IMG/VR virus record: IMGVR_UViG_3300031867_000009
Span: 32,001 to 96,000 of that record
Direction: 5' to 3' (one strand)
Source: a virus
Lineage: Duplodnaviria > Caudoviricetes
Length of the DNA: 64,000 nt
The notes beneath the pieces are model-generated. The model saw only the letters and a list, made by a program, of their open reading frames with translations. It did not search any database and was not told the DNA's origin. This document shows, one piece after another, positions 1 through 64,000 of this stretch. Each line of letters opens with the position of its first letter. Positions within the stretch are counted from its first letter, which is position 1. A program made the position numbers and the translations under genes.

Positions 1-11
1 CAATATAATTA

Positions 12-203
12 TTAATATGGTTCCATTCCTCTGAGGTTGGGTCTCTCATTGAACTTATCCCACTCTTCAAAAATTTTATCAAAGTTATCCATTTTATTTT
101 TCCACTTTTTTGCTTCATCAATTCTACCCTGCCGATAGCCTTCTTCATAAGCTTGATGCAAACCATCTGCTATATTATTTTCATTACAAGTTATTATTGC
201 CAT
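12..203 (-). CDS. hypothetical protein
   Basis: 63-aa ORF co-oriented with the replication operon. Confidence 0.6.
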   Translation of the reverse strand: MAIITCNENNIADGLHQAYEEGYRQGRIDEAKKWKNKMDNFDKIFEEWDKFNERPNLRGMEPY

Positions 204-214
204 AATTAAAATTC

Positions 215-1099
215 CTATGTAATTAAAAACTGTGATGTTTCTGGACGCAAATCATCTATTGTGATTTTATTTTCATGCCAATATGGAATACGAATTAATG
301 GAATATTATGAGTTTTACAATAAGTAGTTTTTAATTCATCATTTTTTTGTAATTGTTCTAATGAATAATTATTCCATCCTGCTCCACCCCAATGCTGACG
401 ACCATCAAATTCAATACAATAATTATTATTAACATAAAAATCAAAACGATAATAATGCCCTTCTAAACCACGCAAATCTGCAAATCCATACTCAGTTTTA
501 AAAGATATATTATTTGTTTTTAAAATATCTGCGATTTTTCTTTCTCCTGGGGTGGTTCTTAAACATCCACAAGATTTAACCTTATTATGTGTTAAATCAA
601 CCGTTTTTACTTCTTTTAAATTACCGCAATCACACTTGCAGAGCCAATATAACTGTCCATTTTTTCTTCTTGATACTTTAATAGCGGTAAGTTTTCCAAA
701 ACGCTTATTGGTTAAGTCATATTTTGGGGTTAAATCTTGAAGCATACATCCACAAGATTTCACTTGACCGCTGGTTAAATTACCACTACGAACCCAAGTT
801 TCTTTACCACATTCACACTTACATTTCCAATATATTATGCCATTATAAGATTTATATTCATCTAAAACAGTTAATTTTCCATACTTTTCTCCTACTCTAT
901 TCTTACGTAAAATAGCACTTTTACATTCTTTACATTGAGTAATATCACCGGAACGTAATCTTTTACCTAATACATCTCTGTAATTACCACATTCGCATTG
1001 ACAGTGCCACATTGCTCCGTCTTTTTTAGGATTATCTATTTTATACAATACTGTTAATTTACCATATTTATTTCCAGTTTCATCTTTATAATTTGGCAT
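215..1099 (-). CDS. free-standing putative homing endonuclease (Cys-rich repeats + PD-(D/E)xK/Vsr-like nuclease domain)
   Basis: three GKLTV..W.C.C.CG..SCGC repeats; C-terminal GE..I...L / RFDF / IEFDGRQH / LIRIPYW motifs. Confidence 0.75.
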   Translation of the reverse strand: MPNYKDETGNKYGKLTVLYKIDNPKKDGAMWHCQCECGNYRDVLGKRLRSGDITQCKECKSAILRKNRVGEKYGKLTVLDEYKSYNGIIYWKCKCECGKETWVRSGNLTSGQVKSCGCMLQDLTPKYDLTNKRFGKLTAIKVSRRKNGQLYWLCKCDCGNLKEVKTVDLTHNKVKSCGCLRTTPGERKIADILKTNNISFKTEYGFADLRGLEGHYYRFDFYVNNNYCIEFDGRQHWGGAGWNNYSLEQLQKNDELKTTYCKTHNIPLIRIPYWHENKITIDDLRPETSQFLIT

Positions 1100-1101
1100 A
1101 A

Positions 1102-2859
1102 TTAAAACCCCAATGTTCCGTCTTCAATCTGATAATTGCTTATAAAGATTTGAGGTGTCGCATATCCACCCCAATAATTCACATTTGCTCTGCCAACAAC
1201 TTCTAATTTAATCTCACCTGGATACTTACCAAGCTCCTCAATCATATCTTTTGCATGGAACTTCATATAAGCAATTCCAAACTTTTCAATTTTAACCGTT
1301 GAATTGTCTTTACCCATAACTCTAATATCATTCTTTGTGATATTAATATCCTTAATATGAATTAAAGGTTCGTTGTTTTGTTGGCCCCACAGGTCATCAT
1401 GGTTGGCTATATCTACAATTAAATTTTCTATGTCGCTGTCTGCGGCGATGCGCTCAAAGTTTACTTCATACCATGATTCACCAAAATCCATATTGGCAAG
1501 TTCCTTATTCGCATATTCATGGAAAGCTGCGAGATTTTTATCTAAAATACCTATACCACATGCGTTATCATGGCCCGCAGTGAAAGTGAAATAACCGCTA
1601 TTATCCATGAAGTTCTTAAAAGACGTAAGTTCCGATTCATTTAAACCTCTACTTGACCCTTTGATTTCTCCCTCATTATTTAGTCTTGCAACAATAGTCG
1701 GCTTCTTATACTTTGCTGAAAGCTTCATAGCTACAAGTCCATTTAATTCCGGAGGAAATTGGTCATCTTCTTCTAATCTAACAAACAATATTTTATTTTC
1801 AAGCAAGTCATGCTTTGCTATTTTAATTTCTAATTCTTCAACAGCCTTATCAAGTATGCGATTTTGTTTTGCTCTTGCATTTGTGCATTCGCGCGCCGAC
1901 TCAATAGCGACCTCTTCGAATGTTCCCTTAGCTCCGCGTTTGTGAGATTCAACCAGTGCGTGTCCGTCGATAAAGGCTTGGAAACAGCGTTGCTTTTCGT
2001 CTTCGGCGCCCGCGCGAATCATTGCATTGATAAGTGGGGTTATATAAAAGGCAACGCTAATTGGATTGACTTTACCGCCCATTGAGAAAGATTGTTTTTC
2101 ACACAAAGCTTTAAAGAAATAGTTATTTATATTATTAAGACCCGTATGAACGATATATCTGTTTTCAAGCGATAGCATCGACATCATATCACTTATAATA
2201 CCAAGTGCTGCGAGGTCAATATATTCGTCGGCATAAGATGTAGCCATATGCCTATCTATATATCTACAAAATTGCCATGTAACCCCAGCGCCACAAAGGT
2301 CTTTATTTTTATAATTTGGAGATAGTTGATTATTTACAATCGCTGCACGGTCACAGAATTTTGTATCTGGCTCTACTATGTGGTGGTCAAGAATTAAAAA
2401 GCTTGGTATTACATTGCCTTCTCTTTCCATTATTAACTTTTCCATATACTCATAGTCATTACTACCAGCATCAGGTAATACAACATATGATGGACAGGTG
2501 TTAAATACATCCTCATAGGTGTCTGAAAGTCCGTGACCTTTACCTTTGTGAAGTATTGGAACTATATTTACTTCTTGATTAAATTTACGTAGATACTGTA
2601 TGAAAATTGCGGCCGAAGTAAATCCGTCTACATCACTATCTACAACCACAGCTATTGTTTCATCTTTTGTAGCTTGAGTCATAAGTATAAATAATGTTCG
2701 AGCTTGGTCGATATTATCTAATAGGGTAGGGTCTTCAAGATAACTATCATCTGGCACGTCAAGAAAATATTGAAGTTCCTCGGGGCTAAGCCCACGTTCC
2801 ATTAAAAGTTCATTGGTATAATTCTCTCTTATATCTTTATTAACTAACTTTGTCTTCAT
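1102..2859 (-). CDS. recJ: RecJ-like DHH ssDNA exonuclease
   Basis: DSDVDG, LDHH, DLCGAGV, SDMM and AGHDNACG motifs of DHH/DHHA1 family. Confidence 0.9.
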   Translation of the reverse strand: MKTKLVNKDIRENYTNELLMERGLSPEELQYFLDVPDDSYLEDPTLLDNIDQARTLFILMTQATKDETIAVVVDSDVDGFTSAAIFIQYLRKFNQEVNIVPILHKGKGHGLSDTYEDVFNTCPSYVVLPDAGSNDYEYMEKLIMEREGNVIPSFLILDHHIVEPDTKFCDRAAIVNNQLSPNYKNKDLCGAGVTWQFCRYIDRHMATSYADEYIDLAALGIISDMMSMLSLENRYIVHTGLNNINNYFFKALCEKQSFSMGGKVNPISVAFYITPLINAMIRAGAEDEKQRCFQAFIDGHALVESHKRGAKGTFEEVAIESARECTNARAKQNRILDKAVEELEIKIAKHDLLENKILFVRLEEDDQFPPELNGLVAMKLSAKYKKPTIVARLNNEGEIKGSSRGLNESELTSFKNFMDNSGYFTFTAGHDNACGIGILDKNLAAFHEYANKELANMDFGESWYEVNFERIAADSDIENLIVDIANHDDLWGQQNNEPLIHIKDINITKNDIRVMGKDNSTVKIEKFGIAYMKFHAKDMIEELGKYPGEIKLEVVGRANVNYWGGYATPQIFISNYQIEDGTLGF

Positions 2860-2869
2860 CTATTTCTCC

Positions 2870-3076
2870 TTAAAAGAACAATCCTTTGTCCCAATCTACT
2901 TCTTTAATTTCACTATGAACTAATGCACTATTAATTACAGCTAAATTTTCTAATATTGACCCTGCGGCATTAACTCCGCTTTCAGAGTCTATTTCTTTAA
3001 TAAGCGAACCAAGTGCAAGTTGAATATCTATTATAGCATCTGATAAGTGTTGTTTTTGTTTTTCTGTAATAATCAT
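2870..3076 (-). CDS. hypothetical protein
   Basis: 68-aa ORF, ATGA-coupled to primase stop. Confidence 0.65.
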   Translation of the reverse strand: MIITEKQKQHLSDAIIDIQLALGSLIKEIDSESGVNAAGSILENLAVINSALVHSEIKEVDWDKGLFF

Positions 3077-4125
3077 TTTACCTTTACTCTCTTTCTATAT
3101 AACTTCCAAAACACTTCACTTCCTTTATCCGTCGGTGAATCTTTCATATCCAATAAGTTTTCTCTATCATATATAAATGAAAAATCAGCATAGTTAGAAT
3201 ATTTTTTCCCTATACTCCATAACTTATTAAAATACTCATCACTACCTGGTTTTTCTTCTTTATCAAAACAAATTACAACCTCGCGCGGGTGTGCAGTCTG
3301 CATTAACAATTTCAAAGCATGCTTATTGAACTGACTTCCGCATACAGCGGCCGAGCAGTTCGCGAAGTCAAAACCTTCAAACTGTAAGCAACTTTTCTCT
3401 GCTTCAAATAAGAAACAAGTGCCAGTTCTTCGGATATTATCTTTTGTTATATTCAATCCATATAGATTCAGTGATAGCGGATGACTATACCACTTACCTT
3501 CTATCTGCACTGGCATATACTTACCCACATTCTCAATCTCCCATTGATTAAGCGCGCGGCCTCGTATGCCTACAAGTTCTCCCTTTGGATTATAATGCGG
3601 TATTATAATCTTATTCTGTGGCACCGAATAGCGTATATTAAATTTTTCCATACTCTTTTTAGTAATGCCATCGTTTAACCACTCCGGAGGATAGAACTTC
3701 GTAAATACATCTATAATACCATTTGGATATGTTGGCAATTCCACACGCTCGGGCGCAGCGTATGTATCACGTATACGCTGATACTTCTGCGGCGTGAACC
3801 CGAAGTTAGGATTATAATTACTACAATCAAGAATTACCTTATATATATCTTGATACCAATCATAGTCATAATTTCTTGTTTCATAATAATTTTTTAGTAA
3901 TTGAAAGATAGTTTGATTTCCGCAATTTGTATAGCAGGTAAATATATGACTATTTTCATAGTAGTAAAGTTTCATAGATGCTTCACTTGCATCTTCATTA
4001 TGACAGATAGTAGGAAAAATTATATAACCTGGTTTTTCGATATAGTCTTCTGCACCGAGTGTTTGCATCAATTGAATGACTTTATGAGTATCTAATTGTT
4101 CAACTATACTTTTATAATCAATCAA
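3073..4125 (-). CDS. DNA primase (Zn-binding + TOPRIM)
   Basis: CHN...CYTNCG Zn motif, IIIPH..GELVGIRGR, LYGLN, FEAEKS, CFD; adjacent to helicase. Confidence 0.8.
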   Translation of the reverse strand: MIDYKSIVEQLDTHKVIQLMQTLGAEDYIEKPGYIIFPTICHNEDASEASMKLYYYENSHIFTCYTNCGNQTIFQLLKNYYETRNYDYDWYQDIYKVILDCSNYNPNFGFTPQKYQRIRDTYAAPERVELPTYPNGIIDVFTKFYPPEWLNDGITKKSMEKFNIRYSVPQNKIIIPHYNPKGELVGIRGRALNQWEIENVGKYMPVQIEGKWYSHPLSLNLYGLNITKDNIRRTGTCFLFEAEKSCLQFEGFDFANCSAAVCGSQFNKHALKLLMQTAHPREVVICFDKEEKPGSDEYFNKLWSIGKKYSNYADFSFIYDRENLLDMKDSPTDKGSEVFWKLYRKRVKVK

Positions 4126-5689
4126 TTATCTCACCTTGATTTAACCTTTCTACTATTACATTTATATGTTCATCTTCTGAATCTTCCCAACTCTTAATAT
4201 TATATTCAATTCGTGAATTAAAATTATCAATTGGGTCCATTCGTGAATCAGTTATAAACAAATCTCTTTTCTTTAAAGTTCCTAAGTTCATATCAGACCA
4301 AATACGAACCTGTGTCCATTCACCACTTCTAACTTTAAATATATCAGTGACCAAGTTTGGTTTATTCTCTGGATTATTTTCATACAGCGGCGCAAGTATT
4401 TCTAATTCTTCTTTTGTCGGTCTTGCCATTACAGCACCATTATCTGCTTTATTAATTGTGCTGCGGCCGCCCGCAAGAGTTCCTTCATTTCTTATATCTT
4501 TATTATCATCACCTTTTGCATTTAATTGTGTTGAAGTAAACATTGCTACATCTAATTCAACTGCTAAATCTTTCAGCGCCGTAGCAAACATTAACAATAC
4601 TTCATCGTTTCTCAAAGCAAAACCTTTAAACTCATTTAATAACGATGGTCCAATAAATATATAGTCATAAAATACATAACCTATATCATAAATAATACAA
4701 TTCTCTCTTACAATTGTTTTAACCGACTCAATTGTTGGGTTCGGCATTTTTACGAGAATTAAATTGTTATATTTTTCCATTAAATGAATCGCCTGCGTGA
4801 TAACTGCGCGCTCTCTATCAGAGAAATCTGCATATTTAAATCTTGTGGCATTTATATCTGTTAAGTAAGCTAAAATCATTGTTCTAACTTCTTTAAATCT
4901 CTGCTCGGTTACGATAAATAGAACCTTTTCGCTATTACCTTCTTGTTCCCAGCTACAAGTTGTGCTGTTATATCTAAAAGGATAGGCTAAATAACAAGCA
5001 TCAGCTACTGCGTTTCTTGTCTTTCCCACACCACTGGCCGCAGACCTAATCGTCAAAGTGCCTTTCTTTGCTCCATCAATTACCTGATTATATATCGCAC
5101 CCTGAACCGGCATACCAATTTCATATGCTGCTCCGAACTCATCAACCAATGTTGCCATTCCTTTTGCGGCGGCTTCAATTTCTATTTCATCGGTTGTTTC
5201 ATATTTAGCTTCTACTCCTAATAACTTTTTTCTTACTGCGTCAGTTATCAGTTTCGGACTTAACATATTAAATGCTTGATTTATCTCATCTGCTTTTGGA
5301 TTTGCTAAGTCTTCACAATAGAACTCACTTGTATCAAAACCTTGCTTCTTTAAGTCTTTCAATAAATTGAACATCTTAAATCTATTATAATAGAAATCAA
5401 AGTTATCAACTTCTGATAGTTCTACTATATCCTGCAGATATTCAATTCCATTCTTATCCTTAAATAATTTCGCAGATACTTGGTCTGGTTCTATAAAGTT
5501 CTCTATATCAATAGGTTGTATTTTTGTTGCTCCATTCTTATACAACCCATTTATTGCCATAAATATTGACCGTTCAAATCTTGAAGGAAAATCAGTTAAG
5601 ATAAATGAGTACTTATCAATCTCACTTAATAACTGCGGTTTCTTCATTAAACAGCCGAGTATTTGTTGAGTATCTCGTTTATCAATCAT
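4118..5689 (-). CDS. dnaB: replicative DnaB-like helicase
   Basis: Walker A AASGVGKT, FYDYI, TSTQLN, KVRSG motifs. Confidence 0.85.
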   Translation of the reverse strand: MIDKRDTQQILGCLMKKPQLLSEIDKYSFILTDFPSRFERSIFMAINGLYKNGATKIQPIDIENFIEPDQVSAKLFKDKNGIEYLQDIVELSEVDNFDFYYNRFKMFNLLKDLKKQGFDTSEFYCEDLANPKADEINQAFNMLSPKLITDAVRKKLLGVEAKYETTDEIEIEAAAKGMATLVDEFGAAYEIGMPVQGAIYNQVIDGAKKGTLTIRSAASGVGKTRNAVADACYLAYPFRYNSTTCSWEQEGNSEKVLFIVTEQRFKEVRTMILAYLTDINATRFKYADFSDRERAVITQAIHLMEKYNNLILVKMPNPTIESVKTIVRENCIIYDIGYVFYDYIFIGPSLLNEFKGFALRNDEVLLMFATALKDLAVELDVAMFTSTQLNAKGDDNKDIRNEGTLAGGRSTINKADNGAVMARPTKEELEILAPLYENNPENKPNLVTDIFKVRSGEWTQVRIWSDMNLGTLKKRDLFITDSRMDPIDNFNSRIEYNIKSWEDSEDEHINVIVERLNQGEIID

Positions 5690-6020
5690 CTTCCCACTCT
5701 TGTTTTCTAAAAATTTCTATAGCTTCTTCTACTGAGTTAGCATCGAAACTTCTTGTCCAATAACAAGAACCAATAGGTATTTTATTATAATGTTCTTTGA
5801 CAACTTTAAAACCACCATCAAATGGACGTTTTGGATTATAAATACTACTATGACCCAATTGAATTCCGTATGCTATTAATGTTGTATCTTTATAATATTC
5901 TGCACCATACCAGCCACAAAAATTTCCTTCGCCTACCCAGTTTTCTTTATCAAAAAGTCCTATACATTCATGTTCCCAATCGGATTCACTTATATGTACT
6001 TCATTTATATAAAAAGTCAT
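5682..6020 (-). CDS. hypothetical protein
   Basis: 112-aa ORF overlapping neighbours at both ends. Confidence 0.65.
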   Translation of the reverse strand: MTFYINEVHISESDWEHECIGLFDKENWVGEGNFCGWYGAEYYKDTTLIAYGIQLGHSSIYNPKRPFDGGFKVVKEHYNKIPIGSCYWTRSFDANSVEEAIEIFRKQEWEDD

Positions 6021-6535
6021 TCTTCGTCCTCCAAATCGTCTAACACGCTAAAATCAATTGTATATTTAGGTTTTGTTTCATGTCTTTGTATACGCACTTT
6101 CTTTCTTGCTGCAGCTTCGCGCATCTGACGTTCAATCTCTGCGATTGTTCCAGCTGACCTACGTTCACGCGCGGCCCAGTATGCACATGAATCATTATAT
6201 ACAAAAGGAATTATACCAATTCCTCCGTGTCCCTTTTCCCAATCACCATGTTTTACTTCATAAAAATATTTCAACGCAAATAAGATGCCCTTATTGGTCA
6301 TCTTCTCTTTCAAAAACTTTTTACGTTGTGCTTCACATACCCAATAATCATATGTGACTTTGAGGTCGCGCGCGATGAAGTCATAAATTAAATCAACATA
6401 TGCTTCATCATTATCAGGTTGTGCTTTCTTCCAATTTTCATAACACTTCCTATGGTAATAGTAATTTTTGCTGGGCATTACCCAGTCGTCTTTTTCTTTA
6501 TTAATTTCAATTTTACATAATCTACATTGTGCCAT
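6017..6535 (-). CDS. Zn-finger-containing hypothetical protein (possible helicase loader/accessory)
   Basis: CxxC...HxxC at N-terminus; SD AAGGAG; first gene after promoter. Confidence 0.6.
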   Translation of the reverse strand: MAQCRLCKIEINKEKDDWVMPSKNYYYHRKCYENWKKAQPDNDEAYVDLIYDFIARDLKVTYDYWVCEAQRKKFLKEKMTNKGILFALKYFYEVKHGDWEKGHGGIGIIPFVYNDSCAYWAARERRSAGTIAEIERQMREAAARKKVRIQRHETKPKYTIDFSVLDDLEDEE

Positions 6536-6560
6536 AAAAGTCTCCTTTCTTCCTAATTAT

Positions 6561-6589
6561 ATTATATCAGAAAAATAAAAGTTTGTCAA
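6561..6589 (-). promoter_or_regulatory. sigmaA-type promoter
   Basis: aaatTTGACA-17-TATAAT with extended TG. Confidence 0.85.
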
Positions 6590-6593
6590 ATTT

Positions 6594-6620
6594 AAAAACG
6601 CACCCTTTTGGATGCGTTTT
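6594..6620 (-). terminator. intrinsic terminator
   Basis: aaaacgca/tgcgtttt hairpin with T-run on minus strand, just after Sak4-like gene stop. Confidence 0.7.
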
Positions 6621-6624
6621 AAAC

Positions 6625-7593
6625 TTACTTAACCATATCTCTCATTTCAAGTAATACGAGGAAGAAAGGTTCTTTTTGGTCTTCGGTAATCTCTGACAGC
6701 TTCAGTTTTCTTCCGAAAATCATTTCAACTTTCTTCAGAACCTTTTCCGCGTTGGCAGGGTCTGCATTTACGAGTTTAGCCCAAATCTTTTGAGCCTCGT
6801 CTCTAATTTCTTCAAAGTTAAGTTCTTCTTCTGTTTTTCTTTCAAGCTTATCTACTACTGTCGCGCCATCTAAGTCTCTCTGTTTATCAATAGCTTCATT
6901 TATTGCTGCAACCAATTCATCATAGCCAAGTTTAATTTTCGGCGCAAGATATGGGAATCGACTGCCCGCCATAACGGTCGGTGTCTGTCTAGTATATAGC
7001 CATCTCTGACTATTACCATCATCGTCCCATTCAGTAGCGATATATCCTATAATGTCTACAATTTGATTTACAACTTCATAACAACGCTTCGGCATTGATG
7101 GTGCGAGAATCTCAATTTCACTATCATCAGCAGTCTTTTCTTTTCTAGTTTCAATATGTGAAATCAGAACTAGACCATAATTAAGCATTGTTATTTTTCT
7201 TAAACATGATTCAAATTCTTTCTTTACGAGTGTCCATCCCTGACCCCAAGGAATATCACGGATTGATTGAACTCCATTCTGACTACATACAAACTGTTCA
7301 CACATTTCATATGCAATCGTTGTAGTATCAATCGTAATCGTATCATACATCGCCTGAGCTTCCGGTTTCTCTAATTGCCTTAAAATCTGGCGGAACTCTG
7401 ACCATTTATTAACGTCAACAGCCTTAATTCCATCAATGGCATTATAACCTTTCTCAAAAGCAATTAAAAGATTTTTAGGAAAACGGGAAGCCATTGTGGT
7501 TTTCCCTGTCTTCGGCTTCCCGTATAATAACAAATATTTACCTTTCAAATCTCTTGAAATTACCGTAGGCTCAATGGATAAAATATCAATCAT
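6625..7593 (-). CDS. Sak4-like AAA ATPase (phage recombinase)
   Basis: YGKPKTGKTT Walker A, IDT, LISH motifs; paired with SSB-like gene. Confidence 0.75.
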   Translation of the reverse strand: MIDILSIEPTVISRDLKGKYLLLYGKPKTGKTTMASRFPKNLLIAFEKGYNAIDGIKAVDVNKWSEFRQILRQLEKPEAQAMYDTITIDTTTIAYEMCEQFVCSQNGVQSIRDIPWGQGWTLVKKEFESCLRKITMLNYGLVLISHIETRKEKTADDSEIEILAPSMPKRCYEVVNQIVDIIGYIATEWDDDGNSQRWLYTRQTPTVMAGSRFPYLAPKIKLGYDELVAAINEAIDKQRDLDGATVVDKLERKTEEELNFEEIRDEAQKIWAKLVNADPANAEKVLKKVEMIFGRKLKLSEITEDQKEPFFLVLLEMRDMVK

Positions 7594-7607
7594 TGAAGCC
7601 TACCTCC

Positions 7608-8525
7608 TTAAAATCCAAGGTCTGTGAATCCATTCTTTGATGTCTTTGGCGGAGTCTGCTTAGAAGCCGCTCTTGACATATCCTTATCTTTCTGCTTTTC
7701 AAGTTTCAGTTTTCTCTCAGCAAGAGCTTCCTGGATTTCCGCATTGTCGTATGCAAAATCACCTTCAAGTGCTGTCTGCGAACCACCAGTGATGATAAGG
7801 TCGCTTCTGTTGACAGTTCTTGTCTTTTCAATTGGCTCACCAAAATCAACTTCCTCAATAATTGTTTCAGTTGTAGCTGAGAAGTCAAGTCTTCCATTAG
7901 CCTTTACTGTGTCGCCAATCTCCCAATACTCAGAAACTGCGCTGATGACTCCTGGACTCTGTGCATACATAGGAACAACATCAACCTTTCCACCATACTG
8001 CGGAATGATTGCATCGATTCTATATCTGCCCGTAGGCTCACCATTTCTATCAAGTTCTTCTGACTTATTTGCAACTACAAACTCAGTAGTATAAGTAGCT
8101 TCTGGCTTGCAATCGCCTTTGTTAATCTTCTGAACGAATGAAGCATTAACGCGTGGGAAAGATACGAGTCTTCCATCCTGACTATAATACTCATTCATAC
8201 GAATACTTCCGCTTGTGATACGAATTCTATCAGCTCCGTCTTCACCATTCTCTGATGCGGCGATGCTTGTATACTCGTCCATAATCTTCTTAATGGAGTC
8301 ATATGCTGGGTTAGGTGTACCCTTATTTGTCAGCTTCGAAGCGAACATATGAACTGGAATAGCCAGTTCTTTCTCTTCTCCACTAATCTTCTGGATTACC
8401 TTAACGATAATCGAACCTCCAATTGATTCAACCGTCTGTCCATTCTTAACAAATGAACCCGGCTTAATATCAACCTCTGCGAGAACTCCTTCAATTTTAC
8501 ATCTGTTTTCTGCCTGTCTTAACAT
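7608..8525 (-). CDS. putative single-stranded DNA-binding protein
   Basis: beta-rich OB-fold-like sequence, C-terminal tail ending FTDLGF, upstream of Sak4-like gene. Confidence 0.55.
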   Translation of the reverse strand: MLRQAENRCKIEGVLAEVDIKPGSFVKNGQTVESIGGSIIVKVIQKISGEEKELAIPVHMFASKLTNKGTPNPAYDSIKKIMDEYTSIAASENGEDGADRIRITSGSIRMNEYYSQDGRLVSFPRVNASFVQKINKGDCKPEATYTTEFVVANKSEELDRNGEPTGRYRIDAIIPQYGGKVDVVPMYAQSPGVISAVSEYWEIGDTVKANGRLDFSATTETIIEEVDFGEPIEKTRTVNRSDLIITGGSQTALEGDFAYDNAEIQEALAERKLKLEKQKDKDMSRAASKQTPPKTSKNGFTDLGF

Positions 8526-8585
8526 TTAATTTTCTCCTGTTTGTCTAGTTCTGTTTGTTCAGTTTGTTTAAAAAGAATAAATAAT

Positions 8586-8607
8586 GGAGGGTTTTTATCA
8601 ACCCTCC
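8586..8607 (-). terminator. probable terminator hairpin
   Basis: ggagggtt/aaccctcc stem after 8615..8866 gene. Confidence 0.5.
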
Positions 8608-8614
8608 TATTTAA

Positions 8615-8866
8615 TTACTCCTCGTCCTCGCTTGGAACAAAAGTTTTACCTGCATCTGTCAGAACTACGTATGTGATTGGCTTCTCTGCGCCTTCAACCT
8701 CAACCTTTTCTCTTGCTGCGAGACCCTTCTTTGTGAGGTCAGTTACGTTAGCGCCTACCGAACGCTCTGTTCTGTCAAGTGCCTGTGCAAGCTCAGGAAT
8801 GGAAACCTTTCCGCCATTAGCCTTTACATACTCAAATACTTCATTACTCTTCTCTGTAAGCTTCAT
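8615..8866 (-). CDS. small winged-helix DNA-binding protein
   Basis: ELAQALDRTERSVGANVTDLTKKGL wHTH pattern, LTDAGK. Confidence 0.7.
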   Translation of the reverse strand: MKLTEKSNEVFEYVKANGGKVSIPELAQALDRTERSVGANVTDLTKKGLAAREKVEVEGAEKPITYVVLTDAGKTFVPSEDEE

Positions 8867-8943
8867 AATTTTGTTTTCTCCTTGTTTAAATAAATTTTTA
8901 AATGATTTGTTTTCGCGAAAGTTATCCTTAACTTTCTATAAAT

Positions 8944-8972
8944 ATTATACTAAAATTTTTAATAAAACTCAA
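8944..8972 (-). promoter_or_regulatory. sigmaA-type promoter
   Basis: aaatTTGAGT-17-TATAAT. Confidence 0.7.
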
Positions 8973-8987
8973 ATTTTAACTCTCTGA

Positions 8988-11339
8988 CTACACAACTAAT
9001 AGTCCAATTACTTTTGCATTAGACAGTTTCATTGATTTAGTTCCTTGAGCACCCTTTGAAAGTAGATTTACTTCATTTAAATTGATTTTAATTTGTGCAT
9101 TTGAGGATACTACAATCGTTTCCTGCTCATTAGTAATTGGAGCAAATGAGATTAGTTTATCGTCTGCATCTTTGAGTGAGTGGATTTTGCTTCCTTTAGT
9201 TGCCCTTCCGGTAACTGAGAAATCTTTAGCGGTTGTTCGTTTAATATATCCTTTTTCACTTACGCTTAAATATTCTTTTGTATCAGCTGGAATAGCCTTT
9301 GCAGATACAAGAGAATCACCATCATTAAGGGTAATACCCTTAACTCCCCTTGCTATGCGGCCGATTGGTCGCACATCCTTTGTTTCACACACTACGAACT
9401 GGCCGCGCGCAGTCATCATACCGACTCGTTCTTCATTCACAAAAAGAATTGACACAATTTCATCGTCATTATCTAAGTTTAGAGCCTTAACACCAACTTT
9501 ACGTTTGATGTTATACTCTGAAAGCCTACTTTTCTTTAAAATACCTTTTTTCGTGAAAAAGATTATGTGTTCTTTTTGTTTCTTTTTGTTGAGGAAAACA
9601 AGTTCTTCAATTTTTTCTTGCGCTTGGACTTCAACTATACTTTCAATTGGAACTACCTGTTCGAATGGTAGTTCGGAAGGAGTTATGTGGTAGCAGTTTC
9701 CACGATTGGAGAATAGAAGAACTGTATCGAGATTTGTTCCCGATGCGGTTGCGATTACGTATTCTCCTTTACTCATTTTGAACTTATTACCTACACCGCC
9801 GCGCCTCTGCGTATAGAGAGTTGAGGTGGTTGTTATGTAGATGTTGTTCTGATTGGACAGATTGATGAGGAGTTCCTGCTTTTCAGTAGGCTCTTCATCG
9901 TCCTTTGAGATGTTTAGAATTTGAGTGCGGCGGGCATCACCGAACTTGTCTGCGACTTCTCGCCACCCTTTAATGAGTTGAGCATTAAACTCACTTTCAT
10001 TGTTAATTATATTATAAATGAAATCTCTTTCTTTTTCAAGTTTTGTCTTTTCAGATTTCAGTTTTTCAACTTCAAGGTGAGCAAGACGAGAGAGCTTCAT
10101 ATCTAATATCGCTTTTGTCTGGACTTCATCGAGGTTATACGTCGACATAAGACGCTCGCGCGCCACTGCGGTGGATTCGGATGATTTGATAAGGCGAACG
10201 ACATTATCAATGTCTTCGATTACTTTGAGAAGTCCTTCAATTATGTGGAGTCTATCTTCAATTTTCTTTAAATCAAATTGGAATCCACGCATATATACCT
10301 CTTTTTCGTGGTCGATATGTGCTTGAAGCATTTCTTTCCATGTGAATACTCTTGGAAAGCGACCGTTATCAAGCATTGTAAAGTTAATTGAATAATGAGA
10401 TTGGAGTGAAGTATTTTTATAGAGATATTTTAATACCTTGTTTGGGTTCGCGCGCTTCGTCAGATAGATTTTGATTAGAGGGGTTTTACCAGTAAGGTCA
10501 TTGAATCTATCTACTCCTGGATTTTCTTCTCCATTGATTATATCTTCCAACTCGCCGCAGATTGTGTTGGTATAAACTGAATATGGTATTTCGGTGACCA
10601 CAAAGCAGTTCTCTTTCTTGTCATAATCTACGACGCTACGAAGCTTACAAGCAAAGCCAGTTCCCTTCTTCATTGACTCTTTAACTTCGTCTTCATTAAG
10701 TAATACTGCGCCTGTTGCAAAGTCAGGTGCAATATATATGTCATCGAAACTACATTCTGGATTGAGAAGTAAGTGTTCGAGGGCTTGATTCATTTCTTTT
10801 AAATTATATTGAGGAATTGAGCAAGCCATACCAATTCCAATTCCCATGGCGCCATTACAAACATTGTAATATCCTTTCGTAGGAAGAACAGCCGGATATT
10901 GTTTCGTATTGTCATAACTATCTCTCCATTCATCAATTGTATCTTTATTTATATCAGTAAAAAGCACATTTGATATTTTGGAAAGTCGGCTTTCCGTATA
11001 ACGCATTGCAGCCCAGTTGCCAGATTCGATAAGTGAACCAGCATTACCCTTAACGTCGATGAGTGGATACCTCATCGCAAAAGGTTGACCCGCGCGCATT
11101 ATAACGCCTTCGCATGAGCTGTCGCCATGGATGTAAAAATCTGCCATTGCCATACCAACAGCATTAGCAGTTTTCTTATATGGTTTGTCGTGGGTTAGTT
11201 TATTGAGAAGCATAGAGTAGAAGATTTGACGAGCAGATGGTTTAAGACCATCGCGAACGTCTATGAGTGCTCTGTTCTGTAAAACCGCGCCACTGTATTG
11301 TATAAAACTATCTTCAATAATTGGTTGTAAGTTGCTCAT
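8988..11339 (-). CDS. gyrA: type IIA topoisomerase subunit A (GyrA-like)
   Basis: DGLKPSARQ, HGDSS, AAMRYTE catalytic Tyr, C-terminal beta-pinwheel with GyrA-box-like QRRGGVG. Confidence 0.9.
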   Translation of the reverse strand: MSNLQPIIEDSFIQYSGAVLQNRALIDVRDGLKPSARQIFYSMLLNKLTHDKPYKKTANAVGMAMADFYIHGDSSCEGVIMRAGQPFAMRYPLIDVKGNAGSLIESGNWAAMRYTESRLSKISNVLFTDINKDTIDEWRDSYDNTKQYPAVLPTKGYYNVCNGAMGIGIGMACSIPQYNLKEMNQALEHLLLNPECSFDDIYIAPDFATGAVLLNEDEVKESMKKGTGFACKLRSVVDYDKKENCFVVTEIPYSVYTNTICGELEDIINGEENPGVDRFNDLTGKTPLIKIYLTKRANPNKVLKYLYKNTSLQSHYSINFTMLDNGRFPRVFTWKEMLQAHIDHEKEVYMRGFQFDLKKIEDRLHIIEGLLKVIEDIDNVVRLIKSSESTAVARERLMSTYNLDEVQTKAILDMKLSRLAHLEVEKLKSEKTKLEKERDFIYNIINNESEFNAQLIKGWREVADKFGDARRTQILNISKDDEEPTEKQELLINLSNQNNIYITTTSTLYTQRRGGVGNKFKMSKGEYVIATASGTNLDTVLLFSNRGNCYHITPSELPFEQVVPIESIVEVQAQEKIEELVFLNKKKQKEHIIFFTKKGILKKSRLSEYNIKRKVGVKALNLDNDDEIVSILFVNEERVGMMTARGQFVVCETKDVRPIGRIARGVKGITLNDGDSLVSAKAIPADTKEYLSVSEKGYIKRTTAKDFSVTGRATKGSKIHSLKDADDKLISFAPITNEQETIVVSSNAQIKINLNEVNLLSKGAQGTKSMKLSNAKVIGLLVV

Positions 11340-11535
11340 CTGTTTCCTCTATGTTAAAATTATACCAGTTTTTTATATTGTCTTCTACACTACCTATTTT
11401 TTCTTCAAAAAAGGGTGCTAAAATACGTATTCGTGTTAGCCAACTATTAAATAATAAGGCTTCTTCTTGAGACATTTCTTTTGTATATTTCATGTAGAAA
11501 TCATTTACATAATCGTAATAATCGGTCTTTGTCAT
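11314..11535 (-). CDS. hypothetical protein between gyrB and gyrA
   Basis: 73-aa ORF overlapping both neighbours. Confidence 0.55.
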   Translation of the reverse strand: MTKTDYYDYVNDFYMKYTKEMSQEEALLFNSWLTRIRILAPFFEEKIGSVEDNIKNWYNFNIEETDEQLTTNY

Positions 11536-13394
11536 TCTCTCACCTTACTAAAATCAACTTTCTTCATTATAAAATTTCTTCTTGGTTCTACGTCTTCACT
11601 CATTAAATCATAAAGTAAATCAATTGCTCTATCATTCCATTCCATTACATCAATACGCTGATATTCTTGCGTAAACATTGAGGCTCGCGCGGTCTCTGCG
11701 GGAAGCTCACCAAGTCCTTTGGCACGAGTGACTTCACCTTTAACCTTATTTCTCACTTTATTAAACTCATCATCGGTAAAATAATATGATTCTTTACCTT
11801 TGTTTTCAACGATGTAAAGTGGAGAGCGAAGCCAACAAAGTCTGTCTTCTTTAATGAACTCCGGCGCGAGATATTGTAGTGCTGCCATTATAAGCAGACC
11901 TATGTGCGCGCCGTCGCTATCGGCATCGGTGCAGATTGCGAGACGTCCATAGCGTAGTTTGGAAGGATTATATTTACCTGGAACGATATTCATGGCTGAA
12001 AGAAGAAGTTTGATTTCTTCATTATTGAAGATTTTTTCTTCTGGATTGGAAAGACAGTTGATAATCTTTCCTCTGATAGCTAGTATTCCATATTTGGTAT
12101 AATCTCTTGCCTGAGCCATACCACCCATAGCACTGTTTCCTTCTACCACAAGAAGTGTTGCGTTTGGTCCGAGGAACTCTGCATCTTTAAGTTTATCAGA
12201 AGCAAATACCTTTTTCTTTTGGTTCTTTTCAATTTCCTTCGATGCTTCAAGAACCTGCTTACGTGCCTTTTCTGCGGCACGCTCTGCTTTGAGTTCTTTT
12301 GTGAGCAAATCAATTATTGAATCAAACTCGCCTGGATAGCGTCTGCTAAAATCATCAAGCATCTGTGTAGTGCATCTCTGCGCGAGTCCGCGAAGTTCTG
12401 GGTTTGTAATCTTATTCTTGGTTTGGCCGTCGTATATTGGATTCTTTAAATTAACTGAACAAATATATACTAACCCTGCGCGCACTACATCACCAGAACC
12501 TAAATCTTTAACTTTCTTTTTGAAGAAATTAGTAAGTGCAGTTTTAATACCTGTTATTGGAGTGCCGCCATTCTCGTTTTCACCACCGTTTGAAAAAAGA
12601 TAAAATTTTTCTCTACCGGTAGTCCAATTAAGTATGATTTCTATATCAATATCATCTTCAGTAGTTTGTATATGAATTGGATGCTTGTGAATTCGTTTAG
12701 GAACCTTCGTATCGGCAAAATCCATAAGTCCATTTTTGCTGATATAACTTTTCTTTTCTTTTGTTTCTGCATTAGAAACAATAAACTCAACACCCCTATT
12801 GAAATATGAATACTCTTCTATTATACTACAAATCTCATTGAAGTCAAAATGTATTGGTTCAGCATTAAAAACTTCTTGACTTGGCTTATAAACAATATAT
12901 GTTCCATTTGGACATCCAAGTGGTAATGGTTTTTGTTGGCATTTATTCCATTTTGGAACGCCCTGATAAAATTCCATATACCATTCAGCATTATCACGAT
13001 AACTTGATATTTTAAACCAATCTGATGAACAACATGTCGCGGCACTGCCCGTTCCATTGAGTCCGCGGGATTTGCCACCATAAGCGTTGTCATCAAATTT
13101 TGCGCCCGAGTGGTTCTCGGTTAGAAGATTTATCATTACTTCATTAGAGAAGTCGTTTGGCCCATGCGGCATGCCACGTCCATAGTCGCGACAACTTGCC
13201 CAATCTGGACCAACTTCTATTTCAATTTTTGTCGCCGTAGGACATACCAATGCTTCATCGGTTGCGTTGTTTACCAATTCTAAAAGCCCCGCAATTACTC
13301 CCGTGTGGTCTGCGGAGCCAAGATAAATACCGATTCTTTTTCTAACACCCTCTCTAAATGTTAATTGTTCAACAGATTGAGCGTTATACTCCAT
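11532..13394 (-). CDS. gyrB: type IIA topoisomerase subunit B (GyrB-like)
   Basis: GHKL motifs ELVNNATDE, DYGRGMP, HSGAKF; TOPRIM VEGNSA, RGKIIN, TDADSDG, KGLGE. Confidence 0.9.
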   Translation of the reverse strand: MEYNAQSVEQLTFREGVRKRIGIYLGSADHTGVIAGLLELVNNATDEALVCPTATKIEIEVGPDWASCRDYGRGMPHGPNDFSNEVMINLLTENHSGAKFDDNAYGGKSRGLNGTGSAATCCSSDWFKISSYRDNAEWYMEFYQGVPKWNKCQQKPLPLGCPNGTYIVYKPSQEVFNAEPIHFDFNEICSIIEEYSYFNRGVEFIVSNAETKEKKSYISKNGLMDFADTKVPKRIHKHPIHIQTTEDDIDIEIILNWTTGREKFYLFSNGGENENGGTPITGIKTALTNFFKKKVKDLGSGDVVRAGLVYICSVNLKNPIYDGQTKNKITNPELRGLAQRCTTQMLDDFSRRYPGEFDSIIDLLTKELKAERAAEKARKQVLEASKEIEKNQKKKVFASDKLKDAEFLGPNATLLVVEGNSAMGGMAQARDYTKYGILAIRGKIINCLSNPEEKIFNNEEIKLLLSAMNIVPGKYNPSKLRYGRLAICTDADSDGAHIGLLIMAALQYLAPEFIKEDRLCWLRSPLYIVENKGKESYYFTDDEFNKVRNKVKGEVTRAKGLGELPAETARASMFTQEYQRIDVMEWNDRAIDLLYDLMSEDVEPRRNFIMKKVDFSKVRE

Positions 13395-14115
13395 ATATTT
13401 TCTCCTTTAATTCTTCCCAAGTTATATTATGATTTTTTTTATAATACATTTTTTCTAAATGAATATTGTGTTCTTTACAATATTCTTCTTTTTGTTTATC
13501 GTGTTTAATTAAATCTTCTGAATAAAATCCATTTGATGGTTGTGTATGTTGTTCTCCTTGAAATTCTAAAAGACATAATAATTTATTGTTTTCAAATATT
13601 GCGAAGTCAAATCTTAATGCTAATTGGTCTTTTAAATCATCAAAAATGTATTCTTGCTGAAAAACAATATTATGTTCTTTTAATAGTTGAGCAATTTGAA
13701 ACTCGCCTTTTGACCGCATACAACCACAACTTGTAGTATCTCCATATGCTAAATACTGATGCTGAATTTCACAATAGTTTCCACAATCACATAAGCATTT
13801 ATATAATCTACTACGTTTTCCATTGGGGTGAGTAATAAAACCTACTTCTTCTAATACTGTAAGCTTACCAAAACGCTGTCCTACTAACGAACCAGCACGC
13901 TTCATATTTGACTCGGCCGCGCGTCTACGTTGATAACATCCGCATGATTTAGTATTGCCATTACGCAGACTTTTACCAAGCACATCAATTTCATTGCCAC
14001 AAGAACAACGACAATGCCACATTGCCCTACCGTTTTTAGTATTTTCTGCTCTATATAATATGGTTAATTCACCATATTGTTTTCCTGTTTCGTCTATAAA
14101 ATTATGATTTGGCAT
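13384..14115 (-). CDS. free-standing putative homing endonuclease, paralog of 215..1099
   Basis: two G.LT...C.C.CG..SCGC repeats + SKGE/RFDF/EFQGEQH nuclease motifs. Confidence 0.75.
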   Translation of the reverse strand: MPNHNFIDETGKQYGELTILYRAENTKNGRAMWHCRCSCGNEIDVLGKSLRNGNTKSCGCYQRRRAAESNMKRAGSLVGQRFGKLTVLEEVGFITHPNGKRSRLYKCLCDCGNYCEIQHQYLAYGDTTSCGCMRSKGEFQIAQLLKEHNIVFQQEYIFDDLKDQLALRFDFAIFENNKLLCLLEFQGEQHTQPSNGFYSEDLIKHDKQKEEYCKEHNIHLEKMYYKKNHNITWEELKEKIYGV

Positions 14116-14178
14116 ATTAATCCTCCATTTATTTCCTTCTAATTATAAGTAGCAGGACTAAATGGATAGTCAATAGAT

Positions 14179-14361
14179 TTAGTCCGGTAAATCCTCTTTT
14201 TTAATTAGTATATCTTTGTCATATGCATTGATATGGACTTCAGTTACGTATGAATCTTCAATACATAATGACGATTCAATTTCTGCTTCGGACGACATTG
14301 TAAATGTAACATTTTGTCCGCAATAGTTTTCAATTGTAATTTTAATTGGATTTTCTTCCAT
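14179..14361 (-). CDS. hypothetical protein
   Basis: start re-assigned to ATG after AAGGA SD within the 14179..14463 ORF. Confidence 0.45.
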   Translation of the reverse strand: MEENPIKITIENYCGQNVTFTMSSEAEIESSLCIEDSYVTEVHINAYDKDILIKKEDLPD

Positions 14362-14465
14362 AGTCAAATTTTCCTTATAATTAATTTGTATAGATTGCAA
14401 CATTAATTTAAAACATATATATAAGAATATGCTTAATATTGATATTGAAATAATTTCTTTCATAG

Positions 14466-14741
14466 TTAAATTTTCTTTATTTTTAATAAAAGTTTATCAT
14501 CTGAAGAATAATATAGTGGTAATTGCATTGTCAATTTATAATTCATACATTCATAATATTTATATCTATCAATAAACGGTATATAATCTGGATATAACTC
14601 ATCAGCTGTAAGTTGAATATATCCATCTCTTGTTTTCGGTATTTCATACAACAGTGTTTCTCCATTAGAAAAAGTGCATTTAATTTCTGCTTTTTCTATG
14701 GTTGAAAATGTATTAATTACTTTGTCTTCTTTTATGTACAT
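14466..14741 (-). CDS. hypothetical protein
   Basis: 91-aa ORF in small-gene run. Confidence 0.55.
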   Translation of the reverse strand: MYIKEDKVINTFSTIEKAEIKCTFSNGETLLYEIPKTRDGYIQLTADELYPDYIPFIDRYKYYECMNYKLTMQLPLYYSSDDKLLLKIKKI

Positions 14742-14917
14742 TTTTTATTTTCCTTTTTAACTGTTTTTTCCACTATACGTGCTACTATACATGGAGGGTC
14801 GTCCTCATGTGGAGGAACCGCTATATGAGTTTTCCAAAATTCTTCCATATATGTATCTATTTCTTCAAAATGATATTCATCATTTATATCTGTTTCAAAA
14901 TGGGGTATCTTCATCAA
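14732..14917 (-). CDS. hypothetical protein
   Basis: 61-aa ORF in small-gene run. Confidence 0.5.
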   Translation of the reverse strand: MMKIPHFETDINDEYHFEEIDTYMEEFWKTHIAVPPHEDDPPCIVARIVEKTVKKENKKCT

Positions 14918-15122
14918 TTAAATCTCCTGCAATTGAAGTTCGTATATTGACTGGCCCAAGTGATTCAATTGATACGTTTGGGGGCACATATTTATGCGCC
15001 GGCCGCCATCTCCATGCACCCGCAGACCAGACGAGGAAATAAGTCTGATGAAAAGTATCGTTATAATCAACCGCAAGGATTGTTTCGATGTTGCCGTTGT
15101 CAATTCGTTTTGCTTTGAACAT
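14895..15122 (-). CDS. hypothetical protein
   Basis: 75-aa ORF with GAGG SD. Confidence 0.6.
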   Translation of the reverse strand: MFKAKRIDNGNIETILAVDYNDTFHQTYFLVWSAGAWRWRPAHKYVPPNVSIESLGPVNIRTSIAGDLIDEDTPF

Positions 15123-15292
15123 TAGCCAATTACCTCAAATTCATCTACTCCTGGAATTAACGCACATCCACCCCATGAACCATGGATTTGTCCCATATCA
15201 TCAATAGAATAAACTTCTCCTACTTTGTCTGTATAGTCTGGCTCACCATCCATATAGATTATTCTAATTTTATCACATATTTTAACTTCCAT
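15122..15292 (-). CDS. DUF4314-like small protein (not in ORF track)
   Basis: manual translation MEVKICDKIRIIYMDGEPDYTDKVGEVYSIDDMGQIHGSWGGCALIPGVDEFEVIG; AAGGAG SD. Confidence 0.65.
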   Translation of the reverse strand: MEVKICDKIRIIYMDGEPDYTDKVGEVYSIDDMGQIHGSWGGCALIPGVDEFEVIG

Positions 15293-15322
15293 TTGTATAA
15301 ACTCCTTTCTTATTCTATTATA

Positions 15323-15351
15323 ATTATATCATATTTCAATGAAAAAAGCAA
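15323..15351 (-). promoter_or_regulatory. sigmaA-type promoter (leftward)
   Basis: aaatTTGCTT-17-TATAAT with extended TG. Confidence 0.7.
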
Positions 15352-15391
15352 ATTTACATTTCTTTACGCACACTCGCGCGGGCGCTATGGA

Positions 15392-15420
15392 TTGACCGAA
15401 TAAAGCATCCATGATATAAT
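15392..15420 (+). promoter_or_regulatory. sigmaA-type promoter (rightward)
   Basis: TTGACC-17-TATAAT with extended TG. Confidence 0.65.
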
Positions 15421-15515
15421 TTTATGCTGGGCCGCGCTTCTACGTAGAGCGTAGACGAAAAAACTACTTATATAAGAGAATTAACAAACGTGGTTGACAA
15501 TTTAGGAGGATATAA

Positions 15516-16178
15516 ATGGATTTAAATGAATATATAAGACAGTCATATAAGCGTCCGAATAGAAAAGTTTTAGAGACGCTTGGAGCGAGTGAGGATTTGA
15601 TTGAGTATTTAATGGAGACACCGGGGAATACGAACTGGAATGTACTTAAAAAGTTAAATAATATAAACGATGATGATGATTGGACTATAATTAGACTAAA
15701 TACAATTGAGGTTGAAGAAGGCAATTATCAAATTTTTACCGATAATTTAGTTGATGTAAATAATTTTAAAACTTTATTAACTTTAGAGCATCCTATTATT
15801 CAGGTTAAATATTCAATACATTCTAGTTATATTGAGACAAGCTCAGAATTGGGTATAGGTACAATATTAGAAGATAAAAAATTTATGGGTGACTTATTCC
15901 TTGAATTAAATATTTATAAAATGTCTGAAGACTCTGAAATTGTGGCTTTTGCTTTGCCGGTAATAAATACAAGTGATTATATAGAAATTAAATATAAAAC
16001 AACAGATTCTTATCATATAATTAATTTTAGAGATTCTTGTTATATATATATGACTTCAGGTGAAAAATGGAGGATTCCTTCTATTCTTGAAGCCTCACTA
16101 ACGGATGGAATTAATGTATATGCTCCTGGTGATATTATTACAGTAAATTCAGATATGCATCTTAATACAGTAGAATAA
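15516..16178 (+). CDS. hypothetical protein (lone plus-strand gene)
   Basis: 220-aa ORF with AGGAGG SD, own promoter and terminator. Confidence 0.75.
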   Translation: MDLNEYIRQSYKRPNRKVLETLGASEDLIEYLMETPGNTNWNVLKKLNNINDDDDWTIIRLNTIEVEEGNYQIFTDNLVDVNNFKTLLTLEHPIIQVKYSIHSSYIETSSELGIGTILEDKKFMGDLFLELNIYKMSEDSEIVAFALPVINTSDYIEIKYKTTDSYHIINFRDSCYIYMTSGEKWRIPSILEASLTDGINVYAPGDIITVNSDMHLNTVE

Positions 16179-16229
16179 ATTAAATAGGAATATAATATAA
16201 TTAATTTAATTAATTAAAATAGCCAATTT

Positions 16230-16256
16230 AAAAGACGGGATTAACCCGTCTTTTTT
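16230..16256. terminator. bidirectional intrinsic terminator
   Basis: aaaagacggg-attaa-cccgtctttttt between convergent genes. Confidence 0.85.
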
Positions 16257-16261
16257 ATTGT

Positions 16262-16474
16262 CTATTCATGTTCAAAAGTTATTCTTTCAATTGTAAATCC
16301 ATCATCATTTAATAATACAACTGAATGTTTTTCTACGTTTGAAATTGCTGCGGCTGCAGCGACAGTATAAAATTTATGTTGTGCATCTTGTAAAGTTTCA
16401 TGAGCACTTACAATATTACCCATTTGATTTCCATTTCTTTGTAATTCTACAACAATAAATAATTGATTATCCAT
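16262..16474 (-). CDS. hypothetical protein
   Basis: 70-aa ORF, GGAGG SD. Confidence 0.7.
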   Translation of the reverse strand: MDNQLFIVVELQRNGNQMGNIVSAHETLQDAQHKFYTVAAAAAISNVEKHSVVLLNDDGFTIERITFEHE

Positions 16475-16484
16475 TTAAATCCTC

Positions 16485-17558
16485 CTACTCCCAGTTAACC
16501 ACTCTACTTTTCTTTTTCTTCTTTGGTGGTGTTTTTGCCCATATAAGAAAGTCTTTCGCGCGAGTAGCTGATACATAGCACAGCCGCGCTTCATCATCAT
16601 TATATGCTCTTATATTATATGAAAGAATATAAGGTGCTTCCATTCCTTTTGCAGAATGGACAGTTAAGATTTTAACTGTATTTTCTTTCAATCTATCCTG
16701 TATCTGTGCATTAGTCAATTCCGATTGTTTAAATGTATCTGTTGGAATACCCTTAGCTGCAAATAATTGTTGAAATAAAGCTATATCACTATTTGTCCTA
16801 CATAATACAAACCAATCTCCCCATTGTGTATGAAGTCGGTCTGCCGCGAGCATAAGTGAAGCAACTGCTTCAGAAGGTGTATAAGTTCCTTCTAATACGT
16901 GCGGCTTGCCATCGGTTTTCCTCATAGGAATTGAGTCATCATCATAATCTGGACCAAGTCGGTAAAGAAATTTTTTCGCAAAATTAAGTATGTCTGGTAG
17001 ATTGCGGAAGTTCTGCCTCATTTGGTAGACAGATACATCATTTTGATACCATAGGTTAATAAGGTATTCTGGATAAGAGCCATTGAATCCATAAATTGAT
17101 TGTTTAATGTCTCCTACATACATGAAGTTTGTTGGATTGATGAGTTCAAAGAATTCAAATTGATCCATTGTTGAATCTTGTGCTTCATCAAGTAGTAGGT
17201 GTTCTACATGCTTAATACACTCTGGATTCTTTTTAATCTCCTCAAATAAGTCATCAAACCTTTCTTCATTTAAAATCTTAGTAGTGTCTACTGCACCACC
17301 GCGTAAAAGATAATTGCAATAAGAATGAACTGTTCCAATGAATAATCCATTTGGATAACCTAACCTCTCATACATAACTGATGCTGCATTGTTCGTGAAA
17401 GTAATAGCTACAATCTCTGATGGGTCTACACCTTGTTCAAGTAAATAGCGTATCCTCTCTACAATTACCGCACTTTTACCACTTGCCGCGCTACTTAATA
17501 CAAGCACCTTTGGTTTGTCTGTTGTAATAATTTGTTTTTGCATTTCTGTGAATTGCAT
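16485..17558 (-). CDS. compact UvrD/Rep-like SF1 helicase
   Basis: AASGKS, AITFTN, DEAQD, VGDIKQSIY, QNFR, TVHSAKGME, YVSATRA. Confidence 0.9.
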   Translation of the reverse strand: MQFTEMQKQIITTDKPKVLVLSSAASGKSAVIVERIRYLLEQGVDPSEIVAITFTNNAASVMYERLGYPNGLFIGTVHSYCNYLLRGGAVDTTKILNEERFDDLFEEIKKNPECIKHVEHLLLDEAQDSTMDQFEFFELINPTNFMYVGDIKQSIYGFNGSYPEYLINLWYQNDVSVYQMRQNFRNLPDILNFAKKFLYRLGPDYDDDSIPMRKTDGKPHVLEGTYTPSEAVASLMLAADRLHTQWGDWFVLCRTNSDIALFQQLFAAKGIPTDTFKQSELTNAQIQDRLKENTVKILTVHSAKGMEAPYILSYNIRAYNDDEARLCYVSATRAKDFLIWAKTPPKKKKKSRVVNWE

Positions 17559-17602
17559 TTTTGCCTCCTTACCCTGTCGGGCCTTGCTGTCGCAAGATTA
17601 TT

Positions 17603-18685
17603 TTATTTATTCTTATCTCCGGTGACGGAGTTAAGTCCGTAAGTTTTTGAATCGTAGAAATCAATATAATATGATTCACGTTCTCTCAATTTGTCTTTTG
17701 GAACTACTTCTAATAGTTCAAAAGTAAAGTTTTCACACCCATCAGCTGCCATTACGCGATGAAGTTGAGAAGAAGCTAATGCTCCGACTCCTAAGGCTGA
17801 TTTAACGTGTTCTTGCCAGCGCTTATCAACTGATGTTGTTTGTCCTATATATATCTCATTGGTTTTTAATCGTGTAATTTTGTAGACGCCGCTTACATCG
17901 CCGTTTGTAAGAATGCGTTTACGAAGTTCTGCGAGTGGTTTTTGATAGTAGCCAGTCCATATGACTTTGTTAATTGCTTCTGGATGGCGTAAGCGTGGAG
18001 TTATTGAGCGAAGTAATTCAATATCGTTTGAGTCATCTGGGTTAAGTTGTATTCTGAAAAAGTCTTGTTGTTCCTCAAGTTTTTTCTGACGTAGAATCTC
18101 TTCATTGATGGCGGCGCGCTTATTTCGTTCTTCTTCAAGTTGACTTGTTAGTTCTGTTAATTCATCTAACTTATCTTGCTTTACTTCAGCAAGTTTAGAA
18201 AGTTCTTGATTAAAAGCATCTGTCCAATAAGAGCGATATTGGTCAAGTTCATTTTTAATAATTAATTGTTTATGTTCTTCGTATTCTGCGGCCGCGCTAT
18301 CAATTTCTTTTATTTTACCTTGACGGTATAAGTCTAAATCTTGATTTACTTCATTATATCGCTTTTCTTTTTCAGCAAGGATTGTTTCATATTTTTGAAT
18401 TTCATTATCTAAAGTAGATAGTTGCATATGATGTTTTTGAAAAGCTCCTTGCCACTCTTTTTCTAATCCATCGGTTTTAATTTTTAATTTATCTTTTAAT
18501 TGTTTTTCTTCTTGCTTCCACTCTTCTTCAAAGTAGTTTTTTATCTCTTCCTTTCTTAATGTTTCTAATTTATGCTTATCAAATACTAATTTTTCTGCTA
18601 ATTCTTTTTTCTTTTTATATTGTAAATATAATATAATAATTAAAATAACGCTTAAAAGAAGAGTGATTAATAAATATAATTCCAT
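17603..18685 (-). CDS. membrane-anchored coiled-coil protein with C-terminal GIY-YIG domain
   Basis: N-terminal hydrophobic helix, long E/K/Q coiled coil, GVYKIT...IYIGQT..KRWQEH...RERE..GLN. Confidence 0.75.
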   Translation of the reverse strand: MELYLLITLLLSVILIIILYLQYKKKKELAEKLVFDKHKLETLRKEEIKNYFEEEWKQEEKQLKDKLKIKTDGLEKEWQGAFQKHHMQLSTLDNEIQKYETILAEKEKRYNEVNQDLDLYRQGKIKEIDSAAAEYEEHKQLIIKNELDQYRSYWTDAFNQELSKLAEVKQDKLDELTELTSQLEEERNKRAAINEEILRQKKLEEQQDFFRIQLNPDDSNDIELLRSITPRLRHPEAINKVIWTGYYQKPLAELRKRILTNGDVSGVYKITRLKTNEIYIGQTTSVDKRWQEHVKSALGVGALASSQLHRVMAADGCENFTFELLEVVPKDKLRERESYYIDFYDSKTYGLNSVTGDKNK

Positions 18686-18779
18686 ATTAATCTCCCTTAA
18701 ATTTTAAAGTAAAAATACACACTAATAATAAATAATGTGTATAATTACTTTAATTTTTTTGTTTTTCTCTTTCTATTAT

Positions 18780-18809
18780 ATTATATCAAGTTTAGCGTCT
18801 TTTTGTCAA
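18780..18809 (-). promoter_or_regulatory. sigmaA-type promoter
   Basis: aaatTTGACA-18-TATAAT with extended TG. Confidence 0.75.
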
Positions 18810-19199
18810 ATTTTGCTGTCGTTGCCAATCCTGGTCATTTTTCCAACGGCTGGCCGCGCGAAAACGTGGGTTGAATAAGTCAGCTGAGGTGTGTAAATTA
18901 TCAAGCTCCCAATATGGAATTATATATAGTGGGATATTGTGAGCAAGACAATAGCTTATTTTACGCCTATCTCTTTCTTTTGCTGCTTCGAATTCTGCGC
19001 GAGTGCTATGGAACTTCTTTACGTGTTGATAATGTTGTTCTCCGTTATACTCTAAAACACATGGAATGGCTCGGCTGCCTACGACGTAAAAATCAAAACG
19101 ATAAAGCCCATGTTTTAAATCTTTAAAACGCTTTTCTCTTTCAAATTTATATCTACCTTTTTGTAGTAGCTCTATAACTTTTTCTTCACCTTTACTCAT
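18792..19199 (-). CDS. stand-alone Vsr/PD-(D/E)xK-like endonuclease domain
   Basis: MSKGE, RFDF, LEYNGEQHY, IPLYIIPYW; same domain as C-termini of 215 and 13384 ORFs. Confidence 0.7.
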   Translation of the reverse strand: MSKGEEKVIELLQKGRYKFEREKRFKDLKHGLYRFDFYVVGSRAIPCVLEYNGEQHYQHVKKFHSTRAEFEAAKERDRRKISYCLAHNIPLYIIPYWELDNLHTSADLFNPRFRAASRWKNDQDWQRQQNLTKRR

Positions 19200-19293
19200 A
19201 TCTCTTCTCCTTCTCTAAAAAGTAGAGTTTGCCACATTAATCTCCACTTATCCATGAAAGAAAATGTCCTATAAGGATATTTAGGAGGGGAAA

Positions 19294-19743
19294 ATGAATC
19301 TGTTTGAAATCAATCATCTTGCTCAAGGCGGAGTAGTAGGATTATTGGTTGTCCTTATAGGGATGATTAAGATACCGAAGCTAGAGCTAAATATATGGAA
19401 TTTAATTGGCCGAACAATTGGCCGTTCTATTAACGGAGAAGTATTAGCACAAGTTAAACGACTTACAGTTGAAGTTGATATTTTAAAGAAAGAAGAAGAG
19501 CTTGAGCGTGCGCGTCAGGCTAGACAACGTATACTTCGATTTAATGATGAGATTTTATTTAATAAGCGTCATTCAAAAGAACATTTTGATGAAATTCTTG
19601 ATGATATAGATACTTATGAGGATTATTGTGAAGCACATGAAGATTATGAGAATAATAAGGCTGTATTAGCAATCTCTACAATTAGAGAAGTATATAAGGA
19701 ATGTTTGAGAGACCACGATTTTTTAATTTACGAAAAGAAGTAG
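19294..19743 (+). CDS. membrane protein (holin-like/unknown)
   Basis: N-terminal TM helix then charged helical domain; GGAGG SD. Confidence 0.55.
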   Translation: MNLFEINHLAQGGVVGLLVVLIGMIKIPKLELNIWNLIGRTIGRSINGEVLAQVKRLTVEVDILKKEEELERARQARQRILRFNDEILFNKRHSKEHFDEILDDIDTYEDYCEAHEDYENNKAVLAISTIREVYKECLRDHDFLIYEKK

Positions 19744-19776
19744 GTTGAAAATAATTTAGAGGAGTGAAAAGGAGTT

Positions 19777-21198
19777 ATGGCAGTAAGGGCTTATTATGGA
19801 ACTTGCAAGACTGCAGAAGATGTATCAGAGAAACAAGTTTATGTTCCTGATATGGATTTAGCGGAAGAGAATTTTAATTTTATAGAAGGGGATTTATTAA
19901 TTGTATTTTTTGCTCAAACTAATACAGTATCAGAGCCTTCTATTGTAATATATAATCAAGATCCAGAACAAGAATTAAGTACAACTAGCGATTCTGGTAA
20001 ACTTATAAAAAGTTTAGATGTTGTTGCAAATATGGAAAATGCATGGGCCGCCGGTGAGACGGTCATTTTTGCGTACACCCAAGAAAGTACAACAGATACT
20101 TATTATTGGGAATTAGTTGATGCAAATCATGCTTCTAAAGATACTTATGGAAATACAAAATTATTTGATGAAAACAATTTAGAGACTTTACTTACTGAAG
20201 CAGAAGATGATGCTGAAAATTCAGAAATAGCTTTAACCCCTAATGCCTTAAAAAGATTTTTTAATTTATTAAATGGTATAGAAAGCAGTCAAAAAGAAGA
20301 TGAAGGCGACGAAGGTGGCGGCGAAGGCGGCGAAGGTGAGGGTGATGAAAGTGAAGACCCAGTACTTCGTGTCATTGGATTAAATTGGACTCCTGCTATT
20401 GAAGAGGATACACAAGACTTAGGTACACTTTCTTTAACTGGTGATAGTACAAATGGAATTCAAATTACTTATCCATTCGATTCACGAGTTCAATCTCTTA
20501 TTCAAAAAAGTATTCCATTTGTACCACAATTTACAGGTCAACTTATAAATAATGGTAATGGTAAAGACGGGGAAACCGCCGCACTTCCTGAGGAAGGTGC
20601 AGAACCTTTTATTACTAGAATGATTCCGAATGATTTATATTTTAATGATGCTAATGGATTATATTATGGTACACCAGACAATAGAAATAATATGATTAAT
20701 GTTAATAATGGTACTCTTACTGTAGGTAATAATGCATTAACTGGTGGAATAGTATTAAACAAAGCAACAACAATTAGTGGAAATCTTCAAACTAATGGCA
20801 CTTTAACTACTACTGGAGCTATTAGTGCCGGTTCTGGTCAAATTTCTACCACAGGAATAATCAAAGGTAGTACTTTATATGAAAATAATTATCCACTAAA
20901 TCAAATTTATAGTAAAGTTTTATATCGAGCATATAAAACAAGTGATAATTTAACTATTGGTAAAAGTACGTATCAATTAGGAGATATTTATGTAAATGAT
21001 GTACCAAATTACACACCTATTGGTATACTTGGATATAATGTTACTAATTGGGATTCTGGTGGTCGAAATGCCTCATATTGTATTCCTTATGCTATGGCAT
21101 TTTATACTGACCATATAAGATATAATATTCGTAATATACATACATCAGAGTCGGCCAAGGTTAAAATAACTTGTTTAATTTTATATATACATAACTAA
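19777..21198 (+). CDS. putative virion structural/tail-associated protein
   Basis: acidic N-half, G/T-rich beta repeats, located before Dit. Confidence 0.55.
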   Translation: MAVRAYYGTCKTAEDVSEKQVYVPDMDLAEENFNFIEGDLLIVFFAQTNTVSEPSIVIYNQDPEQELSTTSDSGKLIKSLDVVANMENAWAAGETVIFAYTQESTTDTYYWELVDANHASKDTYGNTKLFDENNLETLLTEAEDDAENSEIALTPNALKRFFNLLNGIESSQKEDEGDEGGGEGGEGEGDESEDPVLRVIGLNWTPAIEEDTQDLGTLSLTGDSTNGIQITYPFDSRVQSLIQKSIPFVPQFTGQLINNGNGKDGETAALPEEGAEPFITRMIPNDLYFNDANGLYYGTPDNRNNMINVNNGTLTVGNNALTGGIVLNKATTISGNLQTNGTLTTTGAISAGSGQISTTGIIKGSTLYENNYPLNQIYSKVLYRAYKTSDNLTIGKSTYQLGDIYVNDVPNYTPIGILGYNVTNWDSGGRNASYCIPYAMAFYTDHIRYNIRNIHTSESAKVKITCLILYIHN

Positions 21199-21213
21199 TA
21201 GGAGACAAAGGAG

Positions 21214-22305
21214 ATGAAAGGTGATTTCTTAGGTTTTAGTTTTGATGGAATACATAGTTCTGAGTTAGGAATTATACACGTATCCTCAAGCGACCGTTAT
21301 GATGAGGAACTCTTTCCAGAGGTAAAGGATAAAACAATTGAAATACCAAATAATCATGGGGAATATTATTATGGAAGTACGTATGGTACTCGTACTTTTG
21401 AAATAGAATTTGCTTATGATTCAGTTACAGAAATACAATTTAGAAAAATAAGGCATTTATTTGGAACAAATAAAATTTGTGAACTAATTTTTGATGAGAG
21501 ACCTTATAAGGTTTATTATGCAAAAATTGAAAGTCCAATTACAATGTCTTATGTTTGTTTTGATGAAGAAGAATGGATTTGGGACTCTGAAAATCACAAT
21601 AATTATATTCCAGATAGTATAGACCATAAAAGTTATACAGGGAATAAAAGACGTATATATAAAGGAGAAGGTACAGTTAATTTAATTTGTTATCAACCTT
21701 TTGCTCATCAACTTTTTAAAATTAAAGAATTATACGAGCGCGCGGGCGCGAATCAAGGTAATTTAATCACTACATATGCAAATACAGATGAATGGATTGA
21801 GTCTAGTGGTATTTTGACACAAGAAGAATGGAATGAATACCATATTGACCAAGTAGTTAATGCTGGTGATCCATATACATATGCAATACCAGTTTATAAT
21901 CCAGGTGATTTAAATGTTGGTTTTTGTTTATATATACCTTTTGTCAATGGAGAAATTTTGCCAAAAGATGGAAAATCTGATATAATTATAAATGGAGATA
22001 CAGAACTTTTAGTGTTAAAACCAATTCAGAAAAAAGGTAATGATGCGGGAATAGTAATTAATACTAGAACACATTTAATTGAAGGCGTATCTTTTTCACA
22101 AATAGCAAATATTAATGATTATCGTAAACCAGCTTGGACAGCGACTGGTAATTTATATAATGAATATATAAAATTAGGTGATTTTCCTTATATTAAACGA
22201 AATGATTGGAAATTAGACGCATCTAATAATAGACCGCAAGCTATATATATTAGTTGTGCAGAAGTTGAAGGTATAAGAATTTATTATGATTACTTATACT
22301 TTTAG
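21214..22305 (+). CDS. distal tail protein (Dit)-like
   Basis: FSFDGIHSSELGI, GEYYYGSTY.TRTFEI, LIFDERPYKVY; precedes Tal-like gene. Confidence 0.7.
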   Translation: MKGDFLGFSFDGIHSSELGIIHVSSSDRYDEELFPEVKDKTIEIPNNHGEYYYGSTYGTRTFEIEFAYDSVTEIQFRKIRHLFGTNKICELIFDERPYKVYYAKIESPITMSYVCFDEEEWIWDSENHNNYIPDSIDHKSYTGNKRRIYKGEGTVNLICYQPFAHQLFKIKELYERAGANQGNLITTYANTDEWIESSGILTQEEWNEYHIDQVVNAGDPYTYAIPVYNPGDLNVGFCLYIPFVNGEILPKDGKSDIIINGDTELLVLKPIQKKGNDAGIVINTRTHLIEGVSFSQIANINDYRKPAWTATGNLYNEYIKLGDFPYIKRNDWKLDASNNRPQAIYISCAEVEGIRIYYDYLYF

Positions 22306-22316
22306 GGGGTTAAAAA

Positions 22317-25300
22317 ATGGGCGTAATAAAAAAGAAACCATATGAAATATCGGTTTGGGAAGATCGCCTTGTAACAGAAAACGATATAAGTTATTATAAA
22401 GAAATTAAATTAGCAGTTATCGGTTCTGACAAAATGGAATCTCCTAATCGAGTTTTTGATCCGGTATTAATAGAGAATGTTAATGGAGAAAAAACATTAA
22501 CATTCTCTTTAGCATATAAATATTATGATGAATATGAAGGAGAATTAGTTACAAATTCATTTTATAAATATTTAATTAATGAAAGAAAAGTTAAACTTTT
22601 CTATAATGACGAATGGAACGAATTTGTAATTAAGGAATGTGAAGAAAGTTCAGAAGAAAATATTTTTAAATATACTGCAAAAGAACTTTTTTCACTTGAA
22701 TTAGCTAAGCTTGGATATAATGTAACTTTAGATACAGAATTAAATAATAATCAAGGTACAATTATTGAGTTAGCTAAAAAGGTTTTAAAAGATACTGACT
22801 GGGAAGTAGATGAAGATAATTCTGATTTATTAACTCAATATGTACAAGAACCATTATATAAGATTGAAATACAATTATCTGAAGGTCAAGATACGTTAGA
22901 GGTTCTTAATTTAGATACTAATAAGCTTATAGATATAAATAATGGCGAAATTATTTATATATTTTATAGTTTTATTAATAATAAAGAAACTGCTAATGTT
23001 CAATTTATTAGAGAGGCTGACAGGGCAAAATTTTTTATTGACGATGATAATGTTATTAAAAGTACAAATTATCGTTTCACTCAACCTGTACAATATATAA
23101 CTGATTCAGAAAGTGGAGAAGTTATTAGAATTGAAGACATAGGAGAGGTTGATTCTTTATATTTAAGCAATCAAGGCTATCGGTTAGTTTATAAAATTTT
23201 AACAACATATGACCCAATTATGAATCGTACGGTTGAAATTTATAATATGCCGTATGAAGATGGGATACAAGAAATATATCATTTTTTAGATTATAATTAT
23301 ACTACTTCAGATATAGTTGTATCATATGTAACTAATGGCTCAAATTTTGAACTTTTTGAAGATGGTGATATACAAGGATGGTATAATACTACACCAACAT
23401 CTACAGAAAGTGATATTCCAATATTACAACCTATAAGTACTACTACTTATCCAGAATTAGCTGCAACTGCAGATTTACAATTACTTGATGAGTTATCTGA
23501 AATTAATGGATATATAGAATTAAAATTTAATAATGCATTAACTGAAAATTATGAGAATACTTATTTTAATGAAGGATTTGAACATAGCGCATCAATTATA
23601 GACCATATTAGTTCTGGGGAAAAATTTATATTAAGAACTCGTTATTATACTGCTAATTCTAAGCATGGAGACTTAATTGAAGGTAATCCAACGGGTAATA
23701 ATGGTGGTTTAAGAGTAATAGTTGCTCAATATGAAACTGTTGAACAAGATTGTTATTTAAATGAAGATGCACAAGAAAAATCACAATCTTCAAAAGTTAA
23801 AGTATATAAAATTTTACCAAATGAAATTGTTTTAGATTTTGATGGCGATTTTATATATAATCCAAATCTTATTACTAATGGTGTATTTGAAAGTAATGAT
23901 AGAAAACAATATATTGTAGATAATGTAGTTCAGGCACCATCTACAGCTTATATATATAAAACAGCTGGTGATGACACAGAATATATATGGAATTGTAAAA
24001 ATAAACAATATGTAAATAAAACTGAAAAAGGTGCAGAGTTAAAATTTGCAGATTATTATTATACGATTGCTACTGCTAAAGGTTCATTTACTAATGAACA
24101 AATGCAAGACCCGAAATTAAAGTTAGGAGTTTTTGTATATACTAAAGACTCAGATATTATCGGCAAATATACATATTTACAAGATATACAGTTAACTCGT
24201 TATTATGAGGATGGCAATAAAAATCCAGTCACTATAGGCAATGCACCGACCGCGATAAGTCAAGATGCTCATCATTATTATTTAAAACCAACCACTCAAG
24301 TTAGTGACAAAGAAATTAATACTTTTGGTACTTTAGAAGCGTTGGCCGATGAGCTCGGTGCGGATGTAAATACAATCACACCAGTTTTTAATGAAAGCTC
24401 ACAAAAAGTTTTATCAATACAAGCTAATCAATCAAATTATTTTAATATATTGCAAGATTTATGTGAGAAATTTGAATGTTGGTTAGATATTAGAGTTTCT
24501 CATGAGGAAGATGGCTCTATTAGTCTTGATAAAAATTTTAATCCTATTAAAAAAGTTGCTTTTAAAGAATATGCTGGTAAAGATAATTTTGCTGGTTTTA
24601 AAAATGGTATAAATTTAACTGGTATTACTCGTAATATAGATAGTAATGAAATTGTTACTAAATTAATTGTTGAACCAGTGCAAAGTGAATATTCTGATAC
24701 AGGTTCAATTGAAATACAAAGAGCTAAATCAAATTCTAGTGGTCAATCTTATATTTTAAATTTTTCTTATTATTTAAACAGAGGATTGATTACTGAAACG
24801 AGAGAAGAATTTAATGATGCATTATATCAATATAATTCACAATTTAGTAAATTAAATAAAGACATTATTGAAAAACAAGATGAATTAGTTCAGCTTTCTA
24901 AATCATTAACAAAAATTTCAGCTGAACGCAATAGTTATACAGCATTACTCGATGAAGCTCATCGTAGTTACAATAAAGCAATTGAAGATTTTTATAAATT
25001 AACTAACTGGGAGTATGAAACTTTTGTTACAAATTATCAAAATCTTGAGAATTGGGCAATAAAGGAACCAGATCAAGCAAAAAATTATTTAAAAAATGAT
25101 ACAGTATTAGATGTAGTAGGACAAATTTATACTGCTACTGTAACAATAAATAATTATACTGGTATTTTAAATAATTTAAATAAAGAATATCAAGAGTTAG
25201 ATTTAAAATATAATGGTGCAAAGGAATATGGAATTTCTGTTACTTATATTCCAAGTAATGAAATAGATATTAATCCATCTACTAAAGTAGTTATTGATGA

Positions 25301-28300
25301 TTATATTTCTGGATTGCAATTTCAATTATTAGATACCAATCTTTCACCGGTAGTATATCATACTACGCCTAATGAGCGTATTTTTAATATATCTAATGCA
25401 AATCCTTATCAATATATAGGTTTTATAAATATACCAGAGCATTATCGTTTAAAATATTTTAATAAAGATAAGTCTTATATTTTAGATAGAGAAAATGCGG
25501 GACGCAGTTTTAAAATCTATGATGATATAACTGGTGAAACATATAATAGACGATTTGTTTTAGTTCCAGATGAAGATTATGCAATACAATATAAAGGTAT
25601 ACAAAAAGAATTAGAAGAATTAACTAAACAAAAAGAACAGTTAGAAAAAGAGTTTTATAAAAAATATAGTCGTTTTTTACAAGAAGGTACTTGGAGTTCA
25701 CAAGATTATATTGATAATGAATTATATTATTTTGATGCACTACAAGTAAGTGATACTTCAGCGCAACCTAAAGTTAGTTATACAATTAATGTATTGGAAG
25801 TAAGCCAGATTGATGGTTTAAAAAGCTATGACTTTAGAGTTGGTGATAAAACATATATTGAAGATACTGATTTCTTTGGTTATTTATATCAATCAACTGA
25901 TGTCCGCGAACCAATTGAAAAAGATGAGGATTCATCAAATCGCGCGCCAGTAGATGAAGATTCGATATATGATAATGATATACCTGTAATAATAACTACA
26001 CGAACCCCTGTTCGTGAAGAAGTAATTGTTTCTGAAATTGAGTGGCATTTTGATGAGCCTGATAATAATACAATTACTATTCAAAATTATAAAACTCGTT
26101 TTGAAGATTTGTTCCAACGCATAAGTGCGACAGTTCAGACAGTACAACGTAATGAGATTACATATCCAAAAACTAGCTCTATATTAGACCAAAGTGGTTT
26201 AATTAATAGTAATTTACTTGCTGATTCACTTAATGGAATTGGTGGAGTTGGATTCGCGCTTACTACGAATGGTAGTGTTCAAGCTACTCAAGATGGATTA
26301 TTAATTAGAGATTTATTAAATCCATCTAATGTAATGAGATTAGCTAGTAGTGGTCTTCAAGTATCTACCGATGGCGGCGCGAATTGGGGAACTGCGATTA
26401 GTGCAGAAGGTATTTCTACTGATATATTAACCGCGGGAACTATTAATACTCAACGTATTTGGTTAATGGATGGAGACAATCCAAGTTTTCGTTGGGATAA
26501 AGCCGGACTTAACGCCTATGGATTAGATGAGAATGGAAATGATTCTTATGATTTAAAAACTTATGTAAGATTTGATAAATATGGTCTATATGGTATTAAA
26601 AATGATGAAGAATATGTAGCTAGTTCTTTAGAAGATGTAAGAAATAAAGCTTTCTTTGGAATTACTTGGGACGGATTTTTTATAAAAAATTCTTATACTG
26701 ATGGTGAAGTAAGTATTACATCTGATGATGATTTTGTTGTAAAACAAAATGAACAAACTCGAATTAAAATAGGTGCAGTTGAAAAAAATGCTGCGGGTGA
26801 ACCTACTAAATATGGTATTAATATTATCAATGATAATGGTGAAATTGTATTTGATACTGGTGATGATGGTAATGTAACCGTTAGTGGTACTATAAATGCA
26901 TTAGCTGGTAATTTTACTGGTCAAGTTAATGTAGGTGATCCTGATGATACTCATATTATAATTGACGGTAGAGTAGATAATCCAATTATTCAGTCATCGA
27001 ATTATTCTGATGGTGCTGGTACTGGTTGGATAATTGATAGCCGTGGAGATGCCACTTTTTCAAACGTATCAGTGCGCGGAGCTATTAAAACTGCTGTATT
27101 TGAATATGAAGAAATTCAAGCGGTTGGCGGCGCATTTTTATTCAGACCTTCAAGTACTATTAAATCTGCTAAATATGTTCCTTTAGAAGAAACAATTGAA
27201 GAAATTGATGATGAAGGAAATACTCATATTATTGATTTCTATTATTATGATGATATAACAGGTGAAAAGGTATATAATGATTTAATAGTTACTGTTGAAA
27301 AACCACTTATGTTTAGAAAAGGTAATTGGGTTAAAATTAGTAATTATAATTCATTAGGTGTTGACCCTGCTGATGATTTAACAACTTATGGACTTGTTCA
27401 TATTTATGAAATAAGTGAAATTATTCAACCAGTAGAGCCAGAAAGTGGAGATGATGACCATGATGAAGGCGAACCTGAAAATGATATTATAGATTCTAAC
27501 AATAATATTGAAGAAAATGAAGCATTTGCAGATGAAGAAGTAGATGAAGAAGAAGAAAATAGTTACGGAATTGTTTTAAAAGGTGGTACAGCCATACTTG
27601 AACAAACTAGTTTAGAAAACGTCGCAGGTGGCGCGCTTATTGATTTTGGTAAAGCCAATGATGATGAGCATTATGATAATGGTGCGCATAATTATGGAAT
27701 TGGAGTTAATAGTTCTGATAATTATGTTAATTTACCGGCGCGTGCGATAAGTCTATTTGAAACTACAATTCATCCAAATGATACAACAAAAGTTACTTAT
27801 AATTATCGAGGTATTTTAGGTACTTTACCAAGATTGCCAGCTACTGATGTTGATAATGATATATATAATCGTTATATGGCTGGTACACAAGGTATATATA
27901 CAGATAATATGTATCTTGGAGATGATGAACAATTTTTAAGCTTCTATACTGATACAAGTGACCCATTAAACCCAAAAAAGAAGCTTAAGATTAAAGCTAA
28001 TCAAGTTGTGTTTGAAGTAGTGGACCCTGACACTCATGAACCTACCGGTCAATGGCATGATGTAAATGACATAGAAGCGGAAGGAGTGCCTGGACCGCAG
28101 GGGCCAGCAGGACAGGATGCTATTACAGTTGAAATTGATTCTACGGCTGGTGTATTATTTGTAAATGATATTATTACATCTACATTAATTTGTACCGTTA
28201 AAAAAGGTGGTGTAGATATAACAAATGACCCAAATTATAATATATATTATACTTGGAAAAAACGTTTAAGTGATGGTTCTGGATATGACCCAGATTGGGG

Positions 28301-28397
28301 ACGTCCTTTAGAACATGGAAATAGAATTAATATTACTTCACAAGATATAGCAAATAAAGGTATTTTTGAATGTGAAGTTATAATACAGGAGGTTTAA
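22317..28397 (+). CDS. large tail tip/baseplate hub (Tal-like) protein
   Basis: 2026 aa; NGEKTLTF N-terminus, GINLTGITRNIDSNEIVTKL, coiled coil, beta-helix-like C-region, short collagen motif. Confidence 0.75.
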   Translation: MGVIKKKPYEISVWEDRLVTENDISYYKEIKLAVIGSDKMESPNRVFDPVLIENVNGEKTLTFSLAYKYYDEYEGELVTNSFYKYLINERKVKLFYNDEWNEFVIKECEESSEENIFKYTAKELFSLELAKLGYNVTLDTELNNNQGTIIELAKKVLKDTDWEVDEDNSDLLTQYVQEPLYKIEIQLSEGQDTLEVLNLDTNKLIDINNGEIIYIFYSFINNKETANVQFIREADRAKFFIDDDNVIKSTNYRFTQPVQYITDSESGEVIRIEDIGEVDSLYLSNQGYRLVYKILTTYDPIMNRTVEIYNMPYEDGIQEIYHFLDYNYTTSDIVVSYVTNGSNFELFEDGDIQGWYNTTPTSTESDIPILQPISTTTYPELAATADLQLLDELSEINGYIELKFNNALTENYENTYFNEGFEHSASIIDHISSGEKFILRTRYYTANSKHGDLIEGNPTGNNGGLRVIVAQYETVEQDCYLNEDAQEKSQSSKVKVYKILPNEIVLDFDGDFIYNPNLITNGVFESNDRKQYIVDNVVQAPSTAYIYKTAGDDTEYIWNCKNKQYVNKTEKGAELKFADYYYTIATAKGSFTNEQMQDPKLKLGVFVYTKDSDIIGKYTYLQDIQLTRYYEDGNKNPVTIGNAPTAISQDAHHYYLKPTTQVSDKEINTFGTLEALADELGADVNTITPVFNESSQKVLSIQANQSNYFNILQDLCEKFECWLDIRVSHEEDGSISLDKNFNPIKKVAFKEYAGKDNFAGFKNGINLTGITRNIDSNEIVTKLIVEPVQSEYSDTGSIEIQRAKSNSSGQSYILNFSYYLNRGLITETREEFNDALYQYNSQFSKLNKDIIEKQDELVQLSKSLTKISAERNSYTALLDEAHRSYNKAIEDFYKLTNWEYETFVTNYQNLENWAIKEPDQAKNYLKNDTVLDVVGQIYTATVTINNYTGILNNLNKEYQELDLKYNGAKEYGISVTYIPSNEIDINPSTKVVIDDYISGLQFQLLDTNLSPVVYHTTPNERIFNISNANPYQYIGFINIPEHYRLKYFNKDKSYILDRENAGRSFKIYDDITGETYNRRFVLVPDEDYAIQYKGIQKELEELTKQKEQLEKEFYKKYSRFLQEGTWSSQDYIDNELYYFDALQVSDTSAQPKVSYTINVLEVSQIDGLKSYDFRVGDKTYIEDTDFFGYLYQSTDVREPIEKDEDSSNRAPVDEDSIYDNDIPVIITTRTPVREEVIVSEIEWHFDEPDNNTITIQNYKTRFEDLFQRISATVQTVQRNEITYPKTSSILDQSGLINSNLLADSLNGIGGVGFALTTNGSVQATQDGLLIRDLLNPSNVMRLASSGLQVSTDGGANWGTAISAEGISTDILTAGTINTQRIWLMDGDNPSFRWDKAGLNAYGLDENGNDSYDLKTYVRFDKYGLYGIKNDEEYVASSLEDVRNKAFFGITWDGFFIKNSYTDGEVSITSDDDFVVKQNEQTRIKIGAVEKNAAGEPTKYGINIINDNGEIVFDTGDDGNVTVSGTINALAGNFTGQVNVGDPDDTHIIIDGRVDNPIIQSSNYSDGAGTGWIIDSRGDATFSNVSVRGAIKTAVFEYEEIQAVGGAFLFRPSSTIKSAKYVPLEETIEEIDDEGNTHIIDFYYYDDITGEKVYNDLIVTVEKPLMFRKGNWVKISNYNSLGVDPADDLTTYGLVHIYEISEIIQPVEPESGDDDHDEGEPENDIIDSNNNIEENEAFADEEVDEEEENSYGIVLKGGTAILEQTSLENVAGGALIDFGKANDDEHYDNGAHNYGIGVNSSDNYVNLPARAISLFETTIHPNDTTKVTYNYRGILGTLPRLPATDVDNDIYNRYMAGTQGIYTDNMYLGDDEQFLSFYTDTSDPLNPKKKLKIKANQVVFEVVDPDTHEPTGQWHDVNDIEAEGVPGPQGPAGQDAITVEIDSTAGVLFVNDIITSTLICTVKKGGVDITNDPNYNIYYTWKKRLSDGSGYDPDWGRPLEHGNRINITSQDIANKGIFECEVIIQEV

Positions 28398-28398
28398 G

Positions 28399-31080
28399 AT
28401 GTCAACACCGATAACTAGTTACGGTACAATTACAATTGTTGATTTAACTGATGTTGGACAATATAGTGTATATCCTTATGCTAATTCGTCTAATACACAA
28501 ATTTATAGTCAAGAAAATTTATCTTATAGTCCAAACTGGACCGCGCAAACTCCATTAATTATTACTCCAGTAATTACATATGCTGGAGAAGATAAAACTA
28601 CAGAATCATTGGTTAAATGGTATGAAAAAGGTGCTGATAGTGATACATTGATATCTACTATTAATGCTGGAGTAGCAGATAAAAGACTAACAATTACCTC
28701 TAATTTAACTAATGTATCTTATAAAACATATATAGTTGTAGCTAATTATACTTCAAATACTGGAGCAAAAGTAGAAGCAAGAGGTGAGATTAGTTTTAAT
28801 AAACTAATTCAAACTTCTACTTCTAAAGGAGTACAAATTACTGGTACTAATGTATTTAAATATCAAACTGGTCAAGCTAGTCCAACTGAAACTTCTATAG
28901 TATTAACTCCAACTCCACAGGGTGAAGTAGGTTTTGCCACAAATGCTTGGGAATATTGGAATGGTACCGCTTGGATAGCTACAAGTGGAATTTCAGGTTT
29001 AACAGAGAATAGTACTACACATGCTTTAACTGTACAACACACTTCACCTGCATTTAATGGCGGAGATGTTGCTAAATTTAAAGTTACAGTCAATGCTTTA
29101 TATAATGCTGAAACTAGAAGTGATATTTTTACCATTACTAAATTACGTGATGGTGCCGCGGGTGGTTCTTTGGTACAAATGGACCTATCTAATGATGACC
29201 AAATGATTCCTTTAAATAGTGATGGTGAAGCACAATGGGCCTCTATTGGCAATTTAGCTGGTACTCAAATTACAGTATTTGAAGGTAATGTAAATAAAAC
29301 TGCTAATTTAGGTACTGGTAATAGTGTTAAGGTTTATTTGACTAATGTCAATGCTAAAACTATTAAAAATTTTGGACAATCTGGACAAACCGATTCAGGT
29401 GGAGCTTCTTTAACGCCTGCTAATACAGTTAGTGGCTATACAATGGATTTAGCTAATGGTTATGATGCTATATTAGTTACCAGTTTTACTCAAGATGGAA
29501 ACAATGAATATTATACCTCTGGTAGCGTACGTTTTGTATTAACTTATAATGGAGTTACTTATTCTAAAATTTTCTCATTAATTGGTATTGAAGCTGGTGA
29601 AGATGGTGAAACTCCAGTTGTATATGCATTAGAATTTTCAGATGCAGTTAAGCGTATTAACAATGCTGCACAAGGAGCTACAACTGATTCATGGGTTTAT
29701 TATCCTACAACGTTAACAGTAACTGCAAAAAGTAGTAATAGTACTAATACATATGCAGGAGCTATTTGGTATAAACGTAAAGGAGATTCTAGTTGGACAA
29801 GATTAACTACTAATGGCACCGCGAATATTACTGTAGCTAGTAGTTTAACAGTAGATAAATCACCAGTATTATTTAGATTAACAACTGCTACGGCGAGTAA
29901 TTGTAATGAGTATTTTGACCAAGAAAGTATTCTTATTACTTCAGATGGTTCAGTAGGTAAAGAAGGTGCTCAAGGTGATGAAGGTGTTAGTGCTTTAAAT
30001 GTAGTGTTAACTAATGAAAACCAATCTATTAGAGTAACATCTGATTATAAAACAATTGCTCAGACTCTTACAACTAAATATCAAGGATATATAGGTACGG
30101 AAGCAACAACTTTTACTTATGCTGGAGCAACTTATGATCAAAATGTACCAAGTGGATTATTTGGAACAATTGGCGTAAATCAAGGTGTTATATCTATTCC
30201 TATTAATGAAAAAGTAAATATAGCTAGTTATTTAGATGGTTCTATTACTTTTGGATTTACTTATACAGATCCAGATGATAGTAGTTCTACAACCACTTTA
30301 TATAAAAAATTTACTTTTGATATGAATCCACGAGGTGAAAATGCAATTACTTTGCAATTAATTCCTTCTGGAGCAACATATTTTAAAAATGGTTCTGGCA
30401 GCGTAACAATTACTCCAAAATTAAATAATGGAAGTGATATTTCTTCTTCTAATTATAATGTATTGTGGAAAAATGCAATTACAGATGCTTCTTTAGGAAC
30501 AGGTTCTACTTTAACGGTTAGTGGGTCTAATGTTGATGGTGTATTATCTGTTTTATGTAGAGTTGAATATCCAAAGAATAGTAATAAGTATTATACGCAA
30601 TATATTTCCTTTACTGATTATGATGACCCATTACAGGTACAGTTAATTTGTACTCTTGGAGAAACAATTGTTAATAGTATTGGTGAAGGAGTTATCTATG
30701 CACTAACTACACAAGCAGGTAATAGCCAAGCTTTAGACTATGTAATGCCTGGTATTGCAGTTGATGATACATTAACTGGCCACACTGAACCACAACTGTT
30801 CTTGTTAACTAAGAGTCAAGGTGCAGTTACTGGTATTACTTTAAAAAATAAATCGGGCACTACTGCTGGTACTTATACAAACGCTGACTTAAGTACTTTA
30901 AGTTATAGTTGGAGTTTTAGGGATATTGAAGGAGAACCGATTGATATTGCAGATTTAAAAGATTTAGGCATGTATATTTCATCTGGTGCTAGCGGTTCAG
31001 ACAATGGACAGTTTGTATATATAAATGCTAATGTAATAAAGAAAAAATTAATGTGTTACGTAGCTGTAACAAAAAGTTAA
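28399..31080 (+). CDS. tail-associated protein with Ig-like repeats
   Basis: YGTITIVDLTD N-terminus, repeated DG..G...LSN/LTNE junctions. Confidence 0.65.
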   Translation: MSTPITSYGTITIVDLTDVGQYSVYPYANSSNTQIYSQENLSYSPNWTAQTPLIITPVITYAGEDKTTESLVKWYEKGADSDTLISTINAGVADKRLTITSNLTNVSYKTYIVVANYTSNTGAKVEARGEISFNKLIQTSTSKGVQITGTNVFKYQTGQASPTETSIVLTPTPQGEVGFATNAWEYWNGTAWIATSGISGLTENSTTHALTVQHTSPAFNGGDVAKFKVTVNALYNAETRSDIFTITKLRDGAAGGSLVQMDLSNDDQMIPLNSDGEAQWASIGNLAGTQITVFEGNVNKTANLGTGNSVKVYLTNVNAKTIKNFGQSGQTDSGGASLTPANTVSGYTMDLANGYDAILVTSFTQDGNNEYYTSGSVRFVLTYNGVTYSKIFSLIGIEAGEDGETPVVYALEFSDAVKRINNAAQGATTDSWVYYPTTLTVTAKSSNSTNTYAGAIWYKRKGDSSWTRLTTNGTANITVASSLTVDKSPVLFRLTTATASNCNEYFDQESILITSDGSVGKEGAQGDEGVSALNVVLTNENQSIRVTSDYKTIAQTLTTKYQGYIGTEATTFTYAGATYDQNVPSGLFGTIGVNQGVISIPINEKVNIASYLDGSITFGFTYTDPDDSSSTTTLYKKFTFDMNPRGENAITLQLIPSGATYFKNGSGSVTITPKLNNGSDISSSNYNVLWKNAITDASLGTGSTLTVSGSNVDGVLSVLCRVEYPKNSNKYYTQYISFTDYDDPLQVQLICTLGETIVNSIGEGVIYALTTQAGNSQALDYVMPGIAVDDTLTGHTEPQLFLLTKSQGAVTGITLKNKSGTTAGTYTNADLSTLSYSWSFRDIEGEPIDIADLKDLGMYISSGASGSDNGQFVYINANVIKKKLMCYVAVTKS

Positions 31081-31094
31081 TTAAAATAAAATAT

Positions 31095-31155
31095 GTACAC
31101 TGCGCGGGGCTGCATATGTCGAAACACATGAGGTATGCGGTCGCCGCGAGTGTGC
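31095..31155 (+). repeat. GC-rich intergenic hairpin
   Basis: gtacact-gcgcgg-ggctgcata ... tatgcggtc-gccgcg-agtgtgc imperfect inverted repeat. Confidence 0.65.
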
Positions 31156-31182
31156 GGATTAAAATATAGGAGGGATTGTTCG

Positions 31183-32985
31183 ATGAGCCTACAAGTATGG
31201 CTACCTCTTACGAATGGAACATTAAAACAACAAGGGTTAAAAAATATATCAGCTACTATTGGAGGAACAGTAGGATTAACTGATGTGGGTAAATTGGGAA
31301 AATGTGCAACTATTGGTACTGCTGCGGGTGGAATTACTTTACCAGCATCTGCAATGACCTCTTTTACTGAATGTTCAGTTGCTTTTTGGATTAATATAAC
31401 TTCTTGGAATACTGATTGGGACACAATCTTTCAGGCGGGATTAGGTTCTACCCCATGGAATAACTATATTTTTGGGATATTAAGAAACCAAGGTAATTAT
31501 TTATGTTTTACCGTGTCTAATGGTTCTAGTACTTCTAGTGGTAGTTATGCTAGTTCTAATTTAACGGTTGGACAATGGATGCATTTGACTTTTACTTATG
31601 GGAATGGTAAATGTAAAATTTACATAAATGGAGTATTGGATAAAGAATATTCAACTTCAATAACTCCAAATTTTGCTGGTATTACCCATATTGCCATTGG
31701 ACGGAGTACAAATGGTTCTAACTATCAATGTAAGTGTAAGTTAAATGATTTTAGAATATATGACCATTGCCTTTCTCCAATGGAAGTTAAAGAACTTGCA
31801 AAAGGACTTGTATTGCATTATCCTTTAAATAGACAAGGCTGGGGACAGGAGAACCAACTTAAAAATAGTAATTTCTTTAATGGAACTAATTCTTGGTATA
31901 GTGTTAATTCTTCGTCTATTCGGGTCGAAACTAAAGATGGATACACATGCGGCACTGGAACAAAAGGGACTTCTGCTAATATAATAGGACAAACCAGTGC
32001 TGCATATACTGGTGGTATAGCTGTTGACATTACAGTTTCAGCAAAAGTATATGTAACAGAAACAGGTACTTTTGGTGTTGGTCATTGGATTAGTACAACC
32101 CAAGTGAGTGGTTGGCAAAGTATGTCTGGTAGTAGAGTTTGGAATACTACCAATAATTTATCTGTTGGGTGGAATTATATTAGTACAACACTTAAAAATG
32201 CTACAAATCAATATACTGGTTCAATTGTTACTGCTTTTTCTTATAGTGGAACAACTTTTTGGATTACAGATGTAAAATTAGAATATGGTTCAATTGCAAC
32301 TCCATGGTGTCCAAATTCATCTGATACATTAGCCACAACAATGGGCCTCAATTCTACAACCGAATATGATTGTTCAGGTTTTTGTAATAATGGAAGTAAA
32401 ATGACTGATACTATTACTTATACTTCTGATACTGCAAAATATGCTGTTTCAACTCATTTTAATGGTACATATGATGGTATTATAATTGAAAATTTAGCAT
32501 TAAAAGATATGATTAATTCTGCAATAACATATGCATTTTGGATTAAGCCAGAAAGCGAGTCTGGAGTACGGTCTATTTATTTTGGAAGTTATTCAGGTAT
32601 TTCATGGTCAGTTGAAAAAACCGCGGGTAATCAGTTGCGTTTATATTGGAATGGTTCACCTGATGAAACTTGTTCAGGCGCGATAATTACTGATGGGGTA
32701 TGGCAACACATATGTATTACAAAGAATGGAACAAATGATGTAAAAGTATATATTAATGGAATACAGAAGTGGACATCTACAGCTACACATAGTAGTTTAA
32801 ATTTTCCAACAACATATAGAATAGGACGAGACACACGTAATAATGATGGTACTCCATATAAAGGATTAATGTCCGACTTCCGCATCTATGCAACCGCCCT
32901 ATCCGCCGATGACGTCAAATCCCTCTATCAAAACTGCGCGACCATTGATCCAGATGGAACAATTCGCGGACAAATTCGAAGTTAA
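31183..32985 (+). CDS. LamG/concanavalin A-like lectin domain protein (putative receptor binding)
   Basis: two LamG domains (SVAFWI..W.HL..YINGV..NDFRIYD; AFWIK..WQHI..SDFRIYATALS) flanking a CBM-like region. Confidence 0.8.
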   Translation: MSLQVWLPLTNGTLKQQGLKNISATIGGTVGLTDVGKLGKCATIGTAAGGITLPASAMTSFTECSVAFWINITSWNTDWDTIFQAGLGSTPWNNYIFGILRNQGNYLCFTVSNGSSTSSGSYASSNLTVGQWMHLTFTYGNGKCKIYINGVLDKEYSTSITPNFAGITHIAIGRSTNGSNYQCKCKLNDFRIYDHCLSPMEVKELAKGLVLHYPLNRQGWGQENQLKNSNFFNGTNSWYSVNSSSIRVETKDGYTCGTGTKGTSANIIGQTSAAYTGGIAVDITVSAKVYVTETGTFGVGHWISTTQVSGWQSMSGSRVWNTTNNLSVGWNYISTTLKNATNQYTGSIVTAFSYSGTTFWITDVKLEYGSIATPWCPNSSDTLATTMGLNSTTEYDCSGFCNNGSKMTDTITYTSDTAKYAVSTHFNGTYDGIIIENLALKDMINSAITYAFWIKPESESGVRSIYFGSYSGISWSVEKTAGNQLRLYWNGSPDETCSGAIITDGVWQHICITKNGTNDVKVYINGIQKWTSTATHSSLNFPTTYRIGRDTRNNDGTPYKGLMSDFRIYATALSADDVKSLYQNCATIDPDGTIRGQIRS

Positions 32986-33005
32986 TTAAAAAAGGAGATA
33001 AAGTA

Positions 33006-36000
33006 ATGGCACAAGTTTCATATGGTACTATTACTATTACAGATACAAATGACATAGAACGTATATATCCAGTATATTGTAGAGGTGGAGAATCAAGTGC
33101 TCCAGCCTTATTACCACTAACAAATTGGAAAGAAAACATTAGCGAAATTACAGTATCTGGTGATTATATATGGCAACGTATAGTTACTAAAAAAAGTGGT
33201 ATTAATGTTACCCAAAATGATTATGGTGATGCTGTTCGTTTAACTGGAGAAGAAGGTGATGCTGCATTAAATATAAGTGCAGTAGAAATTCAATACGGTA
33301 GTAGTGCAAATTGGTCTACAACCCCGAGTAATTGGGAAAATAACACTCCAGCTTATGATAGTACAAAACCATATTATTGGACAAGAACTCGTTTAAAATA
33401 TGAAAATAATACATATTCTTCTTGGGTTACAAATAAAGACTATGCATTAACTGATGCTATCACTAAGTCAGTAGAAGCAAATAATAATGCCGCAATGGCA
33501 AATTCAATTGCTCAACATGCTAATGAAGATGCACAAGGTGCAATGTCTCAAGCAGCTGATGCGCAGTATCAAACAGGCCTATTGGCTGCGCGAGTAAAAA
33601 ATTATTGGTGGGATTCAAATGGTGCGCATATAGCTAGTGGAATTGTACGTAGCGGACAAACTGAAGCAGATGACGTTGATGAAAATAATTCAAATACTTA
33701 TGGATATAATTCTTTAGTTGGTTTAGGCAGTTTAACATTTGGTTATAACAGCTATAAAGCAGTAGAGTTAGAAGGGGGAACTCCGTCACTAAAATTTTAT
33801 GTACCGAGCAAAACTACACAAACTACCAATCCATCAATGGTTTTAACCTCTTCAGCTTTAACTTTTAATAAGATTGGAACCGCAAATAAAGCAGTTGAGT
33901 TGACTAATAATGCTTTAAATTTTTATGGTTCTTCTACCTCAACTGCAGATGCTATTCTTAGCTCTACAGGTTTAAAATTAGCAAAAGGTGGACTTGAAGC
34001 TGGTACTAAAAATACTACTGACTATATATATATTTGGAGTAATGATGATGCTACAAATCATAAATTAACTATTAATAATCATGAGGCTTCTAATTGGAGA
34101 ATAGTTGCAGGAAATAAATTTGGAGTCGATAAGGCTGGTAATTTATATGCATCTAATGCAGAAATTAGTGGAAAAATTACTGCAACTTCTTTAACTATTG
34201 GTAGTGGCGCTACTGTTAGTGGATTAAGCACTTCAAACATTAGTGGAATGAATAATTATGCTTTACAAAGTAGTTTAGATACTGAAGTGGCTCAACGTAA
34301 AGCGGTATATGCTGTTTCTACAACAGGAGCTACTATAGCTGCGAAAACAACCGAATCTGGTACGCCTTCTGAATTTGTTTTATATAATGGTGCTACAGTA
34401 ACAATTAAATTTAATAGCGCTAATTCAACTACAACTCCAACACTGAATGTAAATGGTACTGGTGCAAAAACCATCAAATCATATACTGGAGCCGCGTTAA
34501 CAGCAGCTGAATATACATGGCCAGCCGGAGCAGCAATTACATTTACTTATGATGGTTCTTATTGGCGTATGCAAGATGGTGGAGCCTTACAAGCTAAAGC
34601 TGATGCCGCTGCGAGCGCGTCAGCTGCATCAACTCAAGCATCTGCTGCTTCTACTTCAGCAACAAATGCTAGTAATGCAAAAACTGCGGCAGAATCTGCG
34701 AAAACAGCTGCCCAGACTGCACAAGGTGCAGCAGAATCAGCCAAGACAGCAGCTCAAACAGCTCAAAGTGCTGCAGAAACTGCGAGTGGACAAGCCACTA
34801 CTGCAAAGAATGATGCAGTTAGTGCAAAAACAGCAGCTCAAGCCGCCCAAACCGCGGCAGAAACCGCAAAAGGACAAGCGCAAACTGCGGCTTCGAACGC
34901 TTCTCAATCAGAAACTAATGCAGCAGCTAGTGCAACTGCAGCGGCAGAGGTAATGGGTGGTTTCACTATTTTATGGAATTATTCAGCTTTTGGGGGGACC
35001 TCTACCGCAGGAGACGCTTTTATTTGTGGTTTTGACCCTGCAACAGGCACTAAATCAGATGCAAATGGTTGGGTAAAATGGAATGGTACAAAACGTACAA
35101 TTACTAAACAACAAGTAAATCCAGGAACTATAGTACCATATAATATTCCTATATATATAGTATGCAGATTAAGTAGTGCCACAGGTACTACTGGTACTAA
35201 TTATATGGTATGGTATAATGCTGGTTGGAAATATGCAGCTTGCCCTAGTCCTACAGCAGTTGGTGGTTCTTGGACTTGGACTGATAATAGAGACATTATT
35301 TTAGGAAGTTTTGTGGAAACGGGAGCAAATGAAGTATTAACCGAATGTGAATTATTTAATCCACCATGGACTTCTAAACAAATAACAACAAATACTACAA
35401 CACCAACTTCATATATTATGGATACTAATGCCAATAAAGGTATTCGGATTAAACCAAAAGATTCATCTGGCAATGATTTTTTACAAATGAATTCAGATGC
35501 TATTGAGTTTTTTAAAAATAGTACTTCTAATTCAGTAATGTGTTTAACTAATAATAGTTTTAGAATGGGTTTAGAGGATAGTAATCATACAACAATTAAT
35601 AGTAGCGGTTTGCATCTTTGGAAAGGTCTAGAATCTGAACCAACAAACGAAATCGCGTTATTTGGTTCATCTATTGTATTATATCAGCCAGGCACTAGTA
35701 CAGCAGCAGTATCTATTACAAATAGTGGAGCTACTTTTACTGGAGGTATAGTAGCAAATTCACTTACTATTAATGATAACGGTTCTTCTTATAATGCTTG
35801 GGATGCCATTAATATTACTGGTTATTCTTTGGATATAGAGGTTGATGCAACTGGAGTTCCAACCTCAAATATATATAATAACACTTATCTTTATCCACAC
35901 CTTTATCATAATGGCACAGAAATAACTTTACCATCTAGTGCAACTACTACACAAAAGCAAGAATTTTATAATAAATTTTTATGGTATGAAGGAGATAGTA

Positions 36001-36308
36001 GTACTGCGGTTCAAGGTGATCATTTAAATAAAGGTAGAATTTTAGCTAGTTATGGTGATTATTGGAAGGTCACCTATTCATTTAATGATGGCGCGACAGA
36101 AGGAGCCGAACCAATACAACAAGTAATTGTTGATCCTTCTACATATATCACTAGAATTAATGATAATACAATAAAAGTACATTCTAAAAATTGGGATGAA
36201 AATACTGGATTTGTACAAATAAATAATCAAGGTAATATTATTGCAACAGGCCAAGTATATCAAGAAAATAATATGCCATTGACAACCGTACAATTAGTAA
36301 AATGGTAG
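33006..36308 (+). CDS. tail fibre protein
   Basis: YGTITITD N-terminus, YYWTRT motif, Ala-rich AKTAA coiled repeats, PTLNVNGTGAK..YDGSYW module. Confidence 0.75.
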   Translation: MAQVSYGTITITDTNDIERIYPVYCRGGESSAPALLPLTNWKENISEITVSGDYIWQRIVTKKSGINVTQNDYGDAVRLTGEEGDAALNISAVEIQYGSSANWSTTPSNWENNTPAYDSTKPYYWTRTRLKYENNTYSSWVTNKDYALTDAITKSVEANNNAAMANSIAQHANEDAQGAMSQAADAQYQTGLLAARVKNYWWDSNGAHIASGIVRSGQTEADDVDENNSNTYGYNSLVGLGSLTFGYNSYKAVELEGGTPSLKFYVPSKTTQTTNPSMVLTSSALTFNKIGTANKAVELTNNALNFYGSSTSTADAILSSTGLKLAKGGLEAGTKNTTDYIYIWSNDDATNHKLTINNHEASNWRIVAGNKFGVDKAGNLYASNAEISGKITATSLTIGSGATVSGLSTSNISGMNNYALQSSLDTEVAQRKAVYAVSTTGATIAAKTTESGTPSEFVLYNGATVTIKFNSANSTTTPTLNVNGTGAKTIKSYTGAALTAAEYTWPAGAAITFTYDGSYWRMQDGGALQAKADAAASASAASTQASAASTSATNASNAKTAAESAKTAAQTAQGAAESAKTAAQTAQSAAETASGQATTAKNDAVSAKTAAQAAQTAAETAKGQAQTAASNASQSETNAAASATAAAEVMGGFTILWNYSAFGGTSTAGDAFICGFDPATGTKSDANGWVKWNGTKRTITKQQVNPGTIVPYNIPIYIVCRLSSATGTTGTNYMVWYNAGWKYAACPSPTAVGGSWTWTDNRDIILGSFVETGANEVLTECELFNPPWTSKQITTNTTTPTSYIMDTNANKGIRIKPKDSSGNDFLQMNSDAIEFFKNSTSNSVMCLTNNSFRMGLEDSNHTTINSSGLHLWKGLESEPTNEIALFGSSIVLYQPGTSTAAVSITNSGATFTGGIVANSLTINDNGSSYNAWDAINITGYSLDIEVDATGVPTSNIYNNTYLYPHLYHNGTEITLPSSATTTQKQEFYNKFLWYEGDSSTAVQGDHLNKGRILASYGDYWKVTYSFNDGATEGAEPIQQVIVDPSTYITRINDNTIKVHSKNWDENTGFVQINNQGNIIATGQVYQENNMPLTTVQLVKW

Positions 36309-36320
36309 ATGGAGGAAATT

Positions 36321-37388
36321 ATGGGTAATCGTATAATAAGTAGAACCATTGATTTAACAAATCGAAACCCTGATATTACTAATAAATATATTACAGAAAT
36401 TACTAATGAAGGAATTAGGATACATCCAAATAGTGGAAATCATTATATACAATTAAATAGTGATGGATTATATATAGTTAAAAATGGTAGCTCTCTTGCA
36501 CAGTATGGAGATATTACTAGAATTGGTAAAGAAAATGATAGCCATATCATTTTAAATACAAATGGAATAGAAATTTTTAAAGATGGAAATGCTCCAATTA
36601 ATTCAATTGCACAATATGGAGAAACTACTCGTATTGGAAAAGAAGCTGAGGGGCATGTTAAAGTGACCTCCGATGGAATAGAACTTTGGGGTCAAATGCT
36701 AGGCGAAACAGATCATACGTTTATATATTCAGAAGGCATTTCAGTAGGCGTTAATGCTGACCAAGGAAGTGTTGGTTTACCTGGAGGATATATAGAAGGA
36801 TATTACAATGAGCTCAGCGAAGATGTGACCGAAAATGGCTTAAGAATTGAAGCCCACACGCTACCTGGACAGGAAGAGTCTTCAACGCAGGCTATCGTTA
36901 GAATTAGTGCATGTGGGGCTGATACAGCCGCGGTGATTAATGCATTTATTGACGACAGTATAGATAATGGTGATGGTACTGTTGGGGTTTCTTCAATTTC
37001 ACTTGAGGCAGAATCAATTAGCTTAGAAGGACAGGTACAATGTCAAGAAATAAGTTCTTTAGATGGTACTTATAAAGAAATTTTACTTGGCAATTATTCT
37101 AGTAGAGCACAAGAAGTAAATTATGCATTAACCGCATCAAGTGCAGATAACTTATGGCTTACTGCAGCTTTAACAGCAATTTGTGAAGATTATCCAAATT
37201 ATGATCATACTATTTTTAAAGGTCGGTTAGCCCCAAATTCACAGGGATATTTTGAAATTTATATTTATGATACTGATAATACAAGTAACGGCTTACCACA
37301 ATATTCGTATGGAACTTGGAATAAATGGCAAGGAACTTTTTGGATTATCTCAACTAATAATTATTCTTTTGCTTATACAGCCAAATAA
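36321..37388 (+). CDS. tail fibre/spike-like protein
   Basis: AQYG..TRIGKE repeats; start set by GGAGG SD. Confidence 0.6.
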   Translation: MGNRIISRTIDLTNRNPDITNKYITEITNEGIRIHPNSGNHYIQLNSDGLYIVKNGSSLAQYGDITRIGKENDSHIILNTNGIEIFKDGNAPINSIAQYGETTRIGKEAEGHVKVTSDGIELWGQMLGETDHTFIYSEGISVGVNADQGSVGLPGGYIEGYYNELSEDVTENGLRIEAHTLPGQEESSTQAIVRISACGADTAAVINAFIDDSIDNGDGTVGVSSISLEAESISLEGQVQCQEISSLDGTYKEILLGNYSSRAQEVNYALTASSADNLWLTAALTAICEDYPNYDHTIFKGRLAPNSQGYFEIYIYDTDNTSNGLPQYSYGTWNKWQGTFWIISTNNYSFAYTAK

Positions 37389-37403
37389 TTGGAGGAAAAA
37401 TAA

Positions 37404-37540
37404 ATGGGAACGCGTACAGTTAGTCAAACAATAAATTTATCTGTTAATGGTAAACTAACAATTGCAAGTACACTTACTCAAAATTCTGATCAACGATTAA
37501 AACTGCAATTCAAGATGCTATTGCAAAAATGAATAAGTAA
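37404..37540 (+). pseudogene. remnant of a fibre/peptidase-S74 chaperone gene
   Basis: GGAGG SD, MGTRTVSQ..TQNSDQRLK then frame switch to TAIQDAIAKMNK*. Confidence 0.5.
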
Positions 37541-37545
37541 TTTTT

Positions 37546-37572
37546 AAAGCGGGCATATAAGTGCCCGTTTTT
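37546..37572 (+). terminator. intrinsic terminator
   Basis: gcgggca-tataag-tgcccgt + T-run. Confidence 0.8.
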
Positions 37573-37587
37573 CATAATTATAAAAAT

Positions 37588-37616
37588 TTGACATATAATT
37601 AAATCTATGTTATACT
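37588..37616 (+). promoter_or_regulatory. sigmaA-type promoter
   Basis: aaatTTGACA-17-TATACT with extended TG. Confidence 0.8.
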
Positions 37617-37653
37617 ATAAATAGTAAAAAGTATATTAGAAAAGGAGATATAT

Positions 37654-38628
37654 ATGAAATTACAAATCTTAATTCCTCAATACGAAGAAACTGATGAAAT
37701 AGTTAAACCTTTACTTGATAGTATAGCACTTCAGCAAAATGTAGATTTTGATGAAATTGGGGTAATTATTGTTAATGATGGTAGTGAAGTAAAACTTTCT
37801 GAAGATTTTTTAAATTCTTATCCATATAAAATAGATTATTATCAAAACCCACACAAAGGAGTAAGCGCTACACGTCAAGCAGCGCTTGATAAAGCTAAGG
37901 CCGACTATGTAATGTTCTGTGATGCAGACGATATGTTTTATAATATGTGTGGCCTGTGGATTATATTCCGTGAAATTGATCAAGGAGTTTTCGACAGTCT
38001 TATATCTGTATTTGTTGAGGAAACCAGAAATCCAGCTAATAATCAACCAGAATATATTAACCGTGAAATGGATTCAACTTTTGTTCATGGTAAGGTTCAT
38101 AGGCGTAAATACTTACAAAAAAAGAAAATTAGATGGAATCCAGAACTAACAATTCATGAAGATAGTTTTTTCAATATACAGTGTATGAGTTTATCTCAAA
38201 ATGTTAAATATTGTCAAACTCCGTTTTACTTATGGAAGTGGCGCGATGATTCAGTTTGTCGCCATGACCCAAAATATATTCTTCGTACTTATCGCAATAT
38301 GATTGATTCCAATGATGCTTTAGTCCAAGAACTTCGTAAGAAAAATGCACCAGATAAAGCAGATTTTTATGTAGTATTTATGATATATGATGCATATTAT
38401 ACCATGAATAAGCCTGAATGGATTAATCAAGAAAATCAAGAATATCGAGATGCAACCGAGAAACATTTCAGTAAGTATTATAAAAAATATAAAAAAGTAT
38501 GGGCAACCTATCCTTCATCTGAGAAAATGCAAATATCACAAGGTATTCGCGGCCGCAGTGTAATGGAAGGTATGCAGATGGAAAATATGACTATTAATGA
38601 GTGGTTAGATGCTATAGAAAAGTTATAA
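37654..38628 (+). CDS. GT-A fold family 2 glycosyltransferase
   Basis: ILIPQY, IIVNDGS, GVSATRQ, FCDADD, HED motifs. Confidence 0.9.
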   Translation: MKLQILIPQYEETDEIVKPLLDSIALQQNVDFDEIGVIIVNDGSEVKLSEDFLNSYPYKIDYYQNPHKGVSATRQAALDKAKADYVMFCDADDMFYNMCGLWIIFREIDQGVFDSLISVFVEETRNPANNQPEYINREMDSTFVHGKVHRRKYLQKKKIRWNPELTIHEDSFFNIQCMSLSQNVKYCQTPFYLWKWRDDSVCRHDPKYILRTYRNMIDSNDALVQELRKKNAPDKADFYVVFMIYDAYYTMNKPEWINQENQEYRDATEKHFSKYYKKYKKVWATYPSSEKMQISQGIRGRSVMEGMQMENMTINEWLDAIEKL

Positions 38629-38718
38629 GTCAAATTCCTAGGTAAAATAAATGTAAATAAGGATATTATATCCTTAAAATAGTTAAATTTATATTATTTT
38701 ACTTATAGGAGAACAATT

Positions 38719-38961
38719 ATGGAAATTAAAACTTTTGAAGCAAGATATGAACTAATTGAATTTTGTCATTACATTGATATAAATCAAATCAATGTACTTG
38801 AATTATTAGTTAATACTGATGATGTAAGTTTTTTAGAGGAAGAATTATCTACTATTTTTGCAATTGAAACCGAAAAGCAAACATATGTATTTTCTGGATA
38901 TGAAGTCTCTGAATGTTATGAAGAAGATAATGGTTTAATTAAAGTAGTTTGTATCAAATGA
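38719..38961 (+). CDS. hypothetical protein
   Basis: 80-aa ORF with AGGAG SD. Confidence 0.65.
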   Translation: MEIKTFEARYELIEFCHYIDINQINVLELLVNTDDVSFLEEELSTIFAIETEKQTYVFSGYEVSECYEEDNGLIKVVCIK

Positions 38962-38979
38962 AAATTAATTTTCAACATG

Positions 38980-39006
38980 AAAGGACGGTGAAAATCCGTC
39001 CTTTTT
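38980..39006 (+). terminator. intrinsic terminator
   Basis: aaaggacgg-tgaaaat-ccgtccttttt. Confidence 0.85.
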
Positions 39007-39083
39007 GTTTATGGTTGAAAAAGGTATAGTATCTCATTGAATTTACGACTTATATAAGAGAAAATTTGAGTGAGGTAAAAAGA

Positions 39084-39485
39084 ATGATTATACGAGGAAC
39101 TACACCTTATCACAACTTCATACTTCCGATATTAGTCGAAAATATAGATGCAGTTTATGTGACTTACTTACAGAATAATGAAGTAATTTTAGATAAGTCA
39201 AATTTAAAAGACGAATTTGAAATTAATAATTTAATTGATTTAGAAAATGCAAATGTGGAAATTTTAACTCCAGAAGAGCAAGAATCAAGTCAATTAACAC
39301 TTCATTTATCTCAAGAAGATACACTTAAATTTCATTTTTATCCAGCGGCAAAGAAAAATATCGCAGTAATTCAAATACGCATATTAACCACAGATGGTGA
39401 AGCTTTTGCATCTATGCCGATTAATGAGCGTATTTTTGGTGTGTTACATGATGGAATAATTCCAGACGAGGAAGAAGATGAATAG
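39084..39485 (+). CDS. BppU-N-like structural protein
   Basis: MIIRGTTP..F, LSQEDTL.F, IQIR pattern. Confidence 0.55.
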   Translation: MIIRGTTPYHNFILPILVENIDAVYVTYLQNNEVILDKSNLKDEFEINNLIDLENANVEILTPEEQESSQLTLHLSQEDTLKFHFYPAAKKNIAVIQIRILTTDGEAFASMPINERIFGVLHDGIIPDEEEDE

Positions 39486-39669
39486 TGCAGATAGAAGTTT
39501 TAAAGTACAATTTAATAGTTCCAATAATTCTTACTCTAAACTCAAATTTAATCGTACTTCAAATAACTTTAAGCCAAAAGCTGAAGTTAGTCCTACTGAA
39601 CAAGATATATACTATGATGAAATAATTTATTATGATGGAGGAGATGTGTACGGATATGGCGATAGTTAG
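39478..39669 (+). CDS. small structural-module protein
   Basis: 63-aa coupled ORF ending YDGG motif. Confidence 0.5.
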   Translation: MNSADRSFKVQFNSSNNSYSKLKFNRTSNNFKPKAEVSPTEQDIYYDEIIYYDGGDVYGYGDS

Positions 39670-39979
39670 AAAGCATGTAAAAGCAATTATACAACTGCGC
39701 CGCGCCACTGAGCCAGAATGGATTGAGGTAGACCCTATTCTGCGCGTAGGCGAACCGGCGCTCTCGACGGATGTCTATAAGTTAAAAATAGGTAATGGAC
39801 ATGACCACTGGTCTGAAATTCCTTATCTATTACAAACCGAATATGAAGAAATTATGGAACTTATAGAACATGGTATGTATGATGCAGGTAATGGAATTAC
39901 TTTAGATGATAGAGTAATTGCATTAGATGATTTAGTTCTTAATTGTGGCACAAGTACCACAAATATTTGGGAGGTATAA
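39656..39979 (+). CDS. fibre N-terminal (hyaluronidase/Mtd-N-like) domain protein
   Basis: IQLRRAT..EW...PILRVGE...KLKIGNG..W..IPY. Confidence 0.65.
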   Translation: MAIVRKHVKAIIQLRRATEPEWIEVDPILRVGEPALSTDVYKLKIGNGHDHWSEIPYLLQTEYEEIMELIEHGMYDAGNGITLDDRVIALDDLVLNCGTSTTNIWEV

Positions 39980-39980
39980 T

Positions 39981-40373
39981 ATGAGTGCTACAGTTAATAC
40001 ACGAATACAGATTAAACATGATACTACGGAAAATTGGAATAACGCAGTAGGTTTTATTCCTCTTCCTGGTGAAATCATTGTATATGATGATTATGAAGTT
40101 AAAACATATACAGTTGAAGAGTATGGTGAGACAGTTACAAAAACAGCATCAATTCCAAATGTAAAAGTTGGAACAGGAAATGCTTATGTACAAGATTTAG
40201 CTTTTGTTGATGAAAAAACAAGAGATATATTAATGACTCATATACAAAATCATGATATACATGTAACTTTACAAGAAAAAGTTTTTTGGAATAATAAAAT
40301 TAACGTTGATGACGCAGAAGAACAAATATCTGGCGAGTTAGAAGATGAGACGTTAATTCTAAATAGGAATTAA
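39981..40373 (+). CDS. fibre N-terminal (hyaluronidase/Mtd-N-like) domain protein
   Basis: RIQIKHDT..NW...FIPLPGEI..KVGTG..L.F. Confidence 0.6.
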   Translation: MSATVNTRIQIKHDTTENWNNAVGFIPLPGEIIVYDDYEVKTYTVEEYGETVTKTASIPNVKVGTGNAYVQDLAFVDEKTRDILMTHIQNHDIHVTLQEKVFWNNKINVDDAEEQISGELEDETLILNRN

Positions 40374-40384
40374 GGAGAGAAAGA

Positions 40385-41851
40385 ATGGCAGATATAAGTA
40401 AAATAACATTACCTTCTGGTAATACTTATGAAATTAAAGACGCCGTAGCTCGTCAGATGATTAGTGGCGGTGTATCATTTATCATTGCTTGGGATGGTAC
40501 TGCTGCACCAGTGGTAGCTAATATACCAGAAGGAGTAGTTATAACCTATAATGGTACTACTTATACTGGTACATTAACAGCCGAAACTAGTGGTACAGAC
40601 CCGCACGCACAAGCTGGAGCGTTTTATTTGGTAAAATCTAGTACAGAACCAAGTTCAGAAACTCTTGACATTTATGATGAATATGTTCCAGTTGGTACAA
40701 CTGGAAGTAAATTCTGGGAAAAAATTGGTGATACCCAAATTAATTTATCTGATGTGGTCACTGGAGTTGTTTTGAATAAACAAACAGATGTAGTACTTGG
40801 AGAGGCTACTACTTTTACAAATTCATCATCATCTGTTACTTTCAGCGGTGGTACTACTGACAAAGTACTTGGTGAAGCTACCACTTTTACAGTTAGTACA
40901 CCAACTATTACAGTTACTCCATCAACTACTAATATTAAAGCCACAGCTAGTGGGACAGCTGTTGGGGCCAATGGTACGGCCGCAGCGGTAACTGGGTATC
41001 CAAATACGACAAGTGATACTTTTGTTAAATCAGTTACAGCAGAAACGGGTAAAAATTTAGTTACAACAAGTATCGTTCCTACTAATGGAACAGAAAGTGT
41101 TTCAAAAGTTACAAAAACAGCTAGTAAATTAGTTACTACTACAATTCCTAATGTAACAGGAAATACTGCGGTTACAATTCCTAATGTTACAAGTAATACA
41201 AGTGTTACTGCAAATAAATCTACTTGGAGTTTTACAATGGGTTCTGGCGATGCATCAGAAACATTAATTATCGGTGGAGGAAATGGAAGTGATGTTACTG
41301 CCACTAATACTGGTCTAGGAACGGCACTTTCAGCTTCAAAAGTAACTTTAGGTACTGCAATTACCGCAGCTACTGGTGCAGTTGCTTCAACCGGTACTGG
41401 TAGTGATATTATAACCGCAGTAACAATAAGCGATAAAACTGTGGCTAAAGTTGGAACTGCAGTTACTGTTGCAACTGGTGCAACAGATGAAAATGGTACA
41501 GGTGATGCAGTTGTTACTGGTGTAACAGTTGGCACTTCTGGTAGTGCTCTTACCGGTCTTGGAACCCCATCAACAGCTACTGCACTTACTGGTGTTAAAG
41601 TTACTACACAACCTACGGTTAGTCTTGCAACTGGTGCTACCGCAGGTACTGGAGTGGTTAGTGTTGCAACTGGAATTAGTTCTGCTAGTTCAACTCAACC
41701 ATCAGTTACTGTTGGAACAAATGATAAAGTTACTGCTGTTACTGGTATTGGAACTGGTACAGCTGCAGCTCAAACAATTACTGTTGGAACAAATGATAAG
41801 GTTACTGCTCTTAAGAGCGACACAAGTCTTACAGTAAACAAAGGTAACTAA
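40385..41851 (+). CDS. Thr-rich fibre-like protein
   Basis: MADISKITLPSG N-terminus, YDEY..WEKIG, T/G/V/A-rich repeats. Confidence 0.65.
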   Translation: MADISKITLPSGNTYEIKDAVARQMISGGVSFIIAWDGTAAPVVANIPEGVVITYNGTTYTGTLTAETSGTDPHAQAGAFYLVKSSTEPSSETLDIYDEYVPVGTTGSKFWEKIGDTQINLSDVVTGVVLNKQTDVVLGEATTFTNSSSSVTFSGGTTDKVLGEATTFTVSTPTITVTPSTTNIKATASGTAVGANGTAAAVTGYPNTTSDTFVKSVTAETGKNLVTTSIVPTNGTESVSKVTKTASKLVTTTIPNVTGNTAVTIPNVTSNTSVTANKSTWSFTMGSGDASETLIIGGGNGSDVTATNTGLGTALSASKVTLGTAITAATGAVASTGTGSDIITAVTISDKTVAKVGTAVTVATGATDENGTGDAVVTGVTVGTSGSALTGLGTPSTATALTGVKVTTQPTVSLATGATAGTGVVSVATGISSASSTQPSVTVGTNDKVTAVTGIGTGTAAAQTITVGTNDKVTALKSDTSLTVNKGN

Positions 41852-41864
41852 GGAGGTGATTTAA

Positions 41865-43253
41865 ATGGCAAATATTAGTGCTATTAAATTACCTAGTGGA
41901 AATACTTATAATATAAAAGATAGTATTAGCGGATATACGACTAATACTGGTACTATTACGAAAGTACAAACTACGGCGGGCGCCCACACAACAATTAATG
42001 TGTCTAGTGGCGCCGCCACATTTAATGTTCCGACAAAGACAAGTCATTTGACGAATGATAGTGGTTTTTTAACTTCACATCAAGATATTAGTGGAAAAGC
42101 TGATAAAGCTACAACCTTAGCTGGTTATGGAATTACTGATGCTAAAATTGCAAGTGGCACGATAACTCTTGGAAATAATACAATAACTCCACTTACAAGT
42201 TCATCTACACTTAGTGCAGCTAAATTAAGTGGGGTAATTCCAAGTGCAGTTACCGCGACTACTCAGGCGGCATCAGATAATTCTACAAAAATTGCTACGA
42301 CTGCATTTGTTTCAAGTGCAATTAGTGGTTTACCAACTCCAATGCAATTTATTGGTACAGTTGGTACAAATGGAACAACCACCTGGGCTAATTTGCCGGC
42401 AGCGTCTGGACATAATGGATATACATATAAGGTTATAACTGCACACACCGCAGAAACTGGTAAACCAGCCGCAGATGTGGGAGATGCTCTTATCTCCAAT
42501 GGTACTGAATGGATTGTTATACCTGCTGGTGATGAAACAGCTACTCAAAGTGCTGCAACTGGTATATCAATTGCAAACCATGGAACCGGTACAGTTATAG
42601 GTGTTCAATCAACAACAACTTCGGTAACTGGTGTTAGTGGTTCAGTTACCGGTTCTCATGTTAAAAGTGGTGGTAATGGAACAGCACCGACACTTGGAGG
42701 CAAAATTCCAACAGTTAGCGCTTCTGATGTAACAGTTCCAATTAAAAACACAAGTGCAACGACGGTTCCAATTAAAAATACAAGTGCTACATCTATACCT
42801 AATGTTACAAGTGTAGGAAGTGCTTCGACTTGGGCTTTTACTTCAAAAACTGTTGTAACAGATATTACTTTTGCAATGGATACCACAGATACTAAAAAAT
42901 TAAAAATTACTAAATCAACCGATACGGTTTATTCTAAATCTAGTGGTGCCAATGGAACGGCTCCAACACTTGGTACAGCAATTTCTATTATTGGTGTTCA
43001 ATCAAGTACAACTTCAGTCACCGGAGTACAGTCAAGCACAACTACTGCTTCTAAAGTTACGGTTGGAACTTCAAACACTGATTATGCAGTAACTTCTGCT
43101 GGTAGTGCTTCTAATTGGGTATTTGAAAATGTTACAGTACCAAAAGCTGCAGCGAGTGCAACAACTGTTCCAATTAAAAATTCAAGTGCATCTACATTCG
43201 TAACTGGTACAACACATACTATTACAGACAATGGACATACACATACAATTTAA
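41865..43253 (+). CDS. Thr/Ser-rich fibre-like protein
   Basis: TTLAGYGITDA and DNSTKIATTAFV tail-fibre repeats, PTKTSHLTNDSGF. Confidence 0.7.
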   Translation: MANISAIKLPSGNTYNIKDSISGYTTNTGTITKVQTTAGAHTTINVSSGAATFNVPTKTSHLTNDSGFLTSHQDISGKADKATTLAGYGITDAKIASGTITLGNNTITPLTSSSTLSAAKLSGVIPSAVTATTQAASDNSTKIATTAFVSSAISGLPTPMQFIGTVGTNGTTTWANLPAASGHNGYTYKVITAHTAETGKPAADVGDALISNGTEWIVIPAGDETATQSAATGISIANHGTGTVIGVQSTTTSVTGVSGSVTGSHVKSGGNGTAPTLGGKIPTVSASDVTVPIKNTSATTVPIKNTSATSIPNVTSVGSASTWAFTSKTVVTDITFAMDTTDTKKLKITKSTDTVYSKSSGANGTAPTLGTAISIIGVQSSTTSVTGVQSSTTTASKVTVGTSNTDYAVTSAGSASNWVFENVTVPKAAASATTVPIKNSSASTFVTGTTHTITDNGHTHTI

Positions 43254-43259
43254 TAACTT

Positions 43260-43297
43260 GCTATACGTATATGCGCGGCCGCGCATATACGTATAGC
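43260..43297. repeat. perfect 38-bp palindrome
   Basis: gctatacgtatatgcgcgg|ccgcgcatatacgtatagc, no spacer. Confidence 0.95.
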
Positions 43298-43330
43298 GTA
43301 TACATATATAAAACTATGAGGAGAAGATAA

Positions 43331-43657
43331 ATGCTTTATATCGACGAAGAACAAAACATAACACTTACAAGGGGAGATACTGGTATCTTCAACATTTCCC
43401 TTCAAAATCAAAAAGGCAAAGCATATACTCCTCAACAAGGAGATAGCCTTCAATTTGCCTTAAGTGAAGGATATGGTAAAACACCTCTCCTTATTAAACA
43501 AATACCAATTGATACTTGTATTTTAGAACTTGAACCGAATGATACTAAATCTTTAAAATTTAAACGGTATAAATATGATGTTCAATTCACAAGTGCGGAA
43601 GGACAAGTATCAACTATTATTTTAGGTGATTTCATAGTAGATAATGAGGTAGGATAA
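43331..43657 (+). CDS. BppU-N-like structural protein
   Basis: ITLTRGDT, L.P.DTK.L..Y.YDVQ pattern. Confidence 0.6.
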   Translation: MLYIDEEQNITLTRGDTGIFNISLQNQKGKAYTPQQGDSLQFALSEGYGKTPLLIKQIPIDTCILELEPNDTKSLKFKRYKYDVQFTSAEGQVSTIILGDFIVDNEVG

Positions 43658-43935
43658 TGATTATCAACGGAATAGGTGAACTAAAAGGTACTATTACTGC
43701 ACCTGCCTGCCTTGTTGGTAAAATTTCCGGAAATAGTAACAACCTTGGAGGGGTTATAACTTTCTCTGATGGAATTGCCACCTATTCTGGAGATTATATA
43801 ATAACTCCTAAGGTGCAGCCACAAACAATGAATACAAAAAATAAAAAAATGGAAGCAAATGTTACGGTTTTAGCTATTCCGTATTATGAAACTTCCAACC
43901 TTAAAGGTAAAACAGTTTATATTGGAGGGGAATAA
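43657..43935 (+). CDS. small structural protein
   Basis: YSGDYIITP..Q...TKNK....VTV..IPY.ETSN..G.TVYIG. Confidence 0.6.
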   Translation: MIINGIGELKGTITAPACLVGKISGNSNNLGGVITFSDGIATYSGDYIITPKVQPQTMNTKNKKMEANVTVLAIPYYETSNLKGKTVYIGGE

Positions 43936-44528
43936 TGGCTAATAATGAATATATTAATAAAGTCATATATGGTGGTAATACATTAATTGATTTAACAAGT
44001 GATACTGTTACTGCCGATAAAATCTTAAGTGGTTATACAGCTCACGCAGCATCTGGTGCGCCTATTACTGGTACTTGTGCATTTGATGCAGATACTTCTG
44101 ATGCAACAGCTGCAGTTGCAGAAGTTTTAACTAGTAAAACTTTTTATAAGAATGGGGATAAACTTACTGGTACAATGCCTAACCGTGGCGCAGTAACTGG
44201 TACTATTTCAACTGTGTCTGGGAGTTATACTATTCCAAATGGTTATCATGATGGTTCTGGTACTGTTGGTATTAGTTCAACTGAACAAGCAAAAATTATT
44301 GCTGAAAATATTAGACAGGGTGTTGAAATTCTTGGCGTAACTGGTACGATGAGTGGTTCTGAAGATGTAAACGCACAGAGCAAAACAGTTACTCCTACTA
44401 TAGCATCTCAAACAGTTACTCCAGATACAGGTTATAACTATTTATCTCAAGTTACAGTTAATGCAATTCCTTATACAGAAACAGATAATGCCGCAGGTGG
44501 TAAAACAGTAACTATTGCTGCTGCATAG
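43935..44528 (+). CDS. fibre/decoration protein
   Basis: NKVIYGG.TLIDLT.DT, YTIPNGYHDGSGTV, ENIRQGVEILGVTGT. Confidence 0.65.
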   Translation: MANNEYINKVIYGGNTLIDLTSDTVTADKILSGYTAHAASGAPITGTCAFDADTSDATAAVAEVLTSKTFYKNGDKLTGTMPNRGAVTGTISTVSGSYTIPNGYHDGSGTVGISSTEQAKIIAENIRQGVEILGVTGTMSGSEDVNAQSKTVTPTIASQTVTPDTGYNYLSQVTVNAIPYTETDNAAGGKTVTIAAA

Positions 44529-44539
44529 GAGGTAAACTT

Positions 44540-45460
44540 ATGGCTGAGAATCCACATGTTAATAAAGTAGTATATGGGGATACAACGCTGATGGATATTT
44601 CAGATACAACAGCTGAACAGTCTGATGTTTTACAAGGAAAATATTTTTATAATGCTAGCGGTGCCAAAGTTCAAGGCACCGCTATTACTGGCATTTCAGA
44701 TGTTAAGGTAGATGGAACTTCTGTTGTTAGTGGTGGAATTGCTGTAATTGACTTAACAGGAAAAGCAAATGCTTCACATACTCATACTACAATTGATATA
44801 ACAGATTTTCCAGAGCTGGCTACTGTAGCTACCTCTGGAGATTATAATGATTTAACAAATACTCCAACTGCTTTTGTAGGTACAGATGGGACGACTGCGG
44901 GCACGGTAGGTCTTGTTCCTGCGCCAGCTACAACTGATGCAACTAAATTTTTAAATGCTGATGGTAATTGGGAATTTGCAATGACTACAATGGTTATTGC
45001 TAGATATGGAATAACTACTTTTGCAGAAATATTAGATGCTTATAAAAAAGGTTGGATAATTTACACTCGCGCGTCAAGTAATTCCAATCCGGCAACCGGT
45101 TCTCAAACCAGACTTGCTTTTATGGCTTATGTTAATAATGCAGATAATCCAACAGAAATCGAATTTCAGTATTACAGGTCTATGTCGAGTCATACTGATA
45201 CTTCGCAAGGCGACCAAGTTTATATTTATAAGATAAATAAGACTGGTGGTTGGTCTGTTACTGTAAGAGAAGCTGCTACTAGATTAATACCAAGCACTGG
45301 TTTGACTCACACTTTTGTTACTGGAATTAAATCGACAAATACGGTTAAAGTAAATCTTAACTCAGAAACTTCATTAGGTACAATAGGTACAACAGAAGGA
45401 TTATATCCAATTGGTGTTGATTCGAATGGACAGCTGTGTGTATTAATATCTAATGAATAA
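44540..45460 (+). CDS. fibre-like protein
   Basis: NKVVYG N-terminus, HTH...ITDFP, LATVATSGDYNDLTNTP, GLVPAP motifs. Confidence 0.65.
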   Translation: MAENPHVNKVVYGDTTLMDISDTTAEQSDVLQGKYFYNASGAKVQGTAITGISDVKVDGTSVVSGGIAVIDLTGKANASHTHTTIDITDFPELATVATSGDYNDLTNTPTAFVGTDGTTAGTVGLVPAPATTDATKFLNADGNWEFAMTTMVIARYGITTFAEILDAYKKGWIIYTRASSNSNPATGSQTRLAFMAYVNNADNPTEIEFQYYRSMSSHTDTSQGDQVYIYKINKTGGWSVTVREAATRLIPSTGLTHTFVTGIKSTNTVKVNLNSETSLGTIGTTEGLYPIGVDSNGQLCVLISNE

Positions 45461-45516
45461 AAATTTTAGTGGTATTTATGAACTTAATTGATAAATTATA
45501 TTGAGGAGATTTTTCA

Positions 45517-47211
45517 ATGGCGACATATACATTTGATAAAATCGATTATGGTGGTAATACTTATGTCGTTTCTGATAGCGGGGCATTACAGTTAACGGGT
45601 GGACAAGTAACTGGCCCCGTTACTTTTGGTGATTCGGTTTCTATTGATGAAGCTACTTTAGGAGATTTAGTAGTCAATGGAAGCGCGAGTTTTACTAATA
45701 ATATACAAGCAAATACAATTAATGGAGTAACTGTTGGAAGTTCTCCTAAATTTACAGATACAGATACAAAAGTAACATCTTCAGCTAATCACTATACGCC
45801 GGCTACTGCATCCGGAAATGATAAGACTGCTTCAGCTTCTGGTGCTACTGCAGCGTGGAGCATTGATGTTGTTAAGGGGATTACTATTAATACAGATGGC
45901 AAGGGTCATATTACAGGGCTATCTGTTACTTCTGGAAAAATTCCAGCAAATCCGAATACAGATGTAAAAGTTAAACAACTTGCGGCAATTACTACTGCAG
46001 GAGCATATCCAATAATATTAGCTTATTCTACTGCCACTACTGAAGAAACTAATTCAGTCAATAAAACAAGTACTTTAACATATAATCCAAACACTAAAGC
46101 ACTTGTTACTGGTGGTACAGTTGATGGATATACTTTAGCAGCAGCTAGTGCAAAATCAGTCGTAACTTCTATTGATACATCTGCAAGTTTACCAACATCT
46201 AATGCGGTTAAAACTTTTGTAGAAAACAAAGGTTATACAACTAATACTGGTACTGTGACAAAAGTTACTGCTGGTACTGGTTTATCAATTGGATCAACTG
46301 CAGGTGGTAATTTTACTACTACAGGTACAATTAATCATACAAATTCAGTTACAGCACAAACTACTCAAGCGGTATATCCAATTAAAATTGATGCACAAGG
46401 TCATATTTCAGCATATGGTAGTGCAGTTACACCCTTAACCTCACATCAAACAATTAAACAAGATGGAGTCACCGGTGCAACTGGTAACCATTTTGGTACT
46501 TGTTCGGTTGCTGCAGGCACAGCCGCGAAAACTGTTTCAATAACTGCGGGTACTCCTACGTTAGAAGCTGGTTTACGAGTAACTGTTAAGTTTGCTAATG
46601 CAAATACTGCGGGAACCCCAACTTTAAATGTTAATAGTTTGGGAGCTAAAAATATTTTCCATAAAGGTGCGCAAATTACAACAGGTGCGAATAAAGCTTT
46701 ACTTGCTGGTACTGTTGAATTTGTATATGATGGTACTCAATGGCAATTAGTTGGAAATTATATAGATACAGATACTAAAGCATGGGGTAGTATTACTGGT
46801 AAGCCAACTGCAACTGGTTCCAATACTACGGGTATTACTGCTTCTACAACAGCTACAAAAACAACACTTGGAACAGCAAATTCAATTTATGGGGTCGGTT
46901 CAACAACTACAACTGCTTCAAAAGCAAGCGGTAGCAATGGAACCGCATCAAGTTGGACTTTTGCAGAACAAGTAGTTGTTGTAGGTATAGAAGGTTATAT
47001 TGAAGAAAGTGAAGATACTTTAGTTATAGGTACTGCAGTCACTCGTATTCAATCTAAAACAGGCGGATCGAATGGTACTGCACCAACTTGGTCGTTTACT
47101 GATGTTACCGTACCAATTAAAAATAGTTCAGCTACTTCAATTCCGAATGTATCTGTTGCTTCTGCCACTGTTTCAATTACAGATAATGGACATACTCATT
47201 CGATTAGTTAA
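45517..47211 (+). CDS. Thr-rich fibre-like protein
   Basis: DGKGHIT, YNP.T, PTLNVNSLGAK..YDGTQW modules. Confidence 0.7.
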   Translation: MATYTFDKIDYGGNTYVVSDSGALQLTGGQVTGPVTFGDSVSIDEATLGDLVVNGSASFTNNIQANTINGVTVGSSPKFTDTDTKVTSSANHYTPATASGNDKTASASGATAAWSIDVVKGITINTDGKGHITGLSVTSGKIPANPNTDVKVKQLAAITTAGAYPIILAYSTATTEETNSVNKTSTLTYNPNTKALVTGGTVDGYTLAAASAKSVVTSIDTSASLPTSNAVKTFVENKGYTTNTGTVTKVTAGTGLSIGSTAGGNFTTTGTINHTNSVTAQTTQAVYPIKIDAQGHISAYGSAVTPLTSHQTIKQDGVTGATGNHFGTCSVAAGTAAKTVSITAGTPTLEAGLRVTVKFANANTAGTPTLNVNSLGAKNIFHKGAQITTGANKALLAGTVEFVYDGTQWQLVGNYIDTDTKAWGSITGKPTATGSNTTGITASTTATKTTLGTANSIYGVGSTTTTASKASGSNGTASSWTFAEQVVVVGIEGYIEESEDTLVIGTAVTRIQSKTGGSNGTAPTWSFTDVTVPIKNSSATSIPNVSVASATVSITDNGHTHSIS

Positions 47212-47215
47212 AAAT

Positions 47216-47244
47216 TTGACATATACGTTAATTTATGATATATT
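47216..47244 (+). promoter_or_regulatory. sigmaA-type promoter
   Basis: aaatTTGACA-17-TATATT with extended TG. Confidence 0.65.
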
Positions 47245-47263
47245 TAATTTAGACAAATGTCTA

Positions 47264-47303
47264 AACGTACACGGCGGGCCGCCCGCCGGAGGCCGTATAC
47301 GTT
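47264..47303. repeat. GC-rich inverted repeat
   Basis: aacgtacacggc...gccgtatacgtt arms with internal cggcgggc/gcccgccg. Confidence 0.7.
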
Positions 47304-47328
47304 CAACCTATAAATAAGGAGAATATGT

Positions 47329-48201
47329 ATGGCAACATATACTAGAATTAAAAAAATAAAAATTGGAGATAATATTTTTCAATTTTTTATGCCCTCAATA
47401 AAAGTAGATAATATTAATATTGCAAATTTTGATTATTATAATTTAAGTTTTGATGATAGTTTTACTTTGTCTTCAACAGCGGAATTAATTGGAGGCAATG
47501 ATGAATATACTACAGGAACAACCACAATAGGTTTAAAACTTGGATATACAACAAGTGGAAATAATCGTGCTGTTCAAGCTGATTCAAATGGTAATTTATA
47601 TGTAACTCAGAAAGATGATAATTCAGATGAAAAAGTAAAATTAACTTCACAAGCTACTAGCGGTACTTATCCATTAATATTCGGCCCGACTTCTATTACT
47701 AGTAACTCAACATATCAAGGATATTATAATACCGGAATTACAGTCAATCCTTCAACTAAAACAGTTACAGCTACTACATTTGTTGGTGCTTTAACTGGTA
47801 CTGCAAGTGGTAATTTAACGTCAAGTTCTACTCTTAATGCAACTAAGTTAAGTGGTACAATTCCAACCAGTTGTTATACAAATACTAAAAATACAGCTGG
47901 AACTACCAATAAAACTGGTACTAAAATGTTTTTAGTAGCCGCAACTGAGCAATCTACCAATCCAACAACCTATTCTAATTCTAATTGTTATATTGGTACA
48001 GATAATTGTTTATATTCTGGAGGAACTAAAGTATTAACTGCCCATCAAACTGCGGTTACCTCACTTACAACAACAGCTGGTACACATACTACTAGAACTA
48101 ATGCAACTGGAGCTGTGGGTTTAACTATACCAACTAAAACCTCCCATTTAACCAATGATAGTGGATTTATTTCGACAGCGGCGCAAATTATACGTTGGTA
48201 G
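47329..48201 (+). CDS. fibre-like protein
   Basis: shares LTSSSTL.A.KLSG.IP and PTKTSHLTNDSGF modules with 41865. Confidence 0.65.
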   Translation: MATYTRIKKIKIGDNIFQFFMPSIKVDNINIANFDYYNLSFDDSFTLSSTAELIGGNDEYTTGTTTIGLKLGYTTSGNNRAVQADSNGNLYVTQKDDNSDEKVKLTSQATSGTYPLIFGPTSITSNSTYQGYYNTGITVNPSTKTVTATTFVGALTGTASGNLTSSSTLNATKLSGTIPTSCYTNTKNTAGTTNKTGTKMFLVAATEQSTNPTTYSNSNCYIGTDNCLYSGGTKVLTAHQTAVTSLTTTAGTHTTRTNATGAVGLTIPTKTSHLTNDSGFISTAAQIIRW

Positions 48202-48205
48202 AAAT

Positions 48206-48234
48206 TTGACTTATTAGGAAGTTTATGATATACT
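48206..48234 (+). promoter_or_regulatory. sigmaA-type promoter
   Basis: aaatTTGACT-17-TATACT with extended TG. Confidence 0.7.
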
Positions 48235-48269
48235 ATATATAGTGAAAATTTTTTGTAGGAGATATAAGT

Positions 48270-48812
48270 ATGTATTTAGGTTCACATATGGTAAGTTGGC
48301 AAGGATTATCAAGTCGAGATAGTTCTATATTAGAAGAAATTATAATGAGAACTATTAGTGGTTCTTATTATAATAGTAATATAACCACAATTAATGATGG
48401 TGCATTTTATGGTTGCTCTAATTTAACTTCAGTTAATTTACCAAATGTTACTTTTGTTGGTAATTATGCTTTTGGTTCTTGTTTAAATTTAACTACAGTT
48501 AATTTACCTAAGGTTACATGGATTGCAAATTCTGCTTTTACTAGTTGTATTAATTTAAGTACAATTAAATTACCGCGGGTAACTACTATTCAAACCGGTG
48601 CTTTTATATCTTGTTCAAATTTATTATCATTATATTTATTAGGTAATTCTATACCTAATTTAGATCTTAATGCTTTTTATTATACTCCTTTTTCATCAGA
48701 TGCTTCAATTGAAGGAGTATATGGTAGTATTTATGTACCAGCATCACTTTATAATAATTATTTAATTACGAGTAATTGGTCAGATTATTCAGAACGAATT
48801 GTACCTATATAA
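48270..48812 (+). CDS. BspA-type leucine-rich repeat protein (short)
   Basis: I...AF..C.NL..VNLP.VT repeats; IYVPASLY..Y....NW cap. Confidence 0.85.
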   Translation: MYLGSHMVSWQGLSSRDSSILEEIIMRTISGSYYNSNITTINDGAFYGCSNLTSVNLPNVTFVGNYAFGSCLNLTTVNLPKVTWIANSAFTSCINLSTIKLPRVTTIQTGAFISCSNLLSLYLLGNSIPNLDLNAFYYTPFSSDASIEGVYGSIYVPASLYNNYLITSNWSDYSERIVPI

Positions 48813-48824
48813 GAGGAGAAAATT

Positions 48825-50063
48825 ATGGGAGTTTATTTGGGTTCGAATTTTATTAATGATATTAATAATATAACCTATATAGATGAAAATTTTTTACAAG
48901 AAAATGCTTTTTTAAAAGGACAAATTTCATATTATGAAAATAATAGTATGGTTTCGGTTGGAGATTATACTTTTCGCGCACAGAAAAATTTGGTTTCTAT
49001 TAATTTACCAAATGTTACTTCTGTTGGAATATATGCTTTTTATTCTTGTAAGAGTTTAGAAACAATTAATATATCTTCTGCTACTACAATTGGTACACAT
49101 GCTTTTACTTCATGTACAAATTTAATTTCAATTAATTTACCAAAAGTTACTACTATTGGTACTTATGCTTTTTCAAGCTGTCAACAATTAACTTTAGTTG
49201 ATATACCCAAACTTTCTAGTGTTCCATTGGGAGCATTTGCTAATTGTAAACAATTAACTACTGTTAATTTACCTAGTGCAACTTCAATTGATACTTCTGC
49301 TTTTTCTGGATGTAATAGTTTAGCGGTAATTAGTATGTCAAAAGTTACATCAGTTTCTAGTTGCGCTTTTTATAGTTGTGAGAATTTAACTTCAGTTAAT
49401 TTACCAAAAGTAACGACAATTGGATCTTCAGCTTTTTATCGATGTACAAAGTTAACTTCACTTAATATACCTAGTGTTCGCGCGATTTATCACGATGCTT
49501 TTCGCAACTGTTTCTGTTTAACAAACCTTAATTTAAATTCTGCAAATATAATTTATGGAAGATGTAATTTAAAACAGAATCGTAGCTCGTTTTATGGAGC
49601 TTTTTATTTGTGTTCAGGATTAGTTTCTATTAGTATCCCAAACGTAACAACTATACAATCAGTTGCTTTTGGATGTTGTTATAATTTAGCTACAGTTGAT
49701 GGTCCAAATGTTAAAACTGTAGGAGGTTATTATTCATCTAGTACAGTTGGAAATTCAACTTATTATTTATATGGTGGGGCATTTATGTCATGTCATAATT
49801 TAACTATGGTAAGTTTTCCAACATTATCAACTATTCAATCAGGAGCTTTCGCTTTTTGTTATAATTTATTATCAGTATATTTATTGGGTAGTTCTATAGT
49901 AAGTTTAACAGATACAAATGCTTTTCGTTCTACCCCAATATCAACTTATACGACTTCAACTGATGGAGTTCATGGGTCAATATATGTACCAGCATCATTA
50001 TATGGATACTATAAAACTTCAACTAATTGGTCAAGATATTCTGCTCGTTTTGTATCAGTATAG
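48825..50063 (+). CDS. BspA-type leucine-rich repeat protein (long)
   Basis: about 12-13 LRR_5-type repeats, same C-terminal cap. Confidence 0.85.
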   Translation: MGVYLGSNFINDINNITYIDENFLQENAFLKGQISYYENNSMVSVGDYTFRAQKNLVSINLPNVTSVGIYAFYSCKSLETINISSATTIGTHAFTSCTNLISINLPKVTTIGTYAFSSCQQLTLVDIPKLSSVPLGAFANCKQLTTVNLPSATSIDTSAFSGCNSLAVISMSKVTSVSSCAFYSCENLTSVNLPKVTTIGSSAFYRCTKLTSLNIPSVRAIYHDAFRNCFCLTNLNLNSANIIYGRCNLKQNRSSFYGAFYLCSGLVSISIPNVTTIQSVAFGCCYNLATVDGPNVKTVGGYYSSSTVGNSTYYLYGGAFMSCHNLTMVSFPTLSTIQSGAFAFCYNLLSVYLLGSSIVSLTDTNAFRSTPISTYTTSTDGVHGSIYVPASLYGYYKTSTNWSRYSARFVSV

Positions 50064-50072
50064 GAGGTTTAA

Positions 50073-50594
50073 ATGTCAACAACAACGAATGTATCAACTT
50101 TAAAAATAAATTATTTAACGCAATCGCAATATGATACTGCATTAAATAATAATCAAATTAATGAAAATGAAATATATTTAACTCCTACCGAGGATATGAC
50201 TATGCAGGAGGTAGACGATTTTGTAAGTGAATTAGAGGTTGGTGGTAGTGGAACTGCAGTTGATTTAGTAGTAGATCAAGGCATTTCTGGGATGTGGACT
50301 TATAGAAAGTGGAGTAGTGGAATCGTCGAATGTTGGGGTATGACTGCGGCGAAAAGCCACGCTATGACACAACAATCCGGGTATGGTTATTGGGTAGCAG
50401 AAGACTATTCGCTGCCTAGCGGATTATTTACAAGTATAAGTAATGTCCAAGCAAATCGTTCCGCAGGACAAGGATTAGTATTTATTTCTGTATATAGCGC
50501 TACCGTATCAAGTATACAATGTTATGTTAGTTGTACCACAAGCATAACACAAACTTTCAGTATACATTTTGATGTTAAAGGTCGATGGAAATAG
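50073..50594 (+). CDS. tail-fibre C-terminal domain protein
   Basis: LKINYLTQSQYD N-motif; WTYRKWSSGIVECWG...GRWK. Confidence 0.65.
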   Translation: MSTTTNVSTLKINYLTQSQYDTALNNNQINENEIYLTPTEDMTMQEVDDFVSELEVGGSGTAVDLVVDQGISGMWTYRKWSSGIVECWGMTAAKSHAMTQQSGYGYWVAEDYSLPSGLFTSISNVQANRSAGQGLVFISVYSATVSSIQCYVSCTTSITQTFSIHFDVKGRWK

Positions 50595-50604
50595 GAGGAT
50601 ATAT

Positions 50605-51045
50605 ATGAGTAGTAATACAATTACAAGAAATGATTTAAAAAATATATTAAATGAAGCTTTACCTTCAACAGAAGTGGATTATATTCTTGAGCAAGGCACG
50701 GTTCAAACTACTAATAGTACTCTTTCTGCACCAATTAATTGGACTTATCGCAAATGGAATAGTGGAATAGCAGAGTGCTGGGGCACAGCGAATGTAGCTT
50801 CTCGAACTTATACAGCAAATGGTGGTTCTTATGGTTTTACTTTTCCTTATCCATCAAATCTTTTTATAGATAGTCCATCGTGTTTAGAAGTATCTGGAGG
50901 TATAAATGGCGTTGTTCAAACGCAAATGGGTTATACCGCAAATAATAATAAAGATTCTGGTCAAACATATTTGGTAAATCGAACTGCTTCAGCAGTAACT
51001 AATAGTGGTTGGGGTTTTATACATGCTATGGGCAGGTGGAAATAA
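50605..51045 (+). CDS. tail-fibre C-terminal domain protein, paralog of 50073
   Basis: WTYRKWNSGIAECWG...GRWK; start set by AGGAGG. Confidence 0.65.
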   Translation: MSSNTITRNDLKNILNEALPSTEVDYILEQGTVQTTNSTLSAPINWTYRKWNSGIAECWGTANVASRTYTANGGSYGFTFPYPSNLFIDSPSCLEVSGGINGVVQTQMGYTANNNKDSGQTYLVNRTASAVTNSGWGFIHAMGRWK

Positions 51046-51058
51046 ATATAAATAAATC

Positions 51059-51083
51059 AAAGACTACATCGTAGTCTTTTTTT
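51059..51083 (+). terminator. intrinsic terminator
   Basis: aagactac-atc-gtagtctttttt. Confidence 0.75.
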
Positions 51084-51166
51084 ATTGTCTAAAATCTATA
51101 CTCAACCTCCCAAAAACCCACTTATAAATGGAAATATCTATATCTATCTTAAAGGAGGTAACACAA

Positions 51167-51484
51167 ATGACATTAGAATTTTGGAAAGCTGCAGCAATCC
51201 GTGCAATCAAAACTTTCGCTCAAGCTATGGTAGCTCAAATCGGAGCTGGCTCTGTAGGCATCGTAGCCTTTGATTGGGTTGGCGCACTCTCTGTATCAGC
51301 TATGGCTGCAATTCTTTCTCTCTTCACATCACTCGCTGGTCTGCCAGAGGTCGCACTCATGCAAACTATTGACTCATATGATAACGACCCAGACGAAGAC
51401 GATGTAGAAGAATATGAAGAAGATGAGTTTGACGAAACCGAGGAAGTAGAGGAAACGGAAGAAAACGCAGAAAAGGAGGCATAA
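51167..51484 (+). CDS. holin (r1t-like) with acidic tail
   Basis: FWKAAAIRAIKTFAQ..DWVGALSV..SLFTSLAGLPEV; AAGGAGG SD. Confidence 0.85.
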   Translation: MTLEFWKAAAIRAIKTFAQAMVAQIGAGSVGIVAFDWVGALSVSAMAAILSLFTSLAGLPEVALMQTIDSYDNDPDEDDVEEYEEDEFDETEEVEETEENAEKEA

Positions 51485-51485
51485 T

Positions 51486-52055
51486 ATGGCACTTCTTACA
51501 AAAGAACAAAGAATCGTGCGTTTTAAATACCTTGGATATAAGTATAATAAAGAAGGTATTAAGGCACTTCAAAAAAAGTATATGCGTAAGAAAGACGTAG
51601 ACGGTGTATATGGAGAAGATACTGATAAAGTTCTTCGCCATGTATATAACGTCAAAAAATATACCAAGAATTTCTCACCAGAGGAGTTCAAATGTGAATG
51701 CGGCGGTAGATACTGTACAGGCTATCCTTCCTATATGAAGAAAGTCCAGTTACAAAATCTACAAGCTATTCGCGATCACTATAAAAAGCCAATGACCATT
51801 ACATGCGGACTTCGTTGTAAACCATATAACAATAAATTACGTGGTTCAATTCAGAACTCAAGACACCTCAATGGTCATGCAACTGACTTTTACATGCCAG
51901 GAGTCACCGATAGTCTTGCCAATAGAAAGAAATCTATCAAGTGGATTAGAACACTTCCAAACCACGGCTATACCTATGGTAATGGATATAATTCCTATGG
52001 CGCAAGAATATCTGCTGGCTATATGGGCAATGCTTTACACACAGATACAAAGTGA
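51486..52055 (+). CDS. endolysin, peptidase M15A-type
   Basis: DGVYG.DT PG-binding element; NFSPEEFKC.CG, TCGLRC..YN, SRH..G.ATD, ALHTD. Confidence 0.8.
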   Translation: MALLTKEQRIVRFKYLGYKYNKEGIKALQKKYMRKKDVDGVYGEDTDKVLRHVYNVKKYTKNFSPEEFKCECGGRYCTGYPSYMKKVQLQNLQAIRDHYKKPMTITCGLRCKPYNNKLRGSIQNSRHLNGHATDFYMPGVTDSLANRKKSIKWIRTLPNHGYTYGNGYNSYGARISAGYMGNALHTDTK

Positions 52056-52065
52056 GGTATAAACT

Positions 52066-52950
52066 ATGGGATTATTAGATAATATAGTGCGAGCCATTAA
52101 TGGTGCGCAAGTTGCTAGTGCGGCATACCACCCTACCTCACCATATACAGGTAAGCTCCCTTCTAAAACTGTTAAAAAGGGAAGCTCTGGCGCGAGTGTA
52201 AAGGCGGTACAGCGTTTTTTAAACTGGTGCATTAAGGCTGGTTTAAAGGTTGATGGCAGTTGCGGCAAGAAAACGGTATCTGCAATTAAGAAGTACCAAA
52301 AGCAATATAAGCTAAAGGTTGATGGTGTATTCGGCGGCGAGTCAAAAAGAAAGGCTGTAAAGATTATTAATAAATATAAAGCTAAACCTGCTTCAACTCC
52401 GGCTGCAAAACCTGCTCCGGCGCCAGCTGCGAATCCAAAGGTTACAGACTACTTAACCAAAGCTGAACTTGACAAATGGTTTGCGGCACTTAAAAAGCAA
52501 TACAAAAATGCAAAGAAATCGAAATATGTATGGGTTGAAGGCCCTACTTATAAGAATAGTAAAAAGAAATCAACTTGCATTGCAGAACATTCAGTAGCTT
52601 TACAGTTACTTGGTCTGCTTCCAAAAGGTGGTTATTTCTACTATCACCCAACAAAAAAGAAAATCAGTGGTAATCGCGCGAAGTATGTAAAGAAACATAC
52701 AGAGCTGTTCAAAATAATGTATCCGAATAAGAAGCTTACTACTCTTATTAAACAAGGTTTATTACAACCTGGTGACATTGTTGGTTTTGGTAATCCAGGC
52801 TATCACTCAATGGTATATCTTGGTTTAAATAGCAAGGGCAAGCCAATATTTGCTACTCTTGGACATACAAAGGGATACGCAATTACTTATCCTTCCTATG
52901 CAAAACGTAAGGTTAATATGATTGTAAGACTCAAAAAGGTTTCAAAATAG
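52066..52950 (+). CDS. PG-binding domain + putative NlpC/P60-like cell wall hydrolase
   Basis: VKAVQRFLN..LKVDG.CG..T..AIKKYQ..LKVDGVFG; P/A linker; TC..., LQPGDIV, YHSMVYLG. Confidence 0.7.
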   Translation: MGLLDNIVRAINGAQVASAAYHPTSPYTGKLPSKTVKKGSSGASVKAVQRFLNWCIKAGLKVDGSCGKKTVSAIKKYQKQYKLKVDGVFGGESKRKAVKIINKYKAKPASTPAAKPAPAPAANPKVTDYLTKAELDKWFAALKKQYKNAKKSKYVWVEGPTYKNSKKKSTCIAEHSVALQLLGLLPKGGYFYYHPTKKKISGNRAKYVKKHTELFKIMYPNKKLTTLIKQGLLQPGDIVGFGNPGYHSMVYLGLNSKGKPIFATLGHTKGYAITYPSYAKRKVNMIVRLKKVSK

Positions 52951-52957
52951 AGTAATT

Positions 52958-52988
52958 AAAAACGACTACTTATATGTAGTCGTTTTTT
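52958..52988. terminator. bidirectional intrinsic terminator
   Basis: aaaaacgactac-ttatat-gtagtcgtttttt between convergent modules. Confidence 0.85.
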
Positions 52989-53082
52989 ATTGGAAAAAAG
53001 TAGGTAGATATTCTAATGCAATTAATACAATTATTAATACACATATAAAAATTGGAATTTCATTATCATCCATTGGTTCCTC

Positions 53083-53286
53083 CTAGTTAAACTCGTCAAG
53101 TTCTACTTGTTCTTTTTGGTTCATATCTTCTGTCATCATAACTGCCATTATGCGGTCCGGCATAGGTTCGTCCATATTAGCAGTAAAGTTGCGTAAAGCT
53201 TTTTGAATTATGAAGTATTCACTTACTTCCAGTTGTAATTCAACACCTTTAACTTTATCTTCTCTTGTATATACGTTTACTTTCAT
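53083..53286 (-). CDS. hypothetical protein
   Basis: 67-aa ORF in minus-strand small-gene array. Confidence 0.6.
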   Translation of the reverse strand: MKVNVYTREDKVKGVELQLEVSEYFIIQKALRNFTANMDEPMPDRIMAVMMTEDMNQKEQVELDEFN

Positions 53287-53617
53287 TAGTATTTTACCCT
53301 ATTTTCTTTAACATTTGACAAATATCTTCTACTTCATATAAATCACAAGATTTGTTAGTTAGTTTACATATATAAGTCCAATAACAATGTTCCCATTCCT
53401 CTTCTGCGAATGGACAATCACCGCGCCAACCCGGCATTTCATCAACTAATAGTTTCATTTCTTTTTATCCCATTGTTTATGTATATTATATCTTGTTATA
53501 AAATAAGGAAAAGGAATTATAAAAGTATAATGTGGTGTCATAAATATAATCGCATCTGCAAAATAAGTTAAACGCCATTTAGGTGATGAATTATATCCTC
53601 TATAATACCATTTCATT

Positions 53618-53956
53618 CTAGTCTCCCATTACTTTCATAGCCTGTTCTTTTATTGTAGTGGCATGGCCGCGTTGTATGTCGATATATTCGGGTTTCTTTG
53701 CGACTTCTTCTGGATACATTTTACCAGATAAATATAATTCTAAATATGAAGCTCGTTCATGTATTAAATGAAAAGCTTCAAAATGTTCTTCAAATATCAT
53801 ACTATATATGTATCCTAATTTAACACTTAATTTAGGGAACACATGAGGATAATTACGTAGAACATAAGCAACTAAATCAATAAATACTTCTTCACCACTA
53901 AAACTTGAAGGATACATATCAATCATTGTTTTTAATTTCTCACGCGTTAATTTCAT
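53618..53956 (-). CDS. hypothetical protein
   Basis: 112-aa ORF, ATGA coupling. Confidence 0.65.
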   Translation of the reverse strand: MKLTREKLKTMIDMYPSSFSGEEVFIDLVAYVLRNYPHVFPKLSVKLGYIYSMIFEEHFEAFHLIHERASYLELYLSGKMYPEEVAKKPEYIDIQRGHATTIKEQAMKVMGD

Positions 53957-54111
53957 CTGTCTTCTCCCATTAATCGTTTTTGAATTTCTTTCTTCTGTTT
54001 GTCTGTTAAACTATCGAAGTCTAATTTAAAATCATTACATATTTTACTATCACTAATCCAATAATCTTCACAGTCCCAAGAATAACGATATTCACAATGT
54101 TCACATCTCAT
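53953..54111 (-). CDS. small Cys-rich protein (not in ORF track)
   Basis: MRCEHCEYRYSWDCEDY...LMGEDR*, ATGA-coupled at both ends. Confidence 0.6.
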   Translation of the reverse strand: MRCEHCEYRYSWDCEDYWISDSKICNDFKLDFDSLTDKQKKEIQKRLMGEDR

Positions 54112-54413
54112 TGTTTAATCACCTTCATTTTTGCACCACAGTTAGGACAATAATGTGATAATCCTAAACCATGCCAATATTCACTACCATAAATAAAAGT
54201 ATCTTCAGAAGCACCACATTCTGAACAGTAAGCATTATCATCTCGAACTATCCACTCCCCACGCTTCGGCTCGGCTGTTGGTGTATCTTTCATTAGCTTC
54301 AAAAGATTGTCTGCCATCCACCATCCATTTCTGTCTTTGTGTTCTTTTGCTCTATCTCGCCATACTTCACAATGGTTTATTGCATCATTGCGTTTAATTA
54401 AGTCATCACTCAT
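54108..54413 (-). CDS. Zn-ribbon protein
   Basis: DLIKR.DAI, GEW, CSECG, YCPNCGAKM. Confidence 0.75.
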   Translation of the reverse strand: MSDDLIKRNDAINHCEVWRDRAKEHKDRNGWWMADNLLKLMKDTPTAEPKRGEWIVRDDNAYCSECGASEDTFIYGSEYWHGLGLSHYCPNCGAKMKVIKQ

Positions 54414-54720
54414 CGTCTGCTCCTTTCATCCTTGCTCCGCAGTTAGGGCAGAACGAATAATCTGAAAGAATGATTCCGTCATAGCACGCTTTGCAGTTTG
54501 AACATTCGGCGCCGTATGATATACCGTGCCAGTTAGTTCCACCAAGCACTTTCCATTCCCCTTGCGGTCTGTCTGCGGAGGGTAAGTTTTTAATTTTATC
54601 TATCCCCCTACCTACAGTTTGATTTTGCCAAAAGAAAAGGATACTTGTATTAATATCGTCAGATAACATTGATTTTAATGCATTTATCGCATCGCTCCGT
54701 CTGATTAAATCCTTACTCAT
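54406..54720 (-). CDS. Zn-ribbon protein, paralog of 54108
   Basis: DLIRRSDAI, GEW, CSNC, FCPNCGARM. Confidence 0.75.
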   Translation of the reverse strand: MSKDLIRRSDAINALKSMLSDDINTSILFFWQNQTVGRGIDKIKNLPSADRPQGEWKVLGGTNWHGISYGAECSNCKACYDGIILSDYSFCPNCGARMKGADDE

Positions 54721-54890
54721 CGTCTGCTCCTTTCATTTCTTTCAATTCTTCAGGTGATAGAGGTTTAAATTCCAACGTTTTTTTTGGAACGGATATAAAT
54801 GAATTATCTTCTAACTGAAATAGGTATAGTTCGGTTCCGTTAGAATCGGTGGCTTCAAGACATTGCAGTTTCATCGTCTGCTCCTTTCAT
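54408..54890 (-). repeat. three copies of a 20-22-bp gene-junction direct repeat
   Basis: ATGAAAGGAGCAGACGATGA at 54408-54429, 54715-54736, 54871-54890. Confidence 0.95.
54713..54874 (-). CDS. small hypothetical protein (not in ORF track)
   Basis: MKLQCLEATDSNG...EMKGADDE*, starts and ends within junction repeats. Confidence 0.65.
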   Translation of the reverse strand: MKLQCLEATDSNGTELYLFQLEDNSFISVPKKTLEFKPLSPEELKEMKGADDE

Positions 54891-55367
54891 ATCTATTCTA
54901 TGATACATATATACAGTCTTACCCGTATATCTTCCCCATTCATCTAACTCACAAAACTTCACAGGTTCGCGGCCCGGCTTCTCCGACCACATACCGTCGC
55001 GCAAAACTTTAAAGTGAAAATCTACATCTATATTATAATCATCATCACATATACAGAACCCATTAAATGCGATTAGTTCTTTGTCTGACGTAGTTGGCGG
55101 CCGGCCGTCACAGAGTTCAAGTTCTCCATCAAATTCTTGTAGCATACCATCTACAAGTATATCTATATAATAGTTGGTTATTTCATCATTATCATATCCA
55201 TTCATCGCCATACATTCTATCCATTCATCGACGTATGAGCCTTCAATGGATTCTAAAAAGGTTTCTGGGTCATACCATTCGCGCAAGCGTAAAGCATAAC
55301 TACCGCAGTTGGCGCGAGCGCGATTTTTATTGTAATATTCTGGGTCTGAATTGCGTGTATATTCCAT
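54855..55367 (-). CDS. putative papain-fold (Cys-His) protein
   Basis: NCGSYAL, DFHF, GMWSEKPG motifs. Confidence 0.5.
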   Translation of the reverse strand: MEYTRNSDPEYYNKNRARANCGSYALRLREWYDPETFLESIEGSYVDEWIECMAMNGYDNDEITNYYIDILVDGMLQEFDGELELCDGRPPTTSDKELIAFNGFCICDDDYNIDVDFHFKVLRDGMWSEKPGREPVKFCELDEWGRYTGKTVYMYHRIDMKGADDETAMS

Positions 55368-55394
55368 TAAAATCTCCTTTCTATTCTTAATTTA

Positions 55395-55423
55395 ATTATA
55401 TAAGAATTTTGAGAAAATTTCAA
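55395..55423 (-). promoter_or_regulatory. sigmaA-type promoter (leftward)
   Basis: aaaTTGAAA-17-TATAAT. Confidence 0.7.
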
Positions 55424-55558
55424 TTTTAATTTTGTTTCATACCATCATTCTATGGCGCTGGCGCGAGTGTAAGGGCAAAAAATTAGATTTCTACTAATTA
55501 TATATACGCGCGCGGGCGCGCACGCGATTTTATCAGAAATTTTTTATTAAATCAAATT

Positions 55559-55587
55559 TTGAAAAATCCGCAAAATACTGATATAAT
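55559..55587 (+). promoter_or_regulatory. sigmaA-type promoter (rightward)
   Basis: TTGAAA-17-TATAAT with extended TG. Confidence 0.75.
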
Positions 55588-55611
55588 TATAATATATGAA
55601 AGGAGATTTTT

Positions 55612-55833
55612 ATGAAACAAATAGACCGAGTTTTTTTTACCGATATGATAGAACGCATTATAAATGCTTATAAGTGTGGTGAAGATAAATTACCAGGTGA
55701 TCGTTGTGAGCATTGTCCGTATGGATATGGATATTTAGATGACCATGGCGACCATACATTTTGGTGGTGTAATGATGATAAAATAGCAGATAATGCAATA
55801 AAACTGTTATATATCTTAAAGGAGAAAATTTAA
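55612..55833 (+). CDS. small Cys-containing protein
   Basis: CEHCPY motif; AAGGAG SD. Confidence 0.7.
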   Translation: MKQIDRVFFTDMIERIINAYKCGEDKLPGDRCEHCPYGYGYLDDHGDHTFWWCNDDKIADNAIKLLYILKEKI

Positions 55834-56234
55834 TGGACGACAAAGAAAAGTTTGGACGTTATGACGAAATCGTCAATACAATTTTAAAAAATATACTTGT
55901 AGAGCGCGAACGCTGTGGTAAAATTCTTCTATGGGATTTCAACCCGGTAGACCATGGAGATAGACTCTACTTTAATATCGCTGCAATAGTAGCTGATTTA
56001 AATAAAGAACCAATTTATTTAAATATGCACTTAATTGATTATCTTCTATTCAAATGGAAAAGAAGAAAGTCAAGAAAGAATCTGCGATATTTCGGACCGA
56101 ATCATGCGGTTGAATTAGATGATGAACACAAAACAAGTATCTACATTATAATGGATTTCATTCGAGAGCAAATGGGATTTGACTATTCATTATATAAAGA
56201 TATAAATGATGAATACTATGGATGGGTGGAATAG
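55833..56234 (+). CDS. hypothetical protein
   Basis: 133-aa ORF, AAGGAG SD. Confidence 0.7.
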   Translation: MDDKEKFGRYDEIVNTILKNILVERERCGKILLWDFNPVDHGDRLYFNIAAIVADLNKEPIYLNMHLIDYLLFKWKRRKSRKNLRYFGPNHAVELDDEHKTSIYIIMDFIREQMGFDYSLYKDINDEYYGWVE

Positions 56235-57380
56235 ATGAATTGTATAATAGATGGAATTGATTTTTATAACCTCGAAGCAATGAAATACTTCTCGCCTTCG
56301 ACTTCGTGGAGTGAAGATAAGAAAAAGCAAAATGCTATGGATAAAATCTTCAGCGGCGAATGGTGGGGCGCGCAAAAGCGTGATGGCATATTCTGTATGT
56401 GTGGAAAAAACCCAGAGGGTGAAATCTTTCTACGCCCGCGCGCAAAGAATACGAAAGGCGAGTTCGTAAATAAGGTTGATTGGGTTCCACAGATTCATTG
56501 GTTTCTCAATGAGTTAGAGCCAGGAACAGTTCTTCTTGGAGAGGTTTATCTTCCAAGAGATGAACAGGCAAAGACAACCACTTCCATAATGAATTGCTTA
56601 CTTAAAAAGTCACTCGCGCGCCAAGCCAAGCCAGAAGATAAATTGCATCTTTATGTATTTGATATTCTTGCAGATGCCGGTGAATCGTATCTGAATATGA
56701 AGGCAATTGATAGATTCCTTCGTGTGAGCGATTATGAAAAGAAATACAGTGGCTCATTCATAGACTGGGCAGAGTATAAGAATGGAAAAGAATTGTGGGA
56801 TATGTTGCAGATTCTTTTAGCAGAAGGTTTTGAGGGGGTAGTAATTACTTATCAAGATGCTCCATACCAGCCAGGTAAAAGGTCGAACAAAGTTTCTCTG
56901 AAAATTAAAAAGGAACTTCAAGATACTGTAGATTGTATCGTCATTGGCGCGAATCCACCGACGAAAGCATATAGCGGAAAAGAAATAGAAACTTGGGAGT
57001 ATTGGTTTGATGAAATTAATAATGGCTGTATTCTTGCTTCTGTTTACTTTGAAAGTCAGCATGAATCAATTTATAACAAGTATGTTAGTGGAGAACCAGT
57101 ATATCCAGTAACTAAAAACTGGTTCTATGGTTGGGCAGGCTCATGGAAGCTTGGTGCGTATAAAGATGGTAAGCTGATTCAAATTGGAAGCCTCAGTGGT
57201 CTCACTGATGAGCAGAAAGAAAATTGGAAAGACTACGTAGGTAAGATTGTTGAAGTTAGTGCGATGGAGACAAGTGAAAATCAAGAGGGTGGTAAGGGAC
57301 TTCGTCATCCGAAACTAATTGACATTAGAGATGATATTGCTCCTGAAGAATGTACATATGAAAGGATATTTGGCTTATGA
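56235..57380 (+). CDS. ATP-dependent DNA ligase
   Basis: motif I QKRDG, LLGEVY, YVFDIL, EGVVI, KIKK, LRHP..IRDD. Confidence 0.85.
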   Translation: MNCIIDGIDFYNLEAMKYFSPSTSWSEDKKKQNAMDKIFSGEWWGAQKRDGIFCMCGKNPEGEIFLRPRAKNTKGEFVNKVDWVPQIHWFLNELEPGTVLLGEVYLPRDEQAKTTTSIMNCLLKKSLARQAKPEDKLHLYVFDILADAGESYLNMKAIDRFLRVSDYEKKYSGSFIDWAEYKNGKELWDMLQILLAEGFEGVVITYQDAPYQPGKRSNKVSLKIKKELQDTVDCIVIGANPPTKAYSGKEIETWEYWFDEINNGCILASVYFESQHESIYNKYVSGEPVYPVTKNWFYGWAGSWKLGAYKDGKLIQIGSLSGLTDEQKENWKDYVGKIVEVSAMETSENQEGGKGLRHPKLIDIRDDIAPEECTYERIFGL

Positions 57381-57544
57381 TATTCTCAGTTATAGTAGCT
57401 AGTGTATTTGTCTTTGGCGGCCTCGTCTGTTATGCAAGTTGTTGGGCGGCCGGCCGCGCGGATGAACGAAGCGAACGATATTATTATCGCAAGAAATTAG
57501 AAAAAGAAGTGAAAAAGCAGAGTGAAAATTTGAAAAATAAATAA
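57377..57544 (+). CDS. small membrane protein (not in ORF track)
   Basis: MIFSVIVASVFVFGGLVCYASCWAAGRADERS..., ATGA-coupled. Confidence 0.55.
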   Translation: MIFSVIVASVFVFGGLVCYASCWAAGRADERSERYYYRKKLEKEVKKQSENLKNK

Positions 57545-57558
57545 ATTTTCTGTATAAT
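57530..57558 (+). promoter_or_regulatory. sigmaA-type promoter
   Basis: aaatTTGAAA-17-TATAAT. Confidence 0.7.
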
Positions 57559-57581
57559 ATATATAGAAAGTTGAGAGAAAA

Positions 57582-57755
57582 ATGAATATCGACGAACTAT
57601 ACGAACAAGCAATGTATCAAGAACATCTTTACTCCATTTGTCAACATCAATGTGATGGTATGAGTAATTGCAAGATGTTCGCGGAGGGTAATGACATAGG
57701 TTGTCTTAAAGCCTATCACTATTATCTCAATTTAATTAAAAATTTACAAACTTAA
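57582..57755 (+). CDS. small Cys-rich protein (not in ORF track)
   Basis: 57 aa MNIDELYEQ..C.HQC....C........C. Confidence 0.5.
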   Translation: MNIDELYEQAMYQEHLYSICQHQCDGMSNCKMFAEGNDIGCLKAYHYYLNLIKNLQT

Positions 57756-57758
57756 AAT

Positions 57759-57787
57759 TTGACGAAATTAAAAAATTCTGCTATAAT
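57759..57787 (+). promoter_or_regulatory. sigmaA-type promoter of the ncRNA operon
   Basis: aaatTTGACG-17-TATAAT with extended TG; no plus-strand ORF of 60 aa or more for 1.27 kb downstream. Confidence 0.85.
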
Positions 57788-57793
57788 TATATT

Positions 57794-57896
57794 ACAAAGT
57801 GAGATGAGAATTAATTTTCTGATTTGGGAAATACATTCACAGGGTGGTGGTCTCTTACTTTCTTTCCTTTCTACCACCACCCTTCCTTACAAGCGT
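57794..57896 (+). ncRNA. candidate sRNA: GC stem with 21-nt pyrimidine anti-SD loop
   Basis: agggtggtggt/accaccaccct stem, loop ctcttactttctttcctttct; bounded by promoter and ribozyme 1. Confidence 0.6.
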
Positions 57897-57978
57897 GGCA
57901 TCATGTAAGTGCCTCCCCGTGGCGATGCTGGAGATATGGGTTTTACTCCGTGGAGACTACCCTTGAGCTAAACTTACA
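57897..57978 (+). ncRNA. HDV-like self-cleaving ribozyme 1 (with P4)
   Basis: P1 ggcatc/gatgct, P2 tgtaagt/acttaca, P3 gcc/ggc, L3 tccccgt, GG for P1.1, P4 gggt..accc, J4/2 gCtaa. Confidence 0.85.
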
Positions 57979-58271
57979 GGCTACCAGGTGAGCAAATGTT
58001 CTGAAAGTCTTATTGGAAAGGATTTGCGGTTAGCTGACCTTAAAGCGACTAGTCAATGGTTGAAGACTTGGATGTGCGGCACCGGCCCCTAAAAGCGGAG
58101 ATACCATATTCTTGGTTTATGAATAGTCAATATAGACCTAAGCTTTGATAAAGCCGTTCAGCTTGCGAAAGGGTTAAGGGTAAGCCGGTTCTAACACACA
58201 TCGAAGGTCGTAGGGAGTATGTGTGAGGAGTGTATGCGTCCCTTAAGGAGTGACGTCCAACGCAGTTTTAT
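57979..58271 (+). ncRNA. unassigned structured RNA (~290 nt)
   Basis: stems aagtctt/aagactt, accggc/gccggt with ccct/aggg, acacat/atgtgt; no ORF; lies between ribozymes 1 and 2. Confidence 0.6.
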
Positions 58272-58324
58272 GGCACCAAGATAGACGCCTTCTCGCGGCG
58301 GTGCTGATTTCGACTAAGTCTATC
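58272..58324 (+). ncRNA. minimal HDV-like (theta-type) ribozyme 2
   Basis: P1 ggcacc/ggtgct, P2 gatagac/gtctatc, P3 gcc/ggc, L3 ttctcgc, no P4, J4/2 aCtaa. Confidence 0.9.
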
Positions 58325-58975
58325 CGAATAATAAGAACTCAGTGTAGATGCACGAAACCAGTGTGCTGAGACACAGGCCGAAAGAGTCAGAGCAACGAAG
58401 CAAGGATACTTGTGGATAGCTGCTGTGCTGTTAGGGCGACCGAAGCAGTGTAGAGCGGTGAGCCGCCAAACTCAAGGTGTGGTGCATTTATTATCGCAAT
58501 CAAAGGCAGCATGTGAGTCGGAGGAGTAATAGAAGCGACGATTAAGAGTCGTCGCTGAATCCGAGTTAGGTATAGGTGTGGCAACTTATACACACCTCGG
58601 AAATGCCAACAATCTTCTTTGCCGTGAAGCGGAGAAATCCGTGTATAAGACTTGCGTGTCGCGTGCGAGTAGCCCAGAGGCAAGACTCAGATAGAGTATG
58701 ACAAAAGCAAGGATGCAGGAAAATCCTTTTATTGCCGTAAGGTGGGTGGAAGTTAGGGGTAGTCATTCCCCTCTAGGATTTGGCGAGAGCTGGGGCATAT
58801 TAGGTTAGGGTCGCTCCCTAGTCTTCGGATATGTCTCCCTAGTGGCTGAATATGGTTGAAGATAGTATGTGTAGGGTGAAAGCTCCTTATTGTTCGTAAA
58901 TATCTAAAGCGAATAGAACCGCATAATAGTTCTATCCAGTGGTGACGGGACCACAGATAATTTCCCGTCATATAT
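58325..58975 (+). ncRNA. large structured RNA (~650 nt; ROOL/GOLLD size class, family unconfirmed)
   Basis: 5' cgaataataag pairs with cttattgttcg (58886-58896); internal hairpins gcgacga/tcgtcgc, agggg/cccct, taggg/cccta, tgacggga/tcccgtca; GC-rich, no plus-strand ORF. Confidence 0.7.
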
Positions 58976-59027
58976 GACACCATTGGGGTTGCCTTCTCGT
59001 GGCGGTGTCGTTTAAAACTAAAACCCT
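58976..59027 (+). ncRNA. minimal HDV-like (theta-type) ribozyme 3
   Basis: P1 gacacc/ggtgtc, P2 ggggtt/aaccct, P3 gcc/ggc, L3 ttctcgt, no P4, J4/2 aCtaa. Confidence 0.85.
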
Positions 59028-59064
59028 TGTTTTTTATTATATAAGAAAAGGAGAGTTATAGGCG

Positions 59065-59355
59065 ATGATAATTTCAAGTGAGATTACAGGAAAAACATAC
59101 AAGACAGTAGAAGAGTGCCTTGCAGCAGAGAAGAAATTTGTAGAAGAAAAAGAAGCAAAAGAGAAAGCAGCAAAAGAACTTGAAGCAAAGAAAGATGAGG
59201 CTTATAAGAAGGCTATCGCAGCTTGTGATGAGTATTTGAAGCTGTGCGGCGTTGAAGTTGAATTTGGCGACCACGGTTATACTATGAAATATCATAGTGA
59301 TGGTAGTCTGGCTGATGCAATTTTTGAGGATATTCTTAATACAATGCTGAAGTAG
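59065..59355 (+). CDS. hypothetical protein
   Basis: SEITGKTY.TVEECL.AE pattern; AAGGAG SD. Confidence 0.75.
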   Translation: MIISSEITGKTYKTVEECLAAEKKFVEEKEAKEKAAKELEAKKDEAYKKAIAACDEYLKLCGVEVEFGDHGYTMKYHSDGSLADAIFEDILNTMLK

Positions 59356-59369
59356 AAAGGAGTGAGAGA

Positions 59370-59516
59370 GTGGTTAATATTAAGACGAATAAGCTGTTGG
59401 CTTTGGAAATTAGACTTCATAATTTGAAGAGTAATGGAAGAAATAACGACTCTCCCGGAGTTATAAGAAAGATTGAAAGAGAAATAAGACAGATTAAAGT
59501 ACACGGAGAGGTTTGA
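59370..59516 (+). CDS. small basic protein (not in ORF track)
   Basis: GTG start after AAGGAG; ..RLHNLKSNGRNNDSPGVIRKIEREIR.. Confidence 0.55.
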   Translation: MVNIKTNKLLALEIRLHNLKSNGRNNDSPGVIRKIEREIRQIKVHGEV

Positions 59517-59534
59517 TACCTCTCCTTTTCTTTT
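59505..59534 (+). terminator. intrinsic terminator
   Basis: ggagaggt-ttgat-acctctcc + tttt. Confidence 0.7.
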
Positions 59535-59545
59535 GGAGGATATAT

Positions 59546-59830
59546 ATGGGATTTAAATCAAATGGAATAAGGTGGACTTGGAGCGATAAGTCTACAACAC
59601 CATGTCCGAATTATCATACTACAACCACTAATACTGATGACTCGGAATTGGAAGAGATAACAAAAAAACTTAAAGAGAGTCAACTTACAATAAACACTGC
59701 CCTTCCAGCTGACCCACCAATACAGTATGGTTGGGTTTGTCCAAAGTGTGGCCGCAGTAATTCACCCTGGACGAGCACTTGTTGGTGTTGGGCATTGGGA
59801 CCGAATGGAGTACCAATTATAAAATGTTAA
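59546..59830 (+). CDS. Zn-ribbon protein
   Basis: GWVCPKCGRSNSPWTSTC; GGAGG SD. Confidence 0.7.
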   Translation: MGFKSNGIRWTWSDKSTTPCPNYHTTTTNTDDSELEEITKKLKESQLTINTALPADPPIQYGWVCPKCGRSNSPWTSTCWCWALGPNGVPIIKC

Positions 59831-59889
59831 AATTTTCTTTTTTATTATATTTTTGATATAATATAAGAAAGTAAGAAAGGAGATTTGTA

Positions 59890-60105
59890 ATGAAAAAAGT
59901 AGAAAAGATAGGCGAACTAAGGTTTTGTCTTGATGATTATAGAGATAGTATATATAATGAAAGTATTGATTTAATCTATAGTCTCTATGGTTCAGAGCCT
60001 GATGAAATCCTATCTCTTGATATATTCCGCGGTTATTGTAGACAATTTGCCGCAGCCATGGGTTATAGCGAAAAAAATATTGATGAAGTGTTTGGAGAAT
60101 GGTAA
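59890..60105 (+). CDS. hypothetical protein
   Basis: 71 aa, AAGGAG SD. Confidence 0.7.
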   Translation: MKKVEKIGELRFCLDDYRDSIYNESIDLIYSLYGSEPDEILSLDIFRGYCRQFAAAMGYSEKNIDEVFGEW

Positions 60106-60407
60106 TGGGAACTACGCTACTCAAAGTTGATGAATGGAAATCCCCTTCCGGCCACTACTATGTCGCAGATGTCCATACATGGACGGGGTGGCGCGAGTGT
60201 GCAGATGTCCTCGGAGCAGACACACTCGAAGATTATATTCATTTGCTCAAAACAAAGTATAAAGCTACCATTCATGGCACAATAGGCGTCGATGGTGAAG
60301 AACCAGCCAATGTATTGTTCAATTGGCCTGTTTCTGACTATAAGAACGCTCATCAGTTTAAGCTTGATGTTAATAGAATTGCCCGTAAGAAAAACTACTT
60401 AATATAG
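60099..60407 (+). CDS. hypothetical protein
   Basis: 102 aa coupled ORF. Confidence 0.7.
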   Translation: MVMGTTLLKVDEWKSPSGHYYVADVHTWTGWRECADVLGADTLEDYIHLLKTKYKATIHGTIGVDGEEPANVLFNWPVSDYKNAHQFKLDVNRIARKKNYLI

Positions 60408-60419
60408 GAGAGTTTATCT

Positions 60420-60731
60420 ATGAGTAGAAGCTACAAGAAAAACCCTTACGTGACAGACCGTTCACAAGGAACAAAATATATGAAACGTATTGCTAACCGT
60501 ACAGTGCGCCGGCGCATCAAAGATAACGAAGATATGCCCGCGCGTCTTCCGCATAAGAAGATGACGGAAAGCTGGGATATATGCGATTACAGATGGCGTA
60601 TGACCAGAGAAGATGCAATCCATTGGTATAAGAATGAAATGGAGCATGAAGCATCAACTTATTTTAAAAAGCGTTATCCAACTCTTGAAGCTTGGCTCAA
60701 ATACTGGGATAAATGCTATAGGAGAAAGTGA
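60420..60731 (+). CDS. basic hypothetical protein
   Basis: MSRSYKK..K..ANR.VR..SWDICDY; AGGAG SD. Confidence 0.75.
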   Translation: MSRSYKKNPYVTDRSQGTKYMKRIANRTVRRRIKDNEDMPARLPHKKMTESWDICDYRWRMTREDAIHWYKNEMEHEASTYFKKRYPTLEAWLKYWDKCYRRK

Positions 60732-60958
60732 GACATAAGAATTTTTATTTTAATGATATATATTTAGGCACATTATATGAGAATGGCAGATTTGACTACA
60801 TGGTTAATTCTAACCATAGTCAAGATATGAATGTAGAATCTGTTGTTCACGTATTAGAAAGGATTAGGTTAATAGGATTACAAGATGACTTTGATTTTGA
60901 CAGGTATATCTTAAGTTATGACCAATCCATGTTTAAAGATGGATTTGAGTTTAAATAA
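60728..60958 (+). CDS. hypothetical protein
   Basis: GTGA-coupled 76-aa ORF. Confidence 0.6.
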   Translation: MRHKNFYFNDIYLGTLYENGRFDYMVNSNHSQDMNVESVVHVLERIRLIGLQDDFDFDRYILSYDQSMFKDGFEFK

Positions 60959-60960
60959 GC

Positions 60961-61222
60961 GTGGGCTGGAGTTAAGTCATCCGAACACAAGCGGTCCCAC
61001 CACTCGATACGCGTGAGAGTCAAAAGTCGAGGAACTCCATGGGAAGTCCCCATGCCAGTGCGGGTTGGGCCGCACATAAGACCCCGTATGAGCATACGCA
61101 GTAGGCGCCCGCGCCGGTCTGCGGCGATAGGACGGGGCATATTTTTTGAATGGAACGTGTACGGCGACGGGATAACCGGCTGAGGGCGCACGTTGAAGTT
61201 GGAAGGGCGGGGCGCCAACTTA
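60961..61222 (+). ncRNA. GC-rich structured RNA candidate(s)
   Basis: tandem stems gtggg/cccac, catggg/cccatg, gtgcgg/ccgcac, ccccgt/acgggg, aacgtg/cacgtt, aagttgg/ccaactt. Confidence 0.55.
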
Positions 61223-61236
61223 TTTTGGAGGTAATA

Positions 61237-61407
61237 ATGGATATAGAGATTAAAGATACTCCTTACAATGACCGCTATTGTGGAAATTGTAAGCATTGTG
61301 TAAAAACTGAATTACGATACTGTTTGAAAAATCATGCGTTTGTTGCTAAGAATAAGTGGTGTACTGAATGGTGCGCTGAAGAACGCTTCAACAAATTTGA
61401 AAATTAG
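61237..61407 (+). CDS. small Cys-rich protein
   Basis: CGNCKHC..C...C..WC; GGAGG SD. Confidence 0.65.
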   Translation: MDIEIKDTPYNDRYCGNCKHCVKTELRYCLKNHAFVAKNKWCTEWCAEERFNKFEN

Positions 61408-61425
61408 TAAAATTTTTGCTATAAT
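61397..61425 (+). promoter_or_regulatory. sigmaA-type promoter
   Basis: aaatTTGAAA-17-TATAAT with extended TG. Confidence 0.75.
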
Positions 61426-61454
61426 TATTATAGAAAGTGAGAGAGGTATTAATT

Positions 61455-61676
61455 ATGAGTTCAAACTTTTGGAAGTTCGCTTCAACACTAGAGAAAGAGT
61501 TTCACGTTCCATATGATAGGGACAGTGAAGTAGTTGCTTGTCCTGAGTGTAATGAGTTTATTGAGGGGGACAAATGGGAGTTTGAAGATTATACCTCTTA
61601 CGACAGCGAGGGATATATAGTATATACTTGTCCGATATGCGGCTGCGTGCTTGTATGTCGACCAGTAGAAATCTGA
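61455..61676 (+). CDS. Zn-ribbon protein
   Basis: CPEC...CPICG. Confidence 0.7.
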   Translation: MSSNFWKFASTLEKEFHVPYDRDSEVVACPECNEFIEGDKWEFEDYTSYDSEGYIVYTCPICGCVLVCRPVEI

Positions 61677-61707
61677 CCTGGTCAGTGCGGCGTTGCAGGA
61701 GTATAAT

Positions 61708-62337
61708 ATGGCATATATTTATAAAATCACAAACAATATAAATCAAAAGGTTTATATTGGTCAAACAATTATGACTCCTGTACAGCGATGGCAAAAGCAC
61801 AGGAGTGATGCAAAATTAAATAAACCCTATCCACTATATAGGGCTATGAATAAATATGGTATTGATAATTTTTCATTTGAAATTCTCGAAGAAGTAAAAG
61901 TTGAAGAATTAGATGAAAAAGAACGATATTATATTAATTTATATCATTCTTATATTAATTTTGAAAATAGTAATGGATACAATGCTACATTGGGTGGTAG
62001 TAAAGGTAATCATTACTTTAATCCTTGTATTAATGAAGTTATTGAATGTGCTCAATATATGACTATTAATCAATTAGCTAATCATTTTGGGGTTGGATAT
62101 GCTACAATGAAAAATTATTTACATAATTATAATATTCAACCACAAAAAGGTAGAACTGGTGGTGGAGATAAAAGTATTGCTCAAATAGATATAAATACAA
62201 ATGAAATCATTCAAATTTTTCCAAGCATTGCTGATGCTTCAAGATTTTTTGGTAAAATACCAAAAAATTCTGGCATTAGAGATGTATTAAAAGGAAAAAG
62301 AAAAACTGCTTATGGATATAAGTGGAAGTATATATAA
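61708..62337 (+). CDS. GIY-YIG homing endonuclease with NUMOD1-like C-terminus
   Basis: YIYKITN..KVYIGQT..RW..H, ERYYI, GYN...GG; FPSIADA...KTAYGYKWKY. Confidence 0.85.
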   Translation: MAYIYKITNNINQKVYIGQTIMTPVQRWQKHRSDAKLNKPYPLYRAMNKYGIDNFSFEILEEVKVEELDEKERYYINLYHSYINFENSNGYNATLGGSKGNHYFNPCINEVIECAQYMTINQLANHFGVGYATMKNYLHNYNIQPQKGRTGGGDKSIAQIDINTNEIIQIFPSIADASRFFGKIPKNSGIRDVLKGKRKTAYGYKWKYI

Positions 62338-62382
62338 CAAAAATTTTATAATAGTATATTTTATCGGTAAGTTACCGTTATT

Positions 62383-62483
62383 TGACCACACCAGCGCGGC
62401 GATGCAGAAAGGTCGTTAAAAACAGGGCTGCCGCATCTAAAAAAAGAGTGGCTCGACCCACTGCTGCATAGCGGAGGGCCCAG
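62383..62483 (+). ncRNA. structured RNA candidate
   Basis: tgacc/ggtcg stem + ttaaaaa; gggc/gccc and ccgc/gcgg enclosing gtgg-ctcgac-ccac hairpin. Confidence 0.45.
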
Positions 62484-62494
62484 AGCTTCTTCTT

Positions 62495-62561
62495 GGGATT
62501 GTATCTGCGGAGAAAGGATTAGCGTCAGCTAGTTTAGGGAGTTCGAACCTTCCCAATCCCA
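62495..62561 (+). ncRNA. tRNA-like element (intact acceptor and T arms, aberrant D/anticodon arms)
   Basis: gggattg/caatccc, gggag-TTCGAAC-cttcc, anticodon-like stem with 4-nt GTCA loop, no CCA. Confidence 0.7.
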
Positions 62562-62566
62562 TCTAT

Positions 62567-62692
62567 TGTCGGACGGCTACCGACGTTAAATAAGGCACAG
62601 CGTTAGCATTGATTTGGTAGTTACACTACAGCGAAGGCCGGTTACATGGGAGAATAAGGAAACGGCAATGTGCTGCTTAGGAACAAACGCTA
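62567..62692 (+). ncRNA. structured RNA candidate with pistol-like 5' module
   Basis: gtcgg/ccgac + gttaaata; agcgtt/aacgct, agca..ttg/caa..tgct, gtag/ctac. Confidence 0.5.
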
Positions 62693-62731
62693 TATCAAAG
62701 AGGTCAAGAAAATTACCCTCCCTATTTATTT

Positions 62732-63062
62732 CGTAGGTAGACAAGCATTAAAAGTCACTAAGACAATAGGAGCCCTTGTAGTGGAAAGCAGTGGGGAGAC
62801 ACCACAGAAGGCGGCGGTGGACGGACAGAAGCTATATGCCAGACACAAATCCGCGTAAGCTACCTCAGTTACGAGTCGTTGAATCCACGTGGGATGCGCG
62901 TGATTGAAACTGCACGCCCTACGATTATATAGTTAATGCAGGACATAAGGGCCTGAGGTTGGCGGGCAACGATAAAATCCGAAACTGATGCAGACCTCTG
63001 CGCGCCTCTTAGGGGTAAGTCATTATGACGAAGCTTCCCTTACGCGTACCAGGCAGAGGTTG
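62732..63062 (+). ncRNA. structured RNA candidate (~330 nt, pseudoknotted)
   Basis: long-range cgtagg/cctacg, gcccttgt/ataagggc, acctcag/ctgaggt; terminal acctctgc/gcagaggt stem. Confidence 0.55.
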
Positions 63063-63077
63063 TTTTATAGGTGAATT

Positions 63078-63121
63078 GTGTATGCGGCCGCCCATGTTTA
63101 TACATGGACGACCGCGCGCAC
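63078..63121 (+). repeat. GC-rich hairpin before SD
   Basis: gtgtatgcggccgc-ccatgt-ttat-acatgg-acgaccgcgcgcac. Confidence 0.6.
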
Positions 63122-63140
63122 GTATATGAAAGGCAAAGAC

Positions 63141-63365
63141 ATGAATTGGAATCGGATAGCACATGCTCCAATATGGGTATGGGGTGAATTAGTATGGTAT
63201 TTTAAATGGTGGGTTTGCGTTATTATAATGTTTTTTCACAAACTCTATGATTTTGGAGAGTGGATTTTAGATATAAATGTTAAACTCATTAATGCACATG
63301 ACCAGTTTTGGGATGAGATTGATTATAAAATAGACCATTGGGGTGATTGGAATGAGTTGGATTAA
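63141..63365 (+). CDS. Trp-rich small membrane protein
   Basis: start after GAAAGG SD; hydrophobic segment. Confidence 0.55.
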   Translation: MNWNRIAHAPIWVWGELVWYFKWWVCVIIMFFHKLYDFGEWILDINVKLINAHDQFWDEIDYKIDHWGDWNELD

Positions 63366-63546
63366 AACACAAGAAGGATATATACGACAAGATGCAATTA
63401 TTGATGCACATATTTCGCGTTATTATCCACAAACAATATTTTTTCGTTTGAGTTGTGGAGATGTGGTAAAGTTTTATGATTTTAAAACTCCTGAAGCCGC
63501 GCAGACAGCTTTAGAAAAAGTTATAGATGAATTAGATAGCGAGTAA
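63352..63546 (+). CDS. hypothetical protein
   Basis: MSWIKTQEG.. ORF; stop lies inside tRNA acceptor stem. Confidence 0.6.
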   Translation: MSWIKTQEGYIRQDAIIDAHISRYYPQTIFFRLSCGDVVKFYDFKTPEAAQTALEKVIDELDSE

Positions 63547-63625
63547 TGGCGTAATGGTATCGCACCGCACTGCTAATGCGGCCAACCGAGAGGTTGTCTG
63601 AGTTCGATTCTCAGTTACTCGGCCA
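63540..63625 (+). tRNA. tRNA-Ser(GCT)
   Basis: acceptor cgagtaa/ttactcg, G discriminator + CCA, anticodon arm ccgca-ctGCTaa-tgcgg, long variable arm caacc/ggttg, T arm ctgag-ttcgatt-ctcag. Confidence 0.92.
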
Positions 63626-63663
63626 AGCTAGTTATATTAAAGGATTAAAGGAGAAAAAATTTT

Positions 63664-64000
63664 ATGGCAATTTTAAAACTGTCTGCCCCATGGCACACTT
63701 ATTACAAGGAGTTAAACGAGTTATTTAAGTTTGATGATGAAGTTCGTATTGTGTATGATACTGATGAACAAATCATTAACATCTACGTTGAGAGTACTGC
63801 AAAAGCTGATGCAATGGCCGCAGTATTACCAACTGAAAAAGAATTTGGTGCTATAACAGTTCAAATCAATGTTATTCCAGCAAACCCAACTTTTAAAAAG
63901 GCTAAAAGCGTTAGAGGTTCACTTTACGAAGATTTATTCCGCGGCAATCCAATTGTTGATGATATCGTGACAATTGAAGGGGTAATGACAAATCCAATTA
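63664..64000 (+). CDS. hypothetical protein (runs off window end)
   Basis: AAGGAG SD, open frame MAILKLSAPWHTYYKEL.. to end. Confidence 0.7.
   Translation, partial: MAILKLSAPWHTYYKELNELFKFDDEVRIVYDTDEQIINIYVESTAKADAMAAVLPTEKEFGAITVQINVIPANPTFKKAKSVRGSLYEDLFRGNPIVDDIVTIEGVMTNPI

Follow-up and report, generated by a model that had tools for sequence, protein, structure and literature searches.

Three HDV-like self-cleaving ribozymes are predicted to punctuate the primary transcript of a probable ROOL RNA operon in a rumen phage

How might a phage transcript that carries mostly non-coding RNAs be divided into separate products? The question is raised by positions 57759–59027 of a window of 64,000 nucleotides, the whole stretch of DNA that was analysed, from the 135 kb genome of a cattle-rumen phage. 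The initial annotation had proposed that three HDV-like ribozymes cut one promoter-driven transcript into three non-tRNA RNAs. The promoter at 57759–57787 is indeed of the σ70 type, with TTGACG and TATAAT separated by 17 nt, an upstream TG that makes the −10 element an extended one, and matches at 11 of the 12 consensus positions. It is identical in L028, and equivalents precede the same leader in L115, L029, L010 and L004. No plus-strand ORF of at least 60 amino acids is found in 57759–59027, again as claimed, the longest being 55 amino acids. Reading on from the promoter, the first intrinsic-terminator-like hairpin with a T-run is found at 59505–59535, where the unit probably ends; the terminator scan gave no plus-strand site between 57787 and 59505. 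The region is taken as a single transcript on the basis of these promoter and terminator consensus scans. When the region was compared by BLAST with 50,697 phage records, no match was obtained. The promoter and the parts of the operon described below are on the plus strand.

Three complete HDV-like folds are located at 57897–57978 (Rz1), 58272–58324 (Rz2) and 58976–59027 (Rz3), on the same strand and at four module boundaries between the promoter and the first terminator-like site. Every feature that had been ascribed to them is present in the sequence. All three fit the strand order P1, P2, P3, P3′, P1′, P1.1, (P4), P2′ of the nested double pseudoknot. Each begins at a G preceded by a U, with predicted cuts at U57896/G57897, U58271/G58272 and U58975/G58976, and the catalytic cytosine (C57968, C58314 and C59018, respectively) is in each case the first residue of a CUAA J4/2. 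In Rz1, GGCAUC pairs with GAUGCU in P1, UGUAAGU with ACUUACA in P2 and GCC with GGC in P3, L3 is UCCCCGU and a full P4 domain of 38 nt is present. Rz2 (P1 GGCACC/GGUGCU, P2 GAUAGAC/GUCUAUC, L3 UUCUCGC) and Rz3 (P1 GACACC/GGUGUC, J1/2 AUU, P2 GGGGUU/AACCCU, L3 UUCUCGU) are minimal forms in which an 8-nt linker takes the place of P4. The P1 closing pair is G1–U in Rz1 and Rz2 but G1–C in Rz3 and its orthologues; the 19 minimal members aligned below have 13 GU and six GC pairs at this position. The G1–C closure of Rz3 departs from the usual G1–U wobble and was counted as a point against the processing scheme proposed below.

The HDV-type covariance models of Rfam gave no match in 57500–59300 even at E ≤ 10; a pseudoknot lies beyond what such models can represent, and the minimal forms are also very short. 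As these models were silent, a custom descriptor was written together with decoy and shuffle controls, and the ribozyme assignments depend on it. The search, which the initial annotation had suggested, yields exactly these three matches in the whole 135 kb genome. Descriptors in which the catalytic C is changed to A, G or U have no match in the same 135 kb, and the full descriptor has none in 30 Markov shuffles. Decoy matches of a more tolerant descriptor turned out to be true ribozymes parsed differently or T-arms of tRNAs, and the controls were therefore restricted to the strict version and to a test based on the core only. The 13-nt core GCCTYCYCGYGGC occurs three times in the window, compared with 0.06 expected. 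No tRNA precedes any of the three folds, in agreement with the original reading, and the nearest one in the genome is 4.5 kb away.

Because the descriptor itself demands pairing, its pairing statistic is partly circular, and the core-only test answers this point. Among the distinct matches to the sequence-only core in about 1 Mb of DNA, 38 of 39 have a perfect 6-bp P1 and 36 of 39 the whole fold, compared with pairing in only 0–3 of the 39 when the partner strands are slid. The folds of Rz1, Rz2 and Rz3 are real and specific. In an alignment of 19 minimal members that includes Rz2 (alignment A2), 96.9% of the cells are paired, against 33–49% after sliding. Thirteen of the 17 pairs are altered on both sides, those of P3 and P1.1 included, and the covariation score of 0.66 (0.26 in shuffles) was matched by none of 500 shuffles. 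Compensatory changes are seen in P1 and P4 of the Rz1 orthologues from L028, L029, L081, L089, L004 and L115 and in P1 and P2 of the Rz3 orthologues from L074, L028, L029, L081, L116, L041, L115 and L118, and this covariation in relatives strengthens the original reading. All 19 aligned members have the catalytic C; it and the L3 core stay constant while the helices covary, which indicates selection on the fold. Two folds that abut ROOL RNA have an altered J4/2, CGGA in L094 and CUGA in L117, and may be impaired.

The 704-nt segment 58272–58975 had been proposed as one of three non-tRNA RNAs cut from the transcript. It is a non-tRNA RNA piece but not an unknown one, since it is composed of Rz2, ROOL RNA and a 3′ tail. 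The ROOL family (RF03087; Weinberg et al., 2017, PMC5737381) matches 58314–58904 over model positions 1–574 of 574 with 304.8 bits (gathering score 99.1) and E = 4e-69. ROOL itself spans 58325–58891, from the closing-helix strand CGAAUAAUAAG (58325–58335) to its partner CUUAUUGUUCG (58881–58891), a pairing that was read from the sequence. The last nucleotide of the Rz2 P2 3′ strand, 58324, is directly followed by the first of the ROOL closing helix, 58325, a spacer of 0 nt. The tail (58903–58975), the 3′ end of which would be set by Rz3, forms two hairpins (MFE z-score −3.21); it is partly common to L028 and varies from 34 to 250 nt in length across relatives. The phage also possesses a 29-tRNA island.

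ROOL is among the few natural RNAs known to form a closed cage. By cryo-EM the cage is an octamer (Kretsch et al., 2025, PMC12286853), and as the construct used begins at the closing helix (pair 1–659; PMC12286853) the native flanks were outside its scope. Cargo fused to the ROOL 3′ end leaves the cage undisturbed (PMC12515178). In L. salivarius the mature RNA is 520 nt long, unusually stable and abundant, and its promoter was mapped 225–450 nt upstream (PMC5643018). ROOL is therefore processed there (PMC5643018), and the only RACE study implies a longer precursor. We know of no published description of the native ends or the biogenesis of ROOL.

The leader is an sRNA of about 100 nt (57794–57896; MFE z-score −2.46), with a 5′ end placed from the promoter and a 3′ end that would be set by Rz1. 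An 11-bp hairpin with a pyrimidine-rich loop is located at 57841–57883, and its stem covaries: GGGUGGUGGU/ACCACCACCC in this phage and L115 is replaced by GGGGAGAGGU/ACCUCUCCCC in L004 and by GGGGCGGC/GCCGCCCC in L010. The leader of L028 is 99% identical up to U57896. Beyond this nucleotide the class of ribozyme changes, and the Rz1 slot is occupied by matches to twister type P1 in L028, L029 and L010. These matches, like that in L062, score 51–56 bits, below the gathering score of 67.2, with E values of 7e-10 to 8e-11 (in order of magnitude 1e-9 to 1e-11), and they keep the conserved UAA, GCC, CAAGCC, UAAA and GAG blocks. The U^AA cleavage site of the twister (1518/1519 in L028) aligns with 57896/57897, and the twister of the sister phages would cut the same phosphodiester as Rz1. 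Modules are also shuffled among the relatives: the P4 domain of Rz1 follows the leader here and adjoins ROOL in L028.

The 375-nt segment 57897–58271 had likewise been proposed as one of the RNAs of the operon. It contains Rz1, a conserved module of about 135 nt that we call X (57979–58114) and about 160 unconserved nucleotides, and is not a large structured RNA: an interpretation of 57979–58271 as a large ornate RNA was rejected, with z = −0.31 relative to shuffles and conservation limited to the first ∼135 nt. Homologues of the non-coding X module found with nhmmer are full-length in L115, L117 and L094 and partial in L003, L004, L067, L118, L081 and L006. They always lie between an upstream ribozyme and the ribozyme that abuts ROOL, and they are conserved mostly in sequence, with little structural covariation. 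A conserved micro-ORF within X was considered and rejected, as a 1-nt indel in L094 breaks its frame on inspection by eye. The remainder, 58115–58271, is specific to this phage, with no match in any ROOL locus compared or in the records of five relatives and no ORF of at least 40 amino acids.

Rz3 ends 37 nt ahead of a conserved small ORF, which makes the predicted fourth product an mRNA. The ribosome-binding site AAAGGAGAG and the 96-residue ORF (59065–59355) together cover 59047–59355. The encoded protein has no Pfam or PHROG family, and small proteins related to it are encoded after ROOL across the whole phage group; homologues of the type MxI(I/Y)SEI(T)GK.Y.TV.EC..AE are found directly after ROOL or its 3′ ribozyme in 15 relatives, most relatives lacking a ribozyme between ROOL and the ORF. 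The central original reading, one promoter-driven unit cut by three HDV-like ribozymes into non-tRNA RNAs, is supported and is strengthened by relatives, but the unit is not purely non-coding.

The recurrence of the layout was followed in a census of 60 non-redundant ROOL loci (clusters at 90% identity) from viral and metagenome contigs. The sample was collected through a single sequence pattern, rumen and gut phages make up much of it, and its percentages are not population estimates. At its 40 assessable 5′ boundaries an HDV-like fold is present in 16, a twister in two (by motif search) and a tRNA in seven, and neither ribozyme nor tRNA in 15. The 5′ HDV-like folds are mostly 0–20 nt from ROOL. 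Among 52 3′ boundaries an HDV-like fold occurs in seven, a tRNA in 17 and neither in 28. Many ROOL boundaries thus carry no ribozyme or tRNA, and punctuation is not obligatory. Seen from the side of the ribozymes, 27 of the 36 distinct HDV-like folds sit at ROOL boundaries. In L115 all three ribozymes recur in the same arrangement and show compensatory changes, and ribozyme–ROOL–ribozyme layouts are also present in L028, L029, L041, L081 and L118. The recurring pattern at many ROOL genes suggests how ROOL is cut from its precursor. At some of the 15 unmarked 5′ boundaries the census overlooked a twister or an element resembling a tRNA.

We consider it likely that this rumen phage has here an operon for ROOL RNA, with a primary transcript punctuated by three predicted HDV-like self-cleaving ribozymes. 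Transcription would run from the promoter at 57759–57787 to the terminator-like hairpin near 59505. HDV-like ribozymes cleave at their own 5′ edge, leaving a 5′-OH and a 2′,3′-cyclic phosphate, and from this family chemistry each of the three is expected to cut its own 5′ edge while folding. Rz1 would release the ∼100-nt leader sRNA, ending in ...CAAGCGU with a 2′,3′-cyclic phosphate. Rz2 would release the 375-nt RNA consisting of Rz1, the X module and the spacer, and Rz3 the 704-nt RNA consisting of Rz2, ROOL and the two-hairpin tail, while Rz3 itself would be kept on the 5′ end of the small-protein mRNA. As the last helix of Rz2 continues into the closing helix of ROOL, mature ROOL would bear a compact HDV fold and a 5′-OH. 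Each ribozyme lies close against the module downstream of it, would be kept by that module, and would thus set the 5′ end of that module as much as the 3′ end of the one upstream. The ribozymes may in this way replace the cleavage sites of flanking tRNAs (for RNase P and RNase Z) and free ROOL to accumulate and assemble independently of its neighbours, a proposed benefit to the phage. With more reserve, we favour a wider reading of the census in which HDV-like or twister ribozymes would form a general, previously unrecognised ROOL maturation system that is interchangeable with tRNA punctuation; in about four of ten sampled ROOL genes a minimal HDV-like fold would be a built-in 5′ domain displayed outside the cage, and some non-tRNA theta ribozymes would gain a function.

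The close contact between ribozyme and downstream module can also be given another weight. Selection might act on the downstream end, with the 5′-OH and pseudoknot serving as a stabilising or translation-modulating cap for ROOL and the ORF mRNA and the upstream release being a by-product. The spacing agrees with this, as Rz2 is 0 nt from the ROOL closing helix, the 5′ ribozymes of relatives are 0–20 nt from ROOL, and all nine 3′ ribozymes are 24–81 nt ahead of the ribosome-binding site of the same ORF at a distance of 34–250 nt from the ROOL end; the sequence 5′ of the 5′ ribozyme is variable. However, the swap between twister and HDV-like fold keeps the cut after a conserved leader, a sign that the upstream 3′ end matters too, and the tRNAs that fill the same slots at other ROOL loci leave no such cap. 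We regard this alternative as unlikely, and it differs from the punctuated operon in emphasis and not in mechanism.

It is very improbable that the fragment of Rz2, ROOL and tail is circularised by a host RtcB-type ligase to give an exonuclease-proof ROOL. Flanking HDV-like cuts would leave the 5′-OH and 2′,3′-cyclic phosphate that such ligases use, and the stability and abundance of ROOL in L. salivarius (PMC5643018) would suit a circle, but RtcB, an Rnl2-type ligase and a CCA-adding enzyme are all absent from the phage, at most ROOL loci only one flank carries a ribozyme, or there are tRNAs instead, and beyond the closing helix of ROOL no sequence feature joins the two ends. The ligase encoded upstream was considered separately as a candidate for sealing RNA. 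This idea was dropped, because the enzyme is a DNA ligase of the ordinary ATP-dependent kind (PF01068) and is not found at a constant position with respect to ROOL. The least probable reading takes the folds as inactive relics, or as junctions of mobile or recombination modules that ride with ROOL cassettes, with no role in processing. The displaced P4 domain of Rz1 and the altered J4/2 of the L094 and L117 folds point in this direction, but the invariant catalytic C and L3 core, the covarying helices, the lack of any match to the C-changed decoy descriptors and the specificity of fold positions for module boundaries argue against it.

Theta ribozymes are minimal HDV-like ribozymes of gut phages that cleave in vitro, an activity abolished by a C-to-U change, and thousands of matches not associated with tRNAs were reported in non-coding regions, their role being left open (Kienbeck et al., 2024, PMC10879173). 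Supplementary Data 2 of that study has 7,704 matches without a tRNA. Rz2 and Rz3 share with them a P4-less HDV-like fold in a tailed phage, the C-N-A-A J4/2 and the UYCNCGY L3. Rz1 has a full P4 and is therefore not minimal, unlike the theta ribozymes. The theta cleavage site is at a tRNA 3′ end, whereas the neighbours of the folds described here are the leader sRNA, the X module, ROOL and an mRNA. Rz1–Rz3 belong with the unexplained non-tRNA matches of that study, and if the proposed processing is correct the orphan HDV-like ribozymes of phages gain a role. These ribozymes were not found in the accessible part of the supplementary lists (PMC10879173), nor ribozyme cores in the accessible part of the supplements to the ROOL cryo-EM paper, and the searchable literature yielded no paper linking ROOL with HDV-like or twister ribozymes. 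Published accounts of ROOL mention that tRNAs lie next to it and may be co-transcribed with it; self-cleaving ribozymes at its flanks, present here as predicted folds, do not feature in them.

Clustered hammerhead ribozymes flank prophage genes, where processing of long transcripts was proposed and cleavage in vitro was shown (Perreault et al., 2011, PMC3088659). There, as with the predicted folds of the rumen phage, consecutive modules of a phage transcript are flanked by several self-cleaving ribozymes of the same strand; the classes differ (HDV-like and twister versus hammerhead), and the modules excised here would mostly be non-coding RNAs, one of which is large and already catalogued. In the R2 retrotransposon an HDV-like ribozyme cuts the element RNA from a longer co-transcript and remains as its structured 5′ end, but R2 is a eukaryotic retroelement with a protein-coding RNA and involves no phage and no nanocage RNA. 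The punctuation of ROOL and GOLLD by tRNAs in phage tRNA arrays likewise places cleavage-specifying elements immediately 5′ and 3′ of ROOL; cleavage depends there on proteins (RNase P and RNase Z) and is predicted to be RNA-autonomous here.

If ribozymes define the ends of ROOL, its mature form can be predicted to the nucleotide and would carry a 5′ HDV fold in many phages. ROOL would also be made in a fixed order with the leader sRNA, the X module and the small protein, which become candidate partners. The interchange of twister, HDV-like fold and tRNA at one phosphodiester would then amount to a clean natural experiment, showing that it is the cut that counts, whichever element makes it. HDV-like folds of the tRNA type were found as well, with a 7-bp P1 and an ACC/GGU P3, from which most ROOL-type members differ.

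The promoter at 57759–57787 (+; TTGACG-17-TGnTATAAT in a consensus scan) is followed on the plus strand by three complete HDV-like folds: Rz1 (57897–57978, catalytic C 57968), which contains a P4 domain, and the P4-less Rz2 (58272–58324, catalytic C 58314) and Rz3 (58976–59027, catalytic C 59018). In each, the initial G is preceded by U, P3 is GCC/GGC, L3 reads UYCYCGY and J4/2 is CUAA. This is in agreement with the initial annotation, and an ORF scan likewise bears out its claim that 57759–59027 contains no plus-strand ORF of at least 60 aa. The operon as a whole is nevertheless not purely non-coding as had been proposed: a 96-aa ORF with a good RBS (59065–59355, +) has its start codon 37 nt past the end of Rz3, ahead of the first terminator-like hairpin after the promoter (59505, +).

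The initial annotation had suggested a search with an HDV-like descriptor and an inspection of covariation and synteny in related phages. Detection rests here on a descriptor of our own that requires P1, P2, P3, L3 and C-N-A-A. Applied to the whole genome (an IMG/VR record of 135,306 bp, complete according to CheckV, of which the window spans 32001–96000), it recovers exactly Rz1, Rz2 and Rz3, and no match is obtained with whole-genome decoys (catalytic C replaced by A, G or U) or on 30 shuffles. By itself, the 13-nt ribozyme core has three occurrences in the window where 0.06 would be expected. Since the descriptor itself demands pairing, a core-only test was added that took in all 39 distinct sequence-only core matches from related DNA totalling about 1 Mb. 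A perfect 6-bp P1 is present in 38 of these and a complete fold in 36, and sliding the partner strand by 3–12 nt leaves pairing in only 0–3 of the 39. In an alignment of 19 minimal (P4-less) members, 96.9% of cells are paired, compared with 33–49% for slid structures; both sides have changed in 13 of 17 pairs, including P3.1 (G-C to A-U) and P1.1 (CC/GG to UC/GA), and none of 500 shuffles reaches the observed covariation score. Two points are weaker: the Rfam HDV-type models give no match at the locus even at E ≤ 10, and the closing pair of P1 in Rz3 is G-C, unlike the usual G-U wobble. Directly 5' of ROOL at two loci (L094, minus strand, ROOL at 131–728; L117, minus strand, ROOL at 1463–2045), the HDV-like fold retains P1, P2 and P3 but has a J4/2 of CGGA and CUGA, respectively, instead of CNAA; these may be attenuated or inactive variants.

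The 704-nt segment starting at Rz2 had been proposed as a non-tRNA RNA, but its identity was missed: it contains the cage-forming ROOL RNA (RF03087; 304.8 bits, threshold 99.1, with all 574 model positions covered), the only copy in the genome. The last helix of Rz2 directly abuts the ROOL closing helix (58325–58335 pairing with 58881–58891, +), which starts at the very next base. HDV-like ribozymes cleave at their own 5' edge, and Rz2 would therefore remain attached as a 5' extension of ROOL. Kretsch et al. used a cryo-EM construct that begins at the closing helix, such that the native flanks fall outside that published structural study. At 61693–62337 (+), 2.3 kb past the ROOL operon, is a gene for a homing endonuclease of the GIY-YIG type (phrog_314, phrog_7168, phrog_5123).

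Relatives were collected through the neighbouring DNA ligase (21 viral loci) and the downstream ORF (three more). L028 and L029, the two nearest, have the promoter and leader hairpin in common with the window and likewise have one HDV-like fold abutting ROOL and another before the ORF, with compensatory changes in P1 (for example GACACC/GGUGUC versus GAUACC/GGUAUC). In both, and in L010, the Rz1 slot is occupied by a type-P1 twister, the matches scoring 51–55 bits (below the Rfam threshold of 67 bits; E of about 1e-9 to 1e-11) with every conserved block present. Up to window position 57896, which aligns with L028 1518, the window leader has 99% identity to that of L028, and the twister cut predicted from the conserved U^AA falls between L028 1518 and 1519. 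Two unrelated ribozyme classes would thus cut the same phosphodiester. L115, a 2.1-kb metagenome contig, repeats the entire three-ribozyme layout: promoter and leader, then a long-P4 ribozyme (with compensatory P4 changes, GGGU/ACCC to GGAC/GUCC), the conserved X module and a first minimal ribozyme, then ROOL with its tail hairpin, a second minimal ribozyme and the ORF. Sister phages (L028:1581–2014, L029:1860–2187 and the 5' flank of L003) have another conserved non-coding stretch (GGUUUAUUGAGGAGAAGAU...AAUAAUAUCCUCAC...), located after the twister and before the ribozyme that abuts ROOL; it has no Rfam match and is absent from the window. The locus of another relative contains a group I intron (L016:2784–3100, minus strand; RF00028, 68.9 bits).

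The X module (57979–58114, +; ∼135 nt) has homologues of ∼115–135 nt at L115:1121–1253, L117:2123–2240 (−) and L094:777–904 (−), always with an upstream ribozyme (HDV-like or twister) on its 5' side and the ROOL-abutting ribozyme on its 3' side. It contains the invariant runs ACCAGGYGARCAAAUGU, GCUGACCUUAA, GUCAAUGGUUGAAGAC and AAAAGCGGAGAUACCA, shows little structural covariation and has no Rfam match; a micro-ORF is disfavoured by a 1-nt indel in L094. The 375-nt segment formed by Rz1, X and ∼160 nt without a match anywhere else folds no better overall than shuffles (z = −0.31). The stem of the leader hairpin (57841–57883) covaries among relatives (leaders of L004, L010, L029 and L115), and its pyrimidine-rich loop is conserved (UUUCCUUUCU). 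In the ∼96-aa product of the ORF at 59065–59355, an N-terminus of the form MxI(I/Y)SEI(T)GK.Y.TV.EC..AE precedes a charged, helix-like stretch, and the protein corresponds to no Pfam or PHROG family. Throughout the phage group, members are encoded directly after ROOL, namely in L003, L004, L008, L010, L012, L013, L028, L029, L041, L074, L081, L115, L116 and L118, and all nine 3' ribozymes have the RBS and start of this family 24–81 nt downstream. The family is a candidate ROOL partner.

The slots beside ROOL vary in other relatives. Directly 5' of it, L003 and L004 have a minimal HDV-like fold, L012 and L013 an 82-nt tRNA-like element, and L008 this element followed directly by an HDV-like fold. 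The element (L008:7115–7198; L012:1678–1759, −; L013:2253–2335, −; L009:9214–9296; L015:117–198, −) lies 25–110 nt upstream of ROOL, scores 51–57 bits against an Rfam tmRNA threshold of 47 and looks like a tmRNA acceptor/T-arm domain without the mRNA part. A census was made with a pattern from the conserved ROOL 3' domain; 25 viral stretches and the 80 metagenome stretches among the matches listed, together with the ROOL loci already collected, gave 60 clusters at 90% identity. Both the search pattern and an emphasis on rumen and gut data bias this sample, and the fractions below apply to it rather than estimating population frequencies. Of the 60 clusters, 40 could be assessed at the 5' boundary. 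An HDV-like fold lies there in 16 (at most 76 nt from ROOL, mostly 0–20 nt), a twister in two and a tRNA in seven. Nothing was detected in the other 15; some of these carry the tRNA-like element or a twister that only the Rfam search picked up (L062). The 52 assessable 3' boundaries comprise 17 with a tRNA, seven with an HDV-like fold and 28 with none. The 36 distinct complete HDV-like folds are located directly 5' (18) or 3' (nine) of ROOL, further upstream in a ROOL operon (four), directly after tRNAs (four) or elsewhere (one).

Because tRNAs, the tRNA-like element, twisters and HDV-like folds share slots across ROOL loci, we read the ribozymes as a putative RNA-autonomous substitute for tRNA punctuation at ROOL. 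A single transcript from the promoter at 57759–57787 would be cut by each ribozyme at its 5' edge on folding, as expected from the chemistry of the class. This would yield a leader sRNA (∼57794–57896, +), Rz1 with X and spacer (57897–58271), Rz2 with ROOL and tail (58272–58975) and Rz3 with the ORF mRNA (from 58976), each cut leaving a 2',3'-cyclic phosphate upstream and a 5'-OH downstream. Ribozymes as punctuation fit the 520-nt mature ROOL of L. salivarius, whose promoter maps 225–450 nt upstream (PMC5643018). They also fit the work of Ling et al. as reported in PMC12515178, where RNA cargo fused to the ROOL 3' end is displayed radially and leaves the cage undisturbed, such that a terminal appendage is tolerated at that end.

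Selection may act on the cap-like 5' end left on ROOL and the mRNA rather than on freeing the RNA upstream of each cut, a reading favoured by how tightly every ribozyme is packed against the module that follows it. That separation as such matters is indicated by the cut conserved after the leader and by the tRNA equivalents at the same slots, and there is overlap between these readings. Chemistry would allow a host RtcB to circularize excised ROOL, an unsupported reading; no RtcB, Rnl2 or CCA-adding enzyme is encoded by the phage. That the folds are inactive relics is unlikely given their invariant catalytic core and covarying helices.

Punctuation by ribozymes is already familiar as a mechanism, phage transcripts of this kind having come to light with the clustered hammerheads that Perreault et al. 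described in 2011 (PMC3088659). Rz2 and Rz3 share the fold of theta ribozymes but lack their defining tRNA context, and group with the hits away from tRNAs for which the theta paper offers no explanation (526 in annotated phages, 7,704 overall; PMC10879173). In the literature searched, no paper names both ROOL and HDV-like, and the only ones naming ROOL and twister, or GOLLD and self-cleaving, make no connection between them. The putative use of this mechanism on a catalogued RNA that forms cages appears to be new, as does how often it is found there.

Some phage tRNA arrays that carry ROOL have further features. Partial OLE RNA matches (RF01071, model positions ∼436–595; L035:10084–10167, +, and L032:187–276, −), barely above the gathering score (53 versus 50 bits), sit inside such arrays, an odd location. 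ARAGORN calls 'tRNA-Pyl' (CUA anticodon) in the arrays around ROOL in L032, L035, L042, L045, L048 and L053; these are probably amber-suppressor tRNAs and hint that those phages recode stop codons. Two ROOL genes lie on a single 402-kb contig (L042/L045).

Follow-up and report, generated by a model that had tools for sequence, protein, structure and literature searches.

A conserved RNA hairpin with a pyrimidine-rich loop was found in the genome of an uncultured phage, within a stretch of 64,000 nucleotides that is referred to below as the window. The hairpin RNA opens an operon of phage non-coding RNAs. On comparison of the sequences it is tentatively read as a trans-acting mimic of the anti-Shine-Dalgarno (anti-SD) sequence, and this is the interpretation favoured here. 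The loop carries an octamer complementary to the SD sequence of a class of early genes of the same phage, and the hairpin is followed by a predicted self-cleaving ribozyme that would release it as a small RNA.

The window spans bases 32001-96000 of an uncultured phage record (IMG/VR) that is complete at 135,306 bp. The phage genome codes for topoisomerase II subunits, an ATP-dependent DNA ligase and a GIY-YIG homing endonuclease. BLAST searches against a collection of deposited phages, with the region and one large ORF as queries, returned no match and no close relative. Sequencing runs containing the window stretch were nearly all bovine gut or rumen metagenomes. The hairpin lies at the start of a GC-rich stretch (57840-58950) without a long ORF, in an operon of which more than 1.2 kb is untranslated structured RNA. 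The operon is arranged in the order promoter, hairpin RNA, ribozyme 1, an RNA of approximately 290 nt, ribozyme 2, ROOL, ribozyme 3 and ORF-X. Coordinates are listed in Table 1.

Table 1. Features of the hairpin operon, numbered from the first letter of the window.
Feature	Position	Strand	Description
Sigma-70/sigmaA-type promoter	57759..57787	+	TTGACG, 17 nt, TG-extended TATAAT; 11/12 consensus matches, TG motif
Predicted released RNA, ~103 nt	57794..57896	+	Start from -10 box, end from HDV-like cleavage site
Conserved hairpin	57841..57883	+	11-bp stem, 21-nt loop; stem covariation in relatives
Loop octamer UCCUUUCU	57865..57872	+	Exact complement of early-class SD AGAAAGGA
13-nt tail up to cleavage site	57884..57896	+	Same in relative L133 as far as ...acaagcgt
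HDV-like (theta-type) ribozyme 1	57897..57978	+	Assigned on structure; predicted to cut at its own 5' end, between U57896 and G57897
HDV-like ribozyme 2, minimal form	58272..58324	+	Fused to ROOL 5' end
ROOL RNA	58314..58904	+	Rfam RF03087, 304.8 bits vs gathering score 99.1
HDV-like ribozyme 3, minimal form	58976..59028	+	Directly upstream of the RBS of the next ORF
ORF-X, 96-aa protein	59065..59355	+	Downstream of the RNA cassettes

An 11-bp stem with a nearly all-pyrimidine loop at 57841-57883 had been described in the earlier note, and the sequence is as described there. The stem is formed by AGGGTGGTGGT (57841-57851) and ACCACCACCCT (57873-57883), and 20 of the 21 loop nucleotides (57852-57872) are pyrimidines. 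Folded as a single sequence, the window hairpin has an unexceptional energy (z -1.7). Relatives were gathered via the neighbouring ligase, with two DNA patterns and by whole-contig searches, and 12 distinct versions of the hairpin were obtained from related rumen phage contigs. The stems of these versions share almost no sequence, and in all of them the 5' arm is purine-rich and the 3' arm pyrimidine-rich. MAFFT alignments of the hairpin (A1-A3) disagreed with the structure and were replaced by a covariance-model alignment of ten versions. Compensatory changes were found at 12 of 12 stem pairs in this alignment, and 89% of its cells were paired (shuffles, 59%; partner slid, 64% at most); being fitted to the model, the alignment leans to the model's structure and somewhat favours pairing. 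G-U pairs are accommodated on the plus strand only, and the structure was therefore assigned to the plus-strand RNA. Judged by the covariation across relatives, which is decisive, the hairpin is a real conserved RNA element.

No family was found for the hairpin with the Rfam 15 covariance models at E-values up to 10. The sole Rfam overlap was a chance match to U6atac on the opposite strand (13.5 bits, E=2). The Rfam E-value scan likewise gave no family for the RNA at 57897-58313. The hairpin occurs once per genome. Additional matches of its model in the phage's own genome, at 127055 and 19216, were terminator-like hairpins and were hence not counted as copies. A pattern scan of bacterial genomes yielded at least 120 chance-like matches; none of those listed had the hairpin, a result that is not a measure of absence. 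The hairpin itself was also considered as an intrinsic terminator and rejected: its loop is 21 nt long, the stem is followed by UCCUUAC with no U-tract, and a terminator scan was negative. A minus-strand reading of the region as an SD and ORF was rejected as well.

A consensus promoter precedes the hairpin in 11 of the 12 versions, relative L014 being the exception. In the window the hairpin begins approximately 50 nt downstream of this promoter and ends 13 nt upstream of the HDV-like ribozyme at 57897. With an RNA start predicted at approximately 57794 from the -10 box, the released RNA would comprise a 5'-triphosphate leader, a small hairpin, the pyrimidine-loop hairpin and a 13-nt tail ending in ...AAGCGU. 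Its 3' end is presumably a 2',3'-cyclic phosphate. Modelled released RNAs measure 57-103 nt across the versions, with 57-90 nt in the relatives and approximately 103 nt in the window. A 5'-terminal stabiliser stem-loop of the aprE/ermC type was considered and rejected, as 47 nt precede the window stem and the ribozyme would part the stem from the downstream RNA.

Ribozyme 1 was assigned on structure, the Rfam HDV models having given no match within the window at E-values up to 10. The fold at 57897-57978 has the nested double pseudoknot of HDV-like/theta ribozymes, including P1.1. P1 pairs at 6/6 positions with a G-U at its base and P2 at 7/7; P3 is GCC/GGC, L3 is UCCCCGU and the C of J4/2 is present (CUAA). 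Including the window and the relatives, 12 distinct copies of the HDV-like fold were compared. P1 is 6/6 in every copy with six different, covarying sequences, and a G-U stands at the cleavage site throughout. P2 also covaries, pairing at 6-7 of 6-8 positions. P3 GCC/GGC, L3 UYCNCGY and the C in a CYRA J4/2 are common to the copies. Cleavage by HDV-like ribozymes takes place at the ribozyme's own 5' boundary, which would make U57896 the last nucleotide of the leader RNA. The earlier note had proposed a 3' end made by a ribozyme; with the fold beginning at 57897, cleavage between U57896 and G57897 is supported in silico.

A predicted ribozyme cleavage site follows the hairpin in 11 of the 12 versions, 11-13 nt past the stem and mostly after ...ACGU or ...GCGU. 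The putative ribozymes are of two classes. Twister-P1 follows the hairpin in nine versions and the HDV-like fold in three, the window among them. The nine twister-P1 matches (RF03160) had E-values of 3e-4 to 2e-10 and scores of 36-57 bits, all under the gathering score of 67.2. Where a twister follows in the relatives, the tail would contain the 5' strand of its P1 (pairing judged by eye).

The exchange of classes can be followed in two relatives, L133 and L134, in which the unit from promoter to cleavage site is 96% identical to that of the window, hairpin and tail being themselves identical. The unit extends as far as ...acaagcgt and is then followed by a twister, where the window has the HDV-like ribozyme. 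The window's ribozyme 1 recurs in L133 approximately 500 nt further downstream, directly before ROOL. Comparison of the two layouts indicates that RNA modules shuffle as 'ribozyme plus RNA' cassettes with borders at the cleavage sites, and every RNA cassette starts with its own ribozyme. The version in relative G001 has no ribozyme; 27 nt separate its hairpin from the start codon of the ORF-X homologue behind it, and ROOL is found 2 kb further on, after other promoters. In relative L009 a weak HDV-like Rfam match was seen directly after a tRNA (6516-6573).

The ROOL match in the window is full-length (RF03087 model positions 1-574) and above the gathering score. In all 13 contigs where the order was checkable, the hairpin precedes ROOL and shares its strand. 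The distance between them varies from approximately 70 nt to approximately 2.5 kb, and the hairpin is for this reason not part of the ROOL fold. Relative L089 has the hairpin, twister and HDV-like ribozymes and no ROOL, and in fragment G005 ROOL is present and no hairpin was found. ORF-X, in those relatives where it was located, comes after the RNA cassettes and usually adjoins ROOL or the last ribozyme. The RNA at 57913-58227 and ROOL are present in rumen RNA libraries: RNA contigs from four rumen metatranscriptomes cover 57913-58227 and 58311-58906. In the same four metatranscriptomes 57600-57912 and the flanking ORFs were uncovered, and such contigs are uninformative on a structured RNA of approximately 100 nt. 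None of the metatranscriptome pieces listed spans the predicted cleavage sites at 57897 or 58272.

The most constant part of the hairpin is the 3' end of its loop. UCCUUUCU, adjoining the 3' arm, is retained in 11 of the 12 versions despite wholly different stems. The loop of L015 carries UCCUUUCC, and that of G001 lengthens the motif to CCUCCUUUCU. The octamer is predicted to be unpaired with a probability of 0.86-1.00 in the 11 versions folded as modelled released RNAs. To judge from this retention, the loop is under sequence selection. The 16S rRNA of Bacillota ends in ...CACCUCCUUUCU, and we take the octamer to be identical to the last 8 nt of that rRNA, its mRNA-binding tail. The loop contains this part of the 16S tail and lacks the CCUCC core. 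Pairing of the loop with the RNA's own 5' end, as suggested in the earlier note, is possible between AAAGUGAGA (57796-57804) and UCUUACUUU; the ensemble fold keeps the loop free. Pairing of the loop with the adjacent AGAAAG leader as a cis pseudoknot was dismissed because geometry excludes it in the compact versions, where one linker nucleotide would need to span a 12-bp helix (a geometric argument from the sequences).

The 135-kb genome contains 36 copies of AGAAAGGA, the complement of the octamer, where base composition predicts 5.3. Of these copies, 29 lie 2-13 nt upstream of a start (ORFs of at least 40 codons), a placement which indicates that AGAAAGGA functions as an SD. Genes were defined as promoter-proximal if a consensus promoter was found within 80 nt upstream (n=21; others, n=161). 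GAAAGG-type SDs preceded 17 of the 21 promoter-proximal genes and 14 of the 161 others (Fisher p=3e-12). A GGAGG(U) SD prevails in structural and replication genes, and late genes use GGAGG. This split of SD types, with AGAAAGGA behind consensus promoters and GGAGG elsewhere, is a new observation. The same trend was seen in G004, in which the hairpin is present. It was also seen in G003, a complete relative without the hairpin or ROOL, and the SD class is thus independent of the hairpin and lends it no support by co-occurrence.

Complementarity of the loop to individual early leaders had been claimed beforehand, and the matches were recovered. AAGAAAGTAAGA at 59865-59876 pairs at 12 of 12 positions with no G-U, and AGAAAGTGAGAG at 61432-61443 pairs over 12 with one G-U; both lie just after a -10 box. 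Related leaders reported near 55380 and 6545 on the minus strand correspond to SD-type matches at 55373-55382(-) and 6541-6550(-). Duplexes of the loop core had a mean energy of -10.6 kcal/mol with promoter-proximal RBSs and -6.0 kcal/mol with those of other genes (p=1e-9). The 16S core without its tail paired more poorly with the promoter-proximal RBSs. Pairing with 57 promoter-defined leaders was then compared with that of shuffled loops. The whole 21-nt loop beat the shuffles marginally (z -1.7; 8 of 200 as good), and the conserved 10-nt core did so clearly (z -3.3; 1 of 200), with z -3.4 for a 16S anti-SD control. The claim accordingly held against shuffled controls for the core and was marginal for the full loop.

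The complementarity is nonetheless generic. Between lineages, the loop did not covary with the promoter-proximal RBSs of its own genome in a comparison of six genomes (centred diagonal -0.04; a value as low was reached in 285 of 720 permutations), nor did it covary with the RBS of ORF-X. A search for an orthologous special target with extended complementarity found none, and gave one weak pair only. Across the sequences compared, the complementarity belongs to a gene class, the generic early SD, and is neither lineage-specific nor tailored to single leaders. Of the claim of complementarity to early leaders, the class specificity therefore stood (p=1e-9), and what was matched is a generic SD without co-varying loop and leader. 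Host silencing, which the earlier note had also offered as a role, appears less likely than self-regulation because the loop has no CCUCC core.

The following scheme for the anti-SD mimic starts from in silico observations, namely the structure, its conservation, the position of the ribozyme and the class-specific complementarity. For the cell, we infer cleavage, accumulation, action in trans and timing. Transcription from the promoter at 57759-57787 would produce a leader that folds into a very stable hairpin. The transcript would be cut by the HDV-like ribozyme at G57897, freeing an RNA of approximately 103 nt. The stem would need only to pair, and the loop would display UCCUUUCU in single-stranded form. 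The freed hairpin RNA would build up owing to the strong promoter, and its loop would pair with early-class SDs in competition with the 16S 3' tail. Initiation of translation on early messages would be reduced and GGAGG-type late messages would be spared, with AGAAAGGAG leaders affected and GGAGG leaders not equally so. In its full form, in which a mimic of the 16S tail is cut from the ROOL operon by interchangeable ribozymes and masks the early SD as an RNA-only early-to-late switch, the scheme is possible and rather doubtful.

An anti-SD mimic would explain why the loop is invariant and displayed as a single strand, why it matches one class of genes, and why a ribozyme, whichever its class, is kept at a constant distance. 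Several results count against it. The complementarity is generic, loop and leaders do not co-evolve in the genomes compared, and the SD bias of G003 exists without the hairpin. In nearly all versions the promoter is followed first by the hairpin, a position that fits a cis role too. The version of G001, having no ribozyme, indicates that release is not obligatory, and a role in cis or as a protein operator is possible there. The promoter of the mimic is of the same class as those of its supposed targets, so that any delay must stem from differential stability, which is assumed here. To matter, the mimic RNA would also need to compete with abundant ribosomes.

An invariant loop on a freely covarying stem is typical of hairpins recognised by proteins, and it is conceivable, with a low probability, that the hairpin is a protein-binding operator or decoy. 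The loop would be the recognition site and the stem its scaffold, and the freed hairpin would titrate the protein. Candidate partners are ORF-X, by autoregulation as with phage coat-protein or RegA-type operators, and a host factor with the 16S 3' tail as its normal target. G000, G002 and G004 each have the hairpin, ROOL and ORF-X, as does G001 on a weaker N-terminal protein match, and the complete relative G003 lacks all three. The layout of G001, with the hairpin in the 5' UTR of ORF-X and no ribozyme, is that of a classic translational operator. In most versions, however, the hairpin would be cut off the ORF-X message, and no cis operator would exist there. ORF-X also has no recognisable RNA-binding domain, and family searches returned no Pfam match, no confident PHROG match and no informative Atlas neighbour. 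Under a protein-binding role the exact complementarity of the loop to the phage's own SD class would be a coincidence.

The hairpin may instead belong to a leader module acting in cis, which is likewise judged improbable. An SD-like, purine-rich initial transcribed region would be locked in the hairpin and discarded by the first ribozyme, so that no ribosomes load, ribozyme folding is undisturbed and the downstream RNAs are left with a 5'-OH, in the manner of a naturally occurring ribozyme insulator like the synthetic ones. Such a module would leave unexplained the eight loop nucleotides that are retained amid wholly different stems, and a discarded leader has no need of the conserved 13-nt spacing. 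For the geometric reason given above the loop cannot reach the adjacent AGAAAG leader in compact versions, and the 47 nt before the window stem leave no 5'-terminal protective stem-loop. On the other side, the GAGAGGG-type 5' arm continues the AGAAAGU(U)GAGAGAG leader, which is found without a hairpin at other promoters of the same phages. In 11 of 12 versions, moreover, a consensus promoter stands immediately before the hairpin, and it is the modules downstream that shuffle. As each RNA cassette starts with a ribozyme, the placement of the ribozyme may reflect cassette structure and not selection for a 3' end.

A transcription-level element (nut/boxA or put-like) that modifies RNA polymerase for read-through of a hairpin-rich operon is very unlikely. 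Elements of the put and nut type are reported to need a tether to the polymerase, and cleavage 13 nt downstream would sever it. The promoter-proximal position is nearly obligatory, and more than 1.2 kb of untranslated structured RNA follows, as would suit such an element. Letters that resemble the boxA consensus also occur in some of the loops (CUCUUA in the window, UGUUCUUUC in L110). They belong, however, to the 5' half of the loop, which varies, and the conserved part is UCCUUUCU; moreover, other RNA operons of the same genome begin without a hairpin. That no RNA element exists at all, the hairpin being a chance inverted repeat (its single-sequence fold energy is unremarkable), the terminator of the upstream gene or part of a small ORF (34 codons from an in-frame ATG after GTGAG at 57804 to TAA at 57908), is scarcely credible, as it is contradicted by covariation at 12/12 pairs, the stem has no U-tract and lies downstream of a promoter, and relatives either lack the ORF or have it in a different frame, with compensatory stem changes that do not preserve codons.

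The favoured anti-SD reading has well-characterised counterparts. RsaE and RNAIII of Staphylococcus operate on the principle of a C/U-rich loop directed against the SD. Pairing of such loops with SD regions, which blocks binding of the 30S subunit, is an established mode of repression by sRNAs of Bacillota, for example RsaA (PMC3961350). The likeness to RsaA, RsaE and RNAIII lies in a stable stem that presents an accessible C/U-rich single strand complementary to SD regions. Those RNAs are chromosomal and have intrinsic terminators, UCCC-type seeds and defined regulons, whereas the hairpin described here is phage-encoded, would be ended by a self-cleaving ribozyme and copies the 16S tail (UCCUUUCU) and not the CCUCC core.

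Two further systems are comparable in part. RegB of phage T4 is a protein endoribonuclease that cuts GGAG, inactivates the SDs of early messages and shuts off early translation. The analogy is functional only, as here an RNA would mask AGAAAGGA by pairing. In synthetic insulators of the RiboJ type, the leader contributed by the promoter is trimmed off by a self-cleaving ribozyme situated immediately downstream of that promoter. The phage operon is a natural case and differs in having a hairpin with a conserved loop upstream of the cut.

Ribozyme-processed RNA arrays have been described in phages. According to Kienbeck et al. 2024 (PMC10879173), theta ribozymes are minimal HDV-like ribozymes located 3' of phage tRNAs, where they set the 3' end of a functional RNA. 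The arrangement is alike in that, within RNA arrays of gut phages, a small functional RNA is immediately followed by a minimal HDV-like ribozyme that would define its 3' end; it differs in that the upstream product is a hairpin with an anti-SD-like loop and in that most relatives have twister-P1 instead. The same tRNA-rich genomic context is described in the ROOL papers (PMC5737381; PMC12286853). In the passages of the ROOL and theta-ribozyme papers that matched the search terms a leader hairpin is unmentioned, and those of the cryo-EM paper do not mention flanking ribozymes. A search for ROOL in Staphylococcus phage K found none. Anti-SD seed sRNAs and ribozyme-processed phage RNA arrays are thus each known, and the proposed combination, in which interchangeable ribozymes would free a mimic of the 16S tail from a ROOL operon, is new.

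If the hairpin RNA is released and masks early-class RBSs, it would constitute a purely RNA-based temporal switch of phage translation. The arrangement would, if true, also be a natural swap of two unrelated ribozyme classes making the same small RNA. ROOL operons would gain a first co-transcribed partner with a testable, translation-linked activity. Whatever the function of the hairpin, two results are new and help the annotation of rumen and gut phages: the division of genes by SD type, and the modular 'ribozyme plus RNA' cassettes with junctions at cleavage sites.

An RNA of approximately 290 nt without an assigned family (window 57913-58227) was present as a contig in four independent rumen metatranscriptomes. 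The structured RNA ROOL (window 58311-58906) was present in the same four as a separate contig, and the protein genes flanking these two RNAs were not among the contigs of those metatranscriptomes. A sub-module of the RNA at window 57979-58271 was common to the related rumen phage contigs L004, L005 and L135.

Several relatives carried tmRNA-scoring elements of approximately 82 nt directly 5' of ROOL, comprising the tRNA-like domain only (43-57 bits). A conserved module of approximately 95 nt without an assigned family came after the twister ribozyme in four relatives; in L004 and L133 the twister was followed by another conserved module, unlike this one. L009 contained a weak HDV-F-prausnitzii match (6516-6573, 30.7 bits) directly 3' of a tRNA (6442-6515), the same arrangement as in theta ribozymes. 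In L135, a group I intron (8738-8925, 54.4 bits) lay within the tRNA region.

The small protein gene ORF-X (window 59065-59355) encodes a charged protein of 96 aa with a conserved N-terminus (MIxxxExTGxxY/F...EC), for which no protein family was found. In the relatives where it was located, it was placed after the RNA cassettes, usually directly 3' of ROOL or the last ribozyme. It was not present in G003, a relative lacking both ROOL and the pyrimidine-loop hairpin.

At window 55505-55527, in AT-rich DNA with divergent promoters on either side, lay an alternating GC-rich block approximately 20 nt long, whose minus strand reads CGCGTGCGCGCCCGCGCG; the expectation by chance was 0.01. Similar blocks were seen in promoter-rich stretches of L011, L014, L015, L016, L133 and L135. 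A GIY-YIG/NUMOD homing endonuclease, then a further GC-rich block without ORFs, occupied window 61693-62337 and 62340-63100.

Coordinates of RNA modules in relatives and of leader sequences in the window
Feature	Sequence	Position	Strand	Remark
tmRNA-scoring element	L013	1678-1759
tmRNA-scoring element	L014	2253-2335
tmRNA-scoring element	L009	7119-7199
tmRNA-scoring element	L016	117-198
tmRNA-scoring element	L010	9214-9296
~95-nt post-twister module	L009	6168-6270		approximate
~95-nt post-twister module	L013	2350-2450		approximate
~95-nt post-twister module	L014	2620-2715		approximate
~95-nt post-twister module	L016	760-855		approximate
Shine-Dalgarno class example	window	55373-55382	-
Shine-Dalgarno class example	window	6541-6550	-
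Shine-Dalgarno class example	window	41850-41859	+
Shine-Dalgarno class example	window	51151-51161	+
AUAGAAAGU(U)GAGAGAG leader class	window	61432-61444 and 57559-57575		also at other promoters of G000

Across the whole of the phage's own complete genome (G000), two Shine-Dalgarno classes were found. Genes immediately downstream of consensus sigmaA promoters used AGAAAGGA(G/A), which is complementary to the extreme 16S tail, and structural and replication genes used GGAGG(U). This bias was also present in the related genomes G003 and G004.

Several consensus promoters with no start codon nearby (RNA operons) were followed by leaders of a second class, AUAGAAAGU(U)GAGAGAG. The 5' arm of the hairpin (window 57841-57883) looks to be derived from this class, and the leader itself might be a polypurine 5' stabiliser.

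Follow-up and report, generated by a model that had tools for sequence, protein, structure and literature searches.

In the phage genome described here, the gene for the large RNA ROOL is very likely part of a self-processing non-coding transcript that is cut by three ribozymes of the theta type. Both the RNA and the ribozyme are known, and it is their pairing, with ribozymes replacing tRNAs as the punctuation of the transcript, that is apparently unreported. The word is used provisionally because coverage of the literature was partial: a full-text search, with most subscription journals outside its reach, returned no paper in which ROOL occurs together with HDV-like ribozymes or with a flanking self-cleaving element, and the text and supplements of the paper on theta ribozymes (PMC10879173) mention neither ROOL, GOLLD nor Rfam. 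ROOL RNAs are borne by phages and prophages, often lie near tRNA islands, are abundant and of unknown function, and form hexameric or octameric cages that consist of RNA only (PMC5737381, PMC12286853, PMC12990946). Theta ribozymes have been described as processors of tRNA 3' ends, and their non-tRNA copies (526 in annotated genomes, 7704 overall) were left without a function (PMC10879173).

The window analysed is a stretch of 64 kb, to whose positions all coordinates refer (Table 1). It belongs to an IMG/VR virus record of 135,306 bp, complete according to CheckV, and the great majority of the sequencing runs that contain it come from bovine and goat gut (rumen) metagenomes. The GC content amounts to 0.46-0.50 over positions 57900-58800, whereas it is 0.32-0.42 in the flanks. 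Within the region, one plus-strand ORF of at least 40 aa is present, with a length of 41 aa (58576-58701). The minus-strand ORFs (66-98 aa) are mechanical, overlapping an RNA match of 305 bits. An earlier note on this DNA, made from the letters alone, had described the region as GC-rich and devoid of plus-strand ORFs, and both descriptions hold, the longest plus-strand ORF being that of 41 aa.

Table 1. Features of the ROOL cassette, in positions of the 64-kb window.
Feature	Coordinates	Strand	Length	Remarks
Promoter, sigma-70 type	57759..57787	+		TTGACG-17 nt-TATAAT, extended -10 TG; 11/12 matches
Leader hairpin	57842..57882	+		10-bp GC-rich stem GGGTGGTGGT / ACCACCACCC, pyrimidine-rich loop
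Ribozyme A, HDV-like	57897..57978	+	82 nt	49.9 bits; predicted cut 57896/57897
Mid RNA, non-coding	57979..58271	+	293 nt	3' end predicted from ribozyme B
Ribozyme B, minimal HDV-like (theta type)	58272..58324	+	53 nt	62.6 bits, E 8e-14; predicted cut 58271/58272
ROOL RNA (Rfam RF03087), full length	58314..58904	+	591 nt	304.8 bits; closing helix 58325-58335 / 58886-58896
3' tail	58905..58975	+	71 nt	hairpin 58913-58919 / 58929-58935, then 58939-58971 as hairpin or possible pseudoknot
Ribozyme C, minimal HDV-like (theta type)	58976..59027	+	52 nt	51.1 bits, E 8e-11; predicted cut 58975/58976
First downstream ORF	59065..59355	+	96 aa	no Pfam family; AGGAG-like site ahead of start

The ROOL match exceeds the gathering cut-off of 99.1 bits about threefold and covers positions 1-574 of the 574 positions of the model (E 3.9e-69), which shows that the family is known. 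It is the single strong non-tRNA match in an Rfam scan of the whole window, and one copy only is present in the 135-kb genome. The strands of the closing helix, CGAATAATAAG and CTTATTGTTCG, form 11 bp including one G-U; this pairing had already been read from the letters, and it corresponds to the helix that closes the multi-junction fold of ~580 nt in the Rfam ROOL model. The earlier note had left the choice between ROOL, GOLLD and a new class, and had suggested a comparison with the Rfam models of ROOL, GOLLD, OLE and raiA. This comparison gave the strong ROOL match, and no match to GOLLD, OLE or raiA was obtained in the whole window at the gathering threshold or at E<=10 in 56500-60000. As anticipated in that note for the case of a strong Rfam match, the processing route is what is left as the sole novelty. 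The ROOL of this phage is an ordinary member of its family: it shares the closing helix, a length of ~590 nt, a phage location, rumen origin and presence in RNA libraries with the published ROOLs (RF03087; Weinberg et al. 2017, PMC5737381; Kretsch et al. 2025, PMC12286853). Members from elsewhere have been solved as cages by cryo-EM (PMC12286853, PMC12990946), and by homology the ROOL of this phage presumably assembles into a homo-oligomeric nanocage as well. The difference lies in the surroundings, as published ROOLs are placed near tRNA islands and the formation of their ends is not mentioned, whereas the ROOL in the window has ribozymes of a self-cleaving type as its neighbours.

The core GCCTYCYCGYGGC, which is the P3/L3 signature of HDV-like ribozymes (a GCC-TYCYCGY-GGC hairpin), occurs three times in the 64 kb against an expectation of 0.06. 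Each of these occurrences, named A, B and C, completes a nested double pseudoknot made of P1, P1.1, P2 and P3. In ribozyme B, P1 is formed by GGCACC/GGTGCT, P2 by GATAGAC/GTCTATC and P3 by GCC/GGC, with TTCTCGC as L3, a C-G and a U-A pair as P1.1, and the catalytic C58314 in the J4/2 sequence CTAA. The corresponding elements of ribozyme C are GACACC/GGTGTC, GGGGTT/AACCCT and GCC/GGC, with TTCTCGT as L3 and C59018 as the catalytic base in CTAA; a homologue of this ribozyme is found at the equivalent position in a related locus (L218). Both B and C have the minimal form without a P4 domain. Ribozyme A is the exception, carrying a P4 insertion of 38 nt next to the same set of elements (P1 GGCATC/GATGCT with a G-U at the cleavage site, P2 TGTAAGT/ACTTACA, P3 GCC/GGC, L3 TCCCCGT, catalytic C57968 in CTAA), and its homologues in L218 and L158 have the same long P4 together with compensatory changes in P1.

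The suggestion that the RNA is bracketed by two minimal ribozymes is borne out by these results, and the limits that were given for it, 58325 and 58975, coincide exactly with the first position past ribozyme B and the last position ahead of the cut site of ribozyme C. Just upstream of these limits lie a third ribozyme (A) and a second RNA. A covariance model (CM) built from relatives finds A, B and C and nothing else of note in the window (49.9-62.6 bits, with C at 58976-59028), the next match being unrelated with a score of 14.8 bits. Scanning the whole genome with the theta model also yielded A, B and C and no others, all in the cassette and none at a tRNA; the single tRNA of the window, Ser-GCT at 63540-63625, is without a theta ribozyme. 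With all three copies of the genome located in the cassette, the theta ribozymes of this phage would serve the cassette and none would serve a tRNA. The HDV-type ribozyme families of Rfam 15 gave no match at E<=10 in 56500-60000 and none above the gathering score in 13 related loci, and the theta subtype escapes the Rfam 15 models. The final base of ribozyme B directly adjoins the first base of the ROOL closing helix. The five Rfam-aligned ROOL positions that overlap ribozyme B are marked as unpaired in the alignment of ROOL, and the two folds are therefore not in competition.

The family to which these ribozymes belong was studied by searching IMG/VR with the ribozyme core, which gave more than 119 loci. 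Of the 123 core matches that lie outside the window, 73 fold into a complete HDV-like ribozyme, and in 26 of these 73 the predicted cut lies 0-2 nt from the 3' end of a tRNA annotated by ARAGORN, a property that was not selected for. A cut at the 3' end of a tRNA is the characteristic feature reported for theta ribozymes (PMC10879173), and by their sequence relationship the ribozymes of the locus are members of the same family as those that cut at phage tRNA 3' ends. In a first set of 50 distinct sequences, the four helices were paired in 98.8 % of the cells compared to 33-51 % in slid controls, a count that is partly circular as the set had been pre-filtered for P1 and P2 pairing. For this reason, the count was repeated on 35 independent matches of a CM built with P2 and P3 only, taken from loci that had been ascertained through ROOL. 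Across the two sets, 96.5-98.8 % of the cells were paired compared to 33-55 % in slid controls. In the independent set, P1, which was neither modelled nor filtered, is paired in 92 % and shows double-sided changes in five of its six pairs. Over the two sets, such changes are also seen in all seven pairs of P2, in one of three in P3 and in one of two in P1.1. In the independent set, the first pair of P3 is GC in 25 and AU in 8 sequences, the inner pair of P1.1 is CG in 13 and UA in 8, and a G1-U is present in 31 of the 35. The catalytic C of J4/2 is invariant in all 35 model matches, which had not been selected by pattern. Based on fold and conservation, the flanking elements are therefore genuine minimal HDV-like ribozymes of the theta type. 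Theta ribozymes self-cleave in vitro, and a C-to-U change at the catalytic position abolishes their activity (PMC10879173). Self-cleavage of the three copies at 57896/57897, 58271/58272 and 58975/58976, with the corresponding end chemistry, would be expected by extension.

It has to be considered that the three elements could be inactive relics or structural look-alikes, with the RNAs being made by host RNases or by separate starts and stops. Ribozyme C has a G-C instead of the G-U wobble at its cleavage site, a variant seen in just 2 of the 35 relatives (A and B have G1-U), and no Rfam HDV family reaches E<=10 on any of the three elements; both points would fit such a reading. It is nevertheless improbable, given the invariant catalytic C in the independent relatives, covariation in all four helices, even in the P1.1 of 2 bp, members of the family that end exactly at tRNA 3' ends, and members that cleave in vitro (PMC10879173). 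Separate starts and stops are also hard to reconcile with the plus strand between the RNA blocks, where neither an internal sigma-70-like promoter nor a terminator was found.

Ribozyme-flanked ROOLs are not restricted to this genome. A ROOL-only pattern, tuned on 14 known ROOLs, gave 114 IMG/VR loci in all, of which 104 were confirmed by a profile of the 14 ROOLs, and a re-check with Rfam found full-length ROOL in 12 of 12 ROOL-bearing loci (272-351 bits). The ROOL loci were grouped into 64 clusters at 95 % identity; collected with a single sequence pattern, they stand for one part of the ROOL family. Within 30 nt of the 5' end, a theta ribozyme is present in 9 clusters, a tRNA in 7 and neither in 46; within 300 nt, these numbers are 19, 22 and 21, respectively. 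On the 3' side, 4 clusters have a theta ribozyme within 300 nt, 28 have a tRNA and 27 have neither. Like in the window, ribozymes occur on both sides of ROOL in 4 of the 64 clusters (L060, L223, the L218 group and L125). The gap between the end of the ribozyme and the start of ROOL, using Rfam boundaries, is -11 nt in the window and -8, -4, -3, -3, 0, 0, +5, +7 and +16 nt in nine other clusters, and the weaker ribozyme matches at ROOL loci all have a complete fold. In many clusters, tRNAs are located 7-30 nt from the ends of ROOL. Among ROOLs in cellular or MAG assemblies, a nearby ribozyme was seen in 1 of 14, a number too small for a rate and from a scan that returned mostly chance matches. 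The three loci of a first ROOL word pattern (L002-L004) did not contain ROOL, and a second, independent ROOL pattern gave almost only chance matches, with 3 new ROOLs among the 115 loci listed. No match to the cassette was found among GenBank phages using blastn. Judging from these loci, the punctuation of ROOL by ribozymes is a recurrent, phage-centred minority solution, and punctuation by tRNAs is commoner.

The relatives share the promoter, the leader hairpin and the downstream ORF, and vary in the content of the cassette. L060 contains a ribozyme, ROOL, an RNA of ~250 nt and a ribozyme. In L218, an A-like ribozyme with a long P4 is followed by ROOL, a 183-nt tail that opens with the tail element of the window, and a C-like ribozyme. 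L223 starts with a ribozyme, followed by a short mid module fused to ROOL, an RNA of ~200 nt and a ribozyme. L054, a close relative without a 3' ribozyme, has a mid-like RNA, a ribozyme and ROOL, with the ORF directly thereafter, and L066 has a mid-like RNA, a ribozyme and the ORF, ROOL being absent. In this comparison, the ribozymes appear to behave as separators between exchangeable RNA modules.

The primary transcript of the cassette likely starts near 57795, as deduced from the promoter, and the same promoter layout is found upstream of the cassette in L060, L066 and L223. On the plus strand, no terminator was found from the promoter through the cassette to the ORFs that start at 59065, the first of which is syntenic with the ORF after the cassette in L054, L066 and L218. 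The ORF upstream of the promoter (56235-57380) encodes an ordinary ATP-dependent DNA ligase and not an RNA ligase of the DRB0094 type, which is enriched in theta-ribozyme phages. Leader hairpins homologous to that of the window are present in L060, L066/L054 and L223, with covarying stems and the conserved loop sequence ..TTTCCTTTCT... The mid RNA has no Rfam match at E<=10, and its folding shows no excess stability (MFE z-score -0.31). A 5' module of ~65 nt is conserved in L054, L066, L223 and L218, and the 4-5 homologues that are available are conserved in sequence and not through covariation; considering this together with the z-score, no structure is claimed for this RNA.

The 71-nt tail folds as two hairpins (MFE -18.5 kcal/mol, z -2.98) and is found again directly behind ROOL in L218, where one of the pairs differs in a compensatory manner. 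A hairpin and a possible pseudoknot had been proposed for it in the earlier note. The complementary stretches are indeed present (gtggt at 58939-43 with accac at 58950-54, and gacggg at 58944-49 with cccgtc at 58964-69), and the first hairpin stands, but the full pseudoknot is sterically doubtful because it would involve loops of zero length. A plain hairpin of 7-9 bp fits this part of the tail equally well and corresponds to the MFE structure.

Evidence at the RNA level was obtained from Logan contigs of four rumen metatranscriptome runs from four studies, which were mapped over 57600-59300. The RNA contig pieces listed form two blocks, 57913-58227 (mid) and 58302-58906 (ROOL). In run X2, one contig of 295 nt (57929-58223) represents the first block and one of 568 nt (58311-58878) the second, each with 100 % identity. 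Among the contig pieces listed, none spans the cleavage site of ribozyme B. The flanking ORFs, which serve as a silent-stretch control in the same mapping, have zero contigs, which argues that the cover represents RNA and not carried-over DNA. The mid and ROOL blocks thus exist as RNA and are assembled separately, and this is as far as the conclusion goes since assembled contigs cannot define the ends of an RNA. The same applies to the stretches without contigs, 57600-57884 (leader), ~58228-58301 (junction) and 58907 onward (tail and ribozyme C), which can neither place RNA ends nor show a removal of the tail. One contig, X16 (57913-58213), is flanked by adapter letters on either side. This hints at a discrete fragment, although a single amplified insert could give the same picture.

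The 5'-OH and 2',3'-cyclic phosphate ends left by HDV-like cleavage are a substrate of RtcB. It is therefore conceivable that a host RtcB-type ligase circularises the fragments between the ribozymes, which would give a circular ROOL including ribozyme and tail, and the closing helix would bring the 5' and 3' ends of ROOL together for such a reaction. This outcome is regarded as highly improbable, as a search for phage-encoded RtcB, PF09414 RNA ligase and CCA-adding enzyme found none, and the joints in the four RNA runs comprise one forward skip and no backward join from 58975 to 58272.

The following order of events would account for the observations on the self-processing transcript. Transcription would run from the strong promoter through the cassette into the downstream ORFs, and the theta-type ribozymes would fold during transcription and each cut at its own 5' edge. 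Cleavage by ribozyme A would release a leader hairpin RNA of ~100 nt. The second product would consist of ribozyme A and the mid RNA (57897-58271, 375 nt), and the third of ribozyme B, ROOL and the tail (58272-58975, 704 nt), with a 5'-OH and a 2',3'-cyclic phosphate. The fourth would be the mRNA, which would keep ribozyme C at its 5' end. In this way, the ribozymes would separate ROOL from the adjoining RNAs and give it defined ends independently of host enzymes, and the ends so made may also have a stabilising effect. At most other ROOL loci, flanking tRNAs probably do the same via RNase P and RNase Z. The earlier note had put forward ribozyme-defined ends as a new route of biogenesis. This is supported insofar as the flanks are genuine theta-type ribozymes, recur in independent phage contigs and have not been linked to ROOL in any paper found. 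It requires correction in two respects: as the cut of an HDV-like ribozyme falls at its own 5' edge, ribozyme B would remain joined to ROOL, whose 5' end would then not be bare, and the route concerns a minority of ROOLs, tRNA flanks being commoner. Overall, the observation of the note is confirmed and its hedged interpretation is supported.

A different role of active ribozymes is conceivable, in which they do not serve the ends of ROOL. They would then make clean 3' ends on the RNAs that precede them (leader, mid RNA) or insulate and stabilise the downstream mRNA, and host nucleases would trim ROOL to its closing helix, with the loss of the tail and of most of ribozyme B. The product upstream of an HDV-like ribozyme is left scarless, and it is on this principle that such ribozymes act at tRNA 3' ends (PMC10879173). 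In L054 and L066, the ribozyme follows a mid-like RNA, in the latter without any ROOL, and in five loci a ribozyme is located 205-211 nt past a tRNA-Leu and hence ends some other RNA. In addition, the RNA contigs listed on the ROOL block stay within 58302-58906, although, as mentioned, contigs cannot define RNA ends. Trimming does not readily explain why the ribozyme directly adjoins ROOL (-8 to +5 nt) in L060, L218, L135, L078, L194, L125 and L211, why the leader alone lies upstream of the ribozyme in L060, or why a second ribozyme follows ROOL in four clusters and in the window. Considering these points, this alternative is judged possible but rather doubtful, and cleavage that sets the ends of ROOL itself is preferred.

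Multiple known systems resemble the proposed processing in part. At ROOL and GOLLD loci punctuated by tRNAs, ROOL is likewise released from a longer transcript by signals at both ends. There, the host enzymes RNase P and RNase Z act and leave a 5'-phosphate and a 3'-OH, whereas ribozyme punctuation would be autonomous and give a 5'-OH and a cyclic phosphate, the ends that HDV-ribozyme cleavage is known to leave. In R2 retrotransposons, the functional RNA is separated from a co-transcript upstream by an HDV-like ribozyme, which remains attached at the 5' end of that RNA. As a retroelement of eukaryotes, R2 (for context, see PMC11331408) has one ribozyme and an RNA that is coding, in contrast to the phage locus with its serial ribozymes and non-coding products. 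The theta ribozymes of gut Caudoviricetes (Kienbeck et al. 2024, PMC10879173) share with the copies in the window the double pseudoknot of ~51-53 nt without P4, the catalytic C that opens J4/2 and an origin in gut or rumen phages. They differ in that the copies in the window flank ROOL and a second non-coding RNA, with none beside a tRNA, and in the 38-nt P4 insertion of ribozyme A. Unlike the published ROOLs, the ROOL of the window is predicted to keep a ribozyme of 53 nt at its 5' end and a structured tail of 71 nt at its 3' end. According to the account of Ling et al. given in PMC12515178, an RNA fused to the 3' end of ROOL is displayed radially and leaves the cage undisturbed, which makes a terminal ribozyme and tail structurally plausible.

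The pairing of ROOL and theta ribozymes links two open questions. ROOL is among the largest RNAs of unknown function in bacteria and phages and has been noticed for its RNA-only nanocages, and its native termini and biogenesis are undescribed. A ribozyme that recurs at the 5' edge of ROOL, and sometimes on the 3' side, gives testable native ends, and it would mean that ROOL is cut from longer transcripts by interchangeable signals, either ribozymes or tRNAs. In the phages with ribozyme-flanked ROOL, the termini of each protomer of the native cages would then include a ribozyme and a structured tail, with 5'-OH and cyclic-phosphate ends. These predicted extra modules would sit at the termini, a position that accepts and presents engineered cargos (Ling et al., as related in PMC12515178). 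For the non-tRNA theta ribozymes, whose role was left open by the paper that discovered them, a concrete role is offered. The evidence leans slightly towards the broader view that theta ribozymes are a general, host-independent punctuation of phage non-coding RNA operons, beyond the 3' ends of tRNAs. If this is true, a considerable fraction of the orphan theta ribozymes, which number in the thousands, would indicate where ROOL and other, as yet unnamed structured RNAs end, candidates being the mid RNA, the RNA of ~200-250 nt after ROOL in L060 and L223, and the RNA of ~205 nt after tRNA-Leu in five loci, and ribozyme positions could be used as signposts to new non-coding RNAs of phages.

The mid RNA, which lies between the first two of the predicted theta-type (minimal HDV-like) ribozymes of the window, A and B, is covered by RNA contigs from four studies. 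No Rfam family match was obtained for this RNA, and its folding stability is not in excess. Conservation of its 5' module of ~65 nt extends to only 4-5 phage contigs related to the window; there the module either precedes a ribozyme or occurs in fusion with ROOL (RF03087).

Upstream of ribozyme A, a leader hairpin is found. This hairpin is kept 5' of the first ribozyme in the related phage contigs L060, L066, L054 and L223, and its stems covary. Cleavage by ribozyme A would free the hairpin within a 5' fragment of ~100 nt. The P4 insertion of ribozyme A is also kept in two relatives (L158:1706-1786 and L218:1330-1411). An apparent compensatory change in P4 (GGGT/ACCC vs GAC/GTC) suggests a small pseudoknotted domain within an otherwise minimal ribozyme.

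Features in the window and in related phage contigs
Feature	Location	Description
Leader hairpin	window 57842-57882	10-bp GC-rich stem; pyrimidine-rich loop (..TTTCCTTTCT..)
P4 insertion of ribozyme A	window 57930-57967	38 nt
Mid RNA	window 57979-58271	293 nt, between ribozymes A and B
GIY-YIG/NUMOD1 homing endonuclease ORF	window 61693-62337	
Non-coding RNA common to L060 and L223	L060:2807-3045 (-); L223:5606-5802 (+)	~200-250 nt
Unnamed RNA after tRNA-Leu(TAG)	example L092:2351-2555	~205 nt
Tandem identical theta ribozymes	L025:2144-2339; L056	L056: two copies, 143 nt apart
CTA-anticodon (amber-reading) tRNA + theta ribozyme	L021:9375-9498	ARAGORN call tRNA-Pyl

Further downstream in the window, the ~740 nt just past the homing endonuclease ORF (62340-63078) are without a convincing ORF, and nothing from Rfam was found there at the gathering threshold.

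The RNA shared by L060 and L223 follows ROOL and precedes the downstream ribozyme. A candidate for a further RNA module, it has no Rfam match and shows no relation to the tail in the window. Amid the tRNA genes of L223, a ROOL-bearing contig, there is also a match to the group I intron model (RF00028; 8738-8925; 54.4 bits).

In five other loci (L068, L084, L085, L092 and L121), a theta ribozyme is located 60-290 nt upstream of ROOL and at a constant 205-211 nt past tRNA-Leu(TAG). This constant spacing implies an RNA of ~205 nt, the 3' end of which would be set by the predicted ribozyme cut. The tandem ribozymes have no tRNA close by, and their cleavage would release the intervening RNA of ~90 nt. 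In L021, the theta ribozyme starts 0 nt past the 3' end of the amber-reading tRNA, in agreement with the reported association of theta ribozymes with suppressor tRNAs.
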